Below, one piece after another: positions 1-64,000 of a stretch of 64,000 nt of DNA (position 1 is its first letter; every line of letters starts with the position of its first letter). The stretch covers positions 1 to 64,000 of the forward strand of contig JAZSNU010000017.1 in NCBI GenBank assembly GCA_045536565.1, in the 5' to 3' direction. This stretch comes from Clostridia bacterium (GTDB lineage Bacteria; Bacillota; Clostridia; TANB77; CAG-465). Both the position numbers and the translations under genes were made by a program. The notes beneath the pieces are model-generated. The model did no database searches. It was not told the origin of the DNA and saw nothing but the letters and a program-made list of their open reading frames with translations.

Positions 1-27
1 ATTTACTAAAAGAAGAAAGGAAAAATA

Positions 28-1050
28 ATGAAGACAAGTGATTTTAATTACGACTTACCAAAAGAATTAATAGCACAAGTGCCAATTGAAAAGAGAGACA
101 CATCTAGACTTTTGGTACTGAATAGAAATACAGGAAAAACAGAACATAAAGTGTTCCATAATATTATAGATTATCTAAATCCAGGTGATACACTAGTTTT
201 AAATAATACAAAAGTGATACCAGCAAGAATATTTGGACATAGAAAAGATAAAGAAGAATCCATAGAAACACTTTTGGTTAAAGATTATGGGAATGATACA
301 TGGGAAGTTTTAGCAAAGCCAGGAAAAAAATTAAAAATAGGAACAACTATTATATATTCAGATAGATTAAAAGCAGAAGTTATAGATATCTTAGAAGAAG
401 GGGAAAGAGTCATCAAATTTATATATGATGGTATATTTAATGAATTATTAGACGAAGTTGGTATTATGCCACTTCCACCATATATAACTGAGAAATTAGA
501 AGACAAAGATAGATATCAAACAGTATATGCTAAAACCAGAGGCTCTGCCGCAGCACCTACTGCTGGATTACATTTTACAGAGGATTTGCTAGAAAAAATA
601 AAAGAAAAAGGTGTAAATATAGTATATGTAATGTTACATGTTGGAATAGGAACATTTAGACCTGTTAAAGTTGAGAACGTATTAGAACATAAAATGCATA
701 GCGAGTATTATGAAGTATCAGAAGAAGCAGCAAGGGTTATTAATGAAACTAAAAAAAGAGGGAATAAAGTAATATGTGTTGGAACCACATCGTGTAGAAC
801 ATTAGAATCGGCAACAAATGAAGATGGCTTTGTCAGAGCAGAAAAAAGAGAAACCGATATATTTATATATCCGGGATATAAATTTAGAATAGTGGACAAC
901 CTTATAACAAATTTCCACTTGCCTGAATCAACATTAATAATGCTAGTATCAGCACTTGCTGGTAAAGAGAATATTATGAATGCATATAATCAGGCTGTAA
1001 AAGAAAAGTATAGATTTTTTAGCTTTGGTGATGCAATGTATATTATGTAG
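28..1050 (+). CDS. queA: S-adenosylmethionine:tRNA ribosyltransferase-isomerase
   Basis: N-terminal [48 protein letters not shown] and C-terminal [10 protein letters not shown] motifs; tgt nearby. Confidence 0.97.
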
Positions 1051-1059
1051 GGGGTATGT

Positions 1060-2610
1060 ATGAAAAAATTTGAGGAGTATAGCATGGAAGAAATTCTAGA
1101 ACATTTAAAATTAAATGGTATGAATGAATCAGCTAGGAATTTAAAAGCAGAATATGATGCTGAAAAAACAGTTGATATAAAGGATATATATGAAAATAAT
1201 CCAATATCAGAGTATGAAGGTTTGTCTGCTAGATTGAAAAACAAAATAAAAGACATAATTGAATCTATGAAGGAAGAAAATGAAAAAGAACTAGAATCAG
1301 ATGATAGAGATGAAAAAGATAATCTTGACGAAAAGGACGGCAAAGAGCATTTAGATGAGGAAAAGGAAAAAGAAGTAAAAGAAAGAGACGATAATAAGGA
1401 AGAAAAAGATTCGGAAGTCAAGGAAAAAGCAGAGGAAAACGAAGAGGGTAAAAAAGAAGAAAAGGAAAATAAAGAGGAAGAAACTCCTAAAAAAGATGAG
1501 TATCTTGCTATGGTAAACAAACTTCATAAGATGAAGATAGTAGATTACAAAGACCAATTAAAAAAAGATGATATTGTGGTAGATAGATATTTTGTAATGA
1601 TGATGGCATTAGAAAGAAAAATAAACAAACAAAGAGCAGCATATATAAAAGAATATGGTGCAGAAGAATTAACATATATTGAAAATCAAAATAAAAAAGA
1701 AGAAATGAAATATGAAAAAACAATAAATAGAAATATGGAAGTTGCTTTAACTAAACTAAGACAGTTAGAACAAAAATTAGATGCTATAATAGATAGAATG
1801 GATGTACTTCAAAAAAGCCTAGAAAATGAATCTATTTCAATAGAAGAATATAATGATGAAATAAATGTACTAGAACAGGATAAAGTAGATACATTATGGC
1901 AAATAAATAAATTAAATCCAGAACTTTTAGCAGAGCAGCAAGAAAATATGAAGTTTAGAGAAAAATTAGAAAGAAAAGTAACGCCAAATAGCGTGTATAA
2001 AGAAATAAGAAAAGATATGACACCAGAAAATAAGGCAAAACAATCTGCTATGGATTATAATAGTAAAAAATATGAGGGAGTAGCAGAACAAGAACATAAG
2101 GGTATTAAGAAAAGATTAGAAATTCAAATCGATGAAAAAGAAAAAGCCTTAGACAAAATGAGAAAAGAAATACAAAATATTGATATAAAAACACCAGAAG
2201 GAAAGCAAAAAGCAGAGAAACAAATAATAGAATATCAAGCATTAGTTGCTTCAAAATTGGCTGATGAAAAGGAATATGATAATTTAGAGAAAAACATGAA
2301 GTATGGTATTCAAAATTATGGAGATATAAATGACTATGAAAAAGAAAGAGAAAAAAACACAACTGAATTCCAAGAGAACATGGAAGATGCAAATTTAAAA
2401 GATAAACCGACTGAAGAAGTTGCTAGTTGGATAAATGGTGTTGTAAGAGATCCTGAAACTCCTGAACAAGCACAAGAATTAATCGATGATATGAATGAAA
2501 TGGCAGAAGAAACAAAAGAAAAAATACAAAATAATAAACAAGAAATAGAAAGTGATAATGATGTAAAAGTGAGAACTATGAATAGAAAAAACAATAAACC
2601 TTGGGGGTAG
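1060..2610 (+). CDS. Hypothetical highly charged (E/K/D-rich) predicted coiled-coil protein
   Basis: 516-aa ORF with GGGGG-type RBS, 9 nt after queA and 12 nt before tgt; no hydrophobic segment and no recognisable catalytic motif. Confidence 0.8.
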   Translation: MKKFEEYSMEEILEHLKLNGMNESARNLKAEYDAEKTVDIKDIYENNPISEYEGLSARLKNKIKDIIESMKEENEKELESDDRDEKDNLDEKDGKEHLDEEKEKEVKERDDNKEEKDSEVKEKAEENEEGKKEEKENKEEETPKKDEYLAMVNKLHKMKIVDYKDQLKKDDIVVDRYFVMMMALERKINKQRAAYIKEYGAEELTYIENQNKKEEMKYEKTINRNMEVALTKLRQLEQKLDAIIDRMDVLQKSLENESISIEEYNDEINVLEQDKVDTLWQINKLNPELLAEQQENMKFREKLERKVTPNSVYKEIRKDMTPENKAKQSAMDYNSKKYEGVAEQEHKGIKKRLEIQIDEKEKALDKMRKEIQNIDIKTPEGKQKAEKQIIEYQALVASKLADEKEYDNLEKNMKYGIQNYGDINDYEKEREKNTTEFQENMEDANLKDKPTEEVASWINGVVRDPETPEQAQELIDDMNEMAEETKEKIQNNKQEIESDNDVKVRTMNRKNNKPWG

Positions 2611-3747
<1,137 letters not shown>

Positions 3748-3788
3748 TATTATATTGTGTTTCCTTTTGTCGAAATAGACATAAATAG

Positions 3789-3817
3789 TTGACAAAAAAC
3801 AATTGATGTGGTATAAA
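3789..3817 (+). promoter_or_regulatory. sigma-A-type promoter
   Basis: TTGACA-17 bp-TATAAA with TG extension, upstream of AAAGGAGG RBS. Confidence 0.65.
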
Positions 3818-3852
3818 TATAGTATAGCATAATCAAAAGGAGGAAAAACAAT

Positions 3853-5220
3853 ATGATGAAAAGATTTATAAGAATTGCTTTAGTTCTATTAGCAGTTATA
3901 ATAGTATTTCCATCAATCTCATTTGCAAATACTGAGTATATTGATTGGGAGAGCACAACAGCATTACCAACAACAACAGGAGCGTATAAACTAAAAAATG
4001 ATGTTACTATTACAAAGGCAAAAATTAGTACAGGTAATAATGTAACTCTAGATTTAAATGGCTATAAAGTTACATTTGATGGTACTTCTAGCGCTGATAG
4101 TTATCTTGTACAATATGGAGCAACATTAACTATTGAAGATTCATCAGCTGATGGCTCTGGTTTGATGATTAATACTGGTAATAGCTATATGATTCATACA
4201 TATGGTGATTGTATAATTAATGGTGGAACAATAGAAAGTACTACTACAAGTGGAAGAGCTATATTTGTTCAAGGTTCATCTGGTAAAATAGCTACTTGCA
4301 CATTAAATGATGGAATAATAAGAAATTCATTACATAATGGTGGAAGAGCAGTTGTAGTTGGGGCAAATGCAATTTTTACTATGAATAATGGTAAAGTTGA
4401 AAACAAAGGAGAAGGAACTTATGGTACAGTTAAAGCCATTGAAGGTGGAAATATTATAATCAATGGAGGAACAGTTGAAGCCGCAGGAACTGCTATTTAT
4501 TCAAATGTTGAAACTATAATTACAGGAGGAACAATTAAAGCTGGTTGGTTTGCTTTTGAAACAAGAGATGCTATTATAGAACCTGCCGACGGTAAAATTG
4601 TAAATGTTATTGTAGGAAAAAATGCAATAACCACTACTACTGCCGGAGATAAAGCATCAATATTTTTAACAAATAGTATGTTATCATCAAGCAAACATGG
4701 AAATAAAGTTCTAGGCGGTAATTTTGATGCACCTAGGCTAGTTGCAACAAGTAGCTTAGATGATAATAATCTTGAATTACAAGGTGGTGTGTATACACCA
4801 GAGGTGACAGGTGTATCTGAATACTTAGCAACAGATTTAACAGTTAAAGAAATAGATGGAGTAAATTATGTAGGTAAAGAATCAAAAGTAACAGTAAAGG
4901 CTGGGTTAAACGGTAAAGCTGTGGCTTCAGAAGAAAAAGTATTTGAAGGACAAATTGTAAAAATAACAATAACTCCTGACGAAAACTACGAAATAGCCAC
5001 ATTAAAAGTAACAGATGCAGCAGGTACTGAAGTAGCAGTAAAAGATAATACATTTACAATGCCTACTTCTGATGTAACAGTAGAAGTTACATTCAAAGAA
5101 ATGAAAAAAGATAGCACACCAGCAACTGGTTCTATGAATATATTATTTGTAGTATCTGGTATAGTAGCAATAGTTGCAGCAGGTATGTTAGTATCTAAAA
5201 AATATGCAAAAAATAACTAA
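3853..5220 (+). CDS. Sortase-anchored surface protein with Gly/Asn/Thr-rich beta-helix-like region and C-terminal InlB-B-repeat-like domain
   Basis: Signal peptide ending SFA; GG-T-I repeats; ITPDENY...FTMPTSDVTVEVTF module; sorting signal TPATG + hydrophobic helix + KK tail. Confidence 0.8.
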   Translation: MMKRFIRIALVLLAVIIVFPSISFANTEYIDWESTTALPTTTGAYKLKNDVTITKAKISTGNNVTLDLNGYKVTFDGTSSADSYLVQYGATLTIEDSSADGSGLMINTGNSYMIHTYGDCIINGGTIESTTTSGRAIFVQGSSGKIATCTLNDGIIRNSLHNGGRAVVVGANAIFTMNNGKVENKGEGTYGTVKAIEGGNIIINGGTVEAAGTAIYSNVETIITGGTIKAGWFAFETRDAIIEPADGKIVNVIVGKNAITTTTAGDKASIFLTNSMLSSSKHGNKVLGGNFDAPRLVATSSLDDNNLELQGGVYTPEVTGVSEYLATDLTVKEIDGVNYVGKESKVTVKAGLNGKAVASEEKVFEGQIVKITITPDENYEIATLKVTDAAGTEVAVKDNTFTMPTSDVTVEVTFKEMKKDSTPATGSMNILFVVSGIVAIVAAGMLVSKKYAKNN

Positions 5221-5238
5221 TTTATATTTTTAAATTAT

Positions 5239-5274
5239 ATATTGGAGCAGAATACTTAGGTTCTGCTCTAATAT
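5239..5274 (+). terminator. Stem-loop between surface protein and sortase (no U-tract, read-through plausible)
   Basis: ATATTGGAGCAGAA / TTCTGCTCTAATAT inverted repeat, 8-nt loop. Confidence 0.5.
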
Positions 5275-5291
5275 GCTATGGAGGAGTATTT

Positions 5292-6083
5292 ATGTCCAAG
5301 CTGATGGAAAAAAAGATAAATCAAAAAAGATATATAATATTATTATGTATATTAATTGTTTCATTGTCTATGGTCGTATATTATGTAGTTATGGGTATAA
5401 AAGATAATAAAACAAATAGTGATATAAGAAATGAGTTAAACAATATTTATCAAGAAGTACAAAATGATAATGAAGAAGAAAAAATAGAAATTACAAAAAT
5501 AGATAAATTAAATGAGCTAAGGTTAGAAAATCCTGAAATTGTTGCTTTAATTGAAATAGAAGGAACAAATATAAATTATCCAGTTATGCAAACAAATAAT
5601 AATGATTTTTATATGACACATAACTATAAAAAAGAATATTCAAAAGATGGGGCACTATTTATAGATAAGGCATATGACTGGTCTAAACCAAGCACTAACC
5701 TTCTAATATATGGTCACAATAATATTGGAAGTTCAGAAATGTTTGTAGAACTATTAAAGTATAAAAAAGAGGATTTCTATAAAAACCATAAAATAATTAA
5801 ATTTACAACAACTTCTGAGGAAGCAGAATATGAGATAATTGCTGTATTTAAATCAAGAGTATATTATTCTCATGAACAAAATGTATTTAGATACTATTAT
5901 TTTATAGATGCAAAAAATGAAAGTGAATTTAATAGTTATGTATCAAATGCTAAAAAAGCAAGTATATATAATATAGATGCTACTGCAAAATATGGGGATA
6001 GTTTACTTACTCTCTCTACATGTGAATATTCACAAAAAGATGGTAGATTTGCGGTTGTTGCAAGAAAAATAGTTAATGAGTAG
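5292..6083 (+). CDS. srtB: Class B sortase
   Basis: N-terminal membrane anchor, INYPVMQ, IYGHN, catalytic TLSTC and downstream Arg (GRFAVVAR). Confidence 0.92.
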   Translation: MSKLMEKKINQKRYIILLCILIVSLSMVVYYVVMGIKDNKTNSDIRNELNNIYQEVQNDNEEEKIEITKIDKLNELRLENPEIVALIEIEGTNINYPVMQTNNNDFYMTHNYKKEYSKDGALFIDKAYDWSKPSTNLLIYGHNNIGSSEMFVELLKYKKEDFYKNHKIIKFTTTSEEAEYEIIAVFKSRVYYSHEQNVFRYYYFIDAKNESEFNSYVSNAKKASIYNIDATAKYGDSLLTLSTCEYSQKDGRFAVVARKIVNE

Positions 6084-6124
6084 AATGTATTAAATATCTT
6101 AAATAAATCATATAATTTTTTGAG

Positions 6125-6913
6125 GTGATTTATTTGGGATATTTTTTTGTACTTGGAACAGATAAAAGAAGTATATATATTAAAGAAATGTTAAAAAAAG
6201 AAGGGAAAGTAGTGGAAGATATAAATTTAGCATCTTTTGCCATATTGCCAACTCCTCTTTCAAAAGATGGAATAAATATAACAGGAACAGAGATAACATG
6301 CACGGAATGTATTAAGATGTGCATGGGAAAAACTGTTTTTGCAGGGGCAATACCCATCAAATTTAAAGAAAAAATGGATAAGAATAGTATAAAATACTAT
6401 GATTTAATGGAATATGATGATGTGGCTATATTAAATGCTATTCCAACCGCAGAAGGAACTATAAAAATAGCAATAGAAAAAACAGAAACTACTTTGTCAG
6501 GTAGCCATTGTTTAGTGCTTGGATATGGTAGAATAGGGAAAGTGCTTTGCAAAATGTTACATGGAATGGGTGCAACACTATATTGTGAAGCAAGAAAGAC
6601 ATCAGACCTTGCACAAATTAGAGCAATGGGGTATAATGATATAGATTTAAAAAATCTTGATAAGCATTTATCATCTTTTGACTATATTTTTAATACTATT
6701 CCAACAATTATTTTAGATAAGAATAGATTAGAAAAAGTAAAAAAAGATGTTTGTATAATAGATTTAGCATCTAGTCCTGGTGGCGTAGATTTTGCAGCAG
6801 CAAAAGAGTTAGGGATACAGGCAAGTTTAGAACTTGCATTACCTACAAAAGTAGCGCCTATGTCTAGTGCTAAATATTTAAAACAAAAGATAGATGAGAT
6901 AGTTCAAGATTAA
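6125..6913 (+). CDS. dpsA: Dipicolinate synthase subunit A
   Basis: NAIPTAEG, GYGRIG Rossmann motif, IFNTIP, IDLASSPGGVDF, ALPTKVAP. Confidence 0.85.
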   Translation: MIYLGYFFVLGTDKRSIYIKEMLKKEGKVVEDINLASFAILPTPLSKDGINITGTEITCTECIKMCMGKTVFAGAIPIKFKEKMDKNSIKYYDLMEYDDVAILNAIPTAEGTIKIAIEKTETTLSGSHCLVLGYGRIGKVLCKMLHGMGATLYCEARKTSDLAQIRAMGYNDIDLKNLDKHLSSFDYIFNTIPTIILDKNRLEKVKKDVCIIDLASSPGGVDFAAAKELGIQASLELALPTKVAPMSSAKYLKQKIDEIVQD

Positions 6914-6930
6914 TATTAGGGGGATAACAT

Positions 6931-7755
6931 ATGACAATTTTTCAAACAATAATACTTGGTATAGTACAGGGGATAACTGAATTTTTTCCAATATCTAGTT
7001 CAGGACACTTAATAGCAATAAGGTATTTATTTGATTTTGGGCTAGAAAGTGGTAAGGCAGAAATGGTATTCGATATTGCCCTTCATTTTGGTACTTTTTT
7101 AGCCATACTTATATTCTTCTTTAAGGATTTTTGGAAAATGCTTATGGAAGGTTTTAGATTTAAAGGAAAAGACGGAAAATATAGCTTTAAAAATTTAAAA
7201 CAAGAAGGAAAGATAATGTGGTATATAGTAGCTGCTTGTATACCAGCAGGTATAATGGGAATACTATTTGAGGATGTTATAGAAAAATATATTAGAACAC
7301 CACTTGTTGTAGCGATAGCTATGGGTGTAATGGGAATAATAATGTATGTGGTTGATAAATATTCTAAAACAGAATCAGATATGAGTGAGCTTACATTAAA
7401 ACAAGCAATGGGAGTAGGGTTTGGTCAAATGATGGCAATGATACCTGGTTTTTCTAGATCTGGTACAACAATGACTGCTGCAAGAGCAATGAAAATAGAT
7501 AGAAAATCAGCAGCTAAATTTTCATTTTTACTTGGTGCACCTGTAATGTTTGGCGCTGCACTTCTTGCTATAAAAGATTTAACACTTGATATGATAAATA
7601 TTCAATTTGTACTTGGTGTTTTAGTATCATTCGTAGTTGGTATGATATCTATAAAGGCACTAATGAAGATAGTAGAGAAGATTGGATTTGGTGTGTTTGC
7701 TGCATATAGAGTAGTTTTAGCACTAATAATTATTGTTACTATAATTGTTAGATAA
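6931..7755 (+). CDS. uppP: Undecaprenyl-diphosphate phosphatase
   Basis: GIVQGITEFFPISSSGH and PGFSRSGTT motifs; polytopic membrane protein. Confidence 0.95.
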   Translation: MTIFQTIILGIVQGITEFFPISSSGHLIAIRYLFDFGLESGKAEMVFDIALHFGTFLAILIFFFKDFWKMLMEGFRFKGKDGKYSFKNLKQEGKIMWYIVAACIPAGIMGILFEDVIEKYIRTPLVVAIAMGVMGIIMYVVDKYSKTESDMSELTLKQAMGVGFGQMMAMIPGFSRSGTTMTAARAMKIDRKSAAKFSFLLGAPVMFGAALLAIKDLTLDMINIQFVLGVLVSFVVGMISIKALMKIVEKIGFGVFAAYRVVLALIIIVTIIVR

Positions 7756-7763
7756 ATTTGTAG

Positions 7764-8615
7764 GTGATAAACATGGGAGAAATAATAAACATAAAAGAAA
7801 TAATAGAAAGAAAAAAACTAGATTTAAAAGAAAAAATAGAGAGTTTAAAAAAAGAAGAAATATATCCTAAACTAGTAGTAATACATGCAAATAAAGATGC
7901 AGCCTCTGAGGTGTATATTTCTAAAAAAAGAAAAATGTGCGAAGAATTAGGTATCTTGGAGGAAGAATATTACTTTGAAGAAGATGTAAAACAAGAAGAA
8001 ATACTAGAACTTTTAAATAAATTAAATAACGACAATAGTGTTCATGGAATACTTGTTCAACTTCCAATATATAACCATTTAGATACAACTGAAATTTTAG
8101 AGGCTATATCACCTAAAAAAGATGTAGATGGATTTCATCCTGTAAATATTGGTAAAGTTATGCAAGGAGTAGGAGGCATAGCACCATGTACTCCGAAGGG
8201 AGTAATGACAATACTAGATGAGTTAAATATAGAGATTGAAGGCAAAAATGCAACTGTTATAGGAAGAAGTATAATTGTTGGAAGACCTATGGCATCACTT
8301 CTTTTAAATAGAGGTGCAACTGTTACAACTTGTCATTCAAAAACACAAGATTTAAAAGAGCATACAAAAAATGCAGATATATTAATTGTTGCAGTAGGCA
8401 AACCACATCTAGTAACAGAAGATATGGTAAAAGATGATGCAATAGTTATAGATGTTGGGATTAATAGAGTAGATGGTAAATTAATTGGAGATGTTGATAC
8501 TGAAAATGTATCAAAGAAAGCAAGATATATAACGCCAGTACCAGGTGGTGTAGGTCTTACAACTGTGTATACTCTAATGGAAAATGTAATAGAGCTAGCA
8601 GAAAAAAGTAAATAG
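7764..8615 (+). CDS. folD: Methylenetetrahydrofolate dehydrogenase/cyclohydrolase
   Basis: GILVQLP, KDVDGFHP, PCTPKG, GRSIIVGRP, DVGIN, TPVPGGVG. Confidence 0.96.
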   Translation: MINMGEIINIKEIIERKKLDLKEKIESLKKEEIYPKLVVIHANKDAASEVYISKKRKMCEELGILEEEYYFEEDVKQEEILELLNKLNNDNSVHGILVQLPIYNHLDTTEILEAISPKKDVDGFHPVNIGKVMQGVGGIAPCTPKGVMTILDELNIEIEGKNATVIGRSIIVGRPMASLLLNRGATVTTCHSKTQDLKEHTKNADILIVAVGKPHLVTEDMVKDDAIVIDVGINRVDGKLIGDVDTENVSKKARYITPVPGGVGLTTVYTLMENVIELAEKSK

Positions 8616-8632
8616 TATGATAAGTAAAAAGT

Positions 8633-8665
8633 GGGAATACAGATATATAACTGTATTCTTTTTTT
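8633..8665 (+). terminator. Rho-independent terminator after folD
   Basis: GGGAATACAG-N8-CTGTATTCTT followed by T-run. Confidence 0.8.
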
Positions 8666-8700
8666 ATTGATTATATATATAATTAAAAATAAGTTTAATA

Positions 8701-8767
8701 TTGACAAATGAAATGTTTAGATATAAAATAATAGTCAGAAAAGGTCAAAAAGTCAAAAAAGGACAAA
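8701..8767 (+). promoter_or_regulatory. sigma-A promoter with CtsR operator heptads
   Basis: TTGACA(8701)-17-TAAAAT(8724); heptads AGTCAGA 8733, GGTCAAA 8743, AGTCAAA 8751 and GGACAAA 8761 match the CtsR RGTCAAA-NAN-RGTCAAA box. Confidence 0.85.
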
Positions 8768-8768
8768 G

Positions 8769-9230
8769 GTGATAAAATTGAATTTGGTAGATATGATAGA
8801 AAGATATATAAAAGAAGAAGTTGAGAAGTGTGATAATGCAATGCTTGAAGTAAGAAGAAGTGATTTGGCAGAACTTTTTTCTTGCGTTCCATCACAAATC
8901 AATTATGTTATATCAACAAGGTTTGCACCAGAAATGGGGTTTTATGTTGAAACGAGAAGAGGTGGCGGAGGATACATTAGAATAAAAAAAGTAGCATCAT
9001 ACGAAGATGATATAGTAAGTGATATTTTTGACAAGATAGGTAATAAAATGTCGCAAGCGGTCGTAAATATATATTTAAATTCGCTTTTGGATTACAATAT
9101 AATTGATAAAAATACAGCCTTAATTATAAAGGTGGCAACATCAGATAAAGCATTATCAAATTTAAATTGTGAAGATAGAGATATTACAAGAGCAAACATC
9201 TTTAAGAATGTTATTCTAAATGTTATATAA
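8769..9230 (+). CDS. ctsR: Class III heat-shock repressor CtsR
   Basis: LAELFSCVPSQINYVISTRF and RRGGGGYIRI; first gene of the clpC operon. Confidence 0.95.
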   Translation: MIKLNLVDMIERYIKEEVEKCDNAMLEVRRSDLAELFSCVPSQINYVISTRFAPEMGFYVETRRGGGGYIRIKKVASYEDDIVSDIFDKIGNKMSQAVVNIYLNSLLDYNIIDKNTALIIKVATSDKALSNLNCEDRDITRANIFKNVILNVI

Positions 9231-9235
9231 AGGAA

Positions 9236-9736
9236 GTGATATATATGTTATGTGATAGATGTGGTAAAAAAGAAGCAACTGTAAGATATGAAGAAAATAT
9301 AAATGGAGAAAAAAAGAAGATTAATTTGTGTAATGAGTGTAGTAAGAAGTTAGGTATTCTTAATATGAATTTTATGGACAATATGTTTATGTCATTTTTT
9401 GATGAGCCTTTAAGTATAGGAGTAGAAAAAGTAAAAGAAGATAAATGTAACAAATGTGGGTATACATTTTCTGATTATGCAAATACTGGACTTCTTGGAT
9501 GTGCTGACTGTTATAACACATTTAAGGATAAATTAGAACCAGTATTACAAAAATTACATGGCAAGACATATCATGTAGATATAAAAGAAAAGAAGAGCAA
9601 AAGTCAAAATAACTCAGATAGTAAAATAGATGAGCTAAAGAAAAAACTAAATGAATGTATAGAAAAAGAAGAATATGAAAAAGCAGCAGTAATTCGTGAT
9701 GAAATAAAAAAACTAGAACAAAGAGGTGATAAATAA
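9236..9736 (+). CDS. mcsA: McsA activator (Zn fingers + UVR domain)
   Basis: Four CxxC motifs and C-terminal EEYEKAAVIRDEIK. Confidence 0.93.
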   Translation: MIYMLCDRCGKKEATVRYEENINGEKKKINLCNECSKKLGILNMNFMDNMFMSFFDEPLSIGVEKVKEDKCNKCGYTFSDYANTGLLGCADCYNTFKDKLEPVLQKLHGKTYHVDIKEKKSKSQNNSDSKIDELKKKLNECIEKEEYEKAAVIRDEIKKLEQRGDK

Positions 9737-10728
9737 TGTGGTACTATAAAGTAGATAAAGATGGTATTGCAATATCATCAAGAGTAAGATTTGCTAGAAA
9801 TCTAAGAGAATATAACTTTCCACATATTATGGCAAAACAAGATGCAGATAAATTGATTGATTCTATGCAAAATGTGTTAGAAGGTAATGTAAGTCTATTA
9901 AAACTTAAAGATATGGACGAAATTACTTTAAATAGTTTAGTAGAAAGACATTTAGTATCGAAAGAATTTATTAATAATATAACTAACAAGGCAGTATTAT
10001 TAAATGAAGATTGTACATTAAGTGTAATGATAAACGAAGAGGATCATTTAAGAATACAATCATTTAGCTCAGGTAATGATATTAAAACTGCATATGAAAA
10101 AGCAAAAAGTGCTGAGAAAAAGATAGGTAAAAAATTAGGATATGCAATGCATGATAAATTTGGATATCTTACAGCATGTCCTACAAATACAGGCTCGGGT
10201 ATGAGAGTGTCAGTAATGCTTCATCTTCCAGCACTCGCAAAGCTAGGATATATGTCAAAGTTATTATCTGATGCAGCAACTTTTGGTATCGCTATAAGGG
10301 GGCTATATGGTGAAAATACAGCTGCTAGAGGAAACATATATCAAATTTCAAATCAAAGAACTATGGGTATTACAGATGATGAAATCATATCAAATGTAGA
10401 TAAAATAGTAAAAAATATTATAAAACAAGAGAAAAAAGCAAGAAATATAATAGCTGAGAATAAAATATATTTTGAAGATAAAGTAATGAGAGCATTAGGA
10501 ACGCTAAGATATGCAAGAAGGATAGATACAAAAGAGGCAGAGAAATGCATATCGCTAGTTAGAATGGGTATTTCAGAAGGATATATAAAAGACATAGATA
10601 TAAATACTATTCAAAAAATTAGTGTAAATATATATCCTAATATGCTTAAACTTGAATATAAAGAAAACCTGGATGAAAATTCAAGAGATATTAAAAGAGC
10701 AGAATATATAAGGAGGGAATTAAAATAA
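9736..10728 (+). CDS. mcsB: Protein arginine kinase
   Basis: ISSRVRFARN, NEEDHLRIQ, GYLTACPTNTG, QISNQ. Confidence 0.94.
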   Translation: MWYYKVDKDGIAISSRVRFARNLREYNFPHIMAKQDADKLIDSMQNVLEGNVSLLKLKDMDEITLNSLVERHLVSKEFINNITNKAVLLNEDCTLSVMINEEDHLRIQSFSSGNDIKTAYEKAKSAEKKIGKKLGYAMHDKFGYLTACPTNTGSGMRVSVMLHLPALAKLGYMSKLLSDAATFGIAIRGLYGENTAARGNIYQISNQRTMGITDDEIISNVDKIVKNIIKQEKKARNIIAENKIYFEDKVMRALGTLRYARRIDTKEAEKCISLVRMGISEGYIKDIDINTIQKISVNIYPNMLKLEYKENLDENSRDIKRAEYIRRELK

Positions 10729-10729
10729 T

Positions 10730-13150
10730 ATGTATGAATTTACAGAAAGAGCAGCAGCTTCATTAGAGTATGCTAAAAAGTTTGCAATAGATAATAATTA
10801 TAGCTATATAGGAACAGAACATATATTGTATGGATTAGTTAAAGAAGGAGAAGGATTAGCTGCTAAAATATTATTAAAACAAGGTGTAACAATAGATTAT
10901 ATACAGCAAGAAATACTTAGAATTGATGGTGTAATGACTACAAAAGAAATTGAGGAACCAGACTTAACTCCAAGGGCTAAAAGAATAGTGGAAAACAGTA
11001 TTAGAGAATCTAAAAGAATGAATCATAATTACATAGGAACTGAACATATACTTTTAGCGCTTATGAGAGAAATAGACAGCGTTGCAGTAAGGATATTAAT
11101 AGAAGCTAATGTAGACCCACAAAAATTATTTGCAGAGTTATTAAAATTAATAAGCGAAGATAGTCCTATTAATTCATTTAACTCAGAACAAAAAGATATT
11201 ACAACACCAACTCTTAATCAATATTCAAAAGATTTGACAGAAATGGCAAAAGAAAATAAATTAGATCCGGTTATTGGTAGAGAAGATGAGGTAGAAAGAA
11301 TAGTTGAAATATTAAGCAGAAGAACAAAAAATAACCCTGTATTAATTGGCGAGCCAGGAGTTGGGAAAACAGCAGTTGTAGAGGGCTTAGCTACTTGTAT
11401 TACAGAGGGAAAAGTTCCAGAGGTGTTAAAAAATAAAAGACTTGTATCACTAGATATGTCTTCTATGATAGCAGGAGCAAAATATAGAGGAGATTTTGAA
11501 GAAAGACTTAAAAAATGCTTAGCAGAAATAAAGAAAAATGGAAATATAGTCTTATTCATAGACGAGCTTCACACTATAATAGGTGCAGGCTCAGCAGAAG
11601 GGGCAATGGATGCGGCAAACATATTAAAACCTTTACTTTCAAGAGGAGAAGTACAAATAATTGGTGCAACTACATTAAATGAATATAGAAAGCATATAGA
11701 AAAAGATAGTGCATTAGAAAGAAGATTTCAACCTGTAACTGTTCCAGAACCAAGTCCAGAAGATACCATACTTATACTTAAAGGTTTAAGGGATAAATAT
11801 GAGGCGCATCATAAAGTAAAAATAACAGATGAGGCAATAAACTCAGCTGTAAAATTAAGCACTAGATACATAAACGATAGATATCTTCCAGATAAAGCAA
11901 TAGATTTAATAGATGAGGCATGCTCTAAGGTTAAACTTAAAAATATAACTGAGCCAGATAGTATAAGTAAACTAGAAAAGCAAATAGAAAAGCTAAGCAA
12001 AGAAAAAGAGGAAGCAGTTATATCACAAGATTTTGAAAAAGCAGCAAAGGTAAGAGATGAAGAAAAGAAAGTAAAAGATAAATTAGATAAGGAAAGAAAA
12101 AAATGGGAAGAAAAAACAAAAGCAGATAAACCTGAGGTAACAGAAGAAGATGTTTGCATAGTTATTGCAAGAAGTATAAAAGTGCCTGTAACAAAACTTA
12201 CTGAAACAGAAGGAGAAAACTTAAAGAATTTAGATAAAATATTAAAAAATAGAGTAATAGGTCAAGATGAAGCAGTAGAGTCTTTATCAAGAGCAATAAA
12301 AAGAGGAAGAGTAGGATTAAAAGATCCAAAAAGGCCAATAGGTTCATTTATGCTTTTAGGTCCAACTGGTGTTGGTAAAACGGAACTTACAAAGGCTTTA
12401 TCAGAAGCACTGTTTAGTGATGAAAATGCTATGATAAGACTTGATATGTCTGAATATATGGAGCCACATAGTGTATCTAAACTTATAGGGTCACCACCTG
12501 GATATGTAGGATATGAAGATGGTGGTCAATTAACAGAAAAAGTTAGAAGAAAACCATATAGTATAGTACTATTTGATGAAATAGAAAAAGCACATCCTGA
12601 TGTATTTAACATGCTACTTCAAATATTAGAAGATGGAAGATTAACAGACTCAAATGGTAGAGTTGTAAACTTTAAAAATACCGTTATTATAATGACATCT
12701 AATGCAGGTATCAAAAATATATCTGAGAAAAAACATATTGGATTTGTTTCAAAAGCAGATAAAGAAAAAGACTATGAGGAGATTAAAGAGGAGGTAAATT
12801 CAGAGCTTAAAAAGATATTTAGACCAGAGTTTTTAAATAGGTTAGATGAAATAATAGTGTTTAGAAAACTAGACAGCGAAAGTATAGAAAAGATTACTAA
12901 ACTTATGCTTGAAGAATTTGCAAAAAGAGTAAAAGAGCAAGATATACATATCGAATTTACTGATGAACTTGTAAAACACATAAGTAAAGTGGGATTTGAT
13001 GAAGTATACGGTGCAAGACCTTTAAGACGTGCAATACAAAGAGAAATAGAAGATAAATTTGCAGAAGCAATGTTAGACAGTAAGGTAAAAACAGGAGATA
13101 AAGTAAAGATAAATTATATAAATGATAAAATTATAATTAATAATATATAA
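10730..13150 (+). CDS. clpC: ATP-dependent Clp protease ATP-binding subunit
   Basis: Clp N repeats (GTEHIL x2), two Walker A motifs (GEPGVGKT, GPTGVGKT), UVR middle domain, IGF loop. Confidence 0.96.
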   Translation: MYEFTERAAASLEYAKKFAIDNNYSYIGTEHILYGLVKEGEGLAAKILLKQGVTIDYIQQEILRIDGVMTTKEIEEPDLTPRAKRIVENSIRESKRMNHNYIGTEHILLALMREIDSVAVRILIEANVDPQKLFAELLKLISEDSPINSFNSEQKDITTPTLNQYSKDLTEMAKENKLDPVIGREDEVERIVEILSRRTKNNPVLIGEPGVGKTAVVEGLATCITEGKVPEVLKNKRLVSLDMSSMIAGAKYRGDFEERLKKCLAEIKKNGNIVLFIDELHTIIGAGSAEGAMDAANILKPLLSRGEVQIIGATTLNEYRKHIEKDSALERRFQPVTVPEPSPEDTILILKGLRDKYEAHHKVKITDEAINSAVKLSTRYINDRYLPDKAIDLIDEACSKVKLKNITEPDSISKLEKQIEKLSKEKEEAVISQDFEKAAKVRDEEKKVKDKLDKERKKWEEKTKADKPEVTEEDVCIVIARSIKVPVTKLTETEGENLKNLDKILKNRVIGQDEAVESLSRAIKRGRVGLKDPKRPIGSFMLLGPTGVGKTELTKALSEALFSDENAMIRLDMSEYMEPHSVSKLIGSPPGYVGYEDGGQLTEKVRRKPYSIVLFDEIEKAHPDVFNMLLQILEDGRLTDSNGRVVNFKNTVIIMTSNAGIKNISEKKHIGFVSKADKEKDYEEIKEEVNSELKKIFRPEFLNRLDEIIVFRKLDSESIEKITKLMLEEFAKRVKEQDIHIEFTDELVKHISKVGFDEVYGARPLRRAIQREIEDKFAEAMLDSKVKTGDKVKINYINDKIIINNI

Positions 13151-13154
13151 AATT

Positions 13155-13189
13155 AAGGACTATATAGTATATTACTGTATAGTCTTTTT
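13155..13189 (+). terminator. Rho-independent terminator after clpC
   Basis: AAGGACTATATAGTA / TACTGTATAGTCTTT hairpin + T-run. Confidence 0.8.
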
Positions 13190-13193
13190 GCTG

Positions 13194-13222
13194 TTGACAT
13201 AAAAACATGAATGTGCTATAAT
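13194..13222 (+). promoter_or_regulatory. Consensus sigma-A promoter
   Basis: TTGACA-17-TATAAT with TGn extension. Confidence 0.8.
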
Positions 13223-13273
13223 TTATTTGTGGCTATATTAGTATTCAATATATAATTATTAAGGAGGATTTTT

Positions 13274-13733
13274 ATGTTATACCCTATTTTAATCTTACTC
13301 ATTTTTTGTATTTGCATTTTTTAATTGGGCTGGAGGCGAAGATTTTTTTGCTGTTTTGTGCACTATAACCTTAGTAGTAGTTATTTTTTGGTCGTTTATA
13401 GGCGGCTATAAAACTATTACTCAACCAATTTACGAAGAACGGATAATAGAAAATGTTCAAATCCCGGAATTAGAAACTAAGAAAAATGAATCAGGAAAAT
13501 ATGATATTGTATATGTCAATAAGGACAAAAAAGAAGTATATATTGATAATAAAGCATATGAAAAGGGAATTGTAACTGTATGTAATAGTAAACAACTAAA
13601 ATTTGAAGTATATAAATGTGTGCCTAGAAATACATTTTTAACTTCTGTAAATCTTTTCTTTAACAAAAAAATCATATATAAGGTATATGTTCCAAAAGAT
13701 TATACAATAATAACACAACTTAAAATGAAGTAA
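13274..13733 (+). pseudogene. Small membrane-anchored hypothetical protein split by a frameshift near a T-run
   Basis: AAGGAGG + ATG 13274 gives MLYPILILLIFCICIF then TAA; removing one T from T6 (13317-13322) continues NWAGGEDFFAVLCTITL into ORF 13356-13733, which has no RBS of its own. Confidence 0.65.
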
Positions 13734-13747
13734 CTTATTAATTAGCC

Positions 13748-13787
13748 AAAATAAAACTCATAATTAAAATTATGGGTTTTATTTTTT
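13748..13787 (+). terminator. Rho-independent terminator
   Basis: AAAATAAAACTCATAAT / ATTATGGGTTTTATTTT hairpin + T-run. Confidence 0.7.
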
Positions 13788-13851
13788 AAATTTATGAGAC
13801 TAATATTTGAATGGCAATTAGCAATATATCATATTATATTAGATAAAACAA

Positions 13852-13880
13852 TTTACAATTTACATAACTTATGATATAAT
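13852..13880 (+). promoter_or_regulatory. sigma-A promoter of paralog array
   Basis: TTTACA-17-TATAAT with TG extension; spacer contains TTTACATAA. Confidence 0.65.
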
Positions 13881-13934
13881 ATACGCAAATTATTTATTTA
13901 ATTAATCTATTAATATAGAAAGGGGTATATAAAT

Positions 13935-14753
13935 ATGAAATTTAAATTAACAAAAATAATTGAGGCAGAGGAGTGTACATACGAGTTTTTAAAAGACGGA
14001 AAACACTTAGCAAATCATGTATGGGCAATTGCAAAATATAAAGATGGAACATGTGCAATAGTTCATAAACTAACCAATGAGATAGCAAAAGAATTCAAAG
14101 AAAAACAAAAAATATATGACAATACTTGGCTTTTAACTCTTTTAGATGACACACAATGCATAATGTATTATACAGAAGACGAGATTAAGGTTTCAAAACC
14201 ATTTTTAAGCCTAATATATGTATTTGAAAGATTTGTTTTAATTGAAAATATGGAAGGTAAAAGAAAATTATTACACAGATATTCTGTTAATGCTTTTTCA
14301 AAAGAATTTGACTGGTTTTCTGGAACAACTGAGAATTATAAAATACTAAATGTTCACGAAGGTATTCGTGGTTTAACAATTATAAAAAAACAAGGGCTAG
14401 AAGTGTTAAATTTTGAATTTGACGATTATATCTTCGACGCGAATATAAGAGATGGCGTTATTGTTCGTATTGGTAATGAAGATTGCTTCGTTAGGATATC
14501 AGATTTTAAAACATCTATGCGTTATCCCGACATTTCACCATATAATGAGCATAGAAAACCCATTAATTTTTCATATTATGTTGTTATAACAAGAGTGAAT
14601 CAAAGAAAAGCACTACTAAGAGTAGAAGATTTTAGAATATCTGATGAATTTGATGACATCAAGTCTATTAATCATGAGTACGCTTTGGTAACAACTAATG
14701 GTAAAGAAGAAATATTAAGACTGTCTGACTATAAAATGGCAAAGTTTGATTAA
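13935..14753 (+). CDS. Hypothetical beta-repeat protein, paralog 1
   Basis: 272 aa; clear similarity to the next two ORFs; internal repeats of the type LR.xDF.xS..FDDI. Confidence 0.8.
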   Translation: MKFKLTKIIEAEECTYEFLKDGKHLANHVWAIAKYKDGTCAIVHKLTNEIAKEFKEKQKIYDNTWLLTLLDDTQCIMYYTEDEIKVSKPFLSLIYVFERFVLIENMEGKRKLLHRYSVNAFSKEFDWFSGTTENYKILNVHEGIRGLTIIKKQGLEVLNFEFDDYIFDANIRDGVIVRIGNEDCFVRISDFKTSMRYPDISPYNEHRKPINFSYYVVITRVNQRKALLRVEDFRISDEFDDIKSINHEYALVTTNGKEEILRLSDYKMAKFD

Positions 14754-14780
14754 TTTATTATTACAAAAAGGAGTAAGGCT

Positions 14781-15581
14781 ATGGAAGTAAAATTAACAAA
14801 AATAATTGAAGCAGAAGATTGTACACATGAATTTTTAAGTAAAGAGAAGAAGGTAGTAAATCATTCATATGCAATTGTAAAGTATGAAGATGGGACTTAT
14901 GCAATAGTTCATAAAAGTGAGGTAATTCAAGAATTTAAAGAAAAATCAAAAATATATAACAATACTTGGCTTTTAACACTTTTAGATGATACACAGTGCA
15001 TAATGTATTATGATAAAGACAAAATTAAGACCTCAAAGCCATTTTTAAGGCTAATATATGTATTTGAGAGATTTGTTTTAATTGAGAATTTAGAAGGTAA
15101 AAGAAAATTGTTAGATAGAGATGTTCTTTCAAAAGAGCGTAGTTGGTTATATGGCTTAACAGATGAATATAAAATAATGCAATTACCAAATGGCAAGAAA
15201 ACTATTTTAAAGAAACAAGGACTTGAGGTATTGGATTTTGAATTTGATGATTATATATTTAGCAGACAGTTAACAAATGTTGTCATTGTTAGAGTCAATA
15301 ATAGGGATTGCCTTGTTAGAATATCAGATTTTAGGACGTCTTTGCGTTATCTTGATATTTCTCCATATAATACATCTAGAAAGCCTATTAATATTGTGGA
15401 TTATGTAATTTATGTATCGAATTCAGATGAGAGAAAAGCCTTACTAAGAGTAAAAGATTTTGAAATATCTGATAAATACGATGATATTAAGCCTATAAAT
15501 CATGAATACGCTTTGGTAACCATTAATGGTAAAGAAGACATACTTAGACTATCTGATTTCAGATTAGCAAAATTTGATTAA
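14781..15581 (+). CDS. Hypothetical beta-repeat protein, paralog 2
   Basis: Shares NTWLLTLLDDTQCIMYY, LIYVFERFVLIEN and INHEYALVT with paralog 1; AAGGAG RBS. Confidence 0.8.
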   Translation: MEVKLTKIIEAEDCTHEFLSKEKKVVNHSYAIVKYEDGTYAIVHKSEVIQEFKEKSKIYNNTWLLTLLDDTQCIMYYDKDKIKTSKPFLRLIYVFERFVLIENLEGKRKLLDRDVLSKERSWLYGLTDEYKIMQLPNGKKTILKKQGLEVLDFEFDDYIFSRQLTNVVIVRVNNRDCLVRISDFRTSLRYLDISPYNTSRKPINIVDYVIYVSNSDERKALLRVKDFEISDKYDDIKPINHEYALVTINGKEDILRLSDFRLAKFD

Positions 15582-15608
15582 TTTATTATTACTGGAAGGA
15601 GTAAAACT

Positions 15609-16421
15609 ATGGAAGTAAAATTAATAAGAAAAGTTGAAGCTGAAGATTGTACTTGGGAGTTCTTAAAAAAAAGCGAAGAAGTATTCAAAAGTGCATTTGC
15701 ACTAGTAAAAATAGATGAGGGTAGTTATGCTGTTGTGGACAGAGCAACGCACGAGGCGATAGTAGAGTTTAAGTATAGAAGAAAGATATATAATCATACT
15801 TGGTTAATAACATTTGAAGATGATACCAAATGCTTAATGTGTTTTTCAGAGAGCGGTATTCGTTTTTCAGAACCATTTTTAAGAACAGTAAAGACTTTTA
15901 AAGATTATCTATTGGTTGAAAAAAACAAAGATGAAAGAAAAATTATTGCACTAAAAGATATCTCGTCTATGGTAGATTGGTTCCCTGAATTTGGTTTTAA
16001 TAATTATGTTGTATTAAAATTGGCAAATCACTATTATACTATTCTCAAAAAAGATGGTTTAGAAGTACCATTTATTGAGTTTGATTCTGCTAGTACATAT
16101 AAGTATGACAATCATGTTATTATAAGAGATGGTAGCTGGGAATCAGTAGTAAGAGTATCAGATTTTCACAAATCAGAAACATTTCGAGAAGTATCACCAT
16201 ATATACCATATAAAGACGATTGTTGCTGCCGTGAATATGTAATTGTTACACATGGTACTTTAAGAAAAGCTATAATGCGTTTGTCAAATTTTGAGATTTC
16301 TAAGGCATATAATGATATAATTCCAATAAGTAATGAATTTGCGTTGGGAATTAGTAAAGATGGACAAGAAGTAATAAGATTATCTGATTTTCAAATAGCA
16401 AAGTTTGACCAGAAGAATTAA
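15609..16421 (+). CDS. Hypothetical beta-repeat protein, paralog 3 (more diverged)
   Basis: MEVKL..EAEDCT start, TWLITF, RVSDF, RLSDFQIAKFD end. Confidence 0.8.
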   Translation: MEVKLIRKVEAEDCTWEFLKKSEEVFKSAFALVKIDEGSYAVVDRATHEAIVEFKYRRKIYNHTWLITFEDDTKCLMCFSESGIRFSEPFLRTVKTFKDYLLVEKNKDERKIIALKDISSMVDWFPEFGFNNYVVLKLANHYYTILKKDGLEVPFIEFDSASTYKYDNHVIIRDGSWESVVRVSDFHKSETFREVSPYIPYKDDCCCREYVIVTHGTLRKAIMRLSNFEISKAYNDIIPISNEFALGISKDGQEVIRLSDFQIAKFDQKN

Positions 16422-16443
16422 AAGCTATAAGGAGGTAAAAGCT

Positions 16444-16757
16444 ATGAAAATAAAAGTAACCAAAGAAGTTAGGAGATTGAATATTAATGATAACGATGAT
16501 ATCTCAAAATCAACGCAAAAATTATCTGACCCGTTTTCAAAGGATATAAAAGTATTTGAAGATTATGTATTAATTGGATGTGAAGATGGAAAAATAGATG
16601 TTGTTGAACGGGAAATATGAGACCTGTTAATTATACTATGTTTGAAGCACTATATTCACATTTTAGATTACCAAATGGTAAATTTTCATTTGTTAATATG
16701 AATAATCTGAAAGTATCAAAGGATGAAATCGAACTTAAAAATGAAGATTTTATCTAA
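16444..16757 (+). pseudogene. Degenerate fourth paralog (internally deleted and frameshifted)
   Basis: AAGGAGG + ATG 16444 MKIKVTK...SDPFSKDIKVFEDYVLI matches the SEPFLRTVKTFKDYLLV segment of paralog 3; a second frame 16617-16757 contains RLPNGK, like QLPNGK in paralog 2. Confidence 0.55.
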
Positions 16758-16760
16758 GTT

Positions 16761-16790
16761 ATATAGCAGTGCAAAAATGCACTGCTATAT
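16761..16790 (+). terminator. Perfect 13-bp hairpin closing the paralog array
   Basis: ATATAGCAGTGCA-AAAA-TGCACTGCTATAT then ATTTT. Confidence 0.7.
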
Positions 16791-16846
16791 ATTTTGTCTA
16801 AATAGTAGAATTTGCAGAAAAATTTACATAAAATTACCAAAAAGAC

Positions 16847-16875
16847 TTGCAAATATGTTTTTAAAGTAGTATAAT
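16847..16875 (+). promoter_or_regulatory. sigma-A promoter of rimP-nusA-infB operon
   Basis: TTGCAA-17-TATAAT. Confidence 0.7.
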
Positions 16876-16897
16876 TTAAATATCAATAAAGTAACGC

Positions 16898-16927
16898 TAG
16901 AAGTGAGAGGGAAACCTCTCACTTCTA
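16898..16927 (+). promoter_or_regulatory. rimP leader hairpin with GNRA tetraloop
   Basis: TAGAAGTGAGAGG-GAAA-CCTCTCACTTCTA, perfect 13-bp stem between promoter and rimP RBS. Confidence 0.7.
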
Positions 16928-16975
16928 AGTATATATGATAAAAATTATAATATATTAGAAAAGGAGGGAAATAGA

Positions 16976-17443
16976 GTGTCCCAACTAACAGATAAGGTTG
17001 AAGCAGCTATAGATAATGTTGTAGCTTCATTAGGATTAGAACTAGAATATACTGAACTTGTAAAAGAAGGAGAAAACAATATATATAGAGTAGTTGTTGA
17101 TAAACCAAATGATAAAGTTTCAATAGAAGACTGTGAAACTTTAAGTAGAGCTATCGAAGATACAGTAGATAAACTTGTAAATGTAAAAGATGGGTATGTT
17201 TTAGAAGTGTCTTCTGCTGGCTTAGAAAGAAAACTTGTTAATTTAAAACTATATAACAAATATATAGGAAATGAAGTAAAATTGAAATTATTTAAAAAGA
17301 TTAACGATGTTAAAGAAATACAAGGAATTTTAAAAAATGTTAAAAACGATGTTGTTATTGTAAGTATTGATGATAATGATATCGAAGTAAATATAAAAGA
17401 AATTGCAGCAGGAAATACTGTATTTGATTTTGATAATATGTAA
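16976..17443 (+). CDS. rimP: Ribosome maturation factor RimP
   Basis: DCETLSRAI and YVLEVSSAGLERKL; precedes nusA. Confidence 0.93.
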   Translation: MSQLTDKVEAAIDNVVASLGLELEYTELVKEGENNIYRVVVDKPNDKVSIEDCETLSRAIEDTVDKLVNVKDGYVLEVSSAGLERKLVNLKLYNKYIGNEVKLKLFKKINDVKEIQGILKNVKNDVVIVSIDDNDIEVNIKEIAAGNTVFDFDNM

Positions 17444-17468
17444 GTAAAATTTTTGGAGGGATTAAAAA

Positions 17469-18539
17469 ATGAGAAGTGAAAAAGTAAATGCAAAAGAATT
17501 ATTACAAGCTTTAGATGAACTACAAACTGAGAAAGGAATAACAAAAGAGTACATGATAGAGTCTCTTAAAATGGCACTAGAAGCGGCATATAAGAAAAAT
17601 TATGAGACAAAGGAAGAAGTAAATGTTGATATTGATGAAGTTACAGGAAATATAAAAGTTTATGCTGTAAAAACAGTAGTTGAAAATGTAGAAGATCCAG
17701 ATTTAGAAATAAATTTAGAAAGTGCAAAAGAAATAAGTAAAAGAGCAAAAGTTGGAAAAACTATAAATATTGAAGTTACACCTAAAAACTTTGGAAGAAT
17801 AGCAGCATCAGCTGGTAAACAAATAATTATCCAAAGAGTAAGAGAAGCAGAAAAAGACTTAATACTTACTCAATATAGTGATAAACAAGGTGAAATTGTC
17901 GTAGGTGTTGTTCAAAGAACAGATAAAATGGGTATGATAGTAGACTTAGGAAGAGTTGAAGCTATGATTCCTACAAGAGAACTTGTACCATCTGAAATAT
18001 ATGAATCACATCAAAGAATTAAAGCATATGTTTTAAGTGTGGAAGATTCAGGTAAATTTGGACCACAAATAATATTATCTAGAAAATCACCTGATTTTGT
18101 TAAAAAATTATTTGAACTTGAAGTTCCTGAAATAGAAGAAGGGTTAGTAGAAGTTAAAGCAGTAGCAAGAGAAGCTGGATATAGAACAAAAATAGCAGTA
18201 GCATCAAACGATGAAAATATTGACCCAGTAGGAGCATGTATTGGTAAAAAAGGTGTTAGAAAAGATGCTATATCAAAAGAATTAAATGGTGAAAAAATAG
18301 ATATTATACCATATACTGATGATGTACCAAGCTTTATAGTAAATAGCTTATCACCAGCAGAAATTCTTGCAATAGATATAAATGAAGAAGAAAATATTGC
18401 TACAATAGTTGTTCCAGATGATAAATTTGCACTCGCAATCGGTGCAAGAGGTCAAAATGTTAAACTTGCAGCAATATTAACAGGTTGGAAAATAGATATT
18501 AAGAAAAGATCAGATATAGAAAATCAAATAGTAGAATAA
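17469..18539 (+). CDS. nusA: Transcription termination/antitermination factor NusA
   Basis: FGRIAA, LFELEVPEI, AREAGYRTKIAV, DPVGACIG, AIGARGQNVKLA. Confidence 0.97.
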   Translation: MRSEKVNAKELLQALDELQTEKGITKEYMIESLKMALEAAYKKNYETKEEVNVDIDEVTGNIKVYAVKTVVENVEDPDLEINLESAKEISKRAKVGKTINIEVTPKNFGRIAASAGKQIIIQRVREAEKDLILTQYSDKQGEIVVGVVQRTDKMGMIVDLGRVEAMIPTRELVPSEIYESHQRIKAYVLSVEDSGKFGPQIILSRKSPDFVKKLFELEVPEIEEGLVEVKAVAREAGYRTKIAVASNDENIDPVGACIGKKGVRKDAISKELNGEKIDIIPYTDDVPSFIVNSLSPAEILAIDINEEENIATIVVPDDKFALAIGARGQNVKLAAILTGWKIDIKKRSDIENQIVE

Positions 18540-18570
18540 AAACATTTCATTTTAGGAGGGATGTTACTAA

Positions 18571-18822
18571 ATGAAATTTACAAGAACTTGCATTGCTTGT
18601 AGAAAAAAAGATAATAAATATAACTTAGTAAGAATAATATCTTTAAATGGTAATGCAAAAATAGATAAAGATGGAAAAGAAAATGCAAGAGGTATATACA
18701 TTTGCAATAACAAAGAATGTATAAAAAAACTTCTTAAAATGAAAAATATAAATAAGGTAATTAAAAATGATATTAAGTCAGAAAGTCTGAAATCATTACT
18801 TAGTGAAATGGAGGATATGTAA
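18571..18822 (+). CDS. ylxR: YlxR (DUF448) RNA-binding protein
   Basis: RTCIACR...LVRI...RGIYIC motif; position after nusA. Confidence 0.88.
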
Positions 18823-18823
18823 A

Positions 18824-21652
18824 TTGGGAAAAATGAAAGTACATGAAATAGCAAAAGCTATGGGACTAGGAACAAATGAGGTTATTGAAAAATTAAAAAG
18901 CATGGGAGTAGAAGTAAAAAGTCATTTATCTACAGTAGAAGAAGATGTAGCTAAAAAGATAATGGCAAGCGGTAAAAATAATGTGTCTAAGTCTTCAGAA
19001 AAAACTTCAAGTAAAGACCCAAAAGACAATAATCCTCATATTATTAGAAGAAAAGTTAAGGTTATAAGTACAGATGCAAAAGGAAATGAAGTGGAAAATA
19101 TAACTACTAAATCTGGAAATAACATAGAAAGAAAAAGTATTGTACACGAAAATACAAATAAAAATGCAGGTTATAGTAAAGAAGGATTAGGTGTAGTTAA
19201 ATCTAATCGTTCAAAAGGTGGATACAACAATTTTAGAAATCAAAATAGATTAAATAATATTGTTGTAACTAAAAATGGTAAACCTATCGAGACTCCTAAA
19301 AAAGAAGAAGTAAATGTTGTTATGGCTCAAAATAAATCTACTGTAAATCATGATAGACAGAATAAAGAAGTAAAACAAGAAAGAGAAGTTAGAGAAAATA
19401 GAGATAACAGACAATTTAATAGAAATAACGACAGAAATAATGGCGAAAGAAGACCATATAATAGAGATAACAATAGACAATTTAATAGAAATAATGATAG
19501 AAATAATAATGGTGAAAGAAGACAATTTAATAATAACGGTCAAAGAAGACCATATAACAACAACCAAGGAAATAGCACTACATATAAAGTAAATCAATAC
19601 ATCAAAGAAGCAAGTCAAGCACCTGTTATCGAAAAAGAAACAAGAGATTACAGCAGTAATGTCCTTATGGATAAAAAGAAAAATACAGTAGAGAGAAATG
19701 GCGAGCAAAGAAGAGAAAAATTAAATAAAAACCAAATGAGAGAAGCAGATACTAGAATGGAATTTAGCAAATTTAGAGGTATGCAAGTAGACTCATCATC
19801 AGATAATATTATGGAATTCTATGATAGAGGAGATTCTGGAAGAAAATATGGTTCTAAAAAGAAAAAAGAAAAGAAACAAATGAATCATACAAAGATTATT
19901 CCTTTAACTGAGGTAACACTTCCAGAAACAATGACTGTAAAACAATTCGCAGAAGCTGTTAAAACACAAGCAGCTGATATAATTAAAAGATTATTCTCTC
20001 TTGGAATTATGGCTACCGTAAACCAAGAAATAGATTTTGATACAGCTTACCTTATAGCTTCTGAAATGGGAATAAATGCAACACAAGAAGTTGTTATAAC
20101 AGAAGAAGATATATTATTCGACGATTCAGAAGATGATATTGAAAATACAGAAGTTAGACCTCCAATAGTAACTGTAATGGGTCACGTTGATCATGGTAAA
20201 ACTTCACTTCTTGATAGAATTAGAAAAGCTAATGTTGTTAGCGGTGAAGCAGGTGGAATTACACAACATATAGGTGCGTATAAAGTAAATATTGATGGAA
20301 ATGAAATAACTTTCTTAGACACACCTGGACACGAAGCGTTTACTGAAATGAGAGCAAGAGGAGCAGAAGTTACAGATATCGTTGTTATAGTTGTTGCAGC
20401 AGACGATGGTATTAAGCCACAAACAAGAGAAGCAATAAGCCATGCAAAAGCAGCAAATGTATCTATAATAGTTGCAATAAACAAAATTGATAAACCTACT
20501 GCAAACATAGAAAAAGTAAAACAAGAACTATTAGAAGCAGAATTAATTCCAGAAGAATGGGGAGGAGACACAATCGTTGTTCCTGTATCTGCTCATACTG
20601 GTGAAGGAATTGATAGCTTGCTTGAAATGATACTTTTAGTAGCAGAAGTAAAAGATTTTAGAGCAAATCCAAATAAACAATCAAAAGGAACAGTAATTGA
20701 AGCAAGACTTGATAAATCAAGAGGTTCAATTGCATCTGTACTTGTTCAAAGAGGAACATTAAACGTTGGAGATACAATTGTTGTTGGTGAAATAGTTGGT
20801 AAAGTTCGTAGCATGACAAATGATAAAGGTGAAAAAGTTAAAACAGCTGGACCATCTACACCAGTAGAAATATTAGGTCTTCCAGCAGTGCCACAAACTG
20901 GTGATATTTTCTATGAAGTAAAAGATGAGAAAACAGCACATAAATTAGTTGAAAAGAGAAAAGCAAAAGCAAGAGCCGACCTTATAAAACAAGGTTCTAC
21001 TGTTACATTAGATGATTTATTTAGTCAAATCAAAGAGGGTGAATTAAAAGACCTTAATATTATATTAAAAGCAGATGTTCAAGGTTCTGTTGAGGCTATA
21101 AAAGATTCTCTTATCAAGCTTTCAAATGATGAAGTTAGAGTTAGAATTATACACAGTGCAGCTGGTGGAATTAATGAATCTGACGTTACACTTGCAAAAG
21201 TATCAGGTGGTATAATAATTGGATTTAATGTAAGACCAGATAGTTTAGCATCAAGTCTAGCAGATAAAGAAAAAGTTGATTTAAGATTATATAACGTAAT
21301 TTATGACGCTATAAATGATGTAGAAGCAGCAATGAAGGGTATGCTTGCACCGAAGTATAAAGAAGTAATGCTTGGAACAGCAGAAATAAGACAAGTGTTT
21401 AAGGCTTCAAATATTGGAACAATTGCAGGATCATACATTACATCTGGTAAAGTTGTAAGAAATGCATTAGTTAGAGTAATAAGAGATTCAATCGTTGTAT
21501 ATGACGGTAAAATAGAATCTGTAAAAAGAGAAAAAGATGATGTAAGAGAAGTAGCAGAAGGATACGAATGTGGTATCAAGATTGAGAAATTTAACGATAT
21601 TAAAGAATTAGACATTTTAGAATGTTATGAAATGCAAGAGGAGCAAAGATAA
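18824..21652 (+). CDS. infB: Translation initiation factor IF-2 (probable TTG start at 18824)
   Basis: [30 protein letters not shown]; GGAGG RBS at 18810. Confidence 0.97.
19400..19562 (+). repeat. Imperfect tandem repeat encoding Arg/Asn-rich IF-2 linker
   Basis: [11 protein letters not shown](N)GERR twice plus partial copies; DNA AGACAATTTAATAGAAATAA repeated. Confidence 0.7.
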
Positions 21653-21653
21653 T

Positions 21654-22019
21654 ATGCATAAAATTGATAGATTAGAAGAAGATATAAAATACTATTTAAG
21701 TAGAATTATATCTGAAAAATTAAAAAGTCCTAATATCGATGGTATTATATCTGTAACAGCGGTTAAAGTTACAAAAGACCAAAAATATGCAAAAGTATAT
21801 CTAAGCATATTTAATGCAAAAAATAAATCAGAAGTATTAGAACAAATAAGAAGAGCAAAAGGATATATAAAAAGAGAATTAGGCTTAACTCTTAAAGCAA
21901 GAAATATACCAGAATTAGTTTTTGAAGAAGACGATTCAATGGAATATGGTAGCTATATGACGGAAAAAATAAAGAGCCTAAATATATCTCATAAACAAGA
22001 CGAAGAAATAGAAGAATAA
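21654..22019 (+). CDS. rbfA: Ribosome-binding factor A
   Basis: SVTAVKVTKDQKYAKVY, IPELVFEEDDSMEYG; GAGGAG RBS before ATG 21654. Confidence 0.93.
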   Translation: MHKIDRLEEDIKYYLSRIISEKLKSPNIDGIISVTAVKVTKDQKYAKVYLSIFNAKNKSEVLEQIRRAKGYIKRELGLTLKARNIPELVFEEDDSMEYGSYMTEKIKSLNISHKQDEEIEE

Positions 22020-22051
22020 TTTATATATTAATTATTTAACTAGGGGGAAAT

Positions 22052-23008
22052 ATGGAACAAAATTTTAGGAAAGCATACGAGCTTATTAAAGAAAGTAGCA
22101 GTATATATATAGCATCACATATAAGTCCAGATGGTGATGCTATTGGAAGCACTATGTCTATGTACTTAGCACTAAAAAATATGGGCAAGGATGTACATGT
22201 TATTATACCAAGTTATTCTGATAGATTTGAATTTTTAGCTGAAATCAAATTTGCAGAAGAAAATATAAATGTAGATAGTTATGATTTGTGTATAATAATG
22301 GATAGTTCTACATTAGATAGAGTATCTATATCAGAAGAAGATTTCCAAAAAGCTGGAAAGAAGCTTGTAATAGATCATCACCAGAATTTGAAAATCGATG
22401 CAGATGTAGTTATCTCAAATAGCAAATCGCCTGCAACTTGTGAGATTATATACGAATTTTTTGAAAGCCAAAATATACAAATAGACAAAGACATAGCAAA
22501 GTACATATATCTTGGAATGCTTACAGATACAGGTAATTTTAATTATCAAAATACAACACCTAGAACTCATAGAATAGTTGCAAACCTAATAGAGACAGGT
22601 ATTGATTTTGCATATATATGTAAAATGATAAATGATACTATGAAAGAAGAAAGATTAAAGCTTGTTTCATATGTCATAAACAATATGGAAACATATAAAG
22701 AGGGTAAAATAAAATATGTAAAAGTGCCAAATACCGTAATAACAGAATTAGGCCTAGATGAAGAAGATGCAGAAGGAATGGTTAACTATTTAAGATGCGT
22801 TAAAGGTGTAGATGTTGCAATCTATGCAAGACAGTTAAAAGATGGTACATATAGGGTAAGTATGCGTTCAAATGGTAATGTGGATATATCAAAAGCTGCA
22901 ATACAGCTAGGTGGTGGCGGACATATAAATGCCGCAGGATTTACAGTAAACGAAGAAATAGATAATGTTAAAGATGAAATAATAGAATTAGTAGGAGTGA
23001 ACTTGTAG
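22052..23008 (+). CDS. nrnA: DHH-family phosphoesterase (NrnA-like)
   Basis: HISPDGDAIGS, IDHH, TDTGNF, GGGGHINAAG. Confidence 0.9.
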   Translation: MEQNFRKAYELIKESSSIYIASHISPDGDAIGSTMSMYLALKNMGKDVHVIIPSYSDRFEFLAEIKFAEENINVDSYDLCIIMDSSTLDRVSISEEDFQKAGKKLVIDHHQNLKIDADVVISNSKSPATCEIIYEFFESQNIQIDKDIAKYIYLGMLTDTGNFNYQNTTPRTHRIVANLIETGIDFAYICKMINDTMKEERLKLVSYVINNMETYKEGKIKYVKVPNTVITELGLDEEDAEGMVNYLRCVKGVDVAIYARQLKDGTYRVSMRSNGNVDISKAAIQLGGGGHINAAGFTVNEEIDNVKDEIIELVGVNL

Positions 23009-23887
23009 TTGAAAGTAACAGGAATATTAAACATAAATAAACCGGCAGGAATTACATCTTATGATGTTGTTGATGTTATAAAAAAGATATTTGATGGCTC
23101 AAAAGTTGGACATACTGGTACGCTAGATCCAATAGCAACAGGAGTACTTCCAATAGTTATTGGGGATGCAACAAAGTTATCTGATGAACTAATGGCAGAA
23201 ACAAAAGTATATAGAGTAAAAATGCTACTTGGAGTAGAAACTAATACTTATGATATAACAGGTAGAATTGTATTTGCATCAGTTATTAAAAACGATGAAA
23301 TATATATTAGAGAAAGAATAAAAAGATTTATTGGAAAACAAGAGCAAGTGCCACCTGTATACAGTGCTATTAGGGTAGATGGCAAAAGAGCATATGAATA
23401 TGCAAGGGAAGGCAAAGAAGTAAAATTAAAATCAAGAGAAATTGAAATATATAACATTGACAATATTGCTGTTGATTTAAGAAAAAGAGAAGTAATATTT
23501 GATGTATACTGCACAAAAGGAACTTATGTTAGAAGTTTAGTAAATGATATTGGCAAAAAAATAGGTTGTGGTGCAACTATGGTAGAACTTACTAGACTAA
23601 AAAACGGTAATTTTGATATTAACGACAGCATTTCTTTATATGACTTCTTAAAATTAGATTATGAAGATATGAAAAAACAAGTTGTATCAATAGAAGACTA
23701 TTACAAAGATTTAAAGAAAATATCTTTAAAGAAAGAAGAATACAGCAAATACTTAAATGGAGTAAAATTATCTTTTGATGAACAGGACAAGTTAGTTAGA
23801 GTATATAACGGAAGTAAATATTCTGGTCTTGGTGAAATAAAGGATGGTAAGTTAAAAAGGTATATAGTAGAAAATGAGAGTGTGTAA
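23009..23887 (+). CDS. truB: tRNA pseudouridine(55) synthase
   Basis: KVGHTGTLDPIATGVL, QVPPVYSAI, KGTYVRSL. Confidence 0.96.
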   Translation: MKVTGILNINKPAGITSYDVVDVIKKIFDGSKVGHTGTLDPIATGVLPIVIGDATKLSDELMAETKVYRVKMLLGVETNTYDITGRIVFASVIKNDEIYIRERIKRFIGKQEQVPPVYSAIRVDGKRAYEYAREGKEVKLKSREIEIYNIDNIAVDLRKREVIFDVYCTKGTYVRSLVNDIGKKIGCGATMVELTRLKNGNFDINDSISLYDFLKLDYEDMKKQVVSIEDYYKDLKKISLKKEEYSKYLNGVKLSFDEQDKLVRVYNGSKYSGLGEIKDGKLKRYIVENESV

Positions 23888-23895
23888 ATTAAATG

Positions 23896-23925
23896 AAAAT
23901 TAGTTGCTTTTAGCAGCTGATTTTT
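23896..23925 (+). terminator. Rho-independent terminator after truB
   Basis: AAAATTAGTTGCT / AGCAGCTGATTTT hairpin + T-run. Confidence 0.7.
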
Positions 23926-23935
23926 ATTTATTTGT

Positions 23936-23964
23936 TTGCAATCTTATGTAATATATAGTAAAAT
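23936..23964 (+). promoter_or_regulatory. sigma-A promoter for RNHCP-argS
   Basis: TTGCAA-17-TAAAAT. Confidence 0.6.
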
Positions 23965-23990
23965 ATATATGTTATTTATAGGAGACTTTT

Positions 23991-24308
23991 ATGTTTATAA
24001 AAAACGATAATGAATTTATATGTGTAAATTGTAATAAAAAAGTAGAAAAATTAAAATATACATCAAGAGACCATTGTAATCATTGTCTTCATTCTATACA
24101 TGTTGATGTTTTCCCGGGCGATAGAGCAAACGAATGTAAGGGATTACTTAAACCTATTAATGTAATAGTTGATTCTAAAAAAGGAAAACAAATAGTATAC
24201 AAATGTACTAAGTGTGGCAGGGAAATTAGAAATATAGTGGCTATTGATGATGATGAAAATGAAATATACAAAGTAATTGAAAATTATTCAAGAAATGGAG
24301 GATTCTAA
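23991..24308 (+). CDS. RNHCP-domain Zn-binding protein
   Basis: FICVNC, RDHCNHCLHSIHVD, PGDRANECKG, YKCTKCG. Confidence 0.85.
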   Translation: MFIKNDNEFICVNCNKKVEKLKYTSRDHCNHCLHSIHVDVFPGDRANECKGLLKPINVIVDSKKGKQIVYKCTKCGREIRNIVAIDDDENEIYKVIENYSRNGGF

Positions 24309-26021
24309 ATGCAAAATATAAAAGAAGAGATTGCTGAAAGTATTGCAAAAGCATTAGATAAAGAAACAGCAGAAATAATAGGAAATATTGAAGTTCCAAA
24401 GGATAGTAAAATGGGTGACTTTGCATATCCTTGTTTTAAACTATCTAAGGAGCTTAGAAAGTCACCTGTTATGATTGCAGAAGAATTAAAGGACAAGATT
24501 GAAACCAGTGAAAACATAGATAAAGTAGAAGTAGTATCAGGTTATTTAAATTTCTATGTAAATAATTCAAATGTTGTAAAAGATACTATGACTGATATAT
24601 TATCTAACAAAGAAAAATATTTAGATATAGATGAAGGAAAAGATAAAAATGTTTGTATAGACTATTCTTCACCTAATATTGCTAAACCGTTCCATATTGG
24701 ACATCTCCGTTCAACAGTAATTGGTAATGCGCTATATAACATATACAAGAAATTAGGATACAATGTAATTGGAATAAATCATTTAGGAGATTTTGGAACA
24801 CAATTTGGACTAGTTATTGAAGGATATAAAAGATGGGGAAATGAATATAACTTAGAAGAAAACCCTATAAAATGCTTAGTAGATATATATGTTAGAACTA
24901 ATGAGGCAGCTAAGGAAGATGAAACAATTAAAGATATGGCAAGAGAGAATTTTAGATTGCTTGAAGAAGGCGAAGAAGAAGTAACTGCTTTATGGAGTAA
25001 GTTTAGAGAGCTTAGCCTAAAAGAATATGAGAGAATATATAAAGTACTTGATGTAGAGTTTGATTCATATAACGGAGAGGCTTTCTATAATGATAAAATG
25101 AATGAAATAGTTGATATCTTAGGACAAAAGAATTTACTTGTTCAAAGTGAAGGTGCAACAGTAGTAGAATTAGATGGCTATGAAATACCTTGTATGATAT
25201 TAAAGTCTAATGGTTCTACTACATATACAACAAGAGATTTAGCAGCCGCTTTATATAGAAAAAGAGAATATGAATATGCTAAAAGCATATATGTAACTTC
25301 ATATGAACAATCACTTCATTTTGCACAAATGTTTAAGGTAGCAGAAAACATCATAGGTGAAGATTACGCTAAAAATATGGTACATGTACCTTTTGGTATG
25401 GTGCTTGGAAAAGGTGGTAAAAAAATATCTACAAGAGGTGGCGCTAACCTAACACTAGAAGAAATATTAAATGAGGCTATTGATAAAGCAAGAAGCATAT
25501 TAGAAGAAAAAGGAAAGGCAACTGATAATATAGATGAACTTGCAAGACAAATTGGTGTTGGTGCAATTATATTTAATGACCTTAAAAACAATAGAATAAA
25601 AGACGAAATATTTAACCTAGATGATATGCTAAAATTTGATGGAGAAACAGGCCCTTATGTTCAATACATGTTTGTAAGAACAAATAGTATATTGGAAAAA
25701 GCAAATTTTGATATACAAAATGTAGATATAAATAATGTAGACTTTACTTTGCTTAAAGAAAAAGAAGAAATAGAGCTAATAAAAGCATTGTCAAAAGTAA
25801 AGGAAATAGTTAAACAAGCAGCAGACGAATATGAGCCGTCCGTTATAACAAGATATGTAATAGATATAGCAAGTCTGTTCTCAACATATTACAATGCACA
25901 TCATATAATTGTTGAAGATAATAACTTGATGAATGCAAGACTATGTTTGGTATATGCAACTGGTCTTGTTATAAAAGAATGCTTAGCAATACTTGGAATA
26001 AAATGTCCAGATAAAATGTAA
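24309..26021 (+). CDS. argS: Arginine--tRNA ligase
   Basis: DYSSPNIAKPFHIGHLRSTVIG, NHLGDFGTQFG, GETGPYVQY. Confidence 0.97.
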   Translation: MQNIKEEIAESIAKALDKETAEIIGNIEVPKDSKMGDFAYPCFKLSKELRKSPVMIAEELKDKIETSENIDKVEVVSGYLNFYVNNSNVVKDTMTDILSNKEKYLDIDEGKDKNVCIDYSSPNIAKPFHIGHLRSTVIGNALYNIYKKLGYNVIGINHLGDFGTQFGLVIEGYKRWGNEYNLEENPIKCLVDIYVRTNEAAKEDETIKDMARENFRLLEEGEEEVTALWSKFRELSLKEYERIYKVLDVEFDSYNGEAFYNDKMNEIVDILGQKNLLVQSEGATVVELDGYEIPCMILKSNGSTTYTTRDLAAALYRKREYEYAKSIYVTSYEQSLHFAQMFKVAENIIGEDYAKNMVHVPFGMVLGKGGKKISTRGGANLTLEEILNEAIDKARSILEEKGKATDNIDELARQIGVGAIIFNDLKNNRIKDEIFNLDDMLKFDGETGPYVQYMFVRTNSILEKANFDIQNVDINNVDFTLLKEKEEIELIKALSKVKEIVKQAADEYEPSVITRYVIDIASLFSTYYNAHHIIVEDNNLMNARLCLVYATGLVIKECLAILGIKCPDKM

Positions 26022-26047
26022 TAGAAAATACAAGCTAAATAAATTAG

Positions 26048-26074
26048 AGAGCCCTAGTGTAATACTAGGGTTTT
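26048..26074 (+). terminator. Rho-independent terminator after argS
   Basis: AGAGCCCTAGTG / TACTAGGGTTTT. Confidence 0.75.
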
Positions 26075-26109
26075 AATTTAATATATAAAACAAAAAGCAT
26101 AAAAAAAGG

Positions 26110-26138
26110 TATACATAATTTTAAAAACATGATATAAT
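26110..26138 (+). promoter_or_regulatory. sigma-A promoter of toxin locus
   Basis: TATACA-17-TATAAT with TG extension; AGGAGG RBS downstream. Confidence 0.6.
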
Positions 26139-26194
26139 ATACAACATAGGTATAAATAAATACAAATAATAATTTAAATGTAGGAGGTAATATT

Positions 26195-28228
26195 ATGTCT
26201 AAAAAAATTTTGTCAATGGTATTATGTGTATGTATGTTAGTTACTATATTGAGTAATGATTTAGCAAGTATTACAGTACATGCTTTTTCAAATTACAAAG
26301 TAGTAACAACGGAAAATACAACAATACGTAAAGATTGTTATCAGGACAGCAAAAAGGTAAAGGATGTAAAACAAGGAACAACATTAACAGTAACAGGAGA
26401 AAAGAAAAACAAGTATGATAACTTGTGGTACAAGGTAGATGGTGGTTACATTTTTAGTGGAAAGGTTAAAGACAAAGTTTCGACAAAAAGTGCAACTTAC
26501 CAAGTAATAGCAACTGAGAATGCAAAGATAAGAAGCAGCTACTATGAAACAGCATCAGTATCACGAAATGTGGCAAAAGGTGAAGTTTTAAAAATATCGC
26601 AAGAAGTTACTAATAAGTATGATAATCTGTGGTATAAAGTAGATGGTGGCTATATTTATAGCGGAAGAGTTAAAGAGTATGTCGTTTATAAAGATGTAAA
26701 TTTTGGCGTAATTGCAACTCAGGATACAACAATAAGGAAAGGGTTTTATGATTCAACTTCTGTTGTGCGGAATGTAAAAAAAGATGAAGTTTTTAAGGTT
26801 ACGCAAGAAATTACAAATAAATATGGCAACTTATGGTATAAAGTTTCAGACGGTTATATTTATAGCGGAAAGGTAAAAGATTATACCACTACTAAGGATG
26901 CATCATATAAAGTAATAACAAAACAAGATGCTGTTATACGAAATGGTTTTTATGAAACTGCATCAGTATCGCGAAATGTGAAAAAAGGCGAAGTTTTAAA
27001 AGTATCGCAAGAAGTTATCAACAAATATGGTAATTTGTGGTTTAAGGTAGATGGTGGCTACATTTATAGCGAAAGAGTTAAAGAAAATGTAAAAACAGTT
27101 GAGGCCTGCTATAACTTAGTAGTAACCAAGGATGCACCAATAAGGCAAGGATATTATGAAATAGCAAATGTTGTACGGAATGTAAAAAAAGGAGCAACTT
27201 TAGAAGCTAATGGTCAAATTACAAACAAATATGATAACGTTTGGTATAAAGTAGATGGTGGATATATTTATAGCGGTAATGTATCTTTATCAACTGCAAA
27301 TATTGATAAAAATCAAGCAGCAGTAAATAATTTCGGTAAAATTGACCCTGCTATAAATAGTGAGCTACTTACAAATTCGCCAGTTACAGGCCAAAAATAT
27401 GACATGAAAACAGGTAAAGTCGTAGACTTTTCTGACCTTGAAAAAATGAGTATTGAAGAATTTTCAAATACAGCTCATACTACATTAGATGTATGTGGTC
27501 TTGTTCCAGCAGCAGGTGCTTATTGTGATGGTGTGAATGTTGCATATTATTTAGTAGAAAGAAAATGGGCAGAAGCATTTTTTTCAGGCATCGCTTTAAT
27601 TCCTATTGTAGGGATTGTATCAACTAGTGGAAAATTTATTGCAAAAGCAAAGAAAGTGTCTGTTGTTGCAAGTAAAGTTGATAATGTTGCAGATGATGTA
27701 GCTAAAGAAGTAGTAGAAGAAGTAGTAGAGAAAAGTGCGAAAAAGGTAATAATAAAAAACCTTGATAATGTCACACCTGTTGCTAAAAACATTTTAGAAA
27801 ATAGTGATGATTATTCAAAGTCCACTTTGAAATCTATTAAGAAAATTTCAGAAAACAAGAAACTTAATATTTCAGAAGTTTTTTATGGTGACGATTTATT
27901 ACTTACTAATAAGTGTAAATCAAAAGTTACATCAAAGGCCAATCTGAAATATCATTTAACCGAAGGGGAAAACACGATAGACCATATAATTTTTAGACAT
28001 GCAGCTGATTCAACAGAGGATGCTAGTAAATTTATGGTTAAAGGTGAAGATGTATTTGATGTTATCGATGATGTTGTTGTAAACGGTCAAGAATATCTTA
28101 GTAAACCTTCAAGAGGTAAAATTCAAAAAGAATTTTACGCTAATAAGGTAATTGGCACCAAAGGCGAGACTAAATTAAGAGTTATAATGGAAGACGGTTA
28201 TATTGTTACTGCCTTCCCAATAAAATAG
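26195..28228 (+). CDS. Secreted polymorphic-toxin-like protein: signal peptide, 5 SH3/GW-like repeats, pre-toxin linker, putative C-terminal nuclease
   Basis: Signal peptide ending VHA; five 68-aa repeats; HTTLDVCGLVP..G..CDG.N..YY..E...A......IP.VG linker typical of polymorphic toxins; tip HIIFRH..SKF..RVI..GYIVTAFP. Confidence 0.75.
   Translation: MSKKILSMVLCVCMLVTILSNDLASITVHAFSNYKVVTTENTTIRKDCYQDSKKVKDVKQGTTLTVTGEKKNKYDNLWYKVDGGYIFSGKVKDKVSTKSATYQVIATENAKIRSSYYETASVSRNVAKGEVLKISQEVTNKYDNLWYKVDGGYIYSGRVKEYVVYKDVNFGVIATQDTTIRKGFYDSTSVVRNVKKDEVFKVTQEITNKYGNLWYKVSDGYIYSGKVKDYTTTKDASYKVITKQDAVIRNGFYETASVSRNVKKGEVLKVSQEVINKYGNLWFKVDGGYIYSERVKENVKTVEACYNLVVTKDAPIRQGYYEIANVVRNVKKGATLEANGQITNKYDNVWYKVDGGYIYSGNVSLSTANIDKNQAAVNNFGKIDPAINSELLTNSPVTGQKYDMKTGKVVDFSDLEKMSIEEFSNTAHTTLDVCGLVPAAGAYCDGVNVAYYLVERKWAEAFFSGIALIPIVGIVSTSGKFIAKAKKVSVVASKVDNVADDVAKEVVEEVVEKSAKKVIIKNLDNVTPVAKNILENSDDYSKSTLKSIKKISENKKLNISEVFYGDDLLLTNKCKSKVTSKANLKYHLTEGENTIDHIIFRHAADSTEDASKFMVKGEDVFDVIDDVVVNGQEYLSKPSRGKIQKEFYANKVIGTKGETKLRVIMEDGYIVTAFPIK
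26285..27290 (+). repeat. Five tandem 204-bp (68-aa) repeats
   Basis: NKY(D/G)N(L/V)W(Y/F)KV..GYI motif starts at 26408, 26612, 26816, 27020 and 27224 (exact 204-bp period). Confidence 0.9.
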
Positions 28229-28238
28229 GAGGTAAATT

Positions 28239-28469
28239 ATGGCAATGTGTGAAGTTTGTCTTTCTACTGATATGGTAAAAGGAACAACGAAAGATACTAA
28301 AAAAGAGCTTGTAATTTGTAAAGAATGTTACAGCATATACGAGCTTGATAATAATGGCAAACTTGTAGTAAATCATGACCCAAACGATAAAAAGTATTTT
28401 AAAAAGTTAAAAAAACTATTTAAAAGTTGGGACAATATGGAAAATGTAGTTCCATACAAAGCAGGGTAA
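28239..28469 (+). CDS. Small Zn-ribbon (CxxC...CxxC) protein, candidate immunity protein
   Basis: CEVC and CKEC; AGGAGG RBS overlaps the toxin stop codon; no signal peptide. Confidence 0.65.
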   Translation: MAMCEVCLSTDMVKGTTKDTKKELVICKECYSIYELDNNGKLVVNHDPNDKKYFKKLKKLFKSWDNMENVVPYKAG

Positions 28470-28474
28470 AAATA

Positions 28475-28497
28475 GGGGTAAGGTTATCCCTTACCCC
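28475..28497 (+). other. GC-rich intercistronic hairpin without U-tract
   Basis: GGGGTAAGG-TTATC-CCTTACCCC. Confidence 0.6.
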
Positions 28498-28532
28498 ATA
28501 ATCTCACTAATAATTATTAAGGAGGAAATGTA

Positions 28533-29378
28533 ATGAAAAAAATTATAACTATTTTTTTAATATTTGTTTTGACTATTTGCCCTGCTGTGTGTTTTGCTGC
28601 TGAATATTGTGATTTTACAGATGAAAACAACCATTATTACAGTTATTCAAGTACAATGTATACTATGCATCCTCATGCTGGCTATTTAGAATGCATCTGT
28701 GGAAAAGAACACCATTCATCTAAGCTGTATATGGATGATTGCATAAAATGTCAAAAAGAATTGTGCGAAAATGGAATTCATTATTATTTGCATGAAGTAA
28801 AATATACAGATAAACATAATGGTTATGGAATGTGTTTCTGCGGTAAAAAACAATATTTTACAAGTTTTGAAAATACTTTTGATTTTGATGAACAATTTCC
28901 GTGGGCATTTAGAGAAATTGACAGAAAGAATAATGTTACTATTGTAAATGCTAATCATCCTCATGAAGAATATGAGTATGATGGCTATAATTTACGGAAG
29001 ATAAATGATTCTGGATGTATTTTTACTGCTTGTGGTGCTTGTCAAATTCAAAGTGAATACTATGATCAAGTAGATGAATATAATTGGGATAAAGTTACGG
29101 CTTATCAAGATAATTATTATGATGATAATTATGATAGTTATTACGAAGACTATTATTATAATGCTTACGATGATTACTATTATGAAGACTATTACTATGA
29201 TGATTACGATGACGACTATTATGAAGATGACTATTATTATGATGATTATGATGTTGACAATTATGACGGCTATTATGATGATTCTGAGTACTATGAAGAT
29301 GACTATGATGATGGTGACGATGATATTTCAGATGAAGAATTATATGAATGGCTTGGTATTGTAAAAGAATTGTTGTAA
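28533..29378 (+). CDS. Secreted Cys/His-rich protein with Tyr/Asp-rich tail
   Basis: Signal peptide ending CFA; HPH..ECICG, CFCG, CIKC and CGAC motifs; about 90 residues dominated by Y/D/E. Confidence 0.75.
   Translation: MKKIITIFLIFVLTICPAVCFAAEYCDFTDENNHYYSYSSTMYTMHPHAGYLECICGKEHHSSKLYMDDCIKCQKELCENGIHYYLHEVKYTDKHNGYGMCFCGKKQYFTSFENTFDFDEQFPWAFREIDRKNNVTIVNANHPHEEYEYDGYNLRKINDSGCIFTACGACQIQSEYYDQVDEYNWDKVTAYQDNYYDDNYDSYYEDYYYNAYDDYYYEDYYYDDYDDDYYEDDYYYDDYDVDNYDGYYDDSEYYEDDYDDGDDDISDEELYEWLGIVKELL
29060..29330 (+). repeat. Low-complexity TAT/TAC/GAT/GAC tract (Tyr/Asp-rich)
   Basis: Encodes YYDDNYDSYYEDYYYNAYDDYYYEDYYYDDYDDDYYEDDYYYDD... Confidence 0.85.
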
Positions 29379-29385
29379 TTTATAA

Positions 29386-29414
29386 AGAAGAACTTTAATT
29401 AGTTCTTCTTTTTT
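29386..29414 (+). terminator. Rho-independent terminator, copy 1 of a 29-bp direct repeat
   Basis: AGAAGAACT-TTAATT-AGTTCTTCT-TTTTT; identical to 31115-31143. Confidence 0.85.
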
Positions 29415-29495
29415 CTACATTTTTTATCTATGTAATATTATTAAAAGTATAATTTTTTATGTAAAAGTAAGTCGTACGATTTTTCTAAAATGTTG

Positions 29496-29524
29496 TTGAC
29501 TTTTAAGTAGTATGACAATATAAT
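29496..29524 (+). promoter_or_regulatory. sigma-A promoter with no adjacent ORF
   Basis: TTGACT-17-TATAAT. Confidence 0.5.
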
Positions 29525-29673
29525 ATGAACACTTGGTATCAAGTTTTTAATTTGTACAATTTTTATCAAAAATATTAATTCAAAAAATATATAATTTATT
29601 CTTTAATAGTTTAATTAGATTTTAAAAATAATACAAAACACCAACTAATAGTTGTTAAACCAAAACAAATATG

Positions 29674-29702
29674 TTGCAAATAAACACAGTATGTGTTACA
29701 AT
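29674..29702 (+). promoter_or_regulatory. sigma-A promoter of Rpn gene
   Basis: TTGCAA-17-TACAAT with TG extension, immediately before GGAGG RBS. Confidence 0.55.
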
Positions 29703-29718
29703 GGAATGGAGGAATGCA

Positions 29719-30774
29719 ATGCAAGAAGAATTTAATATGAGTCCTAAAATGGATGTGGTATTTAAAGCATTTTTTAGCAAGAAAGGAAATGAAAATCTTT
29801 TAGAAGATTTTTTATCTAGTATATTAGGTGAAAAAGTTAAGTGTAAAGAAATAATAGATGAGGCAAGAATAGGAGCAAAAAGACCAGGAGAAAAATATGG
29901 AACTCTTGATATAAAAGCAGTATTAGAAAATGGTGTTGAGATAGATATAGAGATGCAAATGGCAGACAGAAAAGACACTATAAATAGAGCCTTGTATTAC
30001 ATGAGTATGTTAACAGTAGAAGGGCTACATCCATCAGAAGAATATAAGCAAATGAAAAAGAAAATAGTAATATTCTTAATGGACTATGAATTATTTAAAT
30101 TAGATAAAACAATAGTAAGTTCGTATTTATGCTTAAATGAAGATAAAAATCAAGAAATAACAAACCTGCAAAAATATTACTTTATAGATTTAACAAAAGC
30201 AAAAGAATTAACGGATAAAGATAGAAGAAGGTTAAGAATATGGCTGGCATTCCTGAATCGAGATAAAAAGGAGTTGTCTATGGTGAAGGAAGATAAAATA
30301 ATGAAAAAAGCAGAGGAAGAGTATGGATATTTAACAGGAGATGCAGAATTAAAAAGACTGGCGTGGCTTAGAATAAAAGCAATAAAGGACGAAGCAGCAA
30401 GTCGAAGATTAGGATTAGAGGAAGGAATAGAAAAAGGCATTAAGGAAAGTAGGAATGAAATTGCCCAAAAACTTATAGCAGAAGGGCTAGATACGGAGAA
30501 GATAGTGGAACTAACCGGTCTTGAAAAAGAAGAAGTTGAAAGGCTAGAAAAAGAATATCCATATTTAAGAGGTGAAGAAGAAAGAAAAAGACTAGAATGG
30601 TTAAAAATAAAAGCAATAAAGGATGAAGCAGCGAGTAGAAGATTGGGATTAGAGGAAGGAATAAAACAAGGTAAATATGAAGTGGCAAAGAAGTTATTGA
30701 AAAAAGGAATTGATATATGCGAAATTATTGAACTGACTGGTATTAGTGAAAAAGAATTAGAGAGTTTAAAATAA
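29719..30774 (+). CDS. Rpn family / PD-(D/E)XK nuclease family transposase-like protein with duplicated C-terminal domain
   Basis: SPKMDVVFKAFF, LDIKA..IDIEMQ, RALYYMS; C-terminal EEGIEKG..EIAQKL..G.D...I.ELTG unit present twice; GGAGG RBS favours ATG 29719. Confidence 0.88.
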   Translation: MQEEFNMSPKMDVVFKAFFSKKGNENLLEDFLSSILGEKVKCKEIIDEARIGAKRPGEKYGTLDIKAVLENGVEIDIEMQMADRKDTINRALYYMSMLTVEGLHPSEEYKQMKKKIVIFLMDYELFKLDKTIVSSYLCLNEDKNQEITNLQKYYFIDLTKAKELTDKDRRRLRIWLAFLNRDKKELSMVKEDKIMKKAEEEYGYLTGDAELKRLAWLRIKAIKDEAASRRLGLEEGIEKGIKESRNEIAQKLIAEGLDTEKIVELTGLEKEEVERLEKEYPYLRGEEERKRLEWLKIKAIKDEAASRRLGLEEGIKQGKYEVAKKLLKKGIDICEIIELTGISEKELESLK

Positions 30775-30830
30775 TATAAATAACATTTGTTAATATAAAA
30801 ACAAGATTTACATATAGCAGTGCATGTGAG

Positions 30831-30859
30831 TTGAAATTTACATAAAAAAGTGATATAAT
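30831..30859 (+). promoter_or_regulatory. sigma-A promoter (cassette-type)
   Basis: TTGAAA-TTTACATAAAAAAGTGA-TATAAT. Confidence 0.7.
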
Positions 30860-30913
30860 ATTAGTGTATTAAAAATTAGTACAAATATTAATATATTTAA
30901 AGGAGATATAAAT

Positions 30914-31105
30914 ATGAAATATGATGTTATTTATGAACGATCAATTGCATCAACTTATACCGCAATAAGCGCGTTAACAGTAAAAGTAAATAGAGCAATT
31001 GAGGAGGGGTGGAAACCTATTGGCGGAATCGCTGTATATGATACTTATGCTTGCCAAGCCATGATAAAAGATAATAACGATGAAACACTAAAAAAGTATG
31101 TATAG
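30914..31105 (+). CDS. DUF1737-like small protein
   Basis: LTVKVNRAIEEGWKPIGG...YACQAMIK pattern; AAGGAG RBS. Confidence 0.7.
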   Translation: MKYDVIYERSIASTYTAISALTVKVNRAIEEGWKPIGGIAVYDTYACQAMIKDNNDETLKKYV

Positions 31106-31114
31106 TAGTGTTAT

Positions 31115-31143
31115 AGAAGAACTTTAATTAGTTCTTCTTTTTT
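31115..31143 (+). terminator. Rho-independent terminator, copy 2 of the 29-bp direct repeat
   Basis: Identical to 29386-29414. Confidence 0.85.
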
Positions 31144-31240
31144 TGTTTGTTTTAGACATTTTATTCAAATATTTAGTATATATTTTTACAAAATAATATA
31201 TATATCCTATGGTATATTTAATCTAGTTAGAGGAAAAATT

Positions 31241-32128
31241 ATGGAAGAAATTTTAAAATATATGCCAAATAATATGGCTTTATGTGTTAAAAAATATTTA
31301 GGTAATCAAGGAATAAATGAGATTCGTTTAAGAAGTGGAAATCATTTAATACTTAGGTTTACAACGAGGGAAATAGTAACTGATTACATAGTGTCAAAAG
31401 AAGACATATTAAATATACTACTTAGTATATCTAAAAACTCTATATATTCTATTCAAAATGATATTAATAATGGATTTTTAACTATTAAAGGTGGACATAG
31501 AGTTGGTGTTACAGGAGAAGTTGTACTTGAAGATGACAAAATTAAAAATATTAAAAACATATCATCGATGAATATACGAATAGCAAGAGAAATAAAAGGA
31601 GCAGCCAGTAAATTAATAAATTATGTAGTAAATGGAAATAATATAAATAACACACTTATTGTATCGGGGCCAGGTTGTGGCAAAACAACAATGCTTAGAG
31701 ATTTAATTAGGCAAATAAGTAATATAGGAAGAAATGTTGCGCTAATTGACGAAAGAGGCGAACTTGCTTCAATGCATGAAGGAAAAGCAATGTTAGATGT
31801 GGGCCCGAGAACTGATGTGATGTCATTTTGTCCTAAGCACAAAGGTATAACACTTGTTACAAGAAGTATGGGACCTGATGTTATAGCAACAGATGAAATA
31901 GGAAACAGAAAAGATATTGAAGCAATAAAAAATGCAGCACTTACAGGAGTAAGTCTTTTGTTTACGATGCATGGAAGAAATATTAACGATTTAAAGAAAA
32001 ATAAAGAAGTAAATCAGATTATATCAGAAGGGTATTTTGATGTAATAGTTTTCTTATCAAATAGAAATGGCGTAGGTACAATAGAAAAAATTATAAAAGG
32101 AAAAGGTGATTTTAATGCTTATTGTTAA
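31241..32128 (+). CDS. spoIIIAA: Stage III sporulation protein AA (ATPase)
   Basis: EIRLR, GGHRVGVTG, GPGCGKTTMLRD, DERGELA, DEIG. Confidence 0.94.
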   Translation: MEEILKYMPNNMALCVKKYLGNQGINEIRLRSGNHLILRFTTREIVTDYIVSKEDILNILLSISKNSIYSIQNDINNGFLTIKGGHRVGVTGEVVLEDDKIKNIKNISSMNIRIAREIKGAASKLINYVVNGNNINNTLIVSGPGCGKTTMLRDLIRQISNIGRNVALIDERGELASMHEGKAMLDVGPRTDVMSFCPKHKGITLVTRSMGPDVIATDEIGNRKDIEAIKNAALTGVSLLFTMHGRNINDLKKNKEVNQIISEGYFDVIVFLSNRNGVGTIEKIIKGKGDFNAYC

Positions 32129-32633
32129 ATTAGGAATATGTGTAGGAATAGTTGCTATATGCACTATACTGGGAATAAAAAAATCTAAAAAATATGAAAT
32201 TAGAGAACATATTTTACAAGACTTTGTAACTGCTTTTAAGTCTTTGGAAAATGATATAAAATATATGCTTACTTCACTTCCAGATGCTATTGAAAATGTA
32301 AGGCATGGATTAAATACAGGCATAAAAGATACATTAGGTGCAATATCTGTTGCAATGTTAGATAGTGGATGTTCAGAAGATATGAATAAAAAGATAAACA
32401 GAGAAATAGATAGTGTATTTGAACTTAATTCTTATGATAAAGAGATAATTTATCAAGGATTAACAAATTTAGGTAAATCAGATAGTGAAACACAAATAGC
32501 GATTATTAATTCAACGATTACCAATTTGAACAATAGATTAGATGAGGCAAGAGAAGAAAAAACAAAAAACTTTAAGTTATATAGAACACTTGGAACTGCA
32601 ATTGGACTTATGATTGCAATTGTATTTATATAA
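32115..32633 (+). CDS. spoIIIAB: Stage III sporulation protein AB
   Basis: N- and C-terminal TM segments, LG.SD...Q, KLYRTLG; operon position. Confidence 0.88.
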   Translation: MLIVKLGICVGIVAICTILGIKKSKKYEIREHILQDFVTAFKSLENDIKYMLTSLPDAIENVRHGLNTGIKDTLGAISVAMLDSGCSEDMNKKINREIDSVFELNSYDKEIIYQGLTNLGKSDSETQIAIINSTITNLNNRLDEAREEKTKNFKLYRTLGTAIGLMIAIVFI

Positions 32634-32655
32634 CAAAAGAGGAAGGAGAAAATAT

Positions 32656-32850
32656 ATGGATATAGATTTATTATTTAAAATAGCAGGAATAGGTATACTT
32701 GTAGCAGTGCTTAATCAAGTACTTACAAAAGCAGGTAGAGAAGACCAAGCTATGATGACTACTCTTACAGGACTTATTATTGTGCTTGCTATTGTAATAC
32801 AAGAAATAAGTGGATTATTTAATACAGTAAGGACAGTATTTAAATTATAG
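32656..32850 (+). CDS. spoIIIAC: Stage III sporulation protein AC
   Basis: MDIDLLFKIAGIGILVAVLNQVL..AGREDQA; AAGGAG RBS. Confidence 0.93.
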   Translation: MDIDLLFKIAGIGILVAVLNQVLTKAGREDQAMMTTLTGLIIVLAIVIQEISGLFNTVRTVFKL

Positions 32851-32860
32851 AGGGTAAAAT

Positions 32861-33244
32861 ATGGAAATATTAAAGATGTCAGCATTTGCACTTATGGCAG
32901 TTGTAATTATTGTACTTATAAAGCAGGAAAAGAAGGAAATAGGAGTAATAATTAGTATATGTGCAGCAGTGGTGCTTTCAGTATATGCCATAGTCCAATT
33001 AAATGATATTGTTAATTTATTGTTTGATTTAATATCAAATGTAGGTGTAAATGCCAAATATTTAGAAATAATACTTAAAGTAGTTGGAATTGCATATATT
33101 GTTGAACTTACAAAAGATGTATGCGTAGACTCTGGTGAAACAGCATTAGGAGCAAAAGTAGAAATGACAGGCAAAATTGTTATGGTGGCAATGACAATTC
33201 CAATAATTACAGGAGTAGTAGAAGTTATTAATAAATTAATATAA
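32861..33244 (+). CDS. spoIIIAD: Stage III sporulation protein AD
   Basis: YLEIILKVVGIAYI...CVDSGETALGAKVEM.GK. Confidence 0.93.
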   Translation: MEILKMSAFALMAVVIIVLIKQEKKEIGVIISICAAVVLSVYAIVQLNDIVNLLFDLISNVGVNAKYLEIILKVVGIAYIVELTKDVCVDSGETALGAKVEMTGKIVMVAMTIPIITGVVEVINKLI

Positions 33245-33256
33245 AGGAAACAAAAG

Positions 33257-34399
33257 ATGAAAAAAATTTTAAAGATAATATTTATATCAATGTTGTTTAT
33301 GTCTATAACTAATGTTTTTGCAACAGAGACCATTATTAAAGAGGCATCTGATACATTAAAACTTACAGATATGATAGATAGTTTAAATGAATATATAGAT
33401 GATAGTTCTGTTGCATCAGAACTTGATTTAGAAAAGATTTCTAAAAATTTAATAACAGGTAAGAGTAATGACTATTCAAAGTTGGTACAAAAAATATTCG
33501 ATATATTTGCAGGTGAAACAATAACCACCTTAAAAAGTTCAATCGCAATACTTATTATTATAGTTATAATGGGAATATTTAGCTGTCTTGAGATGGATAA
33601 AAATAGCGGAGTTGGTAAAATTGCATATTTAATATCAATAGTTGTAATTAGCACAATATTAACGGACATGTATGTGGGTATAATACAAAACTACACAAAA
33701 ACTATATCTATACTAACTAGTATAATGCAAACTGTTACACCTTTTGTGATGATAGTTATGGTAGCAGCAGGTGGAATAGTAAGTAGTAATTTAATACAGC
33801 CTATAATTTTGTTTATAGCAAGTTTGGTAGGATTTTTAATTAACTATATAGTAATTCCTTTTGTTACTATATCATTAGTAATGAATATGGTCTCAGCGTT
33901 TGGTGAAAATATAAGATTAAATAAACTTGGAAAAATATTTTCTAAATCAGGACTATGGGTAACAGGAGTAGTATTTACATTATTTCTTAGCGTTATATCA
34001 ATAAAAGGAAGCATAACTACATCAGTAGATTCAGTAGTTGTAAAAACTACACAAACAGCGGTATCAAATTTTGTACCAGTTGTGGGTAAGTTTGTATCAG
34101 ATAGTTTAGAAAGTATTATGGGTGCAACAGAAGTAATAGGTAAAGCAGCAGGAATCGTTGGAATAATCGTAATGATAGTGGTATCTCTTGTTCCAGTAAT
34201 CCAGATGCTAGTTATATTTGTAAGCCATAAAATTTTAGCCGCTCTTACTGAAACTATAACAGATAATAAAAATATGATAGGAATAATAGATAGTTTTGCG
34301 GAAACATATAAAGTTTTACTTGGTGTTTTAATAGGAATACTTGCTTTATTTATAATGTCATCTGGTGTCCTTATAAAACTAATGGGAAGTATAACATAA
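33257..34399 (+). CDS. spoIIIAE: Stage III sporulation protein AE
   Basis: Polytopic membrane protein with FVPVVGKFVSD; operon position. Confidence 0.9.
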   Translation: MKKILKIIFISMLFMSITNVFATETIIKEASDTLKLTDMIDSLNEYIDDSSVASELDLEKISKNLITGKSNDYSKLVQKIFDIFAGETITTLKSSIAILIIIVIMGIFSCLEMDKNSGVGKIAYLISIVVISTILTDMYVGIIQNYTKTISILTSIMQTVTPFVMIVMVAAGGIVSSNLIQPIILFIASLVGFLINYIVIPFVTISLVMNMVSAFGENIRLNKLGKIFSKSGLWVTGVVFTLFLSVISIKGSITTSVDSVVVKTTQTAVSNFVPVVGKFVSDSLESIMGATEVIGKAAGIVGIIVMIVVSLVPVIQMLVIFVSHKILAALTETITDNKNMIGIIDSFAETYKVLLGVLIGILALFIMSSGVLIKLMGSIT

Positions 34400-34417
34400 A
34401 ACAAAGGAGGAATATAT

Positions 34418-34945
34418 ATGATGGCTATTAAGTCGTTTATAGAATTAGTTATTTATGTTGCAATTGTTGCAATAATTATTGAGTTAATATTGCCAAAAGG
34501 CAATACAAAAAAATATGTATATGTAATATTATCACTTTTTATGCTTCTTAATATCGTATCTCCAATAATAAATATTATAAAAGATACTAATATGCAGGAG
34601 GTACTAGGTGATGTTCTTGAAACTATATCAACTAATACTCAAAATGTTAAGAATACAGATATACAAGAATTTTCTGAATATAAAAATGTTAAAGTAACAG
34701 AAAGTCTAAAAGATGGTTTGTCAAAAGAAATAAAAAGTTTGCTTATAGATATGTCAGTAGAATTTAAAGGTTTAGATATAGTATTAAATGATAATTACGA
34801 GTTTGAAGAATTAAAAGTAAAAATAGGAAATTTAGAACATATAAAGGATAAAAAAATAGAAAAAATATCGGATATTATAACTAAAATAAGTGAGAAGTAC
34901 AACTTGAAAGAAAACACAATAAGAATAATAGAGGAGGGTAAATAA
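34418..34945 (+). CDS. spoIIIAF: Stage III sporulation protein AF
   Basis: ELILPKGNTKKYV...IVSPI. Confidence 0.88.
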   Translation: MMAIKSFIELVIYVAIVAIIIELILPKGNTKKYVYVILSLFMLLNIVSPIINIIKDTNMQEVLGDVLETISTNTQNVKNTDIQEFSEYKNVKVTESLKDGLSKEIKSLLIDMSVEFKGLDIVLNDNYEFEELKVKIGNLEHIKDKKIEKISDIITKISEKYNLKENTIRIIEEGK

Positions 34946-35523
34946 TGAACTATGTAGATAAACTAATGAAAATGTTTTCAAAAGAAAAGGATAAAAAAAC
35001 AAAAACACAAAATCTTATTTTTCTTTGTATATTGTTAGTGTTTGCATTAATATGTATAAACAATATATATAACCAAGATTCCGTAGAGACTTTAAACGAA
35101 AACAAAGAAAACGCCCAAAGTAGTAATAAAAATGAATCTTCCTATTATAATAATACTAAGCAGGAATTAGAAAATATATTAGAACAAATTAGTGGGGTTA
35201 GTGATGTATCAGTTATGCTTACATATTCAAGCGATGAAAAAATGATACCGGTATATGATGTTAAGGAGGATATAACTGTTGAAGAAGATGGTAATGGTAA
35301 TGACACAAAGAAAAGTCAAAAAACAACAACAGAAAAGACAGTGGCTTATGAAGAGAAAGATGGAGAAAAAGTAGCCATAGTAGAAAGAAAACAAAGTCCA
35401 GAAATTATTGGTGCAATTATTGCTGCAAAAGGAATAGATTCGCATAGTAGCAATAAGATTAAAGAGGCGGTGTCAAATGCATTAAATATACCTATACATA
35501 AAGTAGAGGTGTTTTCAAAATAA
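34945..35523 (+). CDS. spoIIIAG: Stage III sporulation protein AG
   Basis: LENILEQISGVSDVSVMLT, PEIIGAII.AKG, IPIHKVEV. Confidence 0.9.
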   Translation: MNYVDKLMKMFSKEKDKKTKTQNLIFLCILLVFALICINNIYNQDSVETLNENKENAQSSNKNESSYYNNTKQELENILEQISGVSDVSVMLTYSSDEKMIPVYDVKEDITVEEDGNGNDTKKSQKTTTEKTVAYEEKDGEKVAIVERKQSPEIIGAIIAAKGIDSHSSNKIKEAVSNALNIPIHKVEVFSK

Positions 35524-35526
35524 GAG

Positions 35527-36132
35527 GTGAAGAGTTTGAAAATTTTTAAAAAAAGTCAAATAGCAATAATATCATTATCTTTAATGGTTATGATAGCAGG
35601 ATATGTAAATTACAAATATAATCCGGAAAGAGAAGAAAATTTAGGACAGTCGGTATATGTGAACAGCAAAGATGGATTCATGTATAGCACAATAAAAATA
35701 TATGATGAGGAAGATATCAGTAGAAATGAAAAATCAGAAGATGAAACTATTCAAACAAATAATTTATACAAACAAAAAGAGGCAGAAGAAACAATATCAC
35801 ATTTTAGAGCAAATAGAAATAATATGTTTTCTGAACTGCAAGAAACATATTCAAAAGTTATAGAAGCAAATTCTACTAGCACAGAGCAACTTACAGAATA
35901 TCAAAATAAACTAAATAAACTTATCGAAGATAAACATACTATAACAATAGTAGAAGATTTAATTAAATCAAAAGGAATCGATGATATAGTAATTGTTCCT
36001 ACAAATGAAAATCTTAATGTTATTGTATCGGATAAAGAGGAAATAACAAGTGATATAATTGCTATGATTCAAAAAACAATACAAGATGAATTAGATTTTC
36101 CAGCAAGCAAAATAACCATAAATGTGCCATAA
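35527..36132 (+). CDS. spoIIIAH: Stage III sporulation protein AH
   Basis: N-terminal TM MIAGYVNY, EDLIKSKG; last gene of operon. Confidence 0.82.
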   Translation: MKSLKIFKKSQIAIISLSLMVMIAGYVNYKYNPEREENLGQSVYVNSKDGFMYSTIKIYDEEDISRNEKSEDETIQTNNLYKQKEAEETISHFRANRNNMFSELQETYSKVIEANSTSTEQLTEYQNKLNKLIEDKHTITIVEDLIKSKGIDDIVIVPTNENLNVIVSDKEEITSDIIAMIQKTIQDELDFPASKITINVP

Positions 36133-36140
36133 TTTCATAT

Positions 36141-36169
36141 TTGCATTTTACATAAAACTATGATATAAT
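36141..36169 (+). promoter_or_regulatory. sigma-A promoter (cassette-type)
   Basis: TTGCAT-TTTACATAAAACTATGA-TATAAT. Confidence 0.7.
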
Positions 36170-36222
36170 GCTTCCATAGTTTAAATAAAAACTAAATATT
36201 AATATATTTGGAGGTATGTAAA

Positions 36223-36501
36223 ATGGTTAGTAAAGCAATGGAATTTTACAATGAAGGTAAAAGAAATCAAAACGGTAGACAAAATGCGCAGTTGGGTGAT
36301 ATCTTAGCTTATATTAAAGAACAAATGGAAAAATGTAATGAAATTGAAGTCTTTTACGAGAATATTATTTATGATGCCGTAAGAGAAAGGCTTGAAGAGG
36401 AAGGCTTTTCCATACAAACTGTTTCACATAACGGGAACCCGACATATTTGATTAAAGTAAAAGATACACATAAAGCAGAACCATTTCCAGATGAAGAGTA
36501 A
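36223..36501 (+). CDS. Hypothetical protein, paralog A
   Basis: GGAGG RBS before ATG 36223; IIYDAVRERLEEEGFSIQTV shared with next ORF. Confidence 0.75.
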   Translation: MVSKAMEFYNEGKRNQNGRQNAQLGDILAYIKEQMEKCNEIEVFYENIIYDAVRERLEEEGFSIQTVSHNGNPTYLIKVKDTHKAEPFPDEE

Positions 36502-36536
36502 AATGAAACTAAGTATAAATATACGGAGGTGACAAA

Positions 36537-36854
36537 ATGCAAGGTAATCAAATTCCAGAAGAAGTATCCTTAGCAAAGGAGGTATTAAAGGAGTTAGAAG
36601 AAATGGAACAGGAAAACAGAAATACTCAACATGTTAAAATCATAAAATCTTTCGGGGAATATTTTAAAAATAATGGATCATCATTAATGTATTATCATGA
36701 TATTATTTATGATGAGGTAAGACAAAAATTAGAAACAGAAGGGTTTAGTGTAAAGACAGTAACATATGATAAATATGGAAGAACAGCATATTTAATAACC
36801 AAAAAAGAAGACAGTCATATTTTAGACTCGGAGCTGGGAAGTAGTATAGTGTAA
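36537..36854 (+). CDS. Hypothetical protein, paralog B
   Basis: GGAGG RBS; IIYDEVRQKLETEGFSVKTV. Confidence 0.75.
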   Translation: MQGNQIPEEVSLAKEVLKELEEMEQENRNTQHVKIIKSFGEYFKNNGSSLMYYHDIIYDEVRQKLETEGFSVKTVTYDKYGRTAYLITKKEDSHILDSELGSSIV

Positions 36855-36863
36855 ATACAGATC

Positions 36864-36899
36864 AAAATACAGATTTATTAATGTAAATCTGTATTTTTT
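36864..36899 (+). terminator. Rho-independent terminator
   Basis: AAAATACAGATTTA / TAAATCTGTATTTT + T-run. Confidence 0.75.
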
Positions 36900-36938
36900 C
36901 TTTTATACAAAAACCTTAAAATAAATTATTAATAAAAC

Positions 36939-36967
36939 TTGACAATGCTCTTTAAGTAATATATAAT
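36939..36967 (+). promoter_or_regulatory. Consensus sigma-A promoter of rpmF
   Basis: TTGACA-17-TATAAT. Confidence 0.8.
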
Positions 36968-37047
36968 ATATAAGCGAGTTTAAAGTAAATGAAATATGCT
37001 TTGCATATATGTATATATTAAATGTATTTACTTAAGGAGGGAATAAA

Positions 37048-37239
37048 ATGGCACAACCAAAAAGAAGATGGTCAAAAGCAAGAACTGGATTAAGACGTTC
37101 TACTTGGAAATTAGAAAATAAAACATATGCTACATGTTCTAACTGTGGAGAAACAATACTTCCACATAAAGCATGCCCAAGTTGCGGACAATACAATAAA
37201 AGACAAGTAGTAGAAATTAAAGAAAAAGAAGAAAAATAA
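37048..37239 (+). CDS. rpmF: 50S ribosomal protein L32 (Zn-ribbon type)
   Basis: MAQPKRRWSKAR, CSNCG..PHKACPSCG. Confidence 0.96.
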   Translation: MAQPKRRWSKARTGLRRSTWKLENKTYATCSNCGETILPHKACPSCGQYNKRQVVEIKEKEEK

Positions 37240-37245
37240 AAATTC

Positions 37246-37280
37246 CCTCACTTATATAAGTGGGGCTTTTTATTTTTTTT
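37246..37280 (+). terminator. Terminator after rpmF
   Basis: CCTCACTTA / TAAGTGGGG + T-rich tail. Confidence 0.65.
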
Positions 37281-37291
37281 AGGAGAATCAA

Positions 37292-38002
37292 ATGAATACA
37301 TATAAAGATATAAAAATAATATATGAAGACAATCACCTTTTAGTAGTGGTAAAACCAGCAGGTATACCATCACAGGCAGATAAAACTGGTGATGTAGATA
37401 TGCTAACTTTACTTAAAGAATATATTAAAGAAAAATATAATAAACCAGGAGATGTATATTTAGGTTTAGTGCATAGATTAGATAGAATGACATCTGGTAT
37501 TATGGTGTTTGCAAGAACATCAAAAGCGGCATCTAGACTGTCTAAAAATATACGTGAGGGTGACTTTAAGAAAAGGTATATTGCAGCAGTAAATGGTTAT
37601 ATGAATAAGGACGATAAAAATACATTACTTGAAAATTATTTAAGTAAAAACGAGAAAACAAATACAAGTAGGGTATGTAAAAAAGAAGATAAAAATTCAA
37701 AACATGCAAGCTTAAATTATACAGTTATAGATAATTTTATATATAACAACAAAGAATATTCATATATAGAGGTTAAATTAAATACAGGTAGACATCATCA
37801 AATAAGGGTTCAGATGTCAAATATAGGTCATCCTTTATATGGTGATTTAAAATATGGCGAAAGAGAAAATAAAAAAGGTGAAAATCTAGCACTTTTTGCA
37901 TATAGTTTGACATTTTTTCACCCAACAAAAGATGAAGTAATGGAATTTAAAGTATTTCCAGAAAAAGATGGAATATGGAGTGAATTAAAAACATGGGAAT
38001 AA
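37292..38002 (+). CDS. RluA/RluD-family pseudouridine synthase
   Basis: IIYED, KPAG, VHRLDRMTSG, TGRHHQIR, GDLKYG. Confidence 0.93.
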   Translation: MNTYKDIKIIYEDNHLLVVVKPAGIPSQADKTGDVDMLTLLKEYIKEKYNKPGDVYLGLVHRLDRMTSGIMVFARTSKAASRLSKNIREGDFKKRYIAAVNGYMNKDDKNTLLENYLSKNEKTNTSRVCKKEDKNSKHASLNYTVIDNFIYNNKEYSYIEVKLNTGRHHQIRVQMSNIGHPLYGDLKYGERENKKGENLALFAYSLTFFHPTKDEVMEFKVFPEKDGIWSELKTWE

Positions 38003-39105
38003 TAGATGTTACAGAGTATAAATCTAAATTAAACGAATATACAAAAGATATTGAGGAATTAAAAAACACATTAAAGATAGATGAAAAAAACATTGAATTA
38101 AAAAAACTAGAAGAAGAAACATTAAAACCTGATTTTTGGAATGATGAAAAGAATAGTTCAAGAGTTTTAGCAAAAGTAAAAGAGAATAAAAACATAATAT
38201 CTAAATATAATGAAATAGTATCTTTTTATGAAGATGTGAGTTCTTTAATTATATTACTTGAAGAAGAAATGGATGAGGAACTGTCATCAGAACTTTTAAA
38301 TAACATATCAAATTTAGAAAATAGTATTGATAATTTAAAAGTAGAATCTTTGCTTTCTAATGAATATGATTCAAATACTGCAATTGTGACAATACATCCA
38401 GGCGCAGGAGGAACTGAATCACAAGACTGGGCTTTAATGCTATATAGAATGTATACTAGATGGGCTGAAAGAACAGATCATACTGTTGAAGTATACGATA
38501 TGCAAGATGGAGATGAGGCAGGACTTAAAAGTGTTACATTTGCAGTAAAAGGATTATATCCATATGGTTACTTAAAAGGTGAAAAAGGAGTGCATAGATT
38601 AGTTAGAATATCACCTTTTGATAGTAATTCAAGACGTCATACTTCATTTGCGGCAGTAGAAGTTATGCCTGAAATAGATGATGATATAAACTTAGAAATA
38701 AGAGAAGAAGATTTAGAAGTAGGAACATATAGAGCAAGTGGTGCAGGCGGTCAGCATGTAAATAAAACATCGTCAGCAGTAAGAATTAAACATATACCTA
38801 CTGGTGTTGTTGTAGCTTGTCAAACCGAAAGATCACAATTTCAAAATAAAGATAATGCTATGAAAATGCTTAAAGCAAAACTTTATCAATTAGAGCTTCA
38901 AAAAAATAAAGATAAGTTAAGCGAAATAAAAGGAGATTTGACTGACAATAGCTGGGGAAACCAAATAAGGTCATATGTATTTTGTCCATATACTTTGGTT
39001 AAAGACCATAGAACAAATCATGAAATAGGAAATGTTCAAAAGGTTATGGATGGATATATAGATGAATTTATAACTGAATATTTAAAGAATATTACTAAAA
39101 ATTAA
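37993..39105 (+). CDS. prfB: Peptide chain release factor 2 (no programmed frameshift)
   Basis: GAGGTESQDW, RISPFD (SPF), GAGGQHVN, WGNQIRSY; single uninterrupted frame. Confidence 0.95.
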   Translation: MGIIDVTEYKSKLNEYTKDIEELKNTLKIDEKNIELKKLEEETLKPDFWNDEKNSSRVLAKVKENKNIISKYNEIVSFYEDVSSLIILLEEEMDEELSSELLNNISNLENSIDNLKVESLLSNEYDSNTAIVTIHPGAGGTESQDWALMLYRMYTRWAERTDHTVEVYDMQDGDEAGLKSVTFAVKGLYPYGYLKGEKGVHRLVRISPFDSNSRRHTSFAAVEVMPEIDDDINLEIREEDLEVGTYRASGAGGQHVNKTSSAVRIKHIPTGVVVACQTERSQFQNKDNAMKMLKAKLYQLELQKNKDKLSEIKGDLTDNSWGNQIRSYVFCPYTLVKDHRTNHEIGNVQKVMDGYIDEFITEYLKNITKN

Positions 39106-39106
39106 T

Positions 39107-39135
39107 TTGACACATATATTTATATAATGTATAAT
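39107..39135 (+). promoter_or_regulatory. Consensus sigma-A promoter of rnj
   Basis: TTGACA-17-TATAAT. Confidence 0.75.
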
Positions 39136-39287
39136 ATTTATTGTAGTTAAAATGTATAAACATTTTAATTTTGTACGGCTATATAACTTATATTTTTAAA
39201 TAAAATTTAAGTGTTTTTAAAATATATAGAAATATATAATTGTTCGGATTTTACTTAGGATAAAAATATGAAGGGGGATAATAATTT

Positions 39288-41315
39288 ATGGAAAAAAATA
39301 ATAAAAATATGAGCGCTATCTATGATGATAGTGTATCTAGTGGCGCTCTTCTTAAAGATATTAAGAAAAAATTAAACAAAAAAACAAATGTTGAAATTGA
39401 CACATTTAGTGTTGAACAGAAGGCAGATAAAGTTATAAAAAGTCTTGATAATGGTAGAAAAAGTCAAGAAGAAAAAACAGAAAAGAAAACAAATAGAGTA
39501 AACAAAACAGTAAAATCTAATGAGCAAAAGAAAATAAATAACAAAAGTAGAAATGTAGGTAAAGAAGTAAAAAATATAGCCGGAAATAATAAAGCTACAT
39601 TAAAACCAAAAAGTGTAAGAAAAAATAGTATATTTGAAAACGAAAAATTAAAAATAATACCACTTGGAGGACTTCAAGAAATTGGAAAGAATTTAACAGT
39701 ATTTGAATATGCAAATGAAATAGTTATAGTTGACTGTGGAGTTATGTTCCCAGACGATGAAATGCTAGGTGTTGACTTAGTTATACCTGATATAACATAC
39801 TTAGAAAAAAATGCAGATAAAATTAAGGGTATAGTTATAACACACGGACATGAAGACCATATAGGAGCAATACCATATTTCTTAAAGAAAATAAATGTTC
39901 CAATATATGCTACAAAACTTACTATGGGACTTATAGAATCAAAACTTGAAGAGCATAATTTACTAAGAAGTTCAGAACTTCACATTGCAAAAGCTAAGGA
40001 TGTTATAAAACTTGGCAAATATTTTAATGTTGAGTTAATTAAAACAACACACTCAATAGCAGATTCAGTTGCACTTGCTCTTCATACACCAGTAGGAACA
40101 GTAGTACATACAGGTGACTTTAAAATTGACTATACACCAATAGATGGTGAAGTAATGGATTTTGCAAGATTTGCAGAACTTGGTAAAGAAGGGGTACTTC
40201 TTCTTATGTCAGATTCTACAAATGTTGAAAGACCAGGTTATACAATGTCTGAAAGAAGTGTTGGATTAGAGTTTGATAAAATATTTATGAATTCAAATAA
40301 GAGAATAATAGTTGCAACATTTGCATCTAATATTCATAGAATGCAACAAATCATAAATTCAGCAGTTAAATTTGGTAGAAAAGTAGCAGCAATTGGTAGA
40401 AGTGTTCTTAAAGTAATAGATGTAGCAAAAGAACTTGGATATATTACAGCACCAGAAGGCTCTATAATAGATATAGATAAAATAGGATTATACAATCCAG
40501 AACAACTTGTAATTATAACAACTGGTTCACAAGGTGAAAGTATGTCAGCACTTGCTAGAATGTCTACTGGTGAACATAGAAAAGTTACAATTACACCAGA
40601 AGATTTAGTAATATTCTCATCTTCACCAATACCAGGTAATGAAAAATCAGTTGGTAAGTTAATAGATGAACTTCAAAAACTTGGAGCAGAAGTAATATAC
40701 AATCAGCTTGCGGATGTCCATGTATCAGGACACGCGTGTGAAGAAGAGTTAAAAATGATGCTTACACTTACTAAACCAAAATTCTTTATGCCAGTACATG
40801 GTGAATACAGATTTTTAAGACGCCACTGTCAAATAGCACAGCTTGTTGGTATGGAAGATAAAAATGTATTTATTATGGCAAATGGAAAAACTCTCGAAGT
40901 AGATCAAGATTCAGCAAGAATAGGTGCACAAGTACAATCTGGAATAGTTCTAGTTGATGGTTTAGGAGTAGGAGATGTAGGAAATATAGTAATAAGAGAT
41001 AGACAAATGCTTTCTGAAAACGGTATGATTTTAGTAGTATTTTCTCTTGATTCTAAAACTGCAAAACTAATAGGCGGACCTGATATTATAACAAGAGGAT
41101 TCGTATATGTTAGAGAATCAGAAGATCTAATGGAAGAAATAAGAGAATTTTCTAAGAATCAAATATTAAAACTAGAAGAAGAGGGAGTAAAAGAATGGGC
41201 TACTATAAAAGCAAAAGTTAGAGATAGCCTATGTGATTTTGTATACAAGAAAACAAGAAGAAATCCTATGATACTTCCAATTATTACTGAAATAGATATA
41301 AAAGATTTTGAATAA
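39288..41315 (+). CDS. rnj: Ribonuclease J with N-terminal K/N-rich extension
   Basis: IIPLGGLQEIGKN, THGHEDHIG, HTGDFK, HVSGH, PVHGE, RNPMILP. Confidence 0.95.
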   Translation: MEKNNKNMSAIYDDSVSSGALLKDIKKKLNKKTNVEIDTFSVEQKADKVIKSLDNGRKSQEEKTEKKTNRVNKTVKSNEQKKINNKSRNVGKEVKNIAGNNKATLKPKSVRKNSIFENEKLKIIPLGGLQEIGKNLTVFEYANEIVIVDCGVMFPDDEMLGVDLVIPDITYLEKNADKIKGIVITHGHEDHIGAIPYFLKKINVPIYATKLTMGLIESKLEEHNLLRSSELHIAKAKDVIKLGKYFNVELIKTTHSIADSVALALHTPVGTVVHTGDFKIDYTPIDGEVMDFARFAELGKEGVLLLMSDSTNVERPGYTMSERSVGLEFDKIFMNSNKRIIVATFASNIHRMQQIINSAVKFGRKVAAIGRSVLKVIDVAKELGYITAPEGSIIDIDKIGLYNPEQLVIITTGSQGESMSALARMSTGEHRKVTITPEDLVIFSSSPIPGNEKSVGKLIDELQKLGAEVIYNQLADVHVSGHACEEELKMMLTLTKPKFFMPVHGEYRFLRRHCQIAQLVGMEDKNVFIMANGKTLEVDQDSARIGAQVQSGIVLVDGLGVGDVGNIVIRDRQMLSENGMILVVFSLDSKTAKLIGGPDIITRGFVYVRESEDLMEEIREFSKNQILKLEEEGVKEWATIKAKVRDSLCDFVYKKTRRNPMILPIITEIDIKDFE

Positions 41316-41326
41316 TAAATAAAAAG

Positions 41327-41358
41327 TAAACCGCATAGTTAATAATCTATGCGGTTTA
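41327..41358. terminator. Probable bidirectional terminator
   Basis: TAAACCGCATAG / CTATGCGGTTTA between convergent genes. Confidence 0.75.
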
Positions 41359-41364
41359 ATAATA

Positions 41365-42063
41365 CTATTTATCAGAAACAGTATCAAGTTTAAATTCTTT
41401 TTTTAGCAGATAGATAAGATATCTAAGTCTAGATGCATAATAACTAGAATAAGATTCATCTTCTGCACACTTTTTGCATTCATCTTTCACACATTCGGAA
41501 ATTTGTTCCAAGATTAATTCAAGACAATGTGAAAGATAAGTTCTAGTACAATCATAGAGCGGTGTATCTAACAAATCTTCATTTAATTCCTTAAAATCTG
41601 ATATAAAATCATCAATTCTAGGATACTTAAAGACTTCTGCTTTATATGCATTATACATGTCGTTATATTGTTTTGGGATTTTTAACAATGTTTCTCTATA
41701 TTCTTTGTATCTTACACATAATTCATCTCTAACAAGAATAACAAACATATTTTCATAAAAAGATAATTTTTCTTCATGGAAAAATTCAATAATATCTCTT
41801 TTAAAATTTTTATCTAAGAATAGAATAATTTTTTCCACGACTGTATAAACTTTAACCGTCTTTTCATCTTCGGATTCGTTACTAAGCAGAGTATCATATA
41901 ATGTTCTGTTAAGTTCACGAAATAGTTTTCTTATAGGAGCCTCAAATTTTTGTTTTTCGTCTTTCGTTAATGCAAAGTACGATGGATGTAGTTTTGATAG
42001 AGCAGGAATGTTTTCAATTGTTTCTTTTAATACTTCTAATTTTTCACCTTTTTGGTATAACAT
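41365..42063 (-). CDS. Hypothetical helical protein, paralog
   Basis: AGGAGGA RBS; YQKGEKLE start and RLRYLIYLLKKEF end shared with neighbour. Confidence 0.75.
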   Translation of the reverse strand: MLYQKGEKLEVLKETIENIPALSKLHPSYFALTKDEKQKFEAPIRKLFRELNRTLYDTLLSNESEDEKTVKVYTVVEKIILFLDKNFKRDIIEFFHEEKLSFYENMFVILVRDELCVRYKEYRETLLKIPKQYNDMYNAYKAEVFKYPRIDDFISDFKELNEDLLDTPLYDCTRTYLSHCLELILEQISECVKDECKKCAEDESYSSYYASRLRYLIYLLKKEFKLDTVSDK

Positions 42064-42077
42064 GATAAGTCTCCTCC

Positions 42078-42785
42078 TTATAGTTTTTCTTTTTTAATAT
42101 TAATTCTTAGTTCGTGCTTTAATACATAGAGTAACTTTCTTATTCTTCTATATCTTGTTGTATTACTTTCTTCTTTGAAAAATTCTTTTGAAAGCATATT
42201 TTGTATTTCTTCAATCAGAAGTTCGTTGCAGTGATAGATATAATCAAGCGATTTAGATGTGAAATAAAAATGAGTGTTTTGGTTGCTTAATCCGTCCTGC
42301 ATGTGGTTGTACAATGTTGTTAATGAAGTATACTTGGAAAAATCAAATGAATCAATAACAGTTTTTCGAAGTTCTACATACTCATGTGTAATAGAATTTA
42401 AAATATCAGTGTAGCTTGGATAGCCTTTGATTAAGTTGTTTTGAATAAATTCAAAATATATACCGTTGTAGAGGTTTAATTTTTCTTCGTAAAAGTCTCT
42501 TTTTAAATCTTCTACTACATTTTGCTTTAAAAAATCAATTACTTTTTGACAGGCATCTGAAACTTTGTTTGTTTTAATTTCAAGACAGTCTTCGCCAATA
42601 ACTGTTCTTAAAAGTACATCATGTAATTGGGTTACAGGTTGTTTTATTTTTTCTGCAAATTTATCGTAATGTTCTTTTGACATGAATAGCTTTGACTTCG
42701 CAGGCTCGTTTTCAAAAATGAATTTTATATCATTTTTTAACCCTTCTAATCTTTCGCCTTGTTTATAATATTTTTTCTCTGACAT
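42078..42785 (-). CDS. Hypothetical helical protein, paralog
   Basis: AAAGGAG RBS before ATG 42785; YKQGERLE start, FYEEKL, RIRKLLYVLKHEL end. Confidence 0.75.
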   Translation of the reverse strand: MSEKKYYKQGERLEGLKNDIKFIFENEPAKSKLFMSKEHYDKFAEKIKQPVTQLHDVLLRTVIGEDCLEIKTNKVSDACQKVIDFLKQNVVEDLKRDFYEEKLNLYNGIYFEFIQNNLIKGYPSYTDILNSITHEYVELRKTVIDSFDFSKYTSLTTLYNHMQDGLSNQNTHFYFTSKSLDYIYHCNELLIEEIQNMLSKEFFKEESNTTRYRRIRKLLYVLKHELRINIKKEKL

Positions 42786-42835
42786 ATTAATATCTCCTTT
42801 CAAATTATTGTTTGGTTGAATAGTAATATGCAAAT

Positions 42836-42919
42836 ACTATATCATAATAATTGTAAAAAGCAATAGGTTACATAAAATGTGTGATTTTGGTTGAATTTGT
42901 GAAATCGTTGTGTTATAAT
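42836..42919. promoter_or_regulatory. Divergent sigma-A promoters
   Basis: Minus strand TTGCTT-16-TATAGT (42836-42863); plus strand TTGAAT-17-TATAAT (42891-42919). Confidence 0.55.
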
Positions 42920-42973
42920 ATTTGTGTAAATTGATGTACTAACTAAAATATAATTATTTAGGAGGATTAAATT

Positions 42974-43483
42974 ATGCAAAAAACCACCAGTATTATTTTA
43001 TTTGTTTTTATGATTTTAATTGTAGTAATTATGCTCTTTATACCTGTTTCAAATATGGAGGATTGGACAGATAGCTATAATCTTTATAAAGAGGTAAAAG
43101 ATTACAAGAAAATTTCAGAATTAGAAGAATACTTAAACACAAACAATATCAAATATAAAAAGAATGAAGACAATATTTTACTCTATTTAAAAGATGGTAA
43201 TAACTATGCTGATCAAGTATTTATTACAATTGAAACAGAGTGTAAAGTAAAGCCAGGCACATATGATATAAACTTTGAAAAATTAGATGAAGTATATCAA
43301 AAAAGTGGTAAAGAACATATCACTCTTATAAATGACGGAATCAAGTATACCTATTTGGAAGGAAAATATTATATAACCTGGATTAACTCTCTTTGGCTAA
43401 AAAGGATAGGCATAGTTTCAGGAATAGTCCTTGCTATTTTCTGGCTATATTTAGGTTTTAAACCAAAAAAGAAAGAAGTTTAA
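42974..43483 (+). CDS. Hypothetical membrane protein (two TM segments)
   Basis: Hydrophobic N- and C-terminal helices, basic tail, AGGAGG RBS. Confidence 0.75.
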   Translation: MQKTTSIILFVFMILIVVIMLFIPVSNMEDWTDSYNLYKEVKDYKKISELEEYLNTNNIKYKKNEDNILLYLKDGNNYADQVFITIETECKVKPGTYDINFEKLDEVYQKSGKEHITLINDGIKYTYLEGKYYITWINSLWLKRIGIVSGIVLAIFWLYLGFKPKKKEV

Positions 43484-43555
43484 TTTTGTATATATCTCAA
43501 ATAGTAGACAATTGTTTATTTTTGGGATATATTTTTTATAATTTTATTTAAAATA

Positions 43556-43594
43556 TTGCAAATATATCATAATTATAGTATAATTTGCATATGC
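43556..43594 (+). promoter_or_regulatory. TA promoter with inverted-repeat operator candidate
   Basis: TTGCAA-17-TATAAT; TGCAAAT/ATTTGCA inverted repeat and GCATATGC palindrome. Confidence 0.55.
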
Positions 43595-43611
43595 GAAAAG
43601 GAGGTATGATT

Positions 43612-43959
43612 ATGGCAATAATAAGACCATGTGCAGATTTAAGAAATAACTATAACGAGATTTCAAAAATTTGTCACGAAACAAATGAACCAGTATTTAT
43701 TACAAAAAATGGATATAACGATTTAGTTATATTAAGTAATGAGGCGTATGAAAGTATGGAAGAAACGGCAGAAGAAAGAGTAGATAGACTAATATCAGAA
43801 AAGTTTGATAAACATTATGCTAGTTTTGAAGAATTTAAGGCTGATATTATAAGAAACATTGAAATTGCTAGAAAAGAAATTGCTGACGGGAAAGGTGTTC
43901 CTATGGAAATTGCAATTGCTGAATTGGAGGCTGAATATGGAACTAATGAAGCGATATAA
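43612..43959 (+). CDS. Type II antitoxin, Phd/YefM family
   Basis: IRPCADLRNNYNEISK..HETNEPVFITKNG..DLV. Confidence 0.88.
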   Translation: MAIIRPCADLRNNYNEISKICHETNEPVFITKNGYNDLVILSNEAYESMEETAEERVDRLISEKFDKHYASFEEFKADIIRNIEIARKEIADGKGVPMEIAIAELEAEYGTNEAI

Positions 43960-44248
43960 AATTACTTGGTCTCCTTCTTTTATTCAAGAATTAAAAAATA
44001 TTTGTTCATATTTAGCATACGATTTAGGAAATTATAGTTCAGCACAAAAATTTCGAAATGAAATATATGATAAAATATATTCATTAGAATTTTATCCTGA
44101 ACGATTTACAAAATTATTATTTTCAAAAAATGTTAGAAAATTTTATGTAGGTAATTACATAGTTCTATATGAAGTGTATAGAGATTATGGTAAAGTTGAC
44201 ATCTTACATATATTTCATTCGAAACAAAATTATTTTAATTTGATATAA
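43937..44248 (+). CDS. Type II toxin, RelE/ParE family
   Basis: YKITWS...I..YLA..L....A...SLEFYPER..RKFYVGNYIVLYEV...VDILHIFH; overlaps antitoxin, GGAGG RBS. Confidence 0.85.
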   Translation: MELMKRYKITWSPSFIQELKNICSYLAYDLGNYSSAQKFRNEIYDKIYSLEFYPERFTKLLFSKNVRKFYVGNYIVLYEVYRDYGKVDILHIFHSKQNYFNLI

Positions 44249-44372
44249 TTCATTTTATACATAAATCTAATCAATTTTAATCAATAATTTTTATAAATAC
44301 TCTCAATAAAATATTATTTATACTTTAATCAATTTAAATTAACCATTATCTATAATTTGTTGGCTATTTTTC

Positions 44373-44402
44373 TTGCAATATTTGGTATATTAATGATATA
44401 AT
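44373..44402 (+). promoter_or_regulatory. sigma-A promoter of gltX-ileS
   Basis: TTGCAA-18-TATAAT with TG extension. Confidence 0.6.
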
Positions 44403-44441
44403 ACATCATTATGATATTAATAGAAAAAGGAGCGAATATAG

Positions 44442-46103
44442 ATGGATTTAGGTTACGAGAAATTGGCTAATTTAATATTTCCAGATATAACTGAAACAAT
44501 AGATGATTTAGAGAAAAGATATTCTGAAAGAAACTTACCAGAAGGAGCAGAGGTTACTAGGTTTGCACCATCACCAACTGGTTTTTTACACTCAGGTGCA
44601 CTTTTTACAACATTAGTAAATAAAAAGATTGCGGAGCAAACAGGTGGTATTTTCTATTTTAGATTAGAAGATACAGATACTAAAAGAGAAATTGAAGGTA
44701 GCGCTGATGTATTCTTAAATGAACTTGAAGCTTTTAATTTACTTCCACACGAAGGAGTTCAAAAAGGCGGAAGTGAAATAGGAGAATACGGTCCATATAC
44801 TCAAAGTAAAAGAGAGAATATATATAAAATATGTGCGAAGGAGCTCATACGTAAGGGTCTTGCTTACCCTTGCTTCTGCACAAGTGAAGATTTAGATAAA
44901 TTAAGAACAATGCAAGAAAAGGGTAAGATGAGACCCGGATATTATGGCAATTTTGCTAGATGTAGAAATAATACACCAGAAGAAATGATTGCAAGAATTG
45001 AAAAAGGAGATAAGTACATATTAAGACTTAGATCTGGTGGTTCTCACTTAAAAAAAATTGCATTTACAGATAAAATTAGAGGAAAGATAGAACAAGCGCA
45101 AAACGATCAAGATATTGTAATTATTAAGTCTGATGGACTTCCAACATATCATTTTGCACATGCAGTTGATGATCATTTTATGAGAACAACTTTGGTTGTA
45201 AGAGGTGAAGAATGGGTAGCATCAGTACCACTTCATTTAGAACTATTTTATGTGCTTGGATTTAAGCAAGTGAAATATGCTCATGTTCCAACTATAATGA
45301 AATTAGATGGAGATAGCAAAAGAAAACTAAGTAAGAGAAAAGACCCAGAAGCAGCATGTTCATATTTCTTAGAAAGTGGATATCCAACTGAGGCAATTAT
45401 TGATTACTTACTTACAATAATTAATTCTGATTTTGAGCCTTGGAGAAAAGGACATCAAAACACGGATATATCAGAGTTTGAAGTTAGACTTTCAAAAATG
45501 AATGTAGCAGGTGCACTATTTGATATGGTTAAAATAAATGATATTTCTAAAAATATTATTGGTAATATGACAACTGATGAATTATTTAATAAAGTATCAA
45601 TTTGGGCTGAGAAATATAACGAAGAGTTAAATAGTGTTATTAATAAAGATCCAGAATACTTCAAACAAATATTAGGAATTGAAAGAGATAATGTGACAAA
45701 AGTTAGAAAAGATTTTGCAAAATATGAAGATATACTTCCAAATATTTCATATATGTATACTGATATGTTTGAAGAAGATATAAAAAACGGATATAACTTT
45801 AATGAAAATATTTCAAAAGAAGAAGTTAAGAATATTATATCTAAATATCTTGAAATAATTGATATAGATGTAGATAAAGATACATGGTTTGCAAACTTAA
45901 AAGAGTTTACAGATTCTATTGGTTTTTGTTCAAATATGAAAGAATATAAGCAGAATAAAGAAGCATACAAAGGAAGTATTGCTGATGTATCTGGTGTTAT
46001 TAGAGTAGGGGTTACAAATAGACAAAATACACCTGATATATATAGTATTATGAATGTACTTGGAATAGATGAAGTAAAGAGAAGACTAGAATTAGTTAAA
46101 TAA
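44442..46103 (+). CDS. gltX: Glutamate--tRNA ligase
   Basis: TRFAPSPTGFLH, RLEDTD, AYPCFC, PTYHFAHAVDD, VRGEEW, KLSKR. Confidence 0.95.
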   Translation: MDLGYEKLANLIFPDITETIDDLEKRYSERNLPEGAEVTRFAPSPTGFLHSGALFTTLVNKKIAEQTGGIFYFRLEDTDTKREIEGSADVFLNELEAFNLLPHEGVQKGGSEIGEYGPYTQSKRENIYKICAKELIRKGLAYPCFCTSEDLDKLRTMQEKGKMRPGYYGNFARCRNNTPEEMIARIEKGDKYILRLRSGGSHLKKIAFTDKIRGKIEQAQNDQDIVIIKSDGLPTYHFAHAVDDHFMRTTLVVRGEEWVASVPLHLELFYVLGFKQVKYAHVPTIMKLDGDSKRKLSKRKDPEAACSYFLESGYPTEAIIDYLLTIINSDFEPWRKGHQNTDISEFEVRLSKMNVAGALFDMVKINDISKNIIGNMTTDELFNKVSIWAEKYNEELNSVINKDPEYFKQILGIERDNVTKVRKDFAKYEDILPNISYMYTDMFEEDIKNGYNFNENISKEEVKNIISKYLEIIDIDVDKDTWFANLKEFTDSIGFCSNMKEYKQNKEAYKGSIADVSGVIRVGVTNRQNTPDIYSIMNVLGIDEVKRRLELVK

Positions 46104-46117
46104 AGGAGAGAAATAAA

Positions 46118-48913
46118 ATGTCAAATGAAAAGAAAAATTATGGGGAAACCTTAAACCTTCCAAAGACAGATTTCCCAATGCGTGGCAATCTGCCAGAAAG
46201 AGAACCATTCTTTTTAGAGAGAATGGAAAATATGAAAGTATATGAGAAAGCATTAGCTAAAAATAAAGAATCAGGTAAAAACTTTATTCTTCATGATGGA
46301 CCACCATATGCAAATGGAAATATCCATTTAGGTCATGCTTTCAATAAAATATTAAAAGATATTTGCGTAAGATATAAAACAATGCAGGGATATTATGCAC
46401 CATTTATTCCTGGATGGGATACACATGGTCTTCCAATAGAAAAGAAAGTTCAAAAAGAACTAGGTGTAAGTAAAGATGAAGTTGGAATTCCTAAATTTAG
46501 AGAAATATGTAAAAATTATGCCTTAGAACAAGTTGAACTTCAAGAAGGACAATTTAAAAGACTTGGTGGTTTAGGAGATTATGAAAAGAAATATCTTACT
46601 CTTACTCCTGAATTTGAGGCAACACAAATAGAAGTATTTGGTAAAATGTATGAAAAAGGATATATTTACAGAGACCTAAAACCTGTATATTGGTGTCAAG
46701 ATTGTGCAACAGCACTTGCTGAGGCTGAAATTGAATATGAAAATGACACTACTACATCTATATATGTAAAATTTAAAGTTGTAGATGATAAAGGTGTATT
46801 TGCAGGACAAGGAAATCTAGATGAAATATACTTTGTAATTTGGACTACAACACCTTGGACAATACCTGGTAACCAAGCAGTAACTGTAAATAAAGATTTC
46901 GAATATTCGCTAGTAAAAGTAAAAGACAATGAAAAATATATCATAGCAACTGAACTTGTAGATGTTGTAATGAAAGAAGCAGGAATTGAAAATTATTCAA
47001 CAGTTGCTACATATAAAGGTGAAGAATTTGAAAACATGTGGCTTGCACATCCAATTATGGATAAAAAATCAAGAGTGTTATTAGGTGCAGATAATGATCT
47101 ATTAGTAACACTTGATGCAGGTACAGGTTGTGTACATACAGCTCCTGGATTTGGTCATGAAGACTATCTATGTTGTAAAAGATATGGTGATATTGAAATA
47201 GTTGTTCCAGTAGATGAAAAAGGATACATGACAGCTGAGGCTGGTGAATTTAATGGAATGCTATATAGTGATGCTAACGATAAAATAATCGAAAAATTAG
47301 ATGAAGTAGGAAGTTTAGTTACATCTAAGAAATTAGAACATCCATACCCACATTGTTGGAGATGTCATAAACCAATTATTTATAGAGCAACAACTCAATG
47401 GTTTGCATCAGTTGATAAATTTAGAGATGCAGCATTAAATGAAATAAAGAATGTAAACTGGTACCCTAAATGGGGAGAAGACAGAATGACTAACATGGTA
47501 AAAGACAGAAGTGACTGGTGTGTTTCTCGTCAAAGAACATGGGGTGTTCCAATTCCAATTCTATACTGTGAAGATTGTGGCAAGGAACTTATAACACCTG
47601 AAACAATAGAAGCAATAGCAAGACTTGTTAGAATAAACGGATCAAATATTTGGTATGAAATGACAGCAGAGCAAATTTTAGCTACTGTAAAAGGTAATGT
47701 TAAATGTGAATGTGGATGCGAAAAATACATCAAAGAAATGGATATCATGGATGTATGGTTTGATTCTGGTTCAACACATTTTTCAGTATTAAATGATGAG
47801 AAAAAAGGTCTTATGTGGCCTGCAACATTATACTTAGAAGGAAATGATCAATATAGAGGATGGTTCCAATCATCACTTCTTACATCAGTTGCAGTAAATG
47901 GCAAAGCCCCATATGAAAATGTTGTAACACATGGTTTCTTAATTGATGAAGAAAAGAGAAAAATGTCAAAATCAGCTGGTAACGGTATTAACCCACAAGA
48001 TGTAATACAAAAATTTGGAGCAGATATATTAAGATTTTGGACTATATCTTCTGATTATCATACTGATGTTAGAGTATCAAATGATATCTTAGCACAAGTT
48101 GCAGAAGTATATAAAAAGATAAGAAATACTGCAAGATTTATGCTTGGTAATTTGTATGACTTTAATCCAAATTCTGATTATATAGAATATGAAGATAGAA
48201 ATGAATTAGACAAATACATAATGTATAAAGCAAATAAACTTGTAGAAACAACAATAGCTGCTTATGAAAAATATGATTTCCATATTGTATATAACGAAGT
48301 ACATAAATTTGCATCATCAGAACTTAGTAGCAAATACTTAGATGTTGTAAAAGATGCACTATATACATTAAAACCAGAAGATAAAACAAGAAGAGCAATA
48401 CAGTCTACAATGTATGATGTACTAAATATTGTTGTAAAATTAATATCACCAGTATTATGCTTTACAGCAGAAGAAATTTGGAGTTACATGAATCATGATT
48501 CTAAGAACAATGAATCTTCTGTACTTCTTACTAACATGCCAACAGTAGATGAAAAATATAACAATGAAGAATTAGTTGCTAAGTGGGATAAGATTTATGA
48601 AATAAGAGAAGAATTACTTGGTGAAATTGAAAAAGCAAGAGCAGAGAAAAAAGTAGGTCATCCACTTGATGCAAAAGTAACAATAACTACAAAAGGAAAA
48701 GACTACGAATTTAAATCTGAAATAACAGAAGTTTTAGAAATGATATTAATTGTTTCTAAGGTTGAAGTTGTAGAAGGAGAAGAAAAGAAAGTAGAAGTAG
48801 ATAAAGCACCTGGATATAAATGTGCGAGATGTTGGAAATATGATGAGGATATCGGCAGAGATAAACACAATCCTGACATATGTCCAAAATGTATAGCAAA
48901 TACAACAAAATAA
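46118..48913 (+). CDS. ileS: Isoleucine--tRNA ligase (type 1)
   Basis: LHDGPPYANG.IHLGH, WTTTPWT, SRQRTWG, DQYRGWF, KMSKS, C-terminal CARCW/CPKC Zn finger. Confidence 0.97.
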   Translation: MSNEKKNYGETLNLPKTDFPMRGNLPEREPFFLERMENMKVYEKALAKNKESGKNFILHDGPPYANGNIHLGHAFNKILKDICVRYKTMQGYYAPFIPGWDTHGLPIEKKVQKELGVSKDEVGIPKFREICKNYALEQVELQEGQFKRLGGLGDYEKKYLTLTPEFEATQIEVFGKMYEKGYIYRDLKPVYWCQDCATALAEAEIEYENDTTTSIYVKFKVVDDKGVFAGQGNLDEIYFVIWTTTPWTIPGNQAVTVNKDFEYSLVKVKDNEKYIIATELVDVVMKEAGIENYSTVATYKGEEFENMWLAHPIMDKKSRVLLGADNDLLVTLDAGTGCVHTAPGFGHEDYLCCKRYGDIEIVVPVDEKGYMTAEAGEFNGMLYSDANDKIIEKLDEVGSLVTSKKLEHPYPHCWRCHKPIIYRATTQWFASVDKFRDAALNEIKNVNWYPKWGEDRMTNMVKDRSDWCVSRQRTWGVPIPILYCEDCGKELITPETIEAIARLVRINGSNIWYEMTAEQILATVKGNVKCECGCEKYIKEMDIMDVWFDSGSTHFSVLNDEKKGLMWPATLYLEGNDQYRGWFQSSLLTSVAVNGKAPYENVVTHGFLIDEEKRKMSKSAGNGINPQDVIQKFGADILRFWTISSDYHTDVRVSNDILAQVAEVYKKIRNTARFMLGNLYDFNPNSDYIEYEDRNELDKYIMYKANKLVETTIAAYEKYDFHIVYNEVHKFASSELSSKYLDVVKDALYTLKPEDKTRRAIQSTMYDVLNIVVKLISPVLCFTAEEIWSYMNHDSKNNESSVLLTNMPTVDEKYNNEELVAKWDKIYEIREELLGEIEKARAEKKVGHPLDAKVTITTKGKDYEFKSEITEVLEMILIVSKVEVVEGEEKKVEVDKAPGYKCARCWKYDEDIGRDKHNPDICPKCIANTTK

Positions 48914-48923
48914 CAAAGAATAG

Positions 48924-48957
48924 AATAAAGGCCCCTATATGAATAGGGACCTTTATT
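48924..48957. terminator. Probable bidirectional terminator
   Basis: AATAAAGGCCCCTAT / ATAGGGACCTTTATT. Confidence 0.75.
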
Positions 48958-49365
48958 TTATGCTTCGGTAGCTTCAAAGTTATTAAACAATGTATCTATT
49001 TTACCCGAATTCTTCTCTTTAGGAAACCAAAGCACGATTTCTTTTAGAGGTGATGATAGCTTATGAATTGACCAAGATGTGGTGACAATTGGTAAAGTGA
49101 GTATTGCGGTTTTTTCAGGAGCACCGCCAGATTTTTCAGTTTTAAATTCGATAACACCACGTAAAGATCGCTGAGATGTTGATATATATGAAGAAATATT
49201 TTTGATTTTTGACAAATCAGCATCAATTCCATCCCTTATTGCAAAACCGTATCCTTCGACATCCTTAGTAAAATCAAGAGTTGTCATATATGGCAGTGTA
49301 TTTATTTGATTACCAAAGTTAACCTCCTTACCAAAAGCAAACTCAAACATACTTGAAATTTTCAT
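48958..49365 (-). CDS. Hypothetical protein
   Basis: GGAGG RBS before ATG 49365, own promoter, stop at terminator. Confidence 0.7.
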   Translation of the reverse strand: MKISSMFEFAFGKEVNFGNQINTLPYMTTLDFTKDVEGYGFAIRDGIDADLSKIKNISSYISTSQRSLRGVIEFKTEKSGGAPEKTAILTLPIVTTSWSIHKLSSPLKEIVLWFPKEKNSGKIDTLFNNFEATEA

Positions 49366-49415
49366 AATATTTTCCTCCATAAAATTATTTATATAACAAA
49401 AATTACTACATTAAT

Positions 49416-49445
49416 ATTATATCATACACTTCATATTTATGTCAA
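49416..49445 (-). promoter_or_regulatory. sigma-A promoter
   Basis: TTGACA-18-TATAAT with TG extension on minus strand. Confidence 0.7.
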
Positions 49446-49521
49446 TTCGATAGGTTCTATATATTAAATGTTGTAACATATGTATGTAGTATAGTATAGA
49501 ATATATAAAGGTGATAATTTT

Positions 49522-50664
49522 ATGAAAGAAATATATGTGGATCATAGTGCCACAACTTATGTAAGAGATGAAGTATTAGATGCTATGTTACCATATTTTA
49601 GTGAGAAATTTGGTAATGCCTCATCTGGCTATTCTTTAGGCAGAGAGTCAAAAAAAACAATAGATATAGCAAGAAAACAAGTAGCAGATGCAATAAATTC
49701 AAATGCTGATGAAATATATTTTACAAGCGGTGGAAGTGAGGCAGATAACCTCGTTATAAAAGGCATTGCTTATGCAAATAAGGATAAAGGTAATCATATT
49801 ATAACTAGTAAAATTGAACATCCTGCTGTGTTAAATACATGTAAATGTTTAGAAAAAGATGGATTTGAAGTGACTTACTTATCAGTAGACGAAAATGGTT
49901 TTGTCAAATTTGATGAGCTTAGGAATAGTATAACAGATAAAACAATTTTAATTAGTATTATGACTGCAAATAACGAAATAGGGACAATACAAAATATACA
50001 AGAAATAGGGAAAATAGCTAGATTTAAAGATGTATATTTTCATACCGATAGTGTTCAAGCAATAGGAAATATGAAAATAGATGTAAAAGAAATGAATATA
50101 GATGCACTCAGTATGTCTGCTCATAAGTTTTATGGCCCCAAAGGTATAGGAGCAGCATATATAAAAAAAGGAATATCATTTAATCCAATTATAAATGGTG
50201 GTCATCAAGAAAATTCAAAAAGAGCAGGAACTGAAAATGTACCCGCAATAGTTGGTATGGGTAGGGCAATTGAGCTTGCAAATAGTGAGATTGAGGAATA
50301 TAACAAAAAGTTAGTAGAGCTTAGAAATTATACAGTGGATAGAATATTAAAAGAAATCTCGGATGTAAGGATAAATGGGGATTTAGACAAAAGATTACCA
50401 GGTAATGTAAATGTTTCATTTAAAGGTATAGAAGGGATGTCTTTACTTCTTATGCTTGATATGAAAGGAATATGTGCATCTAGTGGTAGTGCGTGTACTA
50501 CTGGAACAGTTAATCCTTCACATGTTCTTAAAGCGATAGGACTAGAAGATAAAATGGCAAAAGGAACATTAAGACTAACATTTGGAAAGGCTAATACACT
50601 TGATGATGCAGAGCATATAGTAGATATATTAAAAGAAGCGATAGAAGAACTTAGAAATATGTAA
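49522..50664 (+). CDS. iscS: Cysteine desulfurase (IscS/NifS type)
   Basis: YVDHSATT, FTSGGSEADN, NNEIGTIQ, SAHKFYGPKG, SSGSACT. Confidence 0.92.
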   Translation: MKEIYVDHSATTYVRDEVLDAMLPYFSEKFGNASSGYSLGRESKKTIDIARKQVADAINSNADEIYFTSGGSEADNLVIKGIAYANKDKGNHIITSKIEHPAVLNTCKCLEKDGFEVTYLSVDENGFVKFDELRNSITDKTILISIMTANNEIGTIQNIQEIGKIARFKDVYFHTDSVQAIGNMKIDVKEMNIDALSMSAHKFYGPKGIGAAYIKKGISFNPIINGGHQENSKRAGTENVPAIVGMGRAIELANSEIEEYNKKLVELRNYTVDRILKEISDVRINGDLDKRLPGNVNVSFKGIEGMSLLLMLDMKGICASSGSACTTGTVNPSHVLKAIGLEDKMAKGTLRLTFGKANTLDDAEHIVDILKEAIEELRNM

Positions 50665-50724
50665 TATTCTGTTCTTTATTTTTTCTTGTTATTATGATAG
50701 AATATCTAAAACGGAGGAGATAAA

Positions 50725-51606
50725 ATGATAGATTTACATACTCATACAACATATTCAGATGGAACATTTAGTGTTAAAGAGGTTTTAACAGAAGCAGAAA
50801 AAACAGAAGTTACAATGCTTTCAATAACAGACCATGATAAAGTTCAGGCATATATTGAAATGAAAGAGTTTGATGTAAAAGATTACTATACAGGTAAAAT
50901 TATGGTAGGAGCTGAATTTAGCGTAGCACATGAAGGCAAGAGAATGGAACTTCTTGGCTATGGTTTTGATATAGACAAAGTTAAATCATGGCTAGATAAA
51001 ACATTTGCTAAACAAAAATTAATAGATGATAATATAATTGAATTTAACGAAATATATGAAACTTGTAAAGAAAAGGGTATAAAGGTAACAGATAATTTAC
51101 ACTATGATCCAAACGGTTATGCGGTTGATGCAATATATTATGATGTTACAAAATACGAAGAAAATAAAAAGTTTTTTACTGATGATGAATGGAATAACAT
51201 AGATATATTTTGGAGAAAATGTTCTAATGATAAAGACTTTATACTTTACTGGGATTTTTCAAAAAGAACACCGTCAGCAGAAGAAGTTTCAAAATTAATA
51301 AGAGAAGCAGGCGGAAAAGTATTTGTAGCTCATATATTTAAGTATCAAATAGATAATCATATTGAACTTTTAAATAGCTTGGTGGATAAAGGTGTTTTAG
51401 ATGGAGTAGAAGTATATTATTCTGCTTTTACTGATGAGCAAATTAAATACTTAGAAGATTATTGTAAAAAGAATGATATGCTTATGTCAGCGGGCTCTGA
51501 TTTTCATGGTATGAAGAAAAAAGATAGAAAAATAGGGATAGGATATGGAAACATGAATGTCCAAGAAGAAGTAGTTAAAGATTGGTTTAAAGAATATATA
51601 ATATAA
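50725..51606 (+). CDS. PHP-domain phosphoesterase
   Basis: DLHTHTTYSDG, ITDHD, AH, GSDFHG. Confidence 0.9.
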   Translation: MIDLHTHTTYSDGTFSVKEVLTEAEKTEVTMLSITDHDKVQAYIEMKEFDVKDYYTGKIMVGAEFSVAHEGKRMELLGYGFDIDKVKSWLDKTFAKQKLIDDNIIEFNEIYETCKEKGIKVTDNLHYDPNGYAVDAIYYDVTKYEENKKFFTDDEWNNIDIFWRKCSNDKDFILYWDFSKRTPSAEEVSKLIREAGGKVFVAHIFKYQIDNHIELLNSLVDKGVLDGVEVYYSAFTDEQIKYLEDYCKKNDMLMSAGSDFHGMKKKDRKIGIGYGNMNVQEEVVKDWFKEYII

Positions 51607-51644
51607 TGAATAATATTTAAATTTTTGTAAATAATATTAGTATT

Positions 51645-52061
51645 ATGAAGAGATTTTTTATATATGGATTTATAGGTTGTTCTATGGAAGTGTTTTGGAC
51701 TGGTATAGCATCGCTATTTAAAGGGGATACTGCCTTAATGTCACATAGTAGTATATGGATGATAGTAATATATGGCATGGCACTGTTTTTAGAGCCATTT
51801 CAAAATATGTTAAATAATAAAAACTGGTTTATTAGAGGAATAGTATATATGCTGCTTATATATTTGACTGAATATGTTACGGGTTTTATACTAGATATTT
51901 TTGATATACAAGTTTGGAGATATACAGATATATTAAATATTAATGGATATATAACAGGCACATTTGCTCCACTTTGGTTTGCAGTTGGATTATTCTTTGA
52001 AAGAGTAAGAATGTGGCTTGATAATGTATCTGAAATTGATCCAGAATTAAGTTATGAATAA
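51645..52061 (+). CDS. Small polytopic membrane protein (putative ABC transporter permease / DUF1113-like)
   Basis: YGFIG..MEV, IWM..IYG, EYVTG..L, WRY, NINGYI, PLWF..GL. Confidence 0.7.
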   Translation: MKRFFIYGFIGCSMEVFWTGIASLFKGDTALMSHSSIWMIVIYGMALFLEPFQNMLNNKNWFIRGIVYMLLIYLTEYVTGFILDIFDIQVWRYTDILNINGYITGTFAPLWFAVGLFFERVRMWLDNVSEIDPELSYE

Positions 52062-52078
52062 TTAAAAAAGTACAAAAT

Positions 52079-52102
52079 AGCCTTCGCGTTTTAGCGAAGG
52101 CT
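52079..52102. terminator. Probable bidirectional terminator
   Basis: AGCCTTCGC / GCGAAGGCT between convergent genes. Confidence 0.75.
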
Positions 52103-52122
52103 TAATTTTGTCATGTTATTCG

Positions 52123-53718
52123 TTATTTTGTAACACTTGTTACATCGTAATAATTATTGGACTCATAACATTTAACATTAATTGTGTCACCGATTTTAAC
52201 AAGTGGCAAATACTGTTTACCAGAAGTTATACTTGCAATATACAGTTCTTTATCTGAGGACATAATGTAGTAATATGAGTTGCCCTCTATTGTTGCAGTG
52301 TAAATTTCTGACACAGTTATTTCTTTATCAAGAATCTCTGGTTTAGTAGCATTTAAATTAGATGTATCTTTATTTAATGCTTTCAAATATTCTTGCATTC
52401 CGTATTCAACACCTAATTTAGATTCTGTAACAGAAAGAATCTGAATGTTTTCAACGGATACAAATGCATACATTTTAACAAGTCCTGCGTTGTCTTTTAA
52501 TGATAAGAAATATGTTGGAACTCCATTAGCATTAATAAGGATAGGGAAGGTTGAAGAATAATTTAAGTGTTGTACTTGCCCTTTGGCTGAATCCATAGCA
52601 GAATATTCCTCGGCAGATGGCATTTCAAAATATTTTGCTTTGCCAGTTCTCATGTTTACCATCATAAACCCAATGTTAGATTCATCCTGAACAACAGAGG
52701 TAATACCAGTGTACAAATATACATCATTATCAATTGTTACATAGTTATATCCTTCTGTTGATTCTCTTACATTCTTTTGACCGAATATATAATTCCAGAA
52801 TCCGTTTTCATAAGTTCCCCAAGCATCAATCATTTCGACAGCTGTGTTAGCATCAATTGCATGGTCAATCCAAGTTGGAATATTTTTGATATCGTATACC
52901 TCGATTTCACCATTAATAGGATTTACTAAAATACATCCAGTAGGCATTTTGGCACGACCGATTCCTGCTGTATATCTAAAAGTAGGAACAATATAATATG
53001 GATTACCATTGTCATCAACTTCAAATGAGAAGGTGTCAAATAGTACTGTTCTGAAATTTCTTCTTAAATAACGCTGTAAGTCTTTTCCAAAATATGCAGA
53101 TGGTGAATATTTCATACCTTTTTCAAGTCTTACAAATTCTGCTTCTTTTGATATACCATCTACTGTGATATATCCTGGTATACCAAAATGTTTATTACTG
53201 TTATACTTAAACAAACCAGCATAACCAAGAGGTGAAACTCTAACTGGCTTTCCGCCATAATTTATTTGAGTGTAATTAGTCATTACATTAAACTGAGAAA
53301 CCTCGTTTGTTAAAGTTCCCATTTTTCTATTACCTAAAATAGAAGAACTTGCTTTATCAATTTGGGGTACCGTATTCCAATCTACCTGAGGAATTTCTTT
53401 TTCAAATGTTGTTTTTTCTACATCTAATCTTGAATAATGTGCAGAAGAATTACACATAGGTCCGCCTACTAGTACACCTATTAGCAATACTGCAACAAAT
53501 AGTGCTGTAACGCCCCAAGATATACCAGTTGCGATGTATGATTCATATTCTATTGCATCAAATATATTTATACATATACTAAATATTGCGCCAATAGAAA
53601 TTAGGTAGAACCAAAAACCAGGTGATGATAGGTTAAAAGCAGGTAATGCAAAATAGTAAGTTATCCAACTTAAAATAGCAGTGATAGCTGTTGAAACAGC
53701 AAATTTAATGATTTTCAT
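52123..53718 (-). CDS. Hypothetical membrane protein (3 N-terminal TM + large extracellular domain)
   Basis: 531 aa, AAAGGAG RBS, YTGITSV..DESNIGF and LKDNAGLVK motifs; function not assignable. Confidence 0.75.
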   Translation of the reverse strand: MKIIKFAVSTAITAILSWITYYFALPAFNLSSPGFWFYLISIGAIFSICINIFDAIEYESYIATGISWGVTALFVAVLLIGVLVGGPMCNSSAHYSRLDVEKTTFEKEIPQVDWNTVPQIDKASSSILGNRKMGTLTNEVSQFNVMTNYTQINYGGKPVRVSPLGYAGLFKYNSNKHFGIPGYITVDGISKEAEFVRLEKGMKYSPSAYFGKDLQRYLRRNFRTVLFDTFSFEVDDNGNPYYIVPTFRYTAGIGRAKMPTGCILVNPINGEIEVYDIKNIPTWIDHAIDANTAVEMIDAWGTYENGFWNYIFGQKNVRESTEGYNYVTIDNDVYLYTGITSVVQDESNIGFMMVNMRTGKAKYFEMPSAEEYSAMDSAKGQVQHLNYSSTFPILINANGVPTYFLSLKDNAGLVKMYAFVSVENIQILSVTESKLGVEYGMQEYLKALNKDTSNLNATKPEILDKEITVSEIYTATIEGNSYYYIMSSDKELYIASITSGKQYLPLVKIGDTINVKCYESNNYYDVTSVTK

Positions 53719-53772
53719 AATACAATCTCCTTTATAAAATTATTTTTAAAGCATAATATTACTACGATATAC

Positions 53773-53801
53773 ATTATACCATATTTATGTAAACAAATCA
53801 A
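53773..53801 (-). promoter_or_regulatory. sigma-A promoter (cassette-type)
   Basis: TTGATT-TGTTTACATAAATATGG-TATAAT on minus strand. Confidence 0.65.
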
Positions 53802-53925
53802 GATATACTTTATTATAATATACTTGTTAATATTTAAATAAATTTTATAATACACCATTTAAAAAATATTAGTAATATGATATAATTTGTATGAAAAATA
53901 TATTAAAGACAGAAGGTTGTATTAT

Positions 53926-54453
53926 ATGTATATAGATAAACTAGAAACCAAAAATCTTATACTACGAAAAGCAAGAAAAATTGATTTAGATAGTATATGG
54001 AATAATATATGGAAAGATGATAAAATTGCAGAAAATATGCTCTGGGAAGTAACAAAAAATATTGAAGATGCAAATTCTAGGTTAGAGAGAACTATTAAAT
54101 ATCAGTCAGAAAATTATGCATATTTTGTTTGTTTGAAATCAAATGATGAGCCTATTGGATTTGCTGGTATAAAAGAAATAGAAGAAGGTGTTTATGAGGA
54201 AAGTGGAATATGCATCGCTCGTAAGTACCAAGGAAAAGGATATGCAAAAGAGGTAGTAGATGCATTAAAGACTTTAATATTTGATATCCTAAACGGCGAT
54301 AAATTTATATATGGATGTTTTTCAACAAATGAAAGATCTAAAAAAGTCTGTCTTTCACAAGGTTTTAAATATTTAAATAGCGTAGATATAACAAGGGATT
54401 ATGATAATAAAAAGTTTACAGTAGATTATTATTATTTTGATAAAGATATGTAA
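53926..54453 (+). CDS. GNAT (RimJ/RimL-like) N-acetyltransferase
   Basis: LETKNLILR, IGFAG, YQGKGYAKE, NERSKKV...GF. Confidence 0.85.
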   Translation: MYIDKLETKNLILRKARKIDLDSIWNNIWKDDKIAENMLWEVTKNIEDANSRLERTIKYQSENYAYFVCLKSNDEPIGFAGIKEIEEGVYEESGICIARKYQGKGYAKEVVDALKTLIFDILNGDKFIYGCFSTNERSKKVCLSQGFKYLNSVDITRDYDNKKFTVDYYYFDKDM

Positions 54454-54500
54454 ATGAGAAAAGAATAGCATATGTTTTTTATGGAGAAAAAGGAAGGAGA

Positions 54501-55526
54501 ATGATAATGGAAGAAAAATCACTGCAAATAACAAATCATGATTTTTTAATATATAAAGATGGAAATAATGATGTTAAAGTAAGTGTTATATTAATTAATA
54601 ATGATTTATGGTTAACGCAAGATTTAATTGCTGAATTGTTTGGTACTGCAAGAAGTACAATTACTGAGCATATAAATAATATATTAAATGATGGAGAATT
54701 GTTAGAAGAAACTTCCGTCGGAATTTCCGACATAAGTTCTGGTGGAAGAAAACCTAAAATATACAATTTAGATATGATAATTGCTGTTGGATATAGAGTT
54801 AATTCTAAAAAAGCTACTAATTTTAGAATATGGGCTACAAAAGTATTAAAAGAATATATGATAAAAGGTGTAGTTATGGATGATGAAAGATTAAAAAATC
54901 CGAACTATATTTTTGGTGAAGACTATTTTGAAGAAACTCTTGAAAGAATTAGAAATATTCGTTCTAGTGAAAGAAGATTTTACCAAAAGATTACAGATAT
55001 ATATTCACAATGTAGTATTGATTATGATAAAGATGCAGAAATAACTAAACATTTTTTTAAAACTGTACAAAACAAGCTGCATTTTGCTATAACTGGTAAT
55101 ACAGCGGTAGAAATAATATATAATAGAGTAGATTCTGAAAAAGAACATATGGGACTTACAAATTGGAAAAATTCTCCTGATGGACCAATTTATAAATATG
55201 ATGTGGATATCGCAAAAAACTATTTAAACGAAGATGAATTAAAAAAGTTAAATAGAATAGTAACAATGTATTTAGATTATGCTGAAATGCAAGCAGAAAA
55301 TCATAATGCAATGACAATGGAAGATTGGGTAGAAAAGTTAAATGCATTTTTACAATTTAATGGAAAAGAGATATTGAAAAATGCTGGAAAAATATCTCAA
55401 AGAGTTGCACAAGAATTAGCATATAAAGAATATGATAAGTTTAAAATAAAACAAGATAAAATGCTTATTTCGGATTTTGATGAATTTGTAAAACAAACAA
55501 ATTTATTAGAAAAAAATAAAGAGTAA
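54501..55526 (+). CDS. Virulence RhuM family protein
   Basis: WLTQ..IAELF, YNLDMIIAVGYRVNS..AT.FR.WA, RIRNIRSSERRFYQK, VQNKLHFA. Confidence 0.9.
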   Translation: MIMEEKSLQITNHDFLIYKDGNNDVKVSVILINNDLWLTQDLIAELFGTARSTITEHINNILNDGELLEETSVGISDISSGGRKPKIYNLDMIIAVGYRVNSKKATNFRIWATKVLKEYMIKGVVMDDERLKNPNYIFGEDYFEETLERIRNIRSSERRFYQKITDIYSQCSIDYDKDAEITKHFFKTVQNKLHFAITGNTAVEIIYNRVDSEKEHMGLTNWKNSPDGPIYKYDVDIAKNYLNEDELKKLNRIVTMYLDYAEMQAENHNAMTMEDWVEKLNAFLQFNGKEILKNAGKISQRVAQELAYKEYDKFKIKQDKMLISDFDEFVKQTNLLEKNKE

Positions 55527-55644
55527 ATAAGATATAAAAAAAAATGAGGTAATTACAACCTAAGTAAAACTTTAATTAAATGATTATAATGTAAAATTAA
55601 ATAAAAAGAATTTTTACATATTTGAGTGAAATGAGATGTGAGTT

Positions 55645-56331
55645 ATGAAAGAACAAAAATTTAAAGAATTAATAAATAAATTAGGAACTTGTAATAAATG
55701 CACGAATTTAAAATGCAAGGATAAATCATTGATTAATATTTTTGAAGACAATAATTTCTGTACTAATATACCATCTATTTGGACAGATTGGTTAAATAGA
55801 TTAGATTCTAAAATAATAATTATTGGGCAAGATTGGGGTCCACATAATGATATGAAAAAGTTAAACGAAATGCTTTATAGTGATAAAAGTAATTGGAATG
55901 AATTGATTGAATTTGAGAAAAGTAACACAAAAAAATTACTTGATTATTATATTGACGAATCTTCCAGTAATAAGTATAATCTTAATGATATTTTTATTAC
56001 TAATGCTATAATGTGTGCAAGACAAGGAAATAATTATAGAGGTAATAATATCGATTTGAAAAAATCCACTTTGAATTGCGGTGAATATTTATTAGAACAA
56101 ATTGAAATTGTAAAACCAAAAGTTATATTGACTTTAGGATATTATCCGTTATTATCATTATCAAATACATTTAATTTTAAAATAGATAAAACATTAAAAG
56201 AGACTATTTTAAATTATCCCGAGATAAAGATTAAAAATTATGTCATAATTCCTTTATATCATCCTGTTGCTCAAATAAAAAAAGCTGAGCAATTGGAACA
56301 GTATAAAAGAATATGGAAATATATAGATTAA
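55645..56331 (+). CDS. Uracil-DNA glycosylase superfamily protein
   Basis: N-terminal CxxC, IIGQDWG, ITNAIMC, IEIVKPKVILTLG, PLYHP. Confidence 0.8.
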   Translation: MKEQKFKELINKLGTCNKCTNLKCKDKSLINIFEDNNFCTNIPSIWTDWLNRLDSKIIIIGQDWGPHNDMKKLNEMLYSDKSNWNELIEFEKSNTKKLLDYYIDESSSNKYNLNDIFITNAIMCARQGNNYRGNNIDLKKSTLNCGEYLLEQIEIVKPKVILTLGYYPLLSLSNTFNFKIDKTLKETILNYPEIKIKNYVIIPLYHPVAQIKKAEQLEQYKRIWKYID

Positions 56332-56335
56332 GGAA

Positions 56336-57232
56336 GTGATAAAAATGAGTAACGAAGAGAAAGGTTTTGCGAAGTCGAACATTAACTGGTTTCCAGGACA
56401 CATGGTAAAAACCATTAATGATATGAAAGCAAATATTAAATTAATTGATATAGTATGTGTAGTATTAGACAGTAGAATACCAGACAGTTCAAGAAACAAT
56501 ATTATATTTGATATAGCCAAAGACAAGCCAGTAATAATTGTATTAAATAAATATGATTTAGCAGATACTGAAAAACTAGGTGAAAAGATTAATGAGTATA
56601 AAGAAAAAGGATACGAAGTAGTTTTAACTAATGCAAACCTTGGACAAGGTATAAGTGAACTAGTAAATAAAATAATAGAGGTAGGAAAAAAGACTAAGTA
56701 TTCAAATAAAACAAGTGAAGAATATAGTAAAATGACACCTGTATACAGAGTTTTAATATCTGGTATACCTAATGTTGGTAAATCAACTTTAATAAACAAA
56801 CTTGCAGGCAAAAAAGCAGCAAATGTTGGTAATAAACCAGGTGTAACAAGAAGTAAACAATGGATAAGAATAGATAATAATATAGATTTATTGGATACAC
56901 CAGGAATATTATGGCCTAAACTAGATGAAAATGACGCAGGCATGAAACTCGCATTAACTGGAAATATTAAAGAGGAAATATTAGATTTAGAAGAATTAGC
57001 CTTTTATTTTATAAAATACATTCGACAAAATCCTAAATATTTAAATTACTTAATTACAAGATATAATTTAGAAGAAGATATAGCTGAGCTAGAAGATTAT
57101 GAAGTATTTGAAATGATTGGTGCTAAAAGAGGTGCATATATAAAAGGCGGAGAGATTGACTATAATAAAACGGCTAAAATAATAGTTGATGAATTTAAGG
57201 CAGGAATAATAGGTAAAATTAATTTGGAATAA
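56336..57232 (+). CDS. rbgA: Ribosome biogenesis GTPase
   Basis: INWFPGHM, NKYD, GIPNVGKS, PGVT, DTPGILWP. Confidence 0.95.
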   Translation: MIKMSNEEKGFAKSNINWFPGHMVKTINDMKANIKLIDIVCVVLDSRIPDSSRNNIIFDIAKDKPVIIVLNKYDLADTEKLGEKINEYKEKGYEVVLTNANLGQGISELVNKIIEVGKKTKYSNKTSEEYSKMTPVYRVLISGIPNVGKSTLINKLAGKKAANVGNKPGVTRSKQWIRIDNNIDLLDTPGILWPKLDENDAGMKLALTGNIKEEILDLEELAFYFIKYIRQNPKYLNYLITRYNLEEDIAELEDYEVFEMIGAKRGAYIKGGEIDYNKTAKIIVDEFKAGIIGKINLE

Positions 57233-57244
57233 GAGGTATGTATA

Positions 57245-60200
57245 ATGGGTAAAACTGTTAAGCTTACAAAAGAACAACAGCAAGTAATAGATGTAAGAGA
57301 TAGAGATGTATTAGTTGCTGCTTCTGCTGGAAGTGGTAAAACTTTTGTAGTAGTAGAAAGAATAGTAAATCGAGTTATAAACGATAATATAGATATTGAT
57401 AAAATACTGGTAGTTACATTTACTAATGCTGCTGCTGCCGAATTAAAAGAAAGAATAGTAAATAGGTTTTATGACTCTTTAAAAGATAAGGATATAAATG
57501 AAGATACAAAAAGACATGTACAAAAACAACTTACTTTAATTAACAGAGCACAAATATCTACAATACATTCTTTTTGCCTTAATGTAATTAAAAGTAACTT
57601 CTTTTTACTTAATATTGATCCTAATGTAAAAACATTGGACGAAAATAAAGCAAAACTTTTGCTTTTAGAAAGCATAAATGAAGTTATTGAAGAGGAATAT
57701 GAATTAAAAACAGAAATATTTTCTAAAATATTAGAAATATACAAATCAGAGGAATTTGTTATAAATTCACTAGAAAAGTTATATAATTTTTCAAGAACAA
57801 TGGTAGATTCAAAAAAATGGTTAGAAGATTCACTAAACAAATACAGTATAGAAGGTGTAAAAGATTTATCTGAAACAGATTTTGGAACTCAAATTATAAC
57901 AATGATTATGGAGAAAGCAGAACTATTAGAAAATGAATTGACTAGTATATGCGATAAAATTAGAGGAGATAGTGATTTTCAAAGCAGGTTAGATATATTA
58001 GAAGGTATTAAAGAAAATGTTGAAAGCATAAAACACTTAAATAAATATGATGATATATATTCTAACATAAGAAGTATATTACCACTTTCAAGATTACCAA
58101 GTAGTAGGTGTGTAAACGAAGAATTAAAAAATGAAGTATCAAATGTTAAAAAAAAGATTGCTAGTGAATTAGAAGATATATCAAAAATTGCATATTTAGA
58201 TACTGAAAACATATTAAAAGAGCTAAATTCAATGCATGAAATTTTAAATTGGTATGTAAATAGCACATTTAAAATAGATGAGGTTTATTCTAACAAGAAA
58301 AAATTATTGGGTCAGATTGATTTTAATGATTATGAACATTTAGCACTCAAAATTTTATCAAACGAAGATGTAAGCAAAGTATATATGGAAAAATTTGAAG
58401 AAATATATATTGATGAATATCAAGATACATCATATATACAAGAAACTATAATTAGTAAAATAGCTAAAAATAATAGAGTAATGGTTGGAGATGTTAAGCA
58501 AAGTATATATAGTTTTAGAAGTGCAGAGCCTAAACTATTTAACGAAAAATATGTAAGTTATAAAAAATATGAAGAAGAGGATAAAGAGGTATGTGATGCT
58601 AAAATCCTTCTATCTAAAAATTTTAGAAGTAGAAAAGAAGTATTAGATAGCATCAATTATATATTTTCAAAAATAATGTCCGAAAAAATAGGAGAATGTA
58701 ATTATTCTAATGATGAGTTTTTGGTTTATGGTGATGGTTATGATTTAGAAAAAGAAATAAATCATGATACTGAAATAAATATAGTAGAAACGAAGGAAGA
58801 AGAATTTGGCGAAGATGATGTATTAAAAGAGGTAGAAGAAATTACTGATACTCAAAAAGAGGCATGTGAAGTAGCACATAAAATAGAGGATATAATAAAA
58901 AATGGATATGAAATATATGATTTAAAAAAGAAAGAATATAGAAAAGCACAGTACAAAGATATAGTTATATTAATGAGGTCTGTATCTGGCAAGGCAAGTA
59001 TATATGAAGATGCATTAAAATCAATAAATATTCCAGTATTTTGTGATACTTCTGAGGGCTTCTATAACGGTGAAGAGGTAGGAATAATATTATCGTTATT
59101 AAAAGTTTTAGATAATAGTTATGACGACATTTCGCTTGTGTCTGTAATGTACAGTATTATTGGTGATTTTACACCAGACGATATTATGTATATACGAAAT
59201 TATGATAAGAGAGCATATTTTTATGAAGCTATCAAGAAAGCATATCTAGATGAAAATAATAAGGATAAGGAAATATATACAAAAATTAATGATTTATTTA
59301 AAATTCTAGATAAATTCTCTGTATATTTAAATACATACTCACTTGCTGAAACTATTTTAAAAATATATGAAGAAACAGGTATATATTATTCCTTTTATTT
59401 AGAGGAATTGGGAACACAAAAATGTGCTAACTTAGATAGATTAGTAGAAGTTGCAAGAAATTTTGAAAAAGAAGAAAAATCATCTCTTCACGAGTTTATA
59501 AATTACATAGAAAATATGAAAGAAAGTAAAGCTAAAGGGACAGATACACCTAAACTTTTAGGAGAAGGTGAAAATGTTGTTAGGATATTAACCGTTCATA
59601 AAAGTAAAGGTTTAGAGTATCCTATTGTATTTTTAGTAAATTGTTCTAAAAAATACAATACTATGGATACGGCAGATAGCATGTTATTTGATAAAGAATT
59701 TGGTATTGGACTAGATATATTTAATACGGATATTGGAATATCATATGCTTCAATTATAAAACAGGCTATAAAAGAAAAAATAAAAATTAGAACTTTGTCA
59801 GAGGAAGAAAGATTGTTGTATGTTGCTATGACAAGAGCAAAAGAAAAACTATATATATATGGAACGGTTAAGGATTATTCTAAATTTATAGATAAACTTA
59901 TGCAAAATTCAGATAAAATATCACCGGTTTTAGTTAAAGAATGTAATAACTATTTAAAAGTTATTATGCTTGCTTTAAATTCAAAGGCAACTGATAAAAT
60001 AGATAATTTTAAAATAAATGTCATAAACGGTAAAGAAATCAGCAACAAGGATAATGTGTCAAATACAACTAAAATAGATAGAAGTATCAGTATCAAAGAA
60101 AAGTTTATAAACGCATGTAAAGAAAAAGAAATTACAGAGAGTAAAATAAACTTGAGCTTTGAAGAAAAATATAATTATTTGGATAATTTAAATATTAAGA

Positions 60201-60826
60201 AAAAATATAGCGTAACTGAAATAAAAGAACAAAATATGGCAGAGAACGAGGAGATATTTAGTCTTGATGATAGTATAAATCAAGGTTTGAATTTAGAAAA
60301 TATAAAACCAAAATGCGTAGAAGATAAAATTTCAGCACTAAATTATGGAACTATAATTCATAGAATATTAGAAAAAATTGATTATAGCAAACTAGACAAA
60401 GAAAGTATAGATAAATGTATAGAAAGTGAAATCTCACAAACAGAATTAAGTGTACATAGTATTAAAAATAAAATATATGGTTATCTAAATAGTGAAATAA
60501 TTGATGAAATAAAAAATGCTGCTCTGGTGCAGAAAGAACAACCTTTTGTAATATTTGATAAATTAGAGAATATCTATAATGCTAACTTTGAAGAAAAAAC
60601 ATATATTCAAGGAGTTATAGACCTTCTTATAACAACCAAAGATAACAAGAAAATAATTGTAGATTTTAAAACTGATAAAGTAGAAAATGAGCAAGAGTTA
60701 ATAGATAGATATAGAGTGCAACTTGAAATATACAAAAAAGGTGTAGAGGTATCGTGTGGAGAGGAAGTTAAATCCATGTACATCTATTCTTTTAATTTAA
60801 ATAAAGCAATAAAATTAGAAATATAA
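57245..60826 (+). CDS. addA: ATP-dependent helicase/nuclease subunit A
   Basis: ASAGSGKT, TFTNAAAAELKER, DEYQD, VGDVKQSIY, NFRS, HKSKGLEY, YVAMTRAK, C-terminal QGVID..IVDFKT nuclease. Confidence 0.88.
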   Translation: MGKTVKLTKEQQQVIDVRDRDVLVAASAGSGKTFVVVERIVNRVINDNIDIDKILVVTFTNAAAAELKERIVNRFYDSLKDKDINEDTKRHVQKQLTLINRAQISTIHSFCLNVIKSNFFLLNIDPNVKTLDENKAKLLLLESINEVIEEEYELKTEIFSKILEIYKSEEFVINSLEKLYNFSRTMVDSKKWLEDSLNKYSIEGVKDLSETDFGTQIITMIMEKAELLENELTSICDKIRGDSDFQSRLDILEGIKENVESIKHLNKYDDIYSNIRSILPLSRLPSSRCVNEELKNEVSNVKKKIASELEDISKIAYLDTENILKELNSMHEILNWYVNSTFKIDEVYSNKKKLLGQIDFNDYEHLALKILSNEDVSKVYMEKFEEIYIDEYQDTSYIQETIISKIAKNNRVMVGDVKQSIYSFRSAEPKLFNEKYVSYKKYEEEDKEVCDAKILLSKNFRSRKEVLDSINYIFSKIMSEKIGECNYSNDEFLVYGDGYDLEKEINHDTEINIVETKEEEFGEDDVLKEVEEITDTQKEACEVAHKIEDIIKNGYEIYDLKKKEYRKAQYKDIVILMRSVSGKASIYEDALKSINIPVFCDTSEGFYNGEEVGIILSLLKVLDNSYDDISLVSVMYSIIGDFTPDDIMYIRNYDKRAYFYEAIKKAYLDENNKDKEIYTKINDLFKILDKFSVYLNTYSLAETILKIYEETGIYYSFYLEELGTQKCANLDRLVEVARNFEKEEKSSLHEFINYIENMKESKAKGTDTPKLLGEGENVVRILTVHKSKGLEYPIVFLVNCSKKYNTMDTADSMLFDKEFGIGLDIFNTDIGISYASIIKQAIKEKIKIRTLSEEERLLYVAMTRAKEKLYIYGTVKDYSKFIDKLMQNSDKISPVLVKECNNYLKVIMLALNSKATDKIDNFKINVINGKEISNKDNVSNTTKIDRSISIKEKFINACKEKEITESKINLSFEEKYNYLDNLNIKKKYSVTEIKEQNMAENEEIFSLDDSINQGLNLENIKPKCVEDKISALNYGTIIHRILEKIDYSKLDKESIDKCIESEISQTELSVHSIKNKIYGYLNSEIIDEIKNAALVQKEQPFVIFDKLENIYNANFEEKTYIQGVIDLLITTKDNKKIIVDFKTDKVENEQELIDRYRVQLEIYKKGVEVSCGEEVKSMYIYSFNLNKAIKLEI

Positions 60827-60869
60827 ATGTAACTTGTTTGTAAAAATTCAAACATACTTTGCCATTTTA

Positions 60870-60898
60870 TTGAAATGTTGTTATCTTTATTATAGAAT
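60870..60898 (+). promoter_or_regulatory. sigma-A promoter of pilin-like cluster
   Basis: TTGAAA-17-TAGAAT. Confidence 0.55.
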
Positions 60899-60928
60899 AA
60901 AAATAACGATGTAATTTGGAGTGATAGA

Positions 60929-61420
60929 ATGATTAAAAATAATGGAAAAAGGGCAATAGCATTAATATCATTAGTTTTAGTAATATTAGTGCTTTTGATG
61001 ATAACAGGATTAATTACTTATGTAAGTGTGGACATGATAGCAGAAGCAAAAAAAGTTGCTTTTTCAAAAGATATGACTACAATTTATGATTCTGTTCAAG
61101 AATATTATGCAGTAAATGGAGATATACCAGTTCTAGAAGGTGGTTATGAATTAAGTGCAGATGCGTATAGAAATAGTATAACAGAAGCAAGCCATAAAAC
61201 TGCACTTAATACAGAAATAATAAATAACGGGGACGAAGCAGCTACCTTTTATGAAATTGATATGAGTAAATTAGGAATAGAAGAAATGAGTTATGGAGTG
61301 AAAAAAACTGCTACTGATGTATTTTTAGTTTCAAATGTTTCACAAAATATATATTATTATCAAGGAAGAGAATTTAATAACAATATTCATTTTTCGAATT
61401 CTTATATTTTAGAAAAATAA
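60929..61420 (+). CDS. Type IV pilin-like protein
   Basis: Basic leader KRA then hydrophobic helix IALISLVLVILVLL; V.EYY..NG..P motif. Confidence 0.65.
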   Translation: MIKNNGKRAIALISLVLVILVLLMITGLITYVSVDMIAEAKKVAFSKDMTTIYDSVQEYYAVNGDIPVLEGGYELSADAYRNSITEASHKTALNTEIINNGDEAATFYEIDMSKLGIEEMSYGVKKTATDVFLVSNVSQNIYYYQGREFNNNIHFSNSYILEK

Positions 61421-61437
61421 TATTTAGGGAGGTTTTT

Positions 61438-62610
61438 ATGAATAACAAAAAGGGAATATCACTAGTTATGCTAGTTATTACTATTTTGGTAATGCTGATT
61501 TTAGCGTCTGTTATAGCATTTATCACTGCTGATTCTGTAACAAACGCAAAGTTAGCCGCTTTTGCAACTGATTTAACATCAATTGAGGATACAATTGATG
61601 AATATTATTTAAATAATAATTATTTACCTATTATAGAGGGAGTTACATATAGTAAATCATTAGTAGTATCTTTAATATCGCAAAATTCTGATGTGCTGGC
61701 AAGTGAAATTGCTGAAAATGGTGATGATGATGCCGTCTTTTATAGAGTTGATATGTCAAAATTACCAATTAAATATTCAACTCGTGGAAAAGAGGCAAAC
61801 GGAGATGCTACTGATATATATCTAGTATCAAGTAAAAACTTCAATCTATATTATTTAAAAGGTGTGGAAATATCAGGAGAATGGTATTTTTCGCTTACAG
61901 AAAAGTTAACTGGTAAGACTAAAATTAAGAGTAGTACATCAAATGACACATCAAATATAACTATGACTACTACATCTGGAATTAAACTTACTAAAAATAC
62001 AACTGATTGGACAAATGAGTTAACAGTTAACATACAAACAACATTAAAAACAAATGAAACTATTGAGTATTTTGTAGCAGAAATAGCAGCAGGTACATCA
62101 ACAACTAGTCCAGTAAGTGTTAATGTGACTGATATATTAAATAATAACGAAACAATCAGAAATGCTTTTAATACAAGCGAAACTAATAAAGTATTAAAAG
62201 TTAATAAATATGATACAACAAGTGGTTCTAATGTGCTTATTGCAACAACTGAAATTAAACTTGCTAACCTTGATATATTAGCACCATCTGTTATAGAAAC
62301 ATCTAATATTACATACAGTGAATATACTGATTTTATACTTGCTACATTAACAGGAGTAACTGATTTAGGCTCAAGCGGAATAAAAGAAGCAAGAGTGCTT
62401 TATACAAAAAAATTAGATGACAGTAATAATGAAGTGGCATATTATGAATATTTACCTGCTGAGATAACAGCAGAGTATGTAAAAAATACAGGTAAAACAT
62501 CAGCATTTAATATGATTAGACTTCCAAAAGATGTTGTTTCATATGTTTTGGTATTTATAGACAATGCTGGAAATATATCTACACCTACTACATATACGGT
62601 TAATTATTAA
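61438..62610 (+). CDS. Type IV pilin-like protein with C-terminal extension
   Basis: KKG-ISLVMLVITILVMLILA class III-like signal; shares globular motif with neighbours. Confidence 0.7.
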   Translation: MNNKKGISLVMLVITILVMLILASVIAFITADSVTNAKLAAFATDLTSIEDTIDEYYLNNNYLPIIEGVTYSKSLVVSLISQNSDVLASEIAENGDDDAVFYRVDMSKLPIKYSTRGKEANGDATDIYLVSSKNFNLYYLKGVEISGEWYFSLTEKLTGKTKIKSSTSNDTSNITMTTTSGIKLTKNTTDWTNELTVNIQTTLKTNETIEYFVAEIAAGTSTTSPVSVNVTDILNNNETIRNAFNTSETNKVLKVNKYDTTSGSNVLIATTEIKLANLDILAPSVIETSNITYSEYTDFILATLTGVTDLGSSGIKEARVLYTKKLDDSNNEVAYYEYLPAEITAEYVKNTGKTSAFNMIRLPKDVVSYVLVFIDNAGNISTPTTYTVNY

Positions 62611-62625
62611 TAACGGAGGAGTTTT

Positions 62626-63411
62626 ATGAGAAAAGGTATTACAGCGGTGAGTGTATCTATTATGGTTGTTATTATGCTTATTTTAGCAGGAACTGTGTCA
62701 ATAACTTCATATAATAGTATTCAAAGCGCAAACAAAATAACATTTGCACTAGAACTTTCAGAAATTCAAGAACAAGTTACTAGATACTATAAAGATTCTG
62801 AATTGGGAGGGTATCCAATTAGTGATAATGTTTATACAGTAAATTTGGCTAATGTAACTACTAGTTCGCTTACTCAATTTGATAAAGAAAATATAAACTC
62901 AAATAATGAAATAACTTTATACGAGTTAGACCTTACAAGTATTGGAGTTACAGATACTAAGTATGGCACTAAAAAAACAGATAAAGATGTTTTTGCAGTT
63001 TCAACACAAACAGGCAGAGTATATTACTTAGAAGGATTAAAATATAACGGGAAAACATATTATACAATCACTAACGATTTAATAGATATAGACCAAAGAA
63101 ATGAAAATGTATCAGATGAGGAAAAAGAATTAATACCACCAGTGATAACTACTGATGGTATTGTAACAAAAACTTTATCATCAGGAGAAAAAGAAATATA
63201 TGTATCTAATATAAAGGTAACAGGCGATGATATACAATATGTAAAATATGAGCTAGGAGAAATTCCAGAAGAAAATGCAGTAGAATATTTTAGAAGTAAT
63301 GGAAATACTTTTAATTCTGATAGAATTAGATTAAAAGAGTTAACAACAATAACTATATATGCACAAAACAGTCAAGGAGAATATGACATTGTGTATGTAC
63401 AAAATAATTAA
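62626..63411 (+). CDS. Type IV pilin-like protein
   Basis: RKG-ITAVSVSIMVVIMLILAG; shared D.F.VS....YYL.G motif. Confidence 0.7.
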   Translation: MRKGITAVSVSIMVVIMLILAGTVSITSYNSIQSANKITFALELSEIQEQVTRYYKDSELGGYPISDNVYTVNLANVTTSSLTQFDKENINSNNEITLYELDLTSIGVTDTKYGTKKTDKDVFAVSTQTGRVYYLEGLKYNGKTYYTITNDLIDIDQRNENVSDEEKELIPPVITTDGIVTKTLSSGEKEIYVSNIKVTGDDIQYVKYELGEIPEENAVEYFRSNGNTFNSDRIRLKELTTITIYAQNSQGEYDIVYVQNN

Positions 63412-63453
63412 GTAAAAACATATATTAAGATAATATATAATTAAGGGGGAATT

Positions 63454-63945
63454 ATGAAAAGAGCAGAATACATATCATGGGATGAATATTTTATGGGTGT
63501 TGCGTTACTTGCAGCAATGCGTTCAAAAGATCCTAATACACAAGTTGGAGCATGTATTGTAGATAGTGAAAATAGAATATTATCTACTGGATATAATGGA
63601 TTTCCTAGTGGATGCTCAGATGATGAGTTTCCATGGGAAAGAGAAGGTACATTTTCGGAAACAAAATATCCTTTTGTTGTCCATGCGGAACTTAACGCTA
63701 TATTAAATGCTCGCGGTAAAAATTTAACGGGTGCCAAAATATATGTAGCGTTATTTCCTTGTAATGAATGTGCAAAAGCAATAATCCAAAGTGGGATAAA
63801 GGAAATTATTTACCTTTCAGATAAATACGCTACTGCTGATAATACAATTGCTTCTAAAAGAATGCTTAAAGCAGCAAGAATAAAGTTTAAACAGTTAGAA
63901 CCTTGTTCTGATTCATTAACTATAAATTTTAATACTAACGATTAA
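63454..63945 (+). CDS. dCMP deaminase (ComEB-like)
   Basis: WDEYFM, RSKDPNTQVGA, GYNG, HAELNA, PCNEC. Confidence 0.92.
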   Translation: MKRAEYISWDEYFMGVALLAAMRSKDPNTQVGACIVDSENRILSTGYNGFPSGCSDDEFPWEREGTFSETKYPFVVHAELNAILNARGKNLTGAKIYVALFPCNECAKAIIQSGIKEIIYLSDKYATADNTIASKRMLKAARIKFKQLEPCSDSLTINFNTND

Positions 63946-64000
63946 ATAAATGTATAAATAAGAATAAGCAATATTGAACAAAGCACATAATAATGATATA

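Follow-up and report, generated by a model that had tools for sequence, protein, structure and literature searches.

A putative Sec-exported toxin of the SH3-bearing kind with an EndoU-like tip in a gut Clostridia-type bacterium

Described Sec-exported toxins and the layout of the locus

The WapA protein of Bacillus subtilis is reportedly a wall-associated Rhs toxin. In the sections of PMC12704120 that deal with them, WapA toxins combine a Sec signal with wall-anchoring repeats. According to the passages on SH3 domains in Zhang et al. 2012 (PMC3482391), these domains are usually N-terminal in toxins that leave by the T2SS (Sec) route, and they probably anchor the toxin to the producer's wall. 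Among the entries in the supplement of the Pandoomain catalogue (PMC13483458) are architectures in which SH3_3 or choline-binding domains are combined with PT-TG and a DNase, for example a 588-aa Clostridium protein with four Choline_bind_3 domains, SH3_3, PT-TG and Col-Pyo DNase. The PT-TG entries also include LXG;PT-TG;EndoU architectures, and file 1 contains PF14436 568 times.

The locus described here (Table 1) lies in a window of 64,000 nucleotides, the whole stretch of DNA that was analysed, from a gut Clostridia-type bacterium whose complete genome (100%) comprises only 1.13 Mb. An earlier note on this DNA had proposed that the product, P0001, represents a new class of toxin delivery. 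This claim had to be given up: Sec-exported toxins bearing N-terminal SH3 domains have been on record since 2012, one example, WapA, has been tested, and the combination of SH3 or choline-binding domains with PT-TG and a nuclease was catalogued in 2026. As far as the relevant part of PMC3482391 describes the Sec ('T2SS') SH3 toxins, P0001 is like them: a signal peptide is followed by SH3 domains in the N-terminal part, proposed as wall anchors, then by a pre-toxin module and, at the C-terminus, a domain of toxin type. It differs in that its tip and pre-toxin module have no Pfam match and the tip hardly varies, and in that its family has a conserved downstream gene for a secreted partner with Cys/His repeats. 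With WapA of B. subtilis and Streptococcus suis, as portrayed in sections of PMC12704120, it shares the Sec signal, N-terminal wall-binding repeats, a C-terminal RNase-type toxin domain and a Gram-positive producer, but it has no Rhs/YD shell and is much smaller (about 75 kDa compared with more than 300 kDa). The order of wall-binding repeats, pre-toxin linker and nuclease-type tip recurs among the Pandoomain entries with choline-binding, SH3_3 or SLH domains (PMC13483458); P0001 differs from these in its unannotated tip and in its linker, which is not PF14449, so that the HMM-based Pandoomain survey would miss it.

A Pfam search confirmed the proposed absence of Rhs, LXG, WXG100 and HINT domains from the 677-aa protein. 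Profile searches of its own genome for WXG100, LXG and RHS_repeat returned no match either, which supports Sec as the export route. P0001 was thus rejected both as a WapA/Rhs toxin (no RHS_repeat in protein or genome) and as a T7SS LXG/WXG100 toxin (neither domain in either). In the list of open reading frames, no SecF-like or sortase B gene is adjacent to the toxin gene.

Table 1. Features of the locus and their positions in the window
Feature	Position	Strand	Evidence or remark
Terminator hairpin of argS, bounding the unit upstream	26048..26074	+	terminator scan; -16.7 kcal/mol, z -4.5
Promoter-like site: TATACA, 17 nt, TG-extended TATAAT	26110..26138	+	10/12 matches with TG
Gene of toxin type (P0001), complete CDS including stop	26195..28228	+	677 aa; AGGAGG site at 26184-26189
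Predicted signal peptide, residues 1-30, VHA/F	26195..26284	+	hydrophobicity scan
Five SH3b repeats of 68 aa, residues 32-371	26288..27307	+	exact period; Pfam SH3_3
Spacer, residues 372-427	27308..27475	+	no HPHY repeats in P0001 (alignment, motif count)
Pre-toxin hydrophobic hairpin module, residues 428-487	27476..27655	+	339 related clusters; not PF14449
Charged middle region, family-specific, residues 488-574	27656..27916	+	conserved in full-module homologues only
Tip, EndoU/BECR-like putative RNase, residues 575-677	27917..28225	+	hhalign; invariant residues
Small gene, 76 aa, CxxC...CxxC	28239..28469	+	start 10 nt past toxin stop; AGGAGG site
GC-rich 9-bp hairpin between small gene and partner gene	28475..28497	+	-16.5 kcal/mol, z -4.0
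Secreted partner gene, 281 aa	28533..29378	+	N-terminal signal sequence; homologue 3' of toxin gene in 5/5 loci
Probable intrinsic terminator, 11-bp hairpin and U-run	29384..29425	+	-12.4 kcal/mol, z -5.4
Rpn-family PD-(D/E)XK nuclease/transposase-like gene (context only)	29671..30774	+	TIGR01784 9e-48; PF12784 4e-35

The N-terminal half of P0001 was found as previously outlined. The signal peptide has two lysines, the VHA/F site and a hydrophobic core whose Kyte-Doolittle mean reaches 2.1, and the AF past the predicted cleavage site is kept in the aligned homologues. The repeats keep their exact period, with NKY at residues 72, 140, 208, 276 and 344, and are 44-69% identical in pairwise comparison; Tandem Repeats Finder returned periods of 204 and 408 nt. 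They belong to SH3_3 (PF08239; E 5.3e-11, 43 bits against a gathering cut-off of 27, three stretches). Members of this SH3 family matched the wall-binding EntA/EntD models, and amidase-like proteins carry the same SH3 type at the C-terminus. P0001 has five such repeats compared with mostly one or two in its homologues. Most homologues contain Cys/His 'HPHY' repeats upstream of the linker, with HPH counts of 2-7 in 10 homologues and 0 in P0001.

A tightly coupled small gene and a second secreted protein had been proposed to follow the toxin gene, and both are present, with intact frames and good ribosome-binding sites. The hairpin between them has no U-run on the + strand. Of the promoter and terminator assigned to the unit, the terminator is probable, being distinguished by its folding energy and not picked by the consensus terminator scan; the promoter is weakly supported, since promoter scans say little in such AT-rich DNA (39 sites compared with 25.9 +/- 5.3 in shuffled sequences). 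The flanking genes are indeed argS (TIGR00456, 8e-149) and spoIIIAA (TIGR02858, 5.5e-87). Two further reading frames that had gone unmentioned, the Rpn-family gene and a 63-aa ORF, lie between the operon and spoIIIAA.

The pre-toxin hairpin and the C-terminal tip

The hydrophobic linker reported at 27476-27613 corresponds to residues 428-474; in this region, at 457-484, is the only hydrophobic stretch of the protein besides the signal peptide (Kyte-Doolittle mean 1.5-1.8 over 19 aa). The module follows the pattern H..LD..G..P..G...D..N...Y........A..S.....P..G......K. It is strongly conserved, with 13 positions kept in at least 91% of 145 sequences; Pro and Gly stand at invariant positions within the segment, and its hydrophobicity is only moderate. 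A search at E<=1e-3 found the related clusters counted in Table 1, and among the 150 matches listed nearly all align to query residues 1 to about 90 only. In 141 proteins the hairpin is followed by a median of 152 aa (IQR 121-220); 187 residues follow it in P0001.

Domain scans of 38 linker relatives identified WXG100 (2), RHS repeats (6), PT-HINT (4), eCIS_core (3), Big_13 (3) and a PAAR-like domain (1). The C-terminal domains of the scanned relatives include Col-Pyo DNase/LHH/HNH, AHH, Tse2, Ntox5, Ntox3, Colicin D, DUF4258, C39 and DUF6310. These results support homology between the linker and a module found ahead of the toxin domains in WXG100, Rhs/PT-HINT, eCIS and PAAR-like proteins. The earlier note had called it PT-TG-like. 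Kinship to a toxin-preceding module is borne out, but the link to PT-TG (PF14449) is not: this model gave no match at E<=10 on the linker, none in two sets of linker relatives (0/38 and 0/12) and none in the own genome. In hhalign, comparison with PT-TG members reached 3.5% and a score of 17.5, within the range of shuffles, which reach 21. Hairpin relatives also gave sub-threshold matches to membrane-type models (NolX C-terminus, DUF4112), and the hairpin could anchor the protein in the membrane while it is exported by Sec.

The tip contains the string HIIFRH...VTAFPIK exactly as reported, and had been suggested to be of the EndoU/BECR type. No Pfam or NCBIfam toxin model reached its threshold on P0001, and no Pfam model matches the tip. 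PF14436 stayed below its gathering cut-off, with no match for P0001 and none at E<=1e-5 in the own genome; one of 13 tips matched it at E 0.015. When the tip alignment was compared with nine EndoU_bacteria domains by hhalign, a probability of 91% and a score of 42.2 were obtained over the C-terminal 71 columns only. In the controls, 100 column shuffles had a maximum of 16.9 (0/100 above 17), and the reversed alignment scored 19.0. The N-terminal half, including the region of the His motif, has no reliable alignment to EndoU. In a protein atlas, the first named neighbour of one tip homologue is an EndoU cluster (score 0.83); this serves only as a lead. These comparisons support a probable kinship of the tip to the C-terminal unit of bacterial EndoU and its description as a putative RNase domain.

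Tip and EndoU (PF14436) share a helix (..IF..IDDVY), a final strand ending in (V/I)(I/V)(T/S)A(F/Y)P, and two His plus Thr/Ser; the tip differs in its sub-threshold score, its shorter length, the unaligned N-terminal half and the absence of the conserved Lys/ST.FP segment. Seven positions are invariant in 32/32 tip sequences (Y586, H597, H602, F613, G654, P675 and T/S672). Zhang et al. 2012 (PMC3482391), in the part on these folds, give 'H, H, [SNT]' as the catalytic set of EndoU and, for Ntox35, two N-terminal His ('H, KH') and an S/T on the C-terminal strand, in firmicutes and planctomycetes. The retention of H597, H602 and T/S672 fits both sets. Ntox35 (PF15534), a predicted BECR-fold toxin, resembles the tip in H...(R/K)H, T/S672 and the two phyla; its model matched nothing in the own genome at E<=10 and 0/32 tip proteins. 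No Ntox35 member was available for profile comparison in 401 genomes. The tip belongs to a family still unnamed in current domain libraries. P0001 retains both His, T672, F613, D625, G654 and P675, but has Asn at position 583 compared with Gly in 31/32 sequences and Thr at 594 compared with Arg in 30/32; given N583 and T594, its tip may be attenuated.

Distribution of the tip and the neighbouring genes

A polymorphic toxin as defined by Zhang et al. 2012 has a secretion part, which the signal-peptide features provide here. The tip also recurs behind other modules: directly after a PT-HINT domain in P0122, after a signal peptide in P0172, and after a TM helix in proteins of 243-327 aa from roughly 55 clusters, of which the seven inspected all have the helix. 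Every organism name that the sources give for the latter is a Planctomycete, and these anchor-plus-tip proteins look more like resident enzymes than weapons. The charged middle region is missing from P0122 and from the Planctomycete tip proteins. Varying C-termini behind the same N-terminus, another mark of such toxins, were not found: the earlier note had suggested looking for homologues with differing tips, and 16 of the 17 clusters that share the SH3/HPHY N-terminus have the same tip family, with another C-terminus only in P0010. The same note had held that a non-toxic and invariant tip or an already described architecture would tell against its reading; the architecture does match a described class and the tip is nearly invariant, which goes part of the way.

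The operon was found in 4 of the 79 genomes of the family, twice in one of them, and its neighbourhood differs each time. At 5.2 kb, the gap between argS and spoIIIAA is longer than in four congeners, where it ranges from 160 bp to 2.9 kb. On this comparison of sequences, the operon is an accessory insertion in a variable gap.

The 76-aa protein has a homologue, 50% identical, at the same position behind the closest tip (G057, contig 4); nothing else credible was found among 401 genomes of the order. Its gene is thus present in only two of five loci, those with the two most similar tips. In the other three loci the gap between toxin and partner is too small for an immunity gene; no homologue occurs anywhere in G136 or G186, and one weak match (E 0.058) lies elsewhere in G057. 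By its position and co-occurrence, the 76-aa cytoplasmic protein is a candidate immunity protein for this tip subtype.

The 281-aa partner comprises a signal peptide, a Cys/His-rich domain, a long Tyr/Asp/Glu tail and a conserved C-terminal ..WL..V..L, and in all five loci the toxin gene is immediately followed by the gene for a homologue of it. Its Cys/His domain aligned with the central repeats of toxin homologues (hhalign 95.9%, 128 columns). The constant tip, the conserved secreted partner, the rare immunity candidate and the two changed tip residues of P0001 make the locus unusual.

Proposed mechanism and alternative explanations

On balance, we lean towards the gene product being an effector against other bacteria that belongs to the known polymorphic toxins exported by Sec ('T2SS-type') and would act in six steps. 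The unfolded protein would be exported by Sec through its signal peptide, with a predicted cut after VHA30. As members of their family, the five SH3b repeats would bind peptidoglycan, either keeping the protein attached to the wall of its producer or docking it on that of a neighbour. The Gly/Pro-rich hairpin (428-487), which also precedes T7SS-, T6SS-, eCIS- and Rhs-borne toxin domains, would join carrier to payload, and probably either aids the payload in entering or crossing the target membrane or shows where the protein is to be processed. The tip of about 100 aa, as a putative small relative of EndoU/BECR RNases, would cleave RNA in the target cytoplasm, with His597 and His602 as predicted acid and base and Thr672 on the last strand. 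The 76-aa zinc-ribbon-like protein would be the candidate for immunity, and the co-transcribed secreted protein, rich in Tyr/Asp and with Cys/His repeats, would act as a conserved extracellular partner. Several observations count against a toxin: the near-invariance of the tip across clusters sharing the N-terminus, the three of five loci without an immunity-sized gene, the sub-threshold Pfam and NCBIfam scores, and the restriction of the EndoU likeness to 71 columns.

The same near-constancy of the tip and missing immunity-sized genes would be expected of a wall-anchored extracellular RNase without antagonism, which degrades RNA for nucleotide salvage or matrix turnover and needs no immunity protein. 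The many Planctomycete proteins with the tip alone behind a membrane anchor and the very small yet complete genome also favour this explanation. We nevertheless consider it unlikely, as the hairpin upstream of the tip is otherwise known from toxin architectures, the tip of P0122 follows a releasing PT-HINT domain, and a sporadic operon at differing sites is more in keeping with conflict genes than with a salvage enzyme.

The hydrophobic stretch at 457-484, the sub-threshold NolX and DUF4112 matches and a conserved secreted neighbour with repeats common to the toxin homologues could also point to a membrane-anchored surface protein, in which the hairpin (431-484) is a stop-transfer or re-entrant anchor, the SH3 repeats face the wall, and the C-terminus and partner serve adhesion or wall organisation rather than catalysis. 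This appears quite unlikely: soluble secreted T7SS, T6SS and eCIS substrates carry the same hairpin, it has Pro and Gly at invariant positions and only moderate hydrophobicity, and the invariant His, His and Thr/Ser together with the EndoU link indicate an enzyme. Finally, the loss of the Cys/His repeats, the amplified SH3 repeats and the substitutions G583N and R594T, unique or nearly so among 32 sequences, might mean that the P0001 copy is decaying or retargeted and may be an inactive toxin. We regard this as very improbable, since the frame is unbroken over 677 codons, the 76-aa and partner genes are intact with good ribosome-binding sites, and the tip retains its conserved residues as listed above.

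A more far-reaching model, which we put forward as doubtful, is that gut Clostridia with small genomes have a distinct toxin system of two proteins that depends on Sec. A wall-binding carrier would bear a widespread, unnamed pre-toxin translocation hairpin and a new minimal one-unit EndoU-like RNase, and would work with a co-secreted, Tyr/Asp-rich partner with Cys/His repeats. This partner would act as extracellular immunity protein, adaptor or receptor decoy, taking the place of the Rhs shell as well as of the cytoplasmic immunity protein that is usual elsewhere.

The pre-toxin hairpin, the EndoU-like tip and the Cys/His 'HPHY' repeat are three families missed by current domain libraries. The first is strongly conserved and common to hundreds of T6SS-, T7SS-, eCIS- and Rhs-linked toxins, the small tip spans Clostridia and Planctomycetes, and the repeat is common to toxins and secreted partner. 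Toxin annotation would gain from naming them. The pairing of a toxin with a secreted partner, at most loci without an immunity gene, raises the question of how Gram-positive bacteria protect themselves from Sec-exported toxins or aim them.

The operon and its probable wall-binding repeats

P0001, the 677-aa toxin-type protein under study, has the architecture described in the earlier note: a signal peptide, five exact 68-aa repeats, a hydrophobic linker, two downstream genes, and argS and spoIIIAA as flanking genes. The unit was also said to have its own promoter and terminator. A terminator-type hairpin with a U-run does close it, but the promoter call is weak.

Features of the toxin operon and associated loci (window positions unless stated otherwise)
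Feature	Position	Strand	Remark
RNHCP-domain zinc-ribbon protein gene	23991-24308		directly upstream of argS
argS terminator	26048-26074		upstream frame of unit
TG-extended -10 site	26110-26138		promoter call weak, DNA AT-rich
P0001 ORF, 677 aa	26195-28228	+	ORF call
Signal peptide, typical	P0001 residues 1-30		Lys-Lys, hydrophobic core, VHA|F; hydrophobicity scan
Five 68-aa units	P0001 residues 32-371		exact register
Pre-toxin hairpin pattern	27476-27655
76-aa gene	28239-28469		begins 10 nt past toxin stop
Perfect 9-bp GC-rich hairpin	28475-28497		-16.5 kcal/mol; between 76-aa gene and partner gene
Partner gene, 281 aa, with signal peptide	28533-29378		3' of 76-aa gene
Cys/His repeats of partner	28533-29100		about three copies, ~44 aa each
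Hairpin and U-run	29384-29425		downstream frame of unit
Rpn-family PD-(D/E)XK gene	29671-30774		between operon and spoIIIAA
Prepilin-like N-terminus gene	L064 3576-6164
Prepilin-like N-terminus gene	L014 9171-10238
Prepilin-like N-terminus gene	L015 4113-5309

The NKY motif of the P0001 repeats recurs at residues 72, 140, 208, 276 and 344; the units are 44-69% identical to each other, and the DNA has periods of 204 and 408 nt. Pfam assigns the repeats to SH3_3 (E 5.3e-11; 43 bits, cut-off 27). In the NCBIfam search, only SH3 wall-binding models were matched, those of EntA and EntD by some family members. A search of metagenome contigs driven by SH3 patterns gave three loci and no further loci of the toxin family; the two inspected (L067, L068) encode amidase-SH3 proteins, in which SH3 of the P0001 type forms the C-terminal part. 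Given the EntA and EntD matches within the family and the occurrence of this SH3 type at the end of amidase-like proteins, the repeats of P0001 are likely to bind peptidoglycan.

As no U-run accompanies it on the coding strand, the 9-bp hairpin that separates the 76-aa gene from the partner gene may act in attenuation or serve to process or stabilise the mRNA. An Rfam search of 23500-31500 gave no match. PADLOC found none for the three operon proteins, and a defence-system reading of the operon was therefore rejected. Besides the Rpn-family gene, a 63-aa ORF lies between the operon and spoIIIAA. Within the Rpn-family protein, the helix-turn-helix-like segment at the C-terminus is duplicated (..KRL.WL.IKAIKDEAASRRLGLEEGI.. 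occurs twice), and a 39% identical relative is located upstream of argS in G057, another genome of the order. The RNHCP-domain protein gene and argS occur together in four of five congeners checked (70-79% identity). The genome itself (1.13 Mb, scored 100% complete with 0.93% contamination) retains the sporulation genes spoIIIAA and spoIIIAB despite its size; every relative from the order that the searches listed likewise has 0.9-2.1 Mb. Among sequencing runs, none of RNA was listed as containing the sequence, and three DNA runs contained small shares (0.05-0.09).

The pre-toxin hairpin

When residues 430-677 were used in a HMMER scan, 339 clusters (defined at 50% identity) were matched at E ≤ 1e-3. 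Among the matches listed, seven clusters besides the query matched the whole 248 aa, and in nearly all the remaining ones the first ~90 query residues were the sole matched part. In an alignment of 145 sequences, 13 positions of the hairpin are conserved in at least 91% (L431, D432, G435, P438, G441, D445, N448, Y452, A461, S464, P470, G473 and K480), with the pattern H..LD..G..P..G...D..N...Y...G....A..S.....P..G......K (proteins P0027-P0168). The part C-terminal of the hairpin has a median length of 152 aa in 141 proteins (IQR 121-220; 60-260 aa in 82% of them) and comprises 187 aa in P0001.

A Pfam scan covered 38 of the 150 listed matches. It detected WXG100 (2), RHS repeats (6), PT-HINT (4), eCIS_core (3), Big_13 (3) and a PAAR-like domain (1). 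The C-terminal families were Col-Pyo DNase/LHH/HNH, AHH, Tse2, Ntox5, Ntox3, Colicin D, DUF4258, Peptidase C39 and DUF6310. Fifteen of the 38 had no Pfam family at all, and none had PT-TG or LXG.

The linker had previously been called PT-TG-like, which was not borne out. The PT-TG model (PF14449) matched neither the linker (E ≤ 10), nor any protein of its own genome, nor 12 further hairpin relatives (E ≤ 1), and hhalign against 13 PT-TG members gave 3.5% with a score of 17.5, within the range of shuffles (up to 21). The assignment was therefore rejected. No model in the Pfam and NCBIfam copies searched matches the hairpin. It is a genuine pre-toxin module of wide occurrence and defines a large family (the 339 clusters) separate from PT-TG. 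A near-length word search with residues 430-677 returned the query alone, and the C-terminal module had no match in plasmid and phage collections. A T7SS or Rhs route for P0001 was rejected, as its own genome has no WXG100, LXG or RHS_repeat match. Translocation of one T6SS effector is described as requiring a glycine-zipper motif (PMC10240207), a case that offers an analogy to the hairpin and not evidence.

The tip, the toxin family and the operon partners

The tip (residues 575-677) had no significant match in Pfam, NCBIfam or PDB sequences, and the PDB sequences gave nothing below E 0.07 whether the query was the C-terminal module, the tip profile, P0010 (a relative with another C-terminus) or the partner profile. 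All 32 aligned tip sequences (A3) share Y586, H597, H602, F613, G654 and P675 and have Thr or Ser at position 672; D625 occurs in 30. A 13-sequence tip alignment was compared by hhalign with nine EndoU_bacteria domains (PF14436) taken from genomes of the class. The probability was 91% (score 42.2, 71 columns); 100 column shuffles averaged 11.2 and did not exceed 16.9, and the reversed alignment scored 19.0. The aligned portion consists of a helix (..IF..IDDVY..) and strands finishing V-I-T-A-F/Y-P. The EndoU/BECR likeness proposed earlier appears to hold for these C-terminal columns, but the His region could not be aligned reliably. PF14436 matches one of the 13 tips (E 0.015), and among the named neighbours that a protein atlas gives for a Planctomycete tip homologue an EndoU cluster ranks first (0.83), which we treat as a lead only; the toxin homologue P0003 had no usable match there.

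Zhang et al. 2012 (PMC3482391) give the EndoU residue set as 'H, H, [SNT],[SNT]' and assign Ntox35 (PF15534), from firmicutes and planctomycetes, to the BECR domains, characterised by a pair of N-terminal His ('H, KH') and a conserved S/T. The tip fits the latter description, but the Ntox35 model has no match in its own genome or in the 32 tip proteins. Ntox35 members were found in 0 of 401 genomes, a result that says little as controls in the same search were equally blank. We take the tip to be a small putative EndoU/BECR-like RNase domain of one unit. It moves between architectures: it follows PT-HINT (P0122) or a signal peptide (P0172), and in proteins of 243-327 aa (P0173-P0231; about 55 clusters, judged by length in the match table, of which seven were inspected) it follows an N-terminal TM helix and a disordered or low-complexity stretch. 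These clusters are all annotated 'hypothetical', with Planctomycete organism names given by the sources.

Sixteen clusters of 569-714 aa (P0002-P0009, P0011, P0012, P0024-P0026, P0169-P0171; all examined at full length except P0170, taken from the match table) have a signal peptide, 1-2 SH3 units, the hairpin, a middle region and the tip in common. In the central regions of P0002-P0012, which lie between SH3 units and hairpin, the 10 homologues counted carry 2-7 copies of a ~44-aa Cys/His repeat, the HPHY repeat (H.H.Y....YE..HPHYA.YECSCGSGYCG.ET.K..GC..CYP), which has no Pfam match; P0001 has no copy and carries five SH3 units instead. The expectation of homologues with a shared N-terminus and different tips is matched by P0010 (711 aa), but the 16 other clusters keep the tip family. 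P0010 combines the N-terminal SH3/HPHY design with another Gly-rich hydrophobic linker and, in its C-terminal ~170 aa, an unrelated domain (..YFYHYHLG....AHIFFG) without Pfam or PDB match. Since P0010 alone has a different C-terminus and the HPHY and SH3 numbers differ, it is the binding region that varies in the family, not the tip.

In each of the five loci, the toxin gene is directly followed by a homologue of the partner (29-34% BLAST identity). Besides its signal peptide, the partner has a Cys/His domain that is conserved, as is its C-terminal ..WL..V..L, and a Tyr/Asp/Glu tail, which is much longer in our genome than in the homologues. By hhalign, its Cys/His domain shows homology to the repeats in the centre of the toxin homologues (95.9% over 128 columns).

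The full C-terminal module occurs in only four genomes, our own (G000), G057 (twice), G136 and G186; at E ≤ 1e-3, 10 of 401 genomes of the order were matched, the remaining six by weak partial matches. At family level, 4 of 79 genomes have the full module. Apart from the operon genes, the five loci have no neighbouring gene in common, and the argS-spoIIIAA gap varies from 160 bp (G190) over 684 bp (G057), about 1.3 kb (G130) and 2.9 kb (G180, with other secreted proteins) to 5.2 kb in G000. Given this sparse distribution, the unshared neighbourhoods and the variable gap, the operon is seen as an accessory insertion. Genes whose products have a prepilin-like N-terminus, of the pattern ..IILAAAIILSLSNSGII.KANKAKTDSD.ANL.., are repeatedly found beside the G057 toxin operons, and one lies within the G180 gap.

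Readings of the locus

Most likely, and with modest confidence, P0001 would be a Sec-exported antibacterial effector that binds the wall through SH3b repeats and carries an EndoU/BECR-like RNase tip. The 76-aa protein (CxxC...CxxC) is a candidate immunity protein. Its sole counterpart follows the closest tip, on G057 contig 4 (50% identity); the ten further matches that the 401 genomes gave at E ≤ 0.01 are weak, with E values of 0.003-0.01, and nine of them lie in open frames of 225-2836 aa. In the remaining three loci, toxin and partner genes abut or overlap and leave no space for an immunity gene, so this role would be restricted to one tip subtype. That P0001 is a surface RNase without an antagonistic role is considered unlikely.

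Residues 457-484 are the sole hydrophobic stretch of P0001 besides the signal peptide, and weak matches of hairpin relatives to the NolX C-terminus and DUF4112 hint at a membrane-type character of the hairpin; a membrane-anchored surface protein is nevertheless rather improbable. P0001 deviates from the other tips at Asn583 (Gly in 31 of 32 sequences) and Thr594 (Arg in 30 of 32), whereas the homologue on G057 contig 4 retains G583 and R594; we give a decaying copy little credence.

For the effector reading, a new delivery class had been suggested. This claim is not borne out, because the design is already described by Zhang et al., for WapA and in a PT-TG survey. According to Zhang et al., SH3 domains usually stand N-terminally in toxins exported by the T2SS (Sec) and probably fix them to the wall of the producer. 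WapA toxins combine a Sec signal with repeats that anchor them to the wall, and in S. suis removal of the signal sequence compromises WapA-dependent killing (PMC12704120). The supplement of the 2026 PT-TG survey contains Choline_bind_3 x4; SH3_3; PT-TG; Col-Pyo DNase in Clostridium, SLH x3; PT-TG; ribonuclease in Bacillus, and LXG; PT-TG; EndoU entries, with PF14436 568 times in that file; SH3 is not mentioned in the main text of the survey (PMC13483458). The locus is thus a variant that has unannotated modules along with a partner gene of an unusual kind, and it is the unnamed hairpin module and the pairing of toxin and partner that are worth following.
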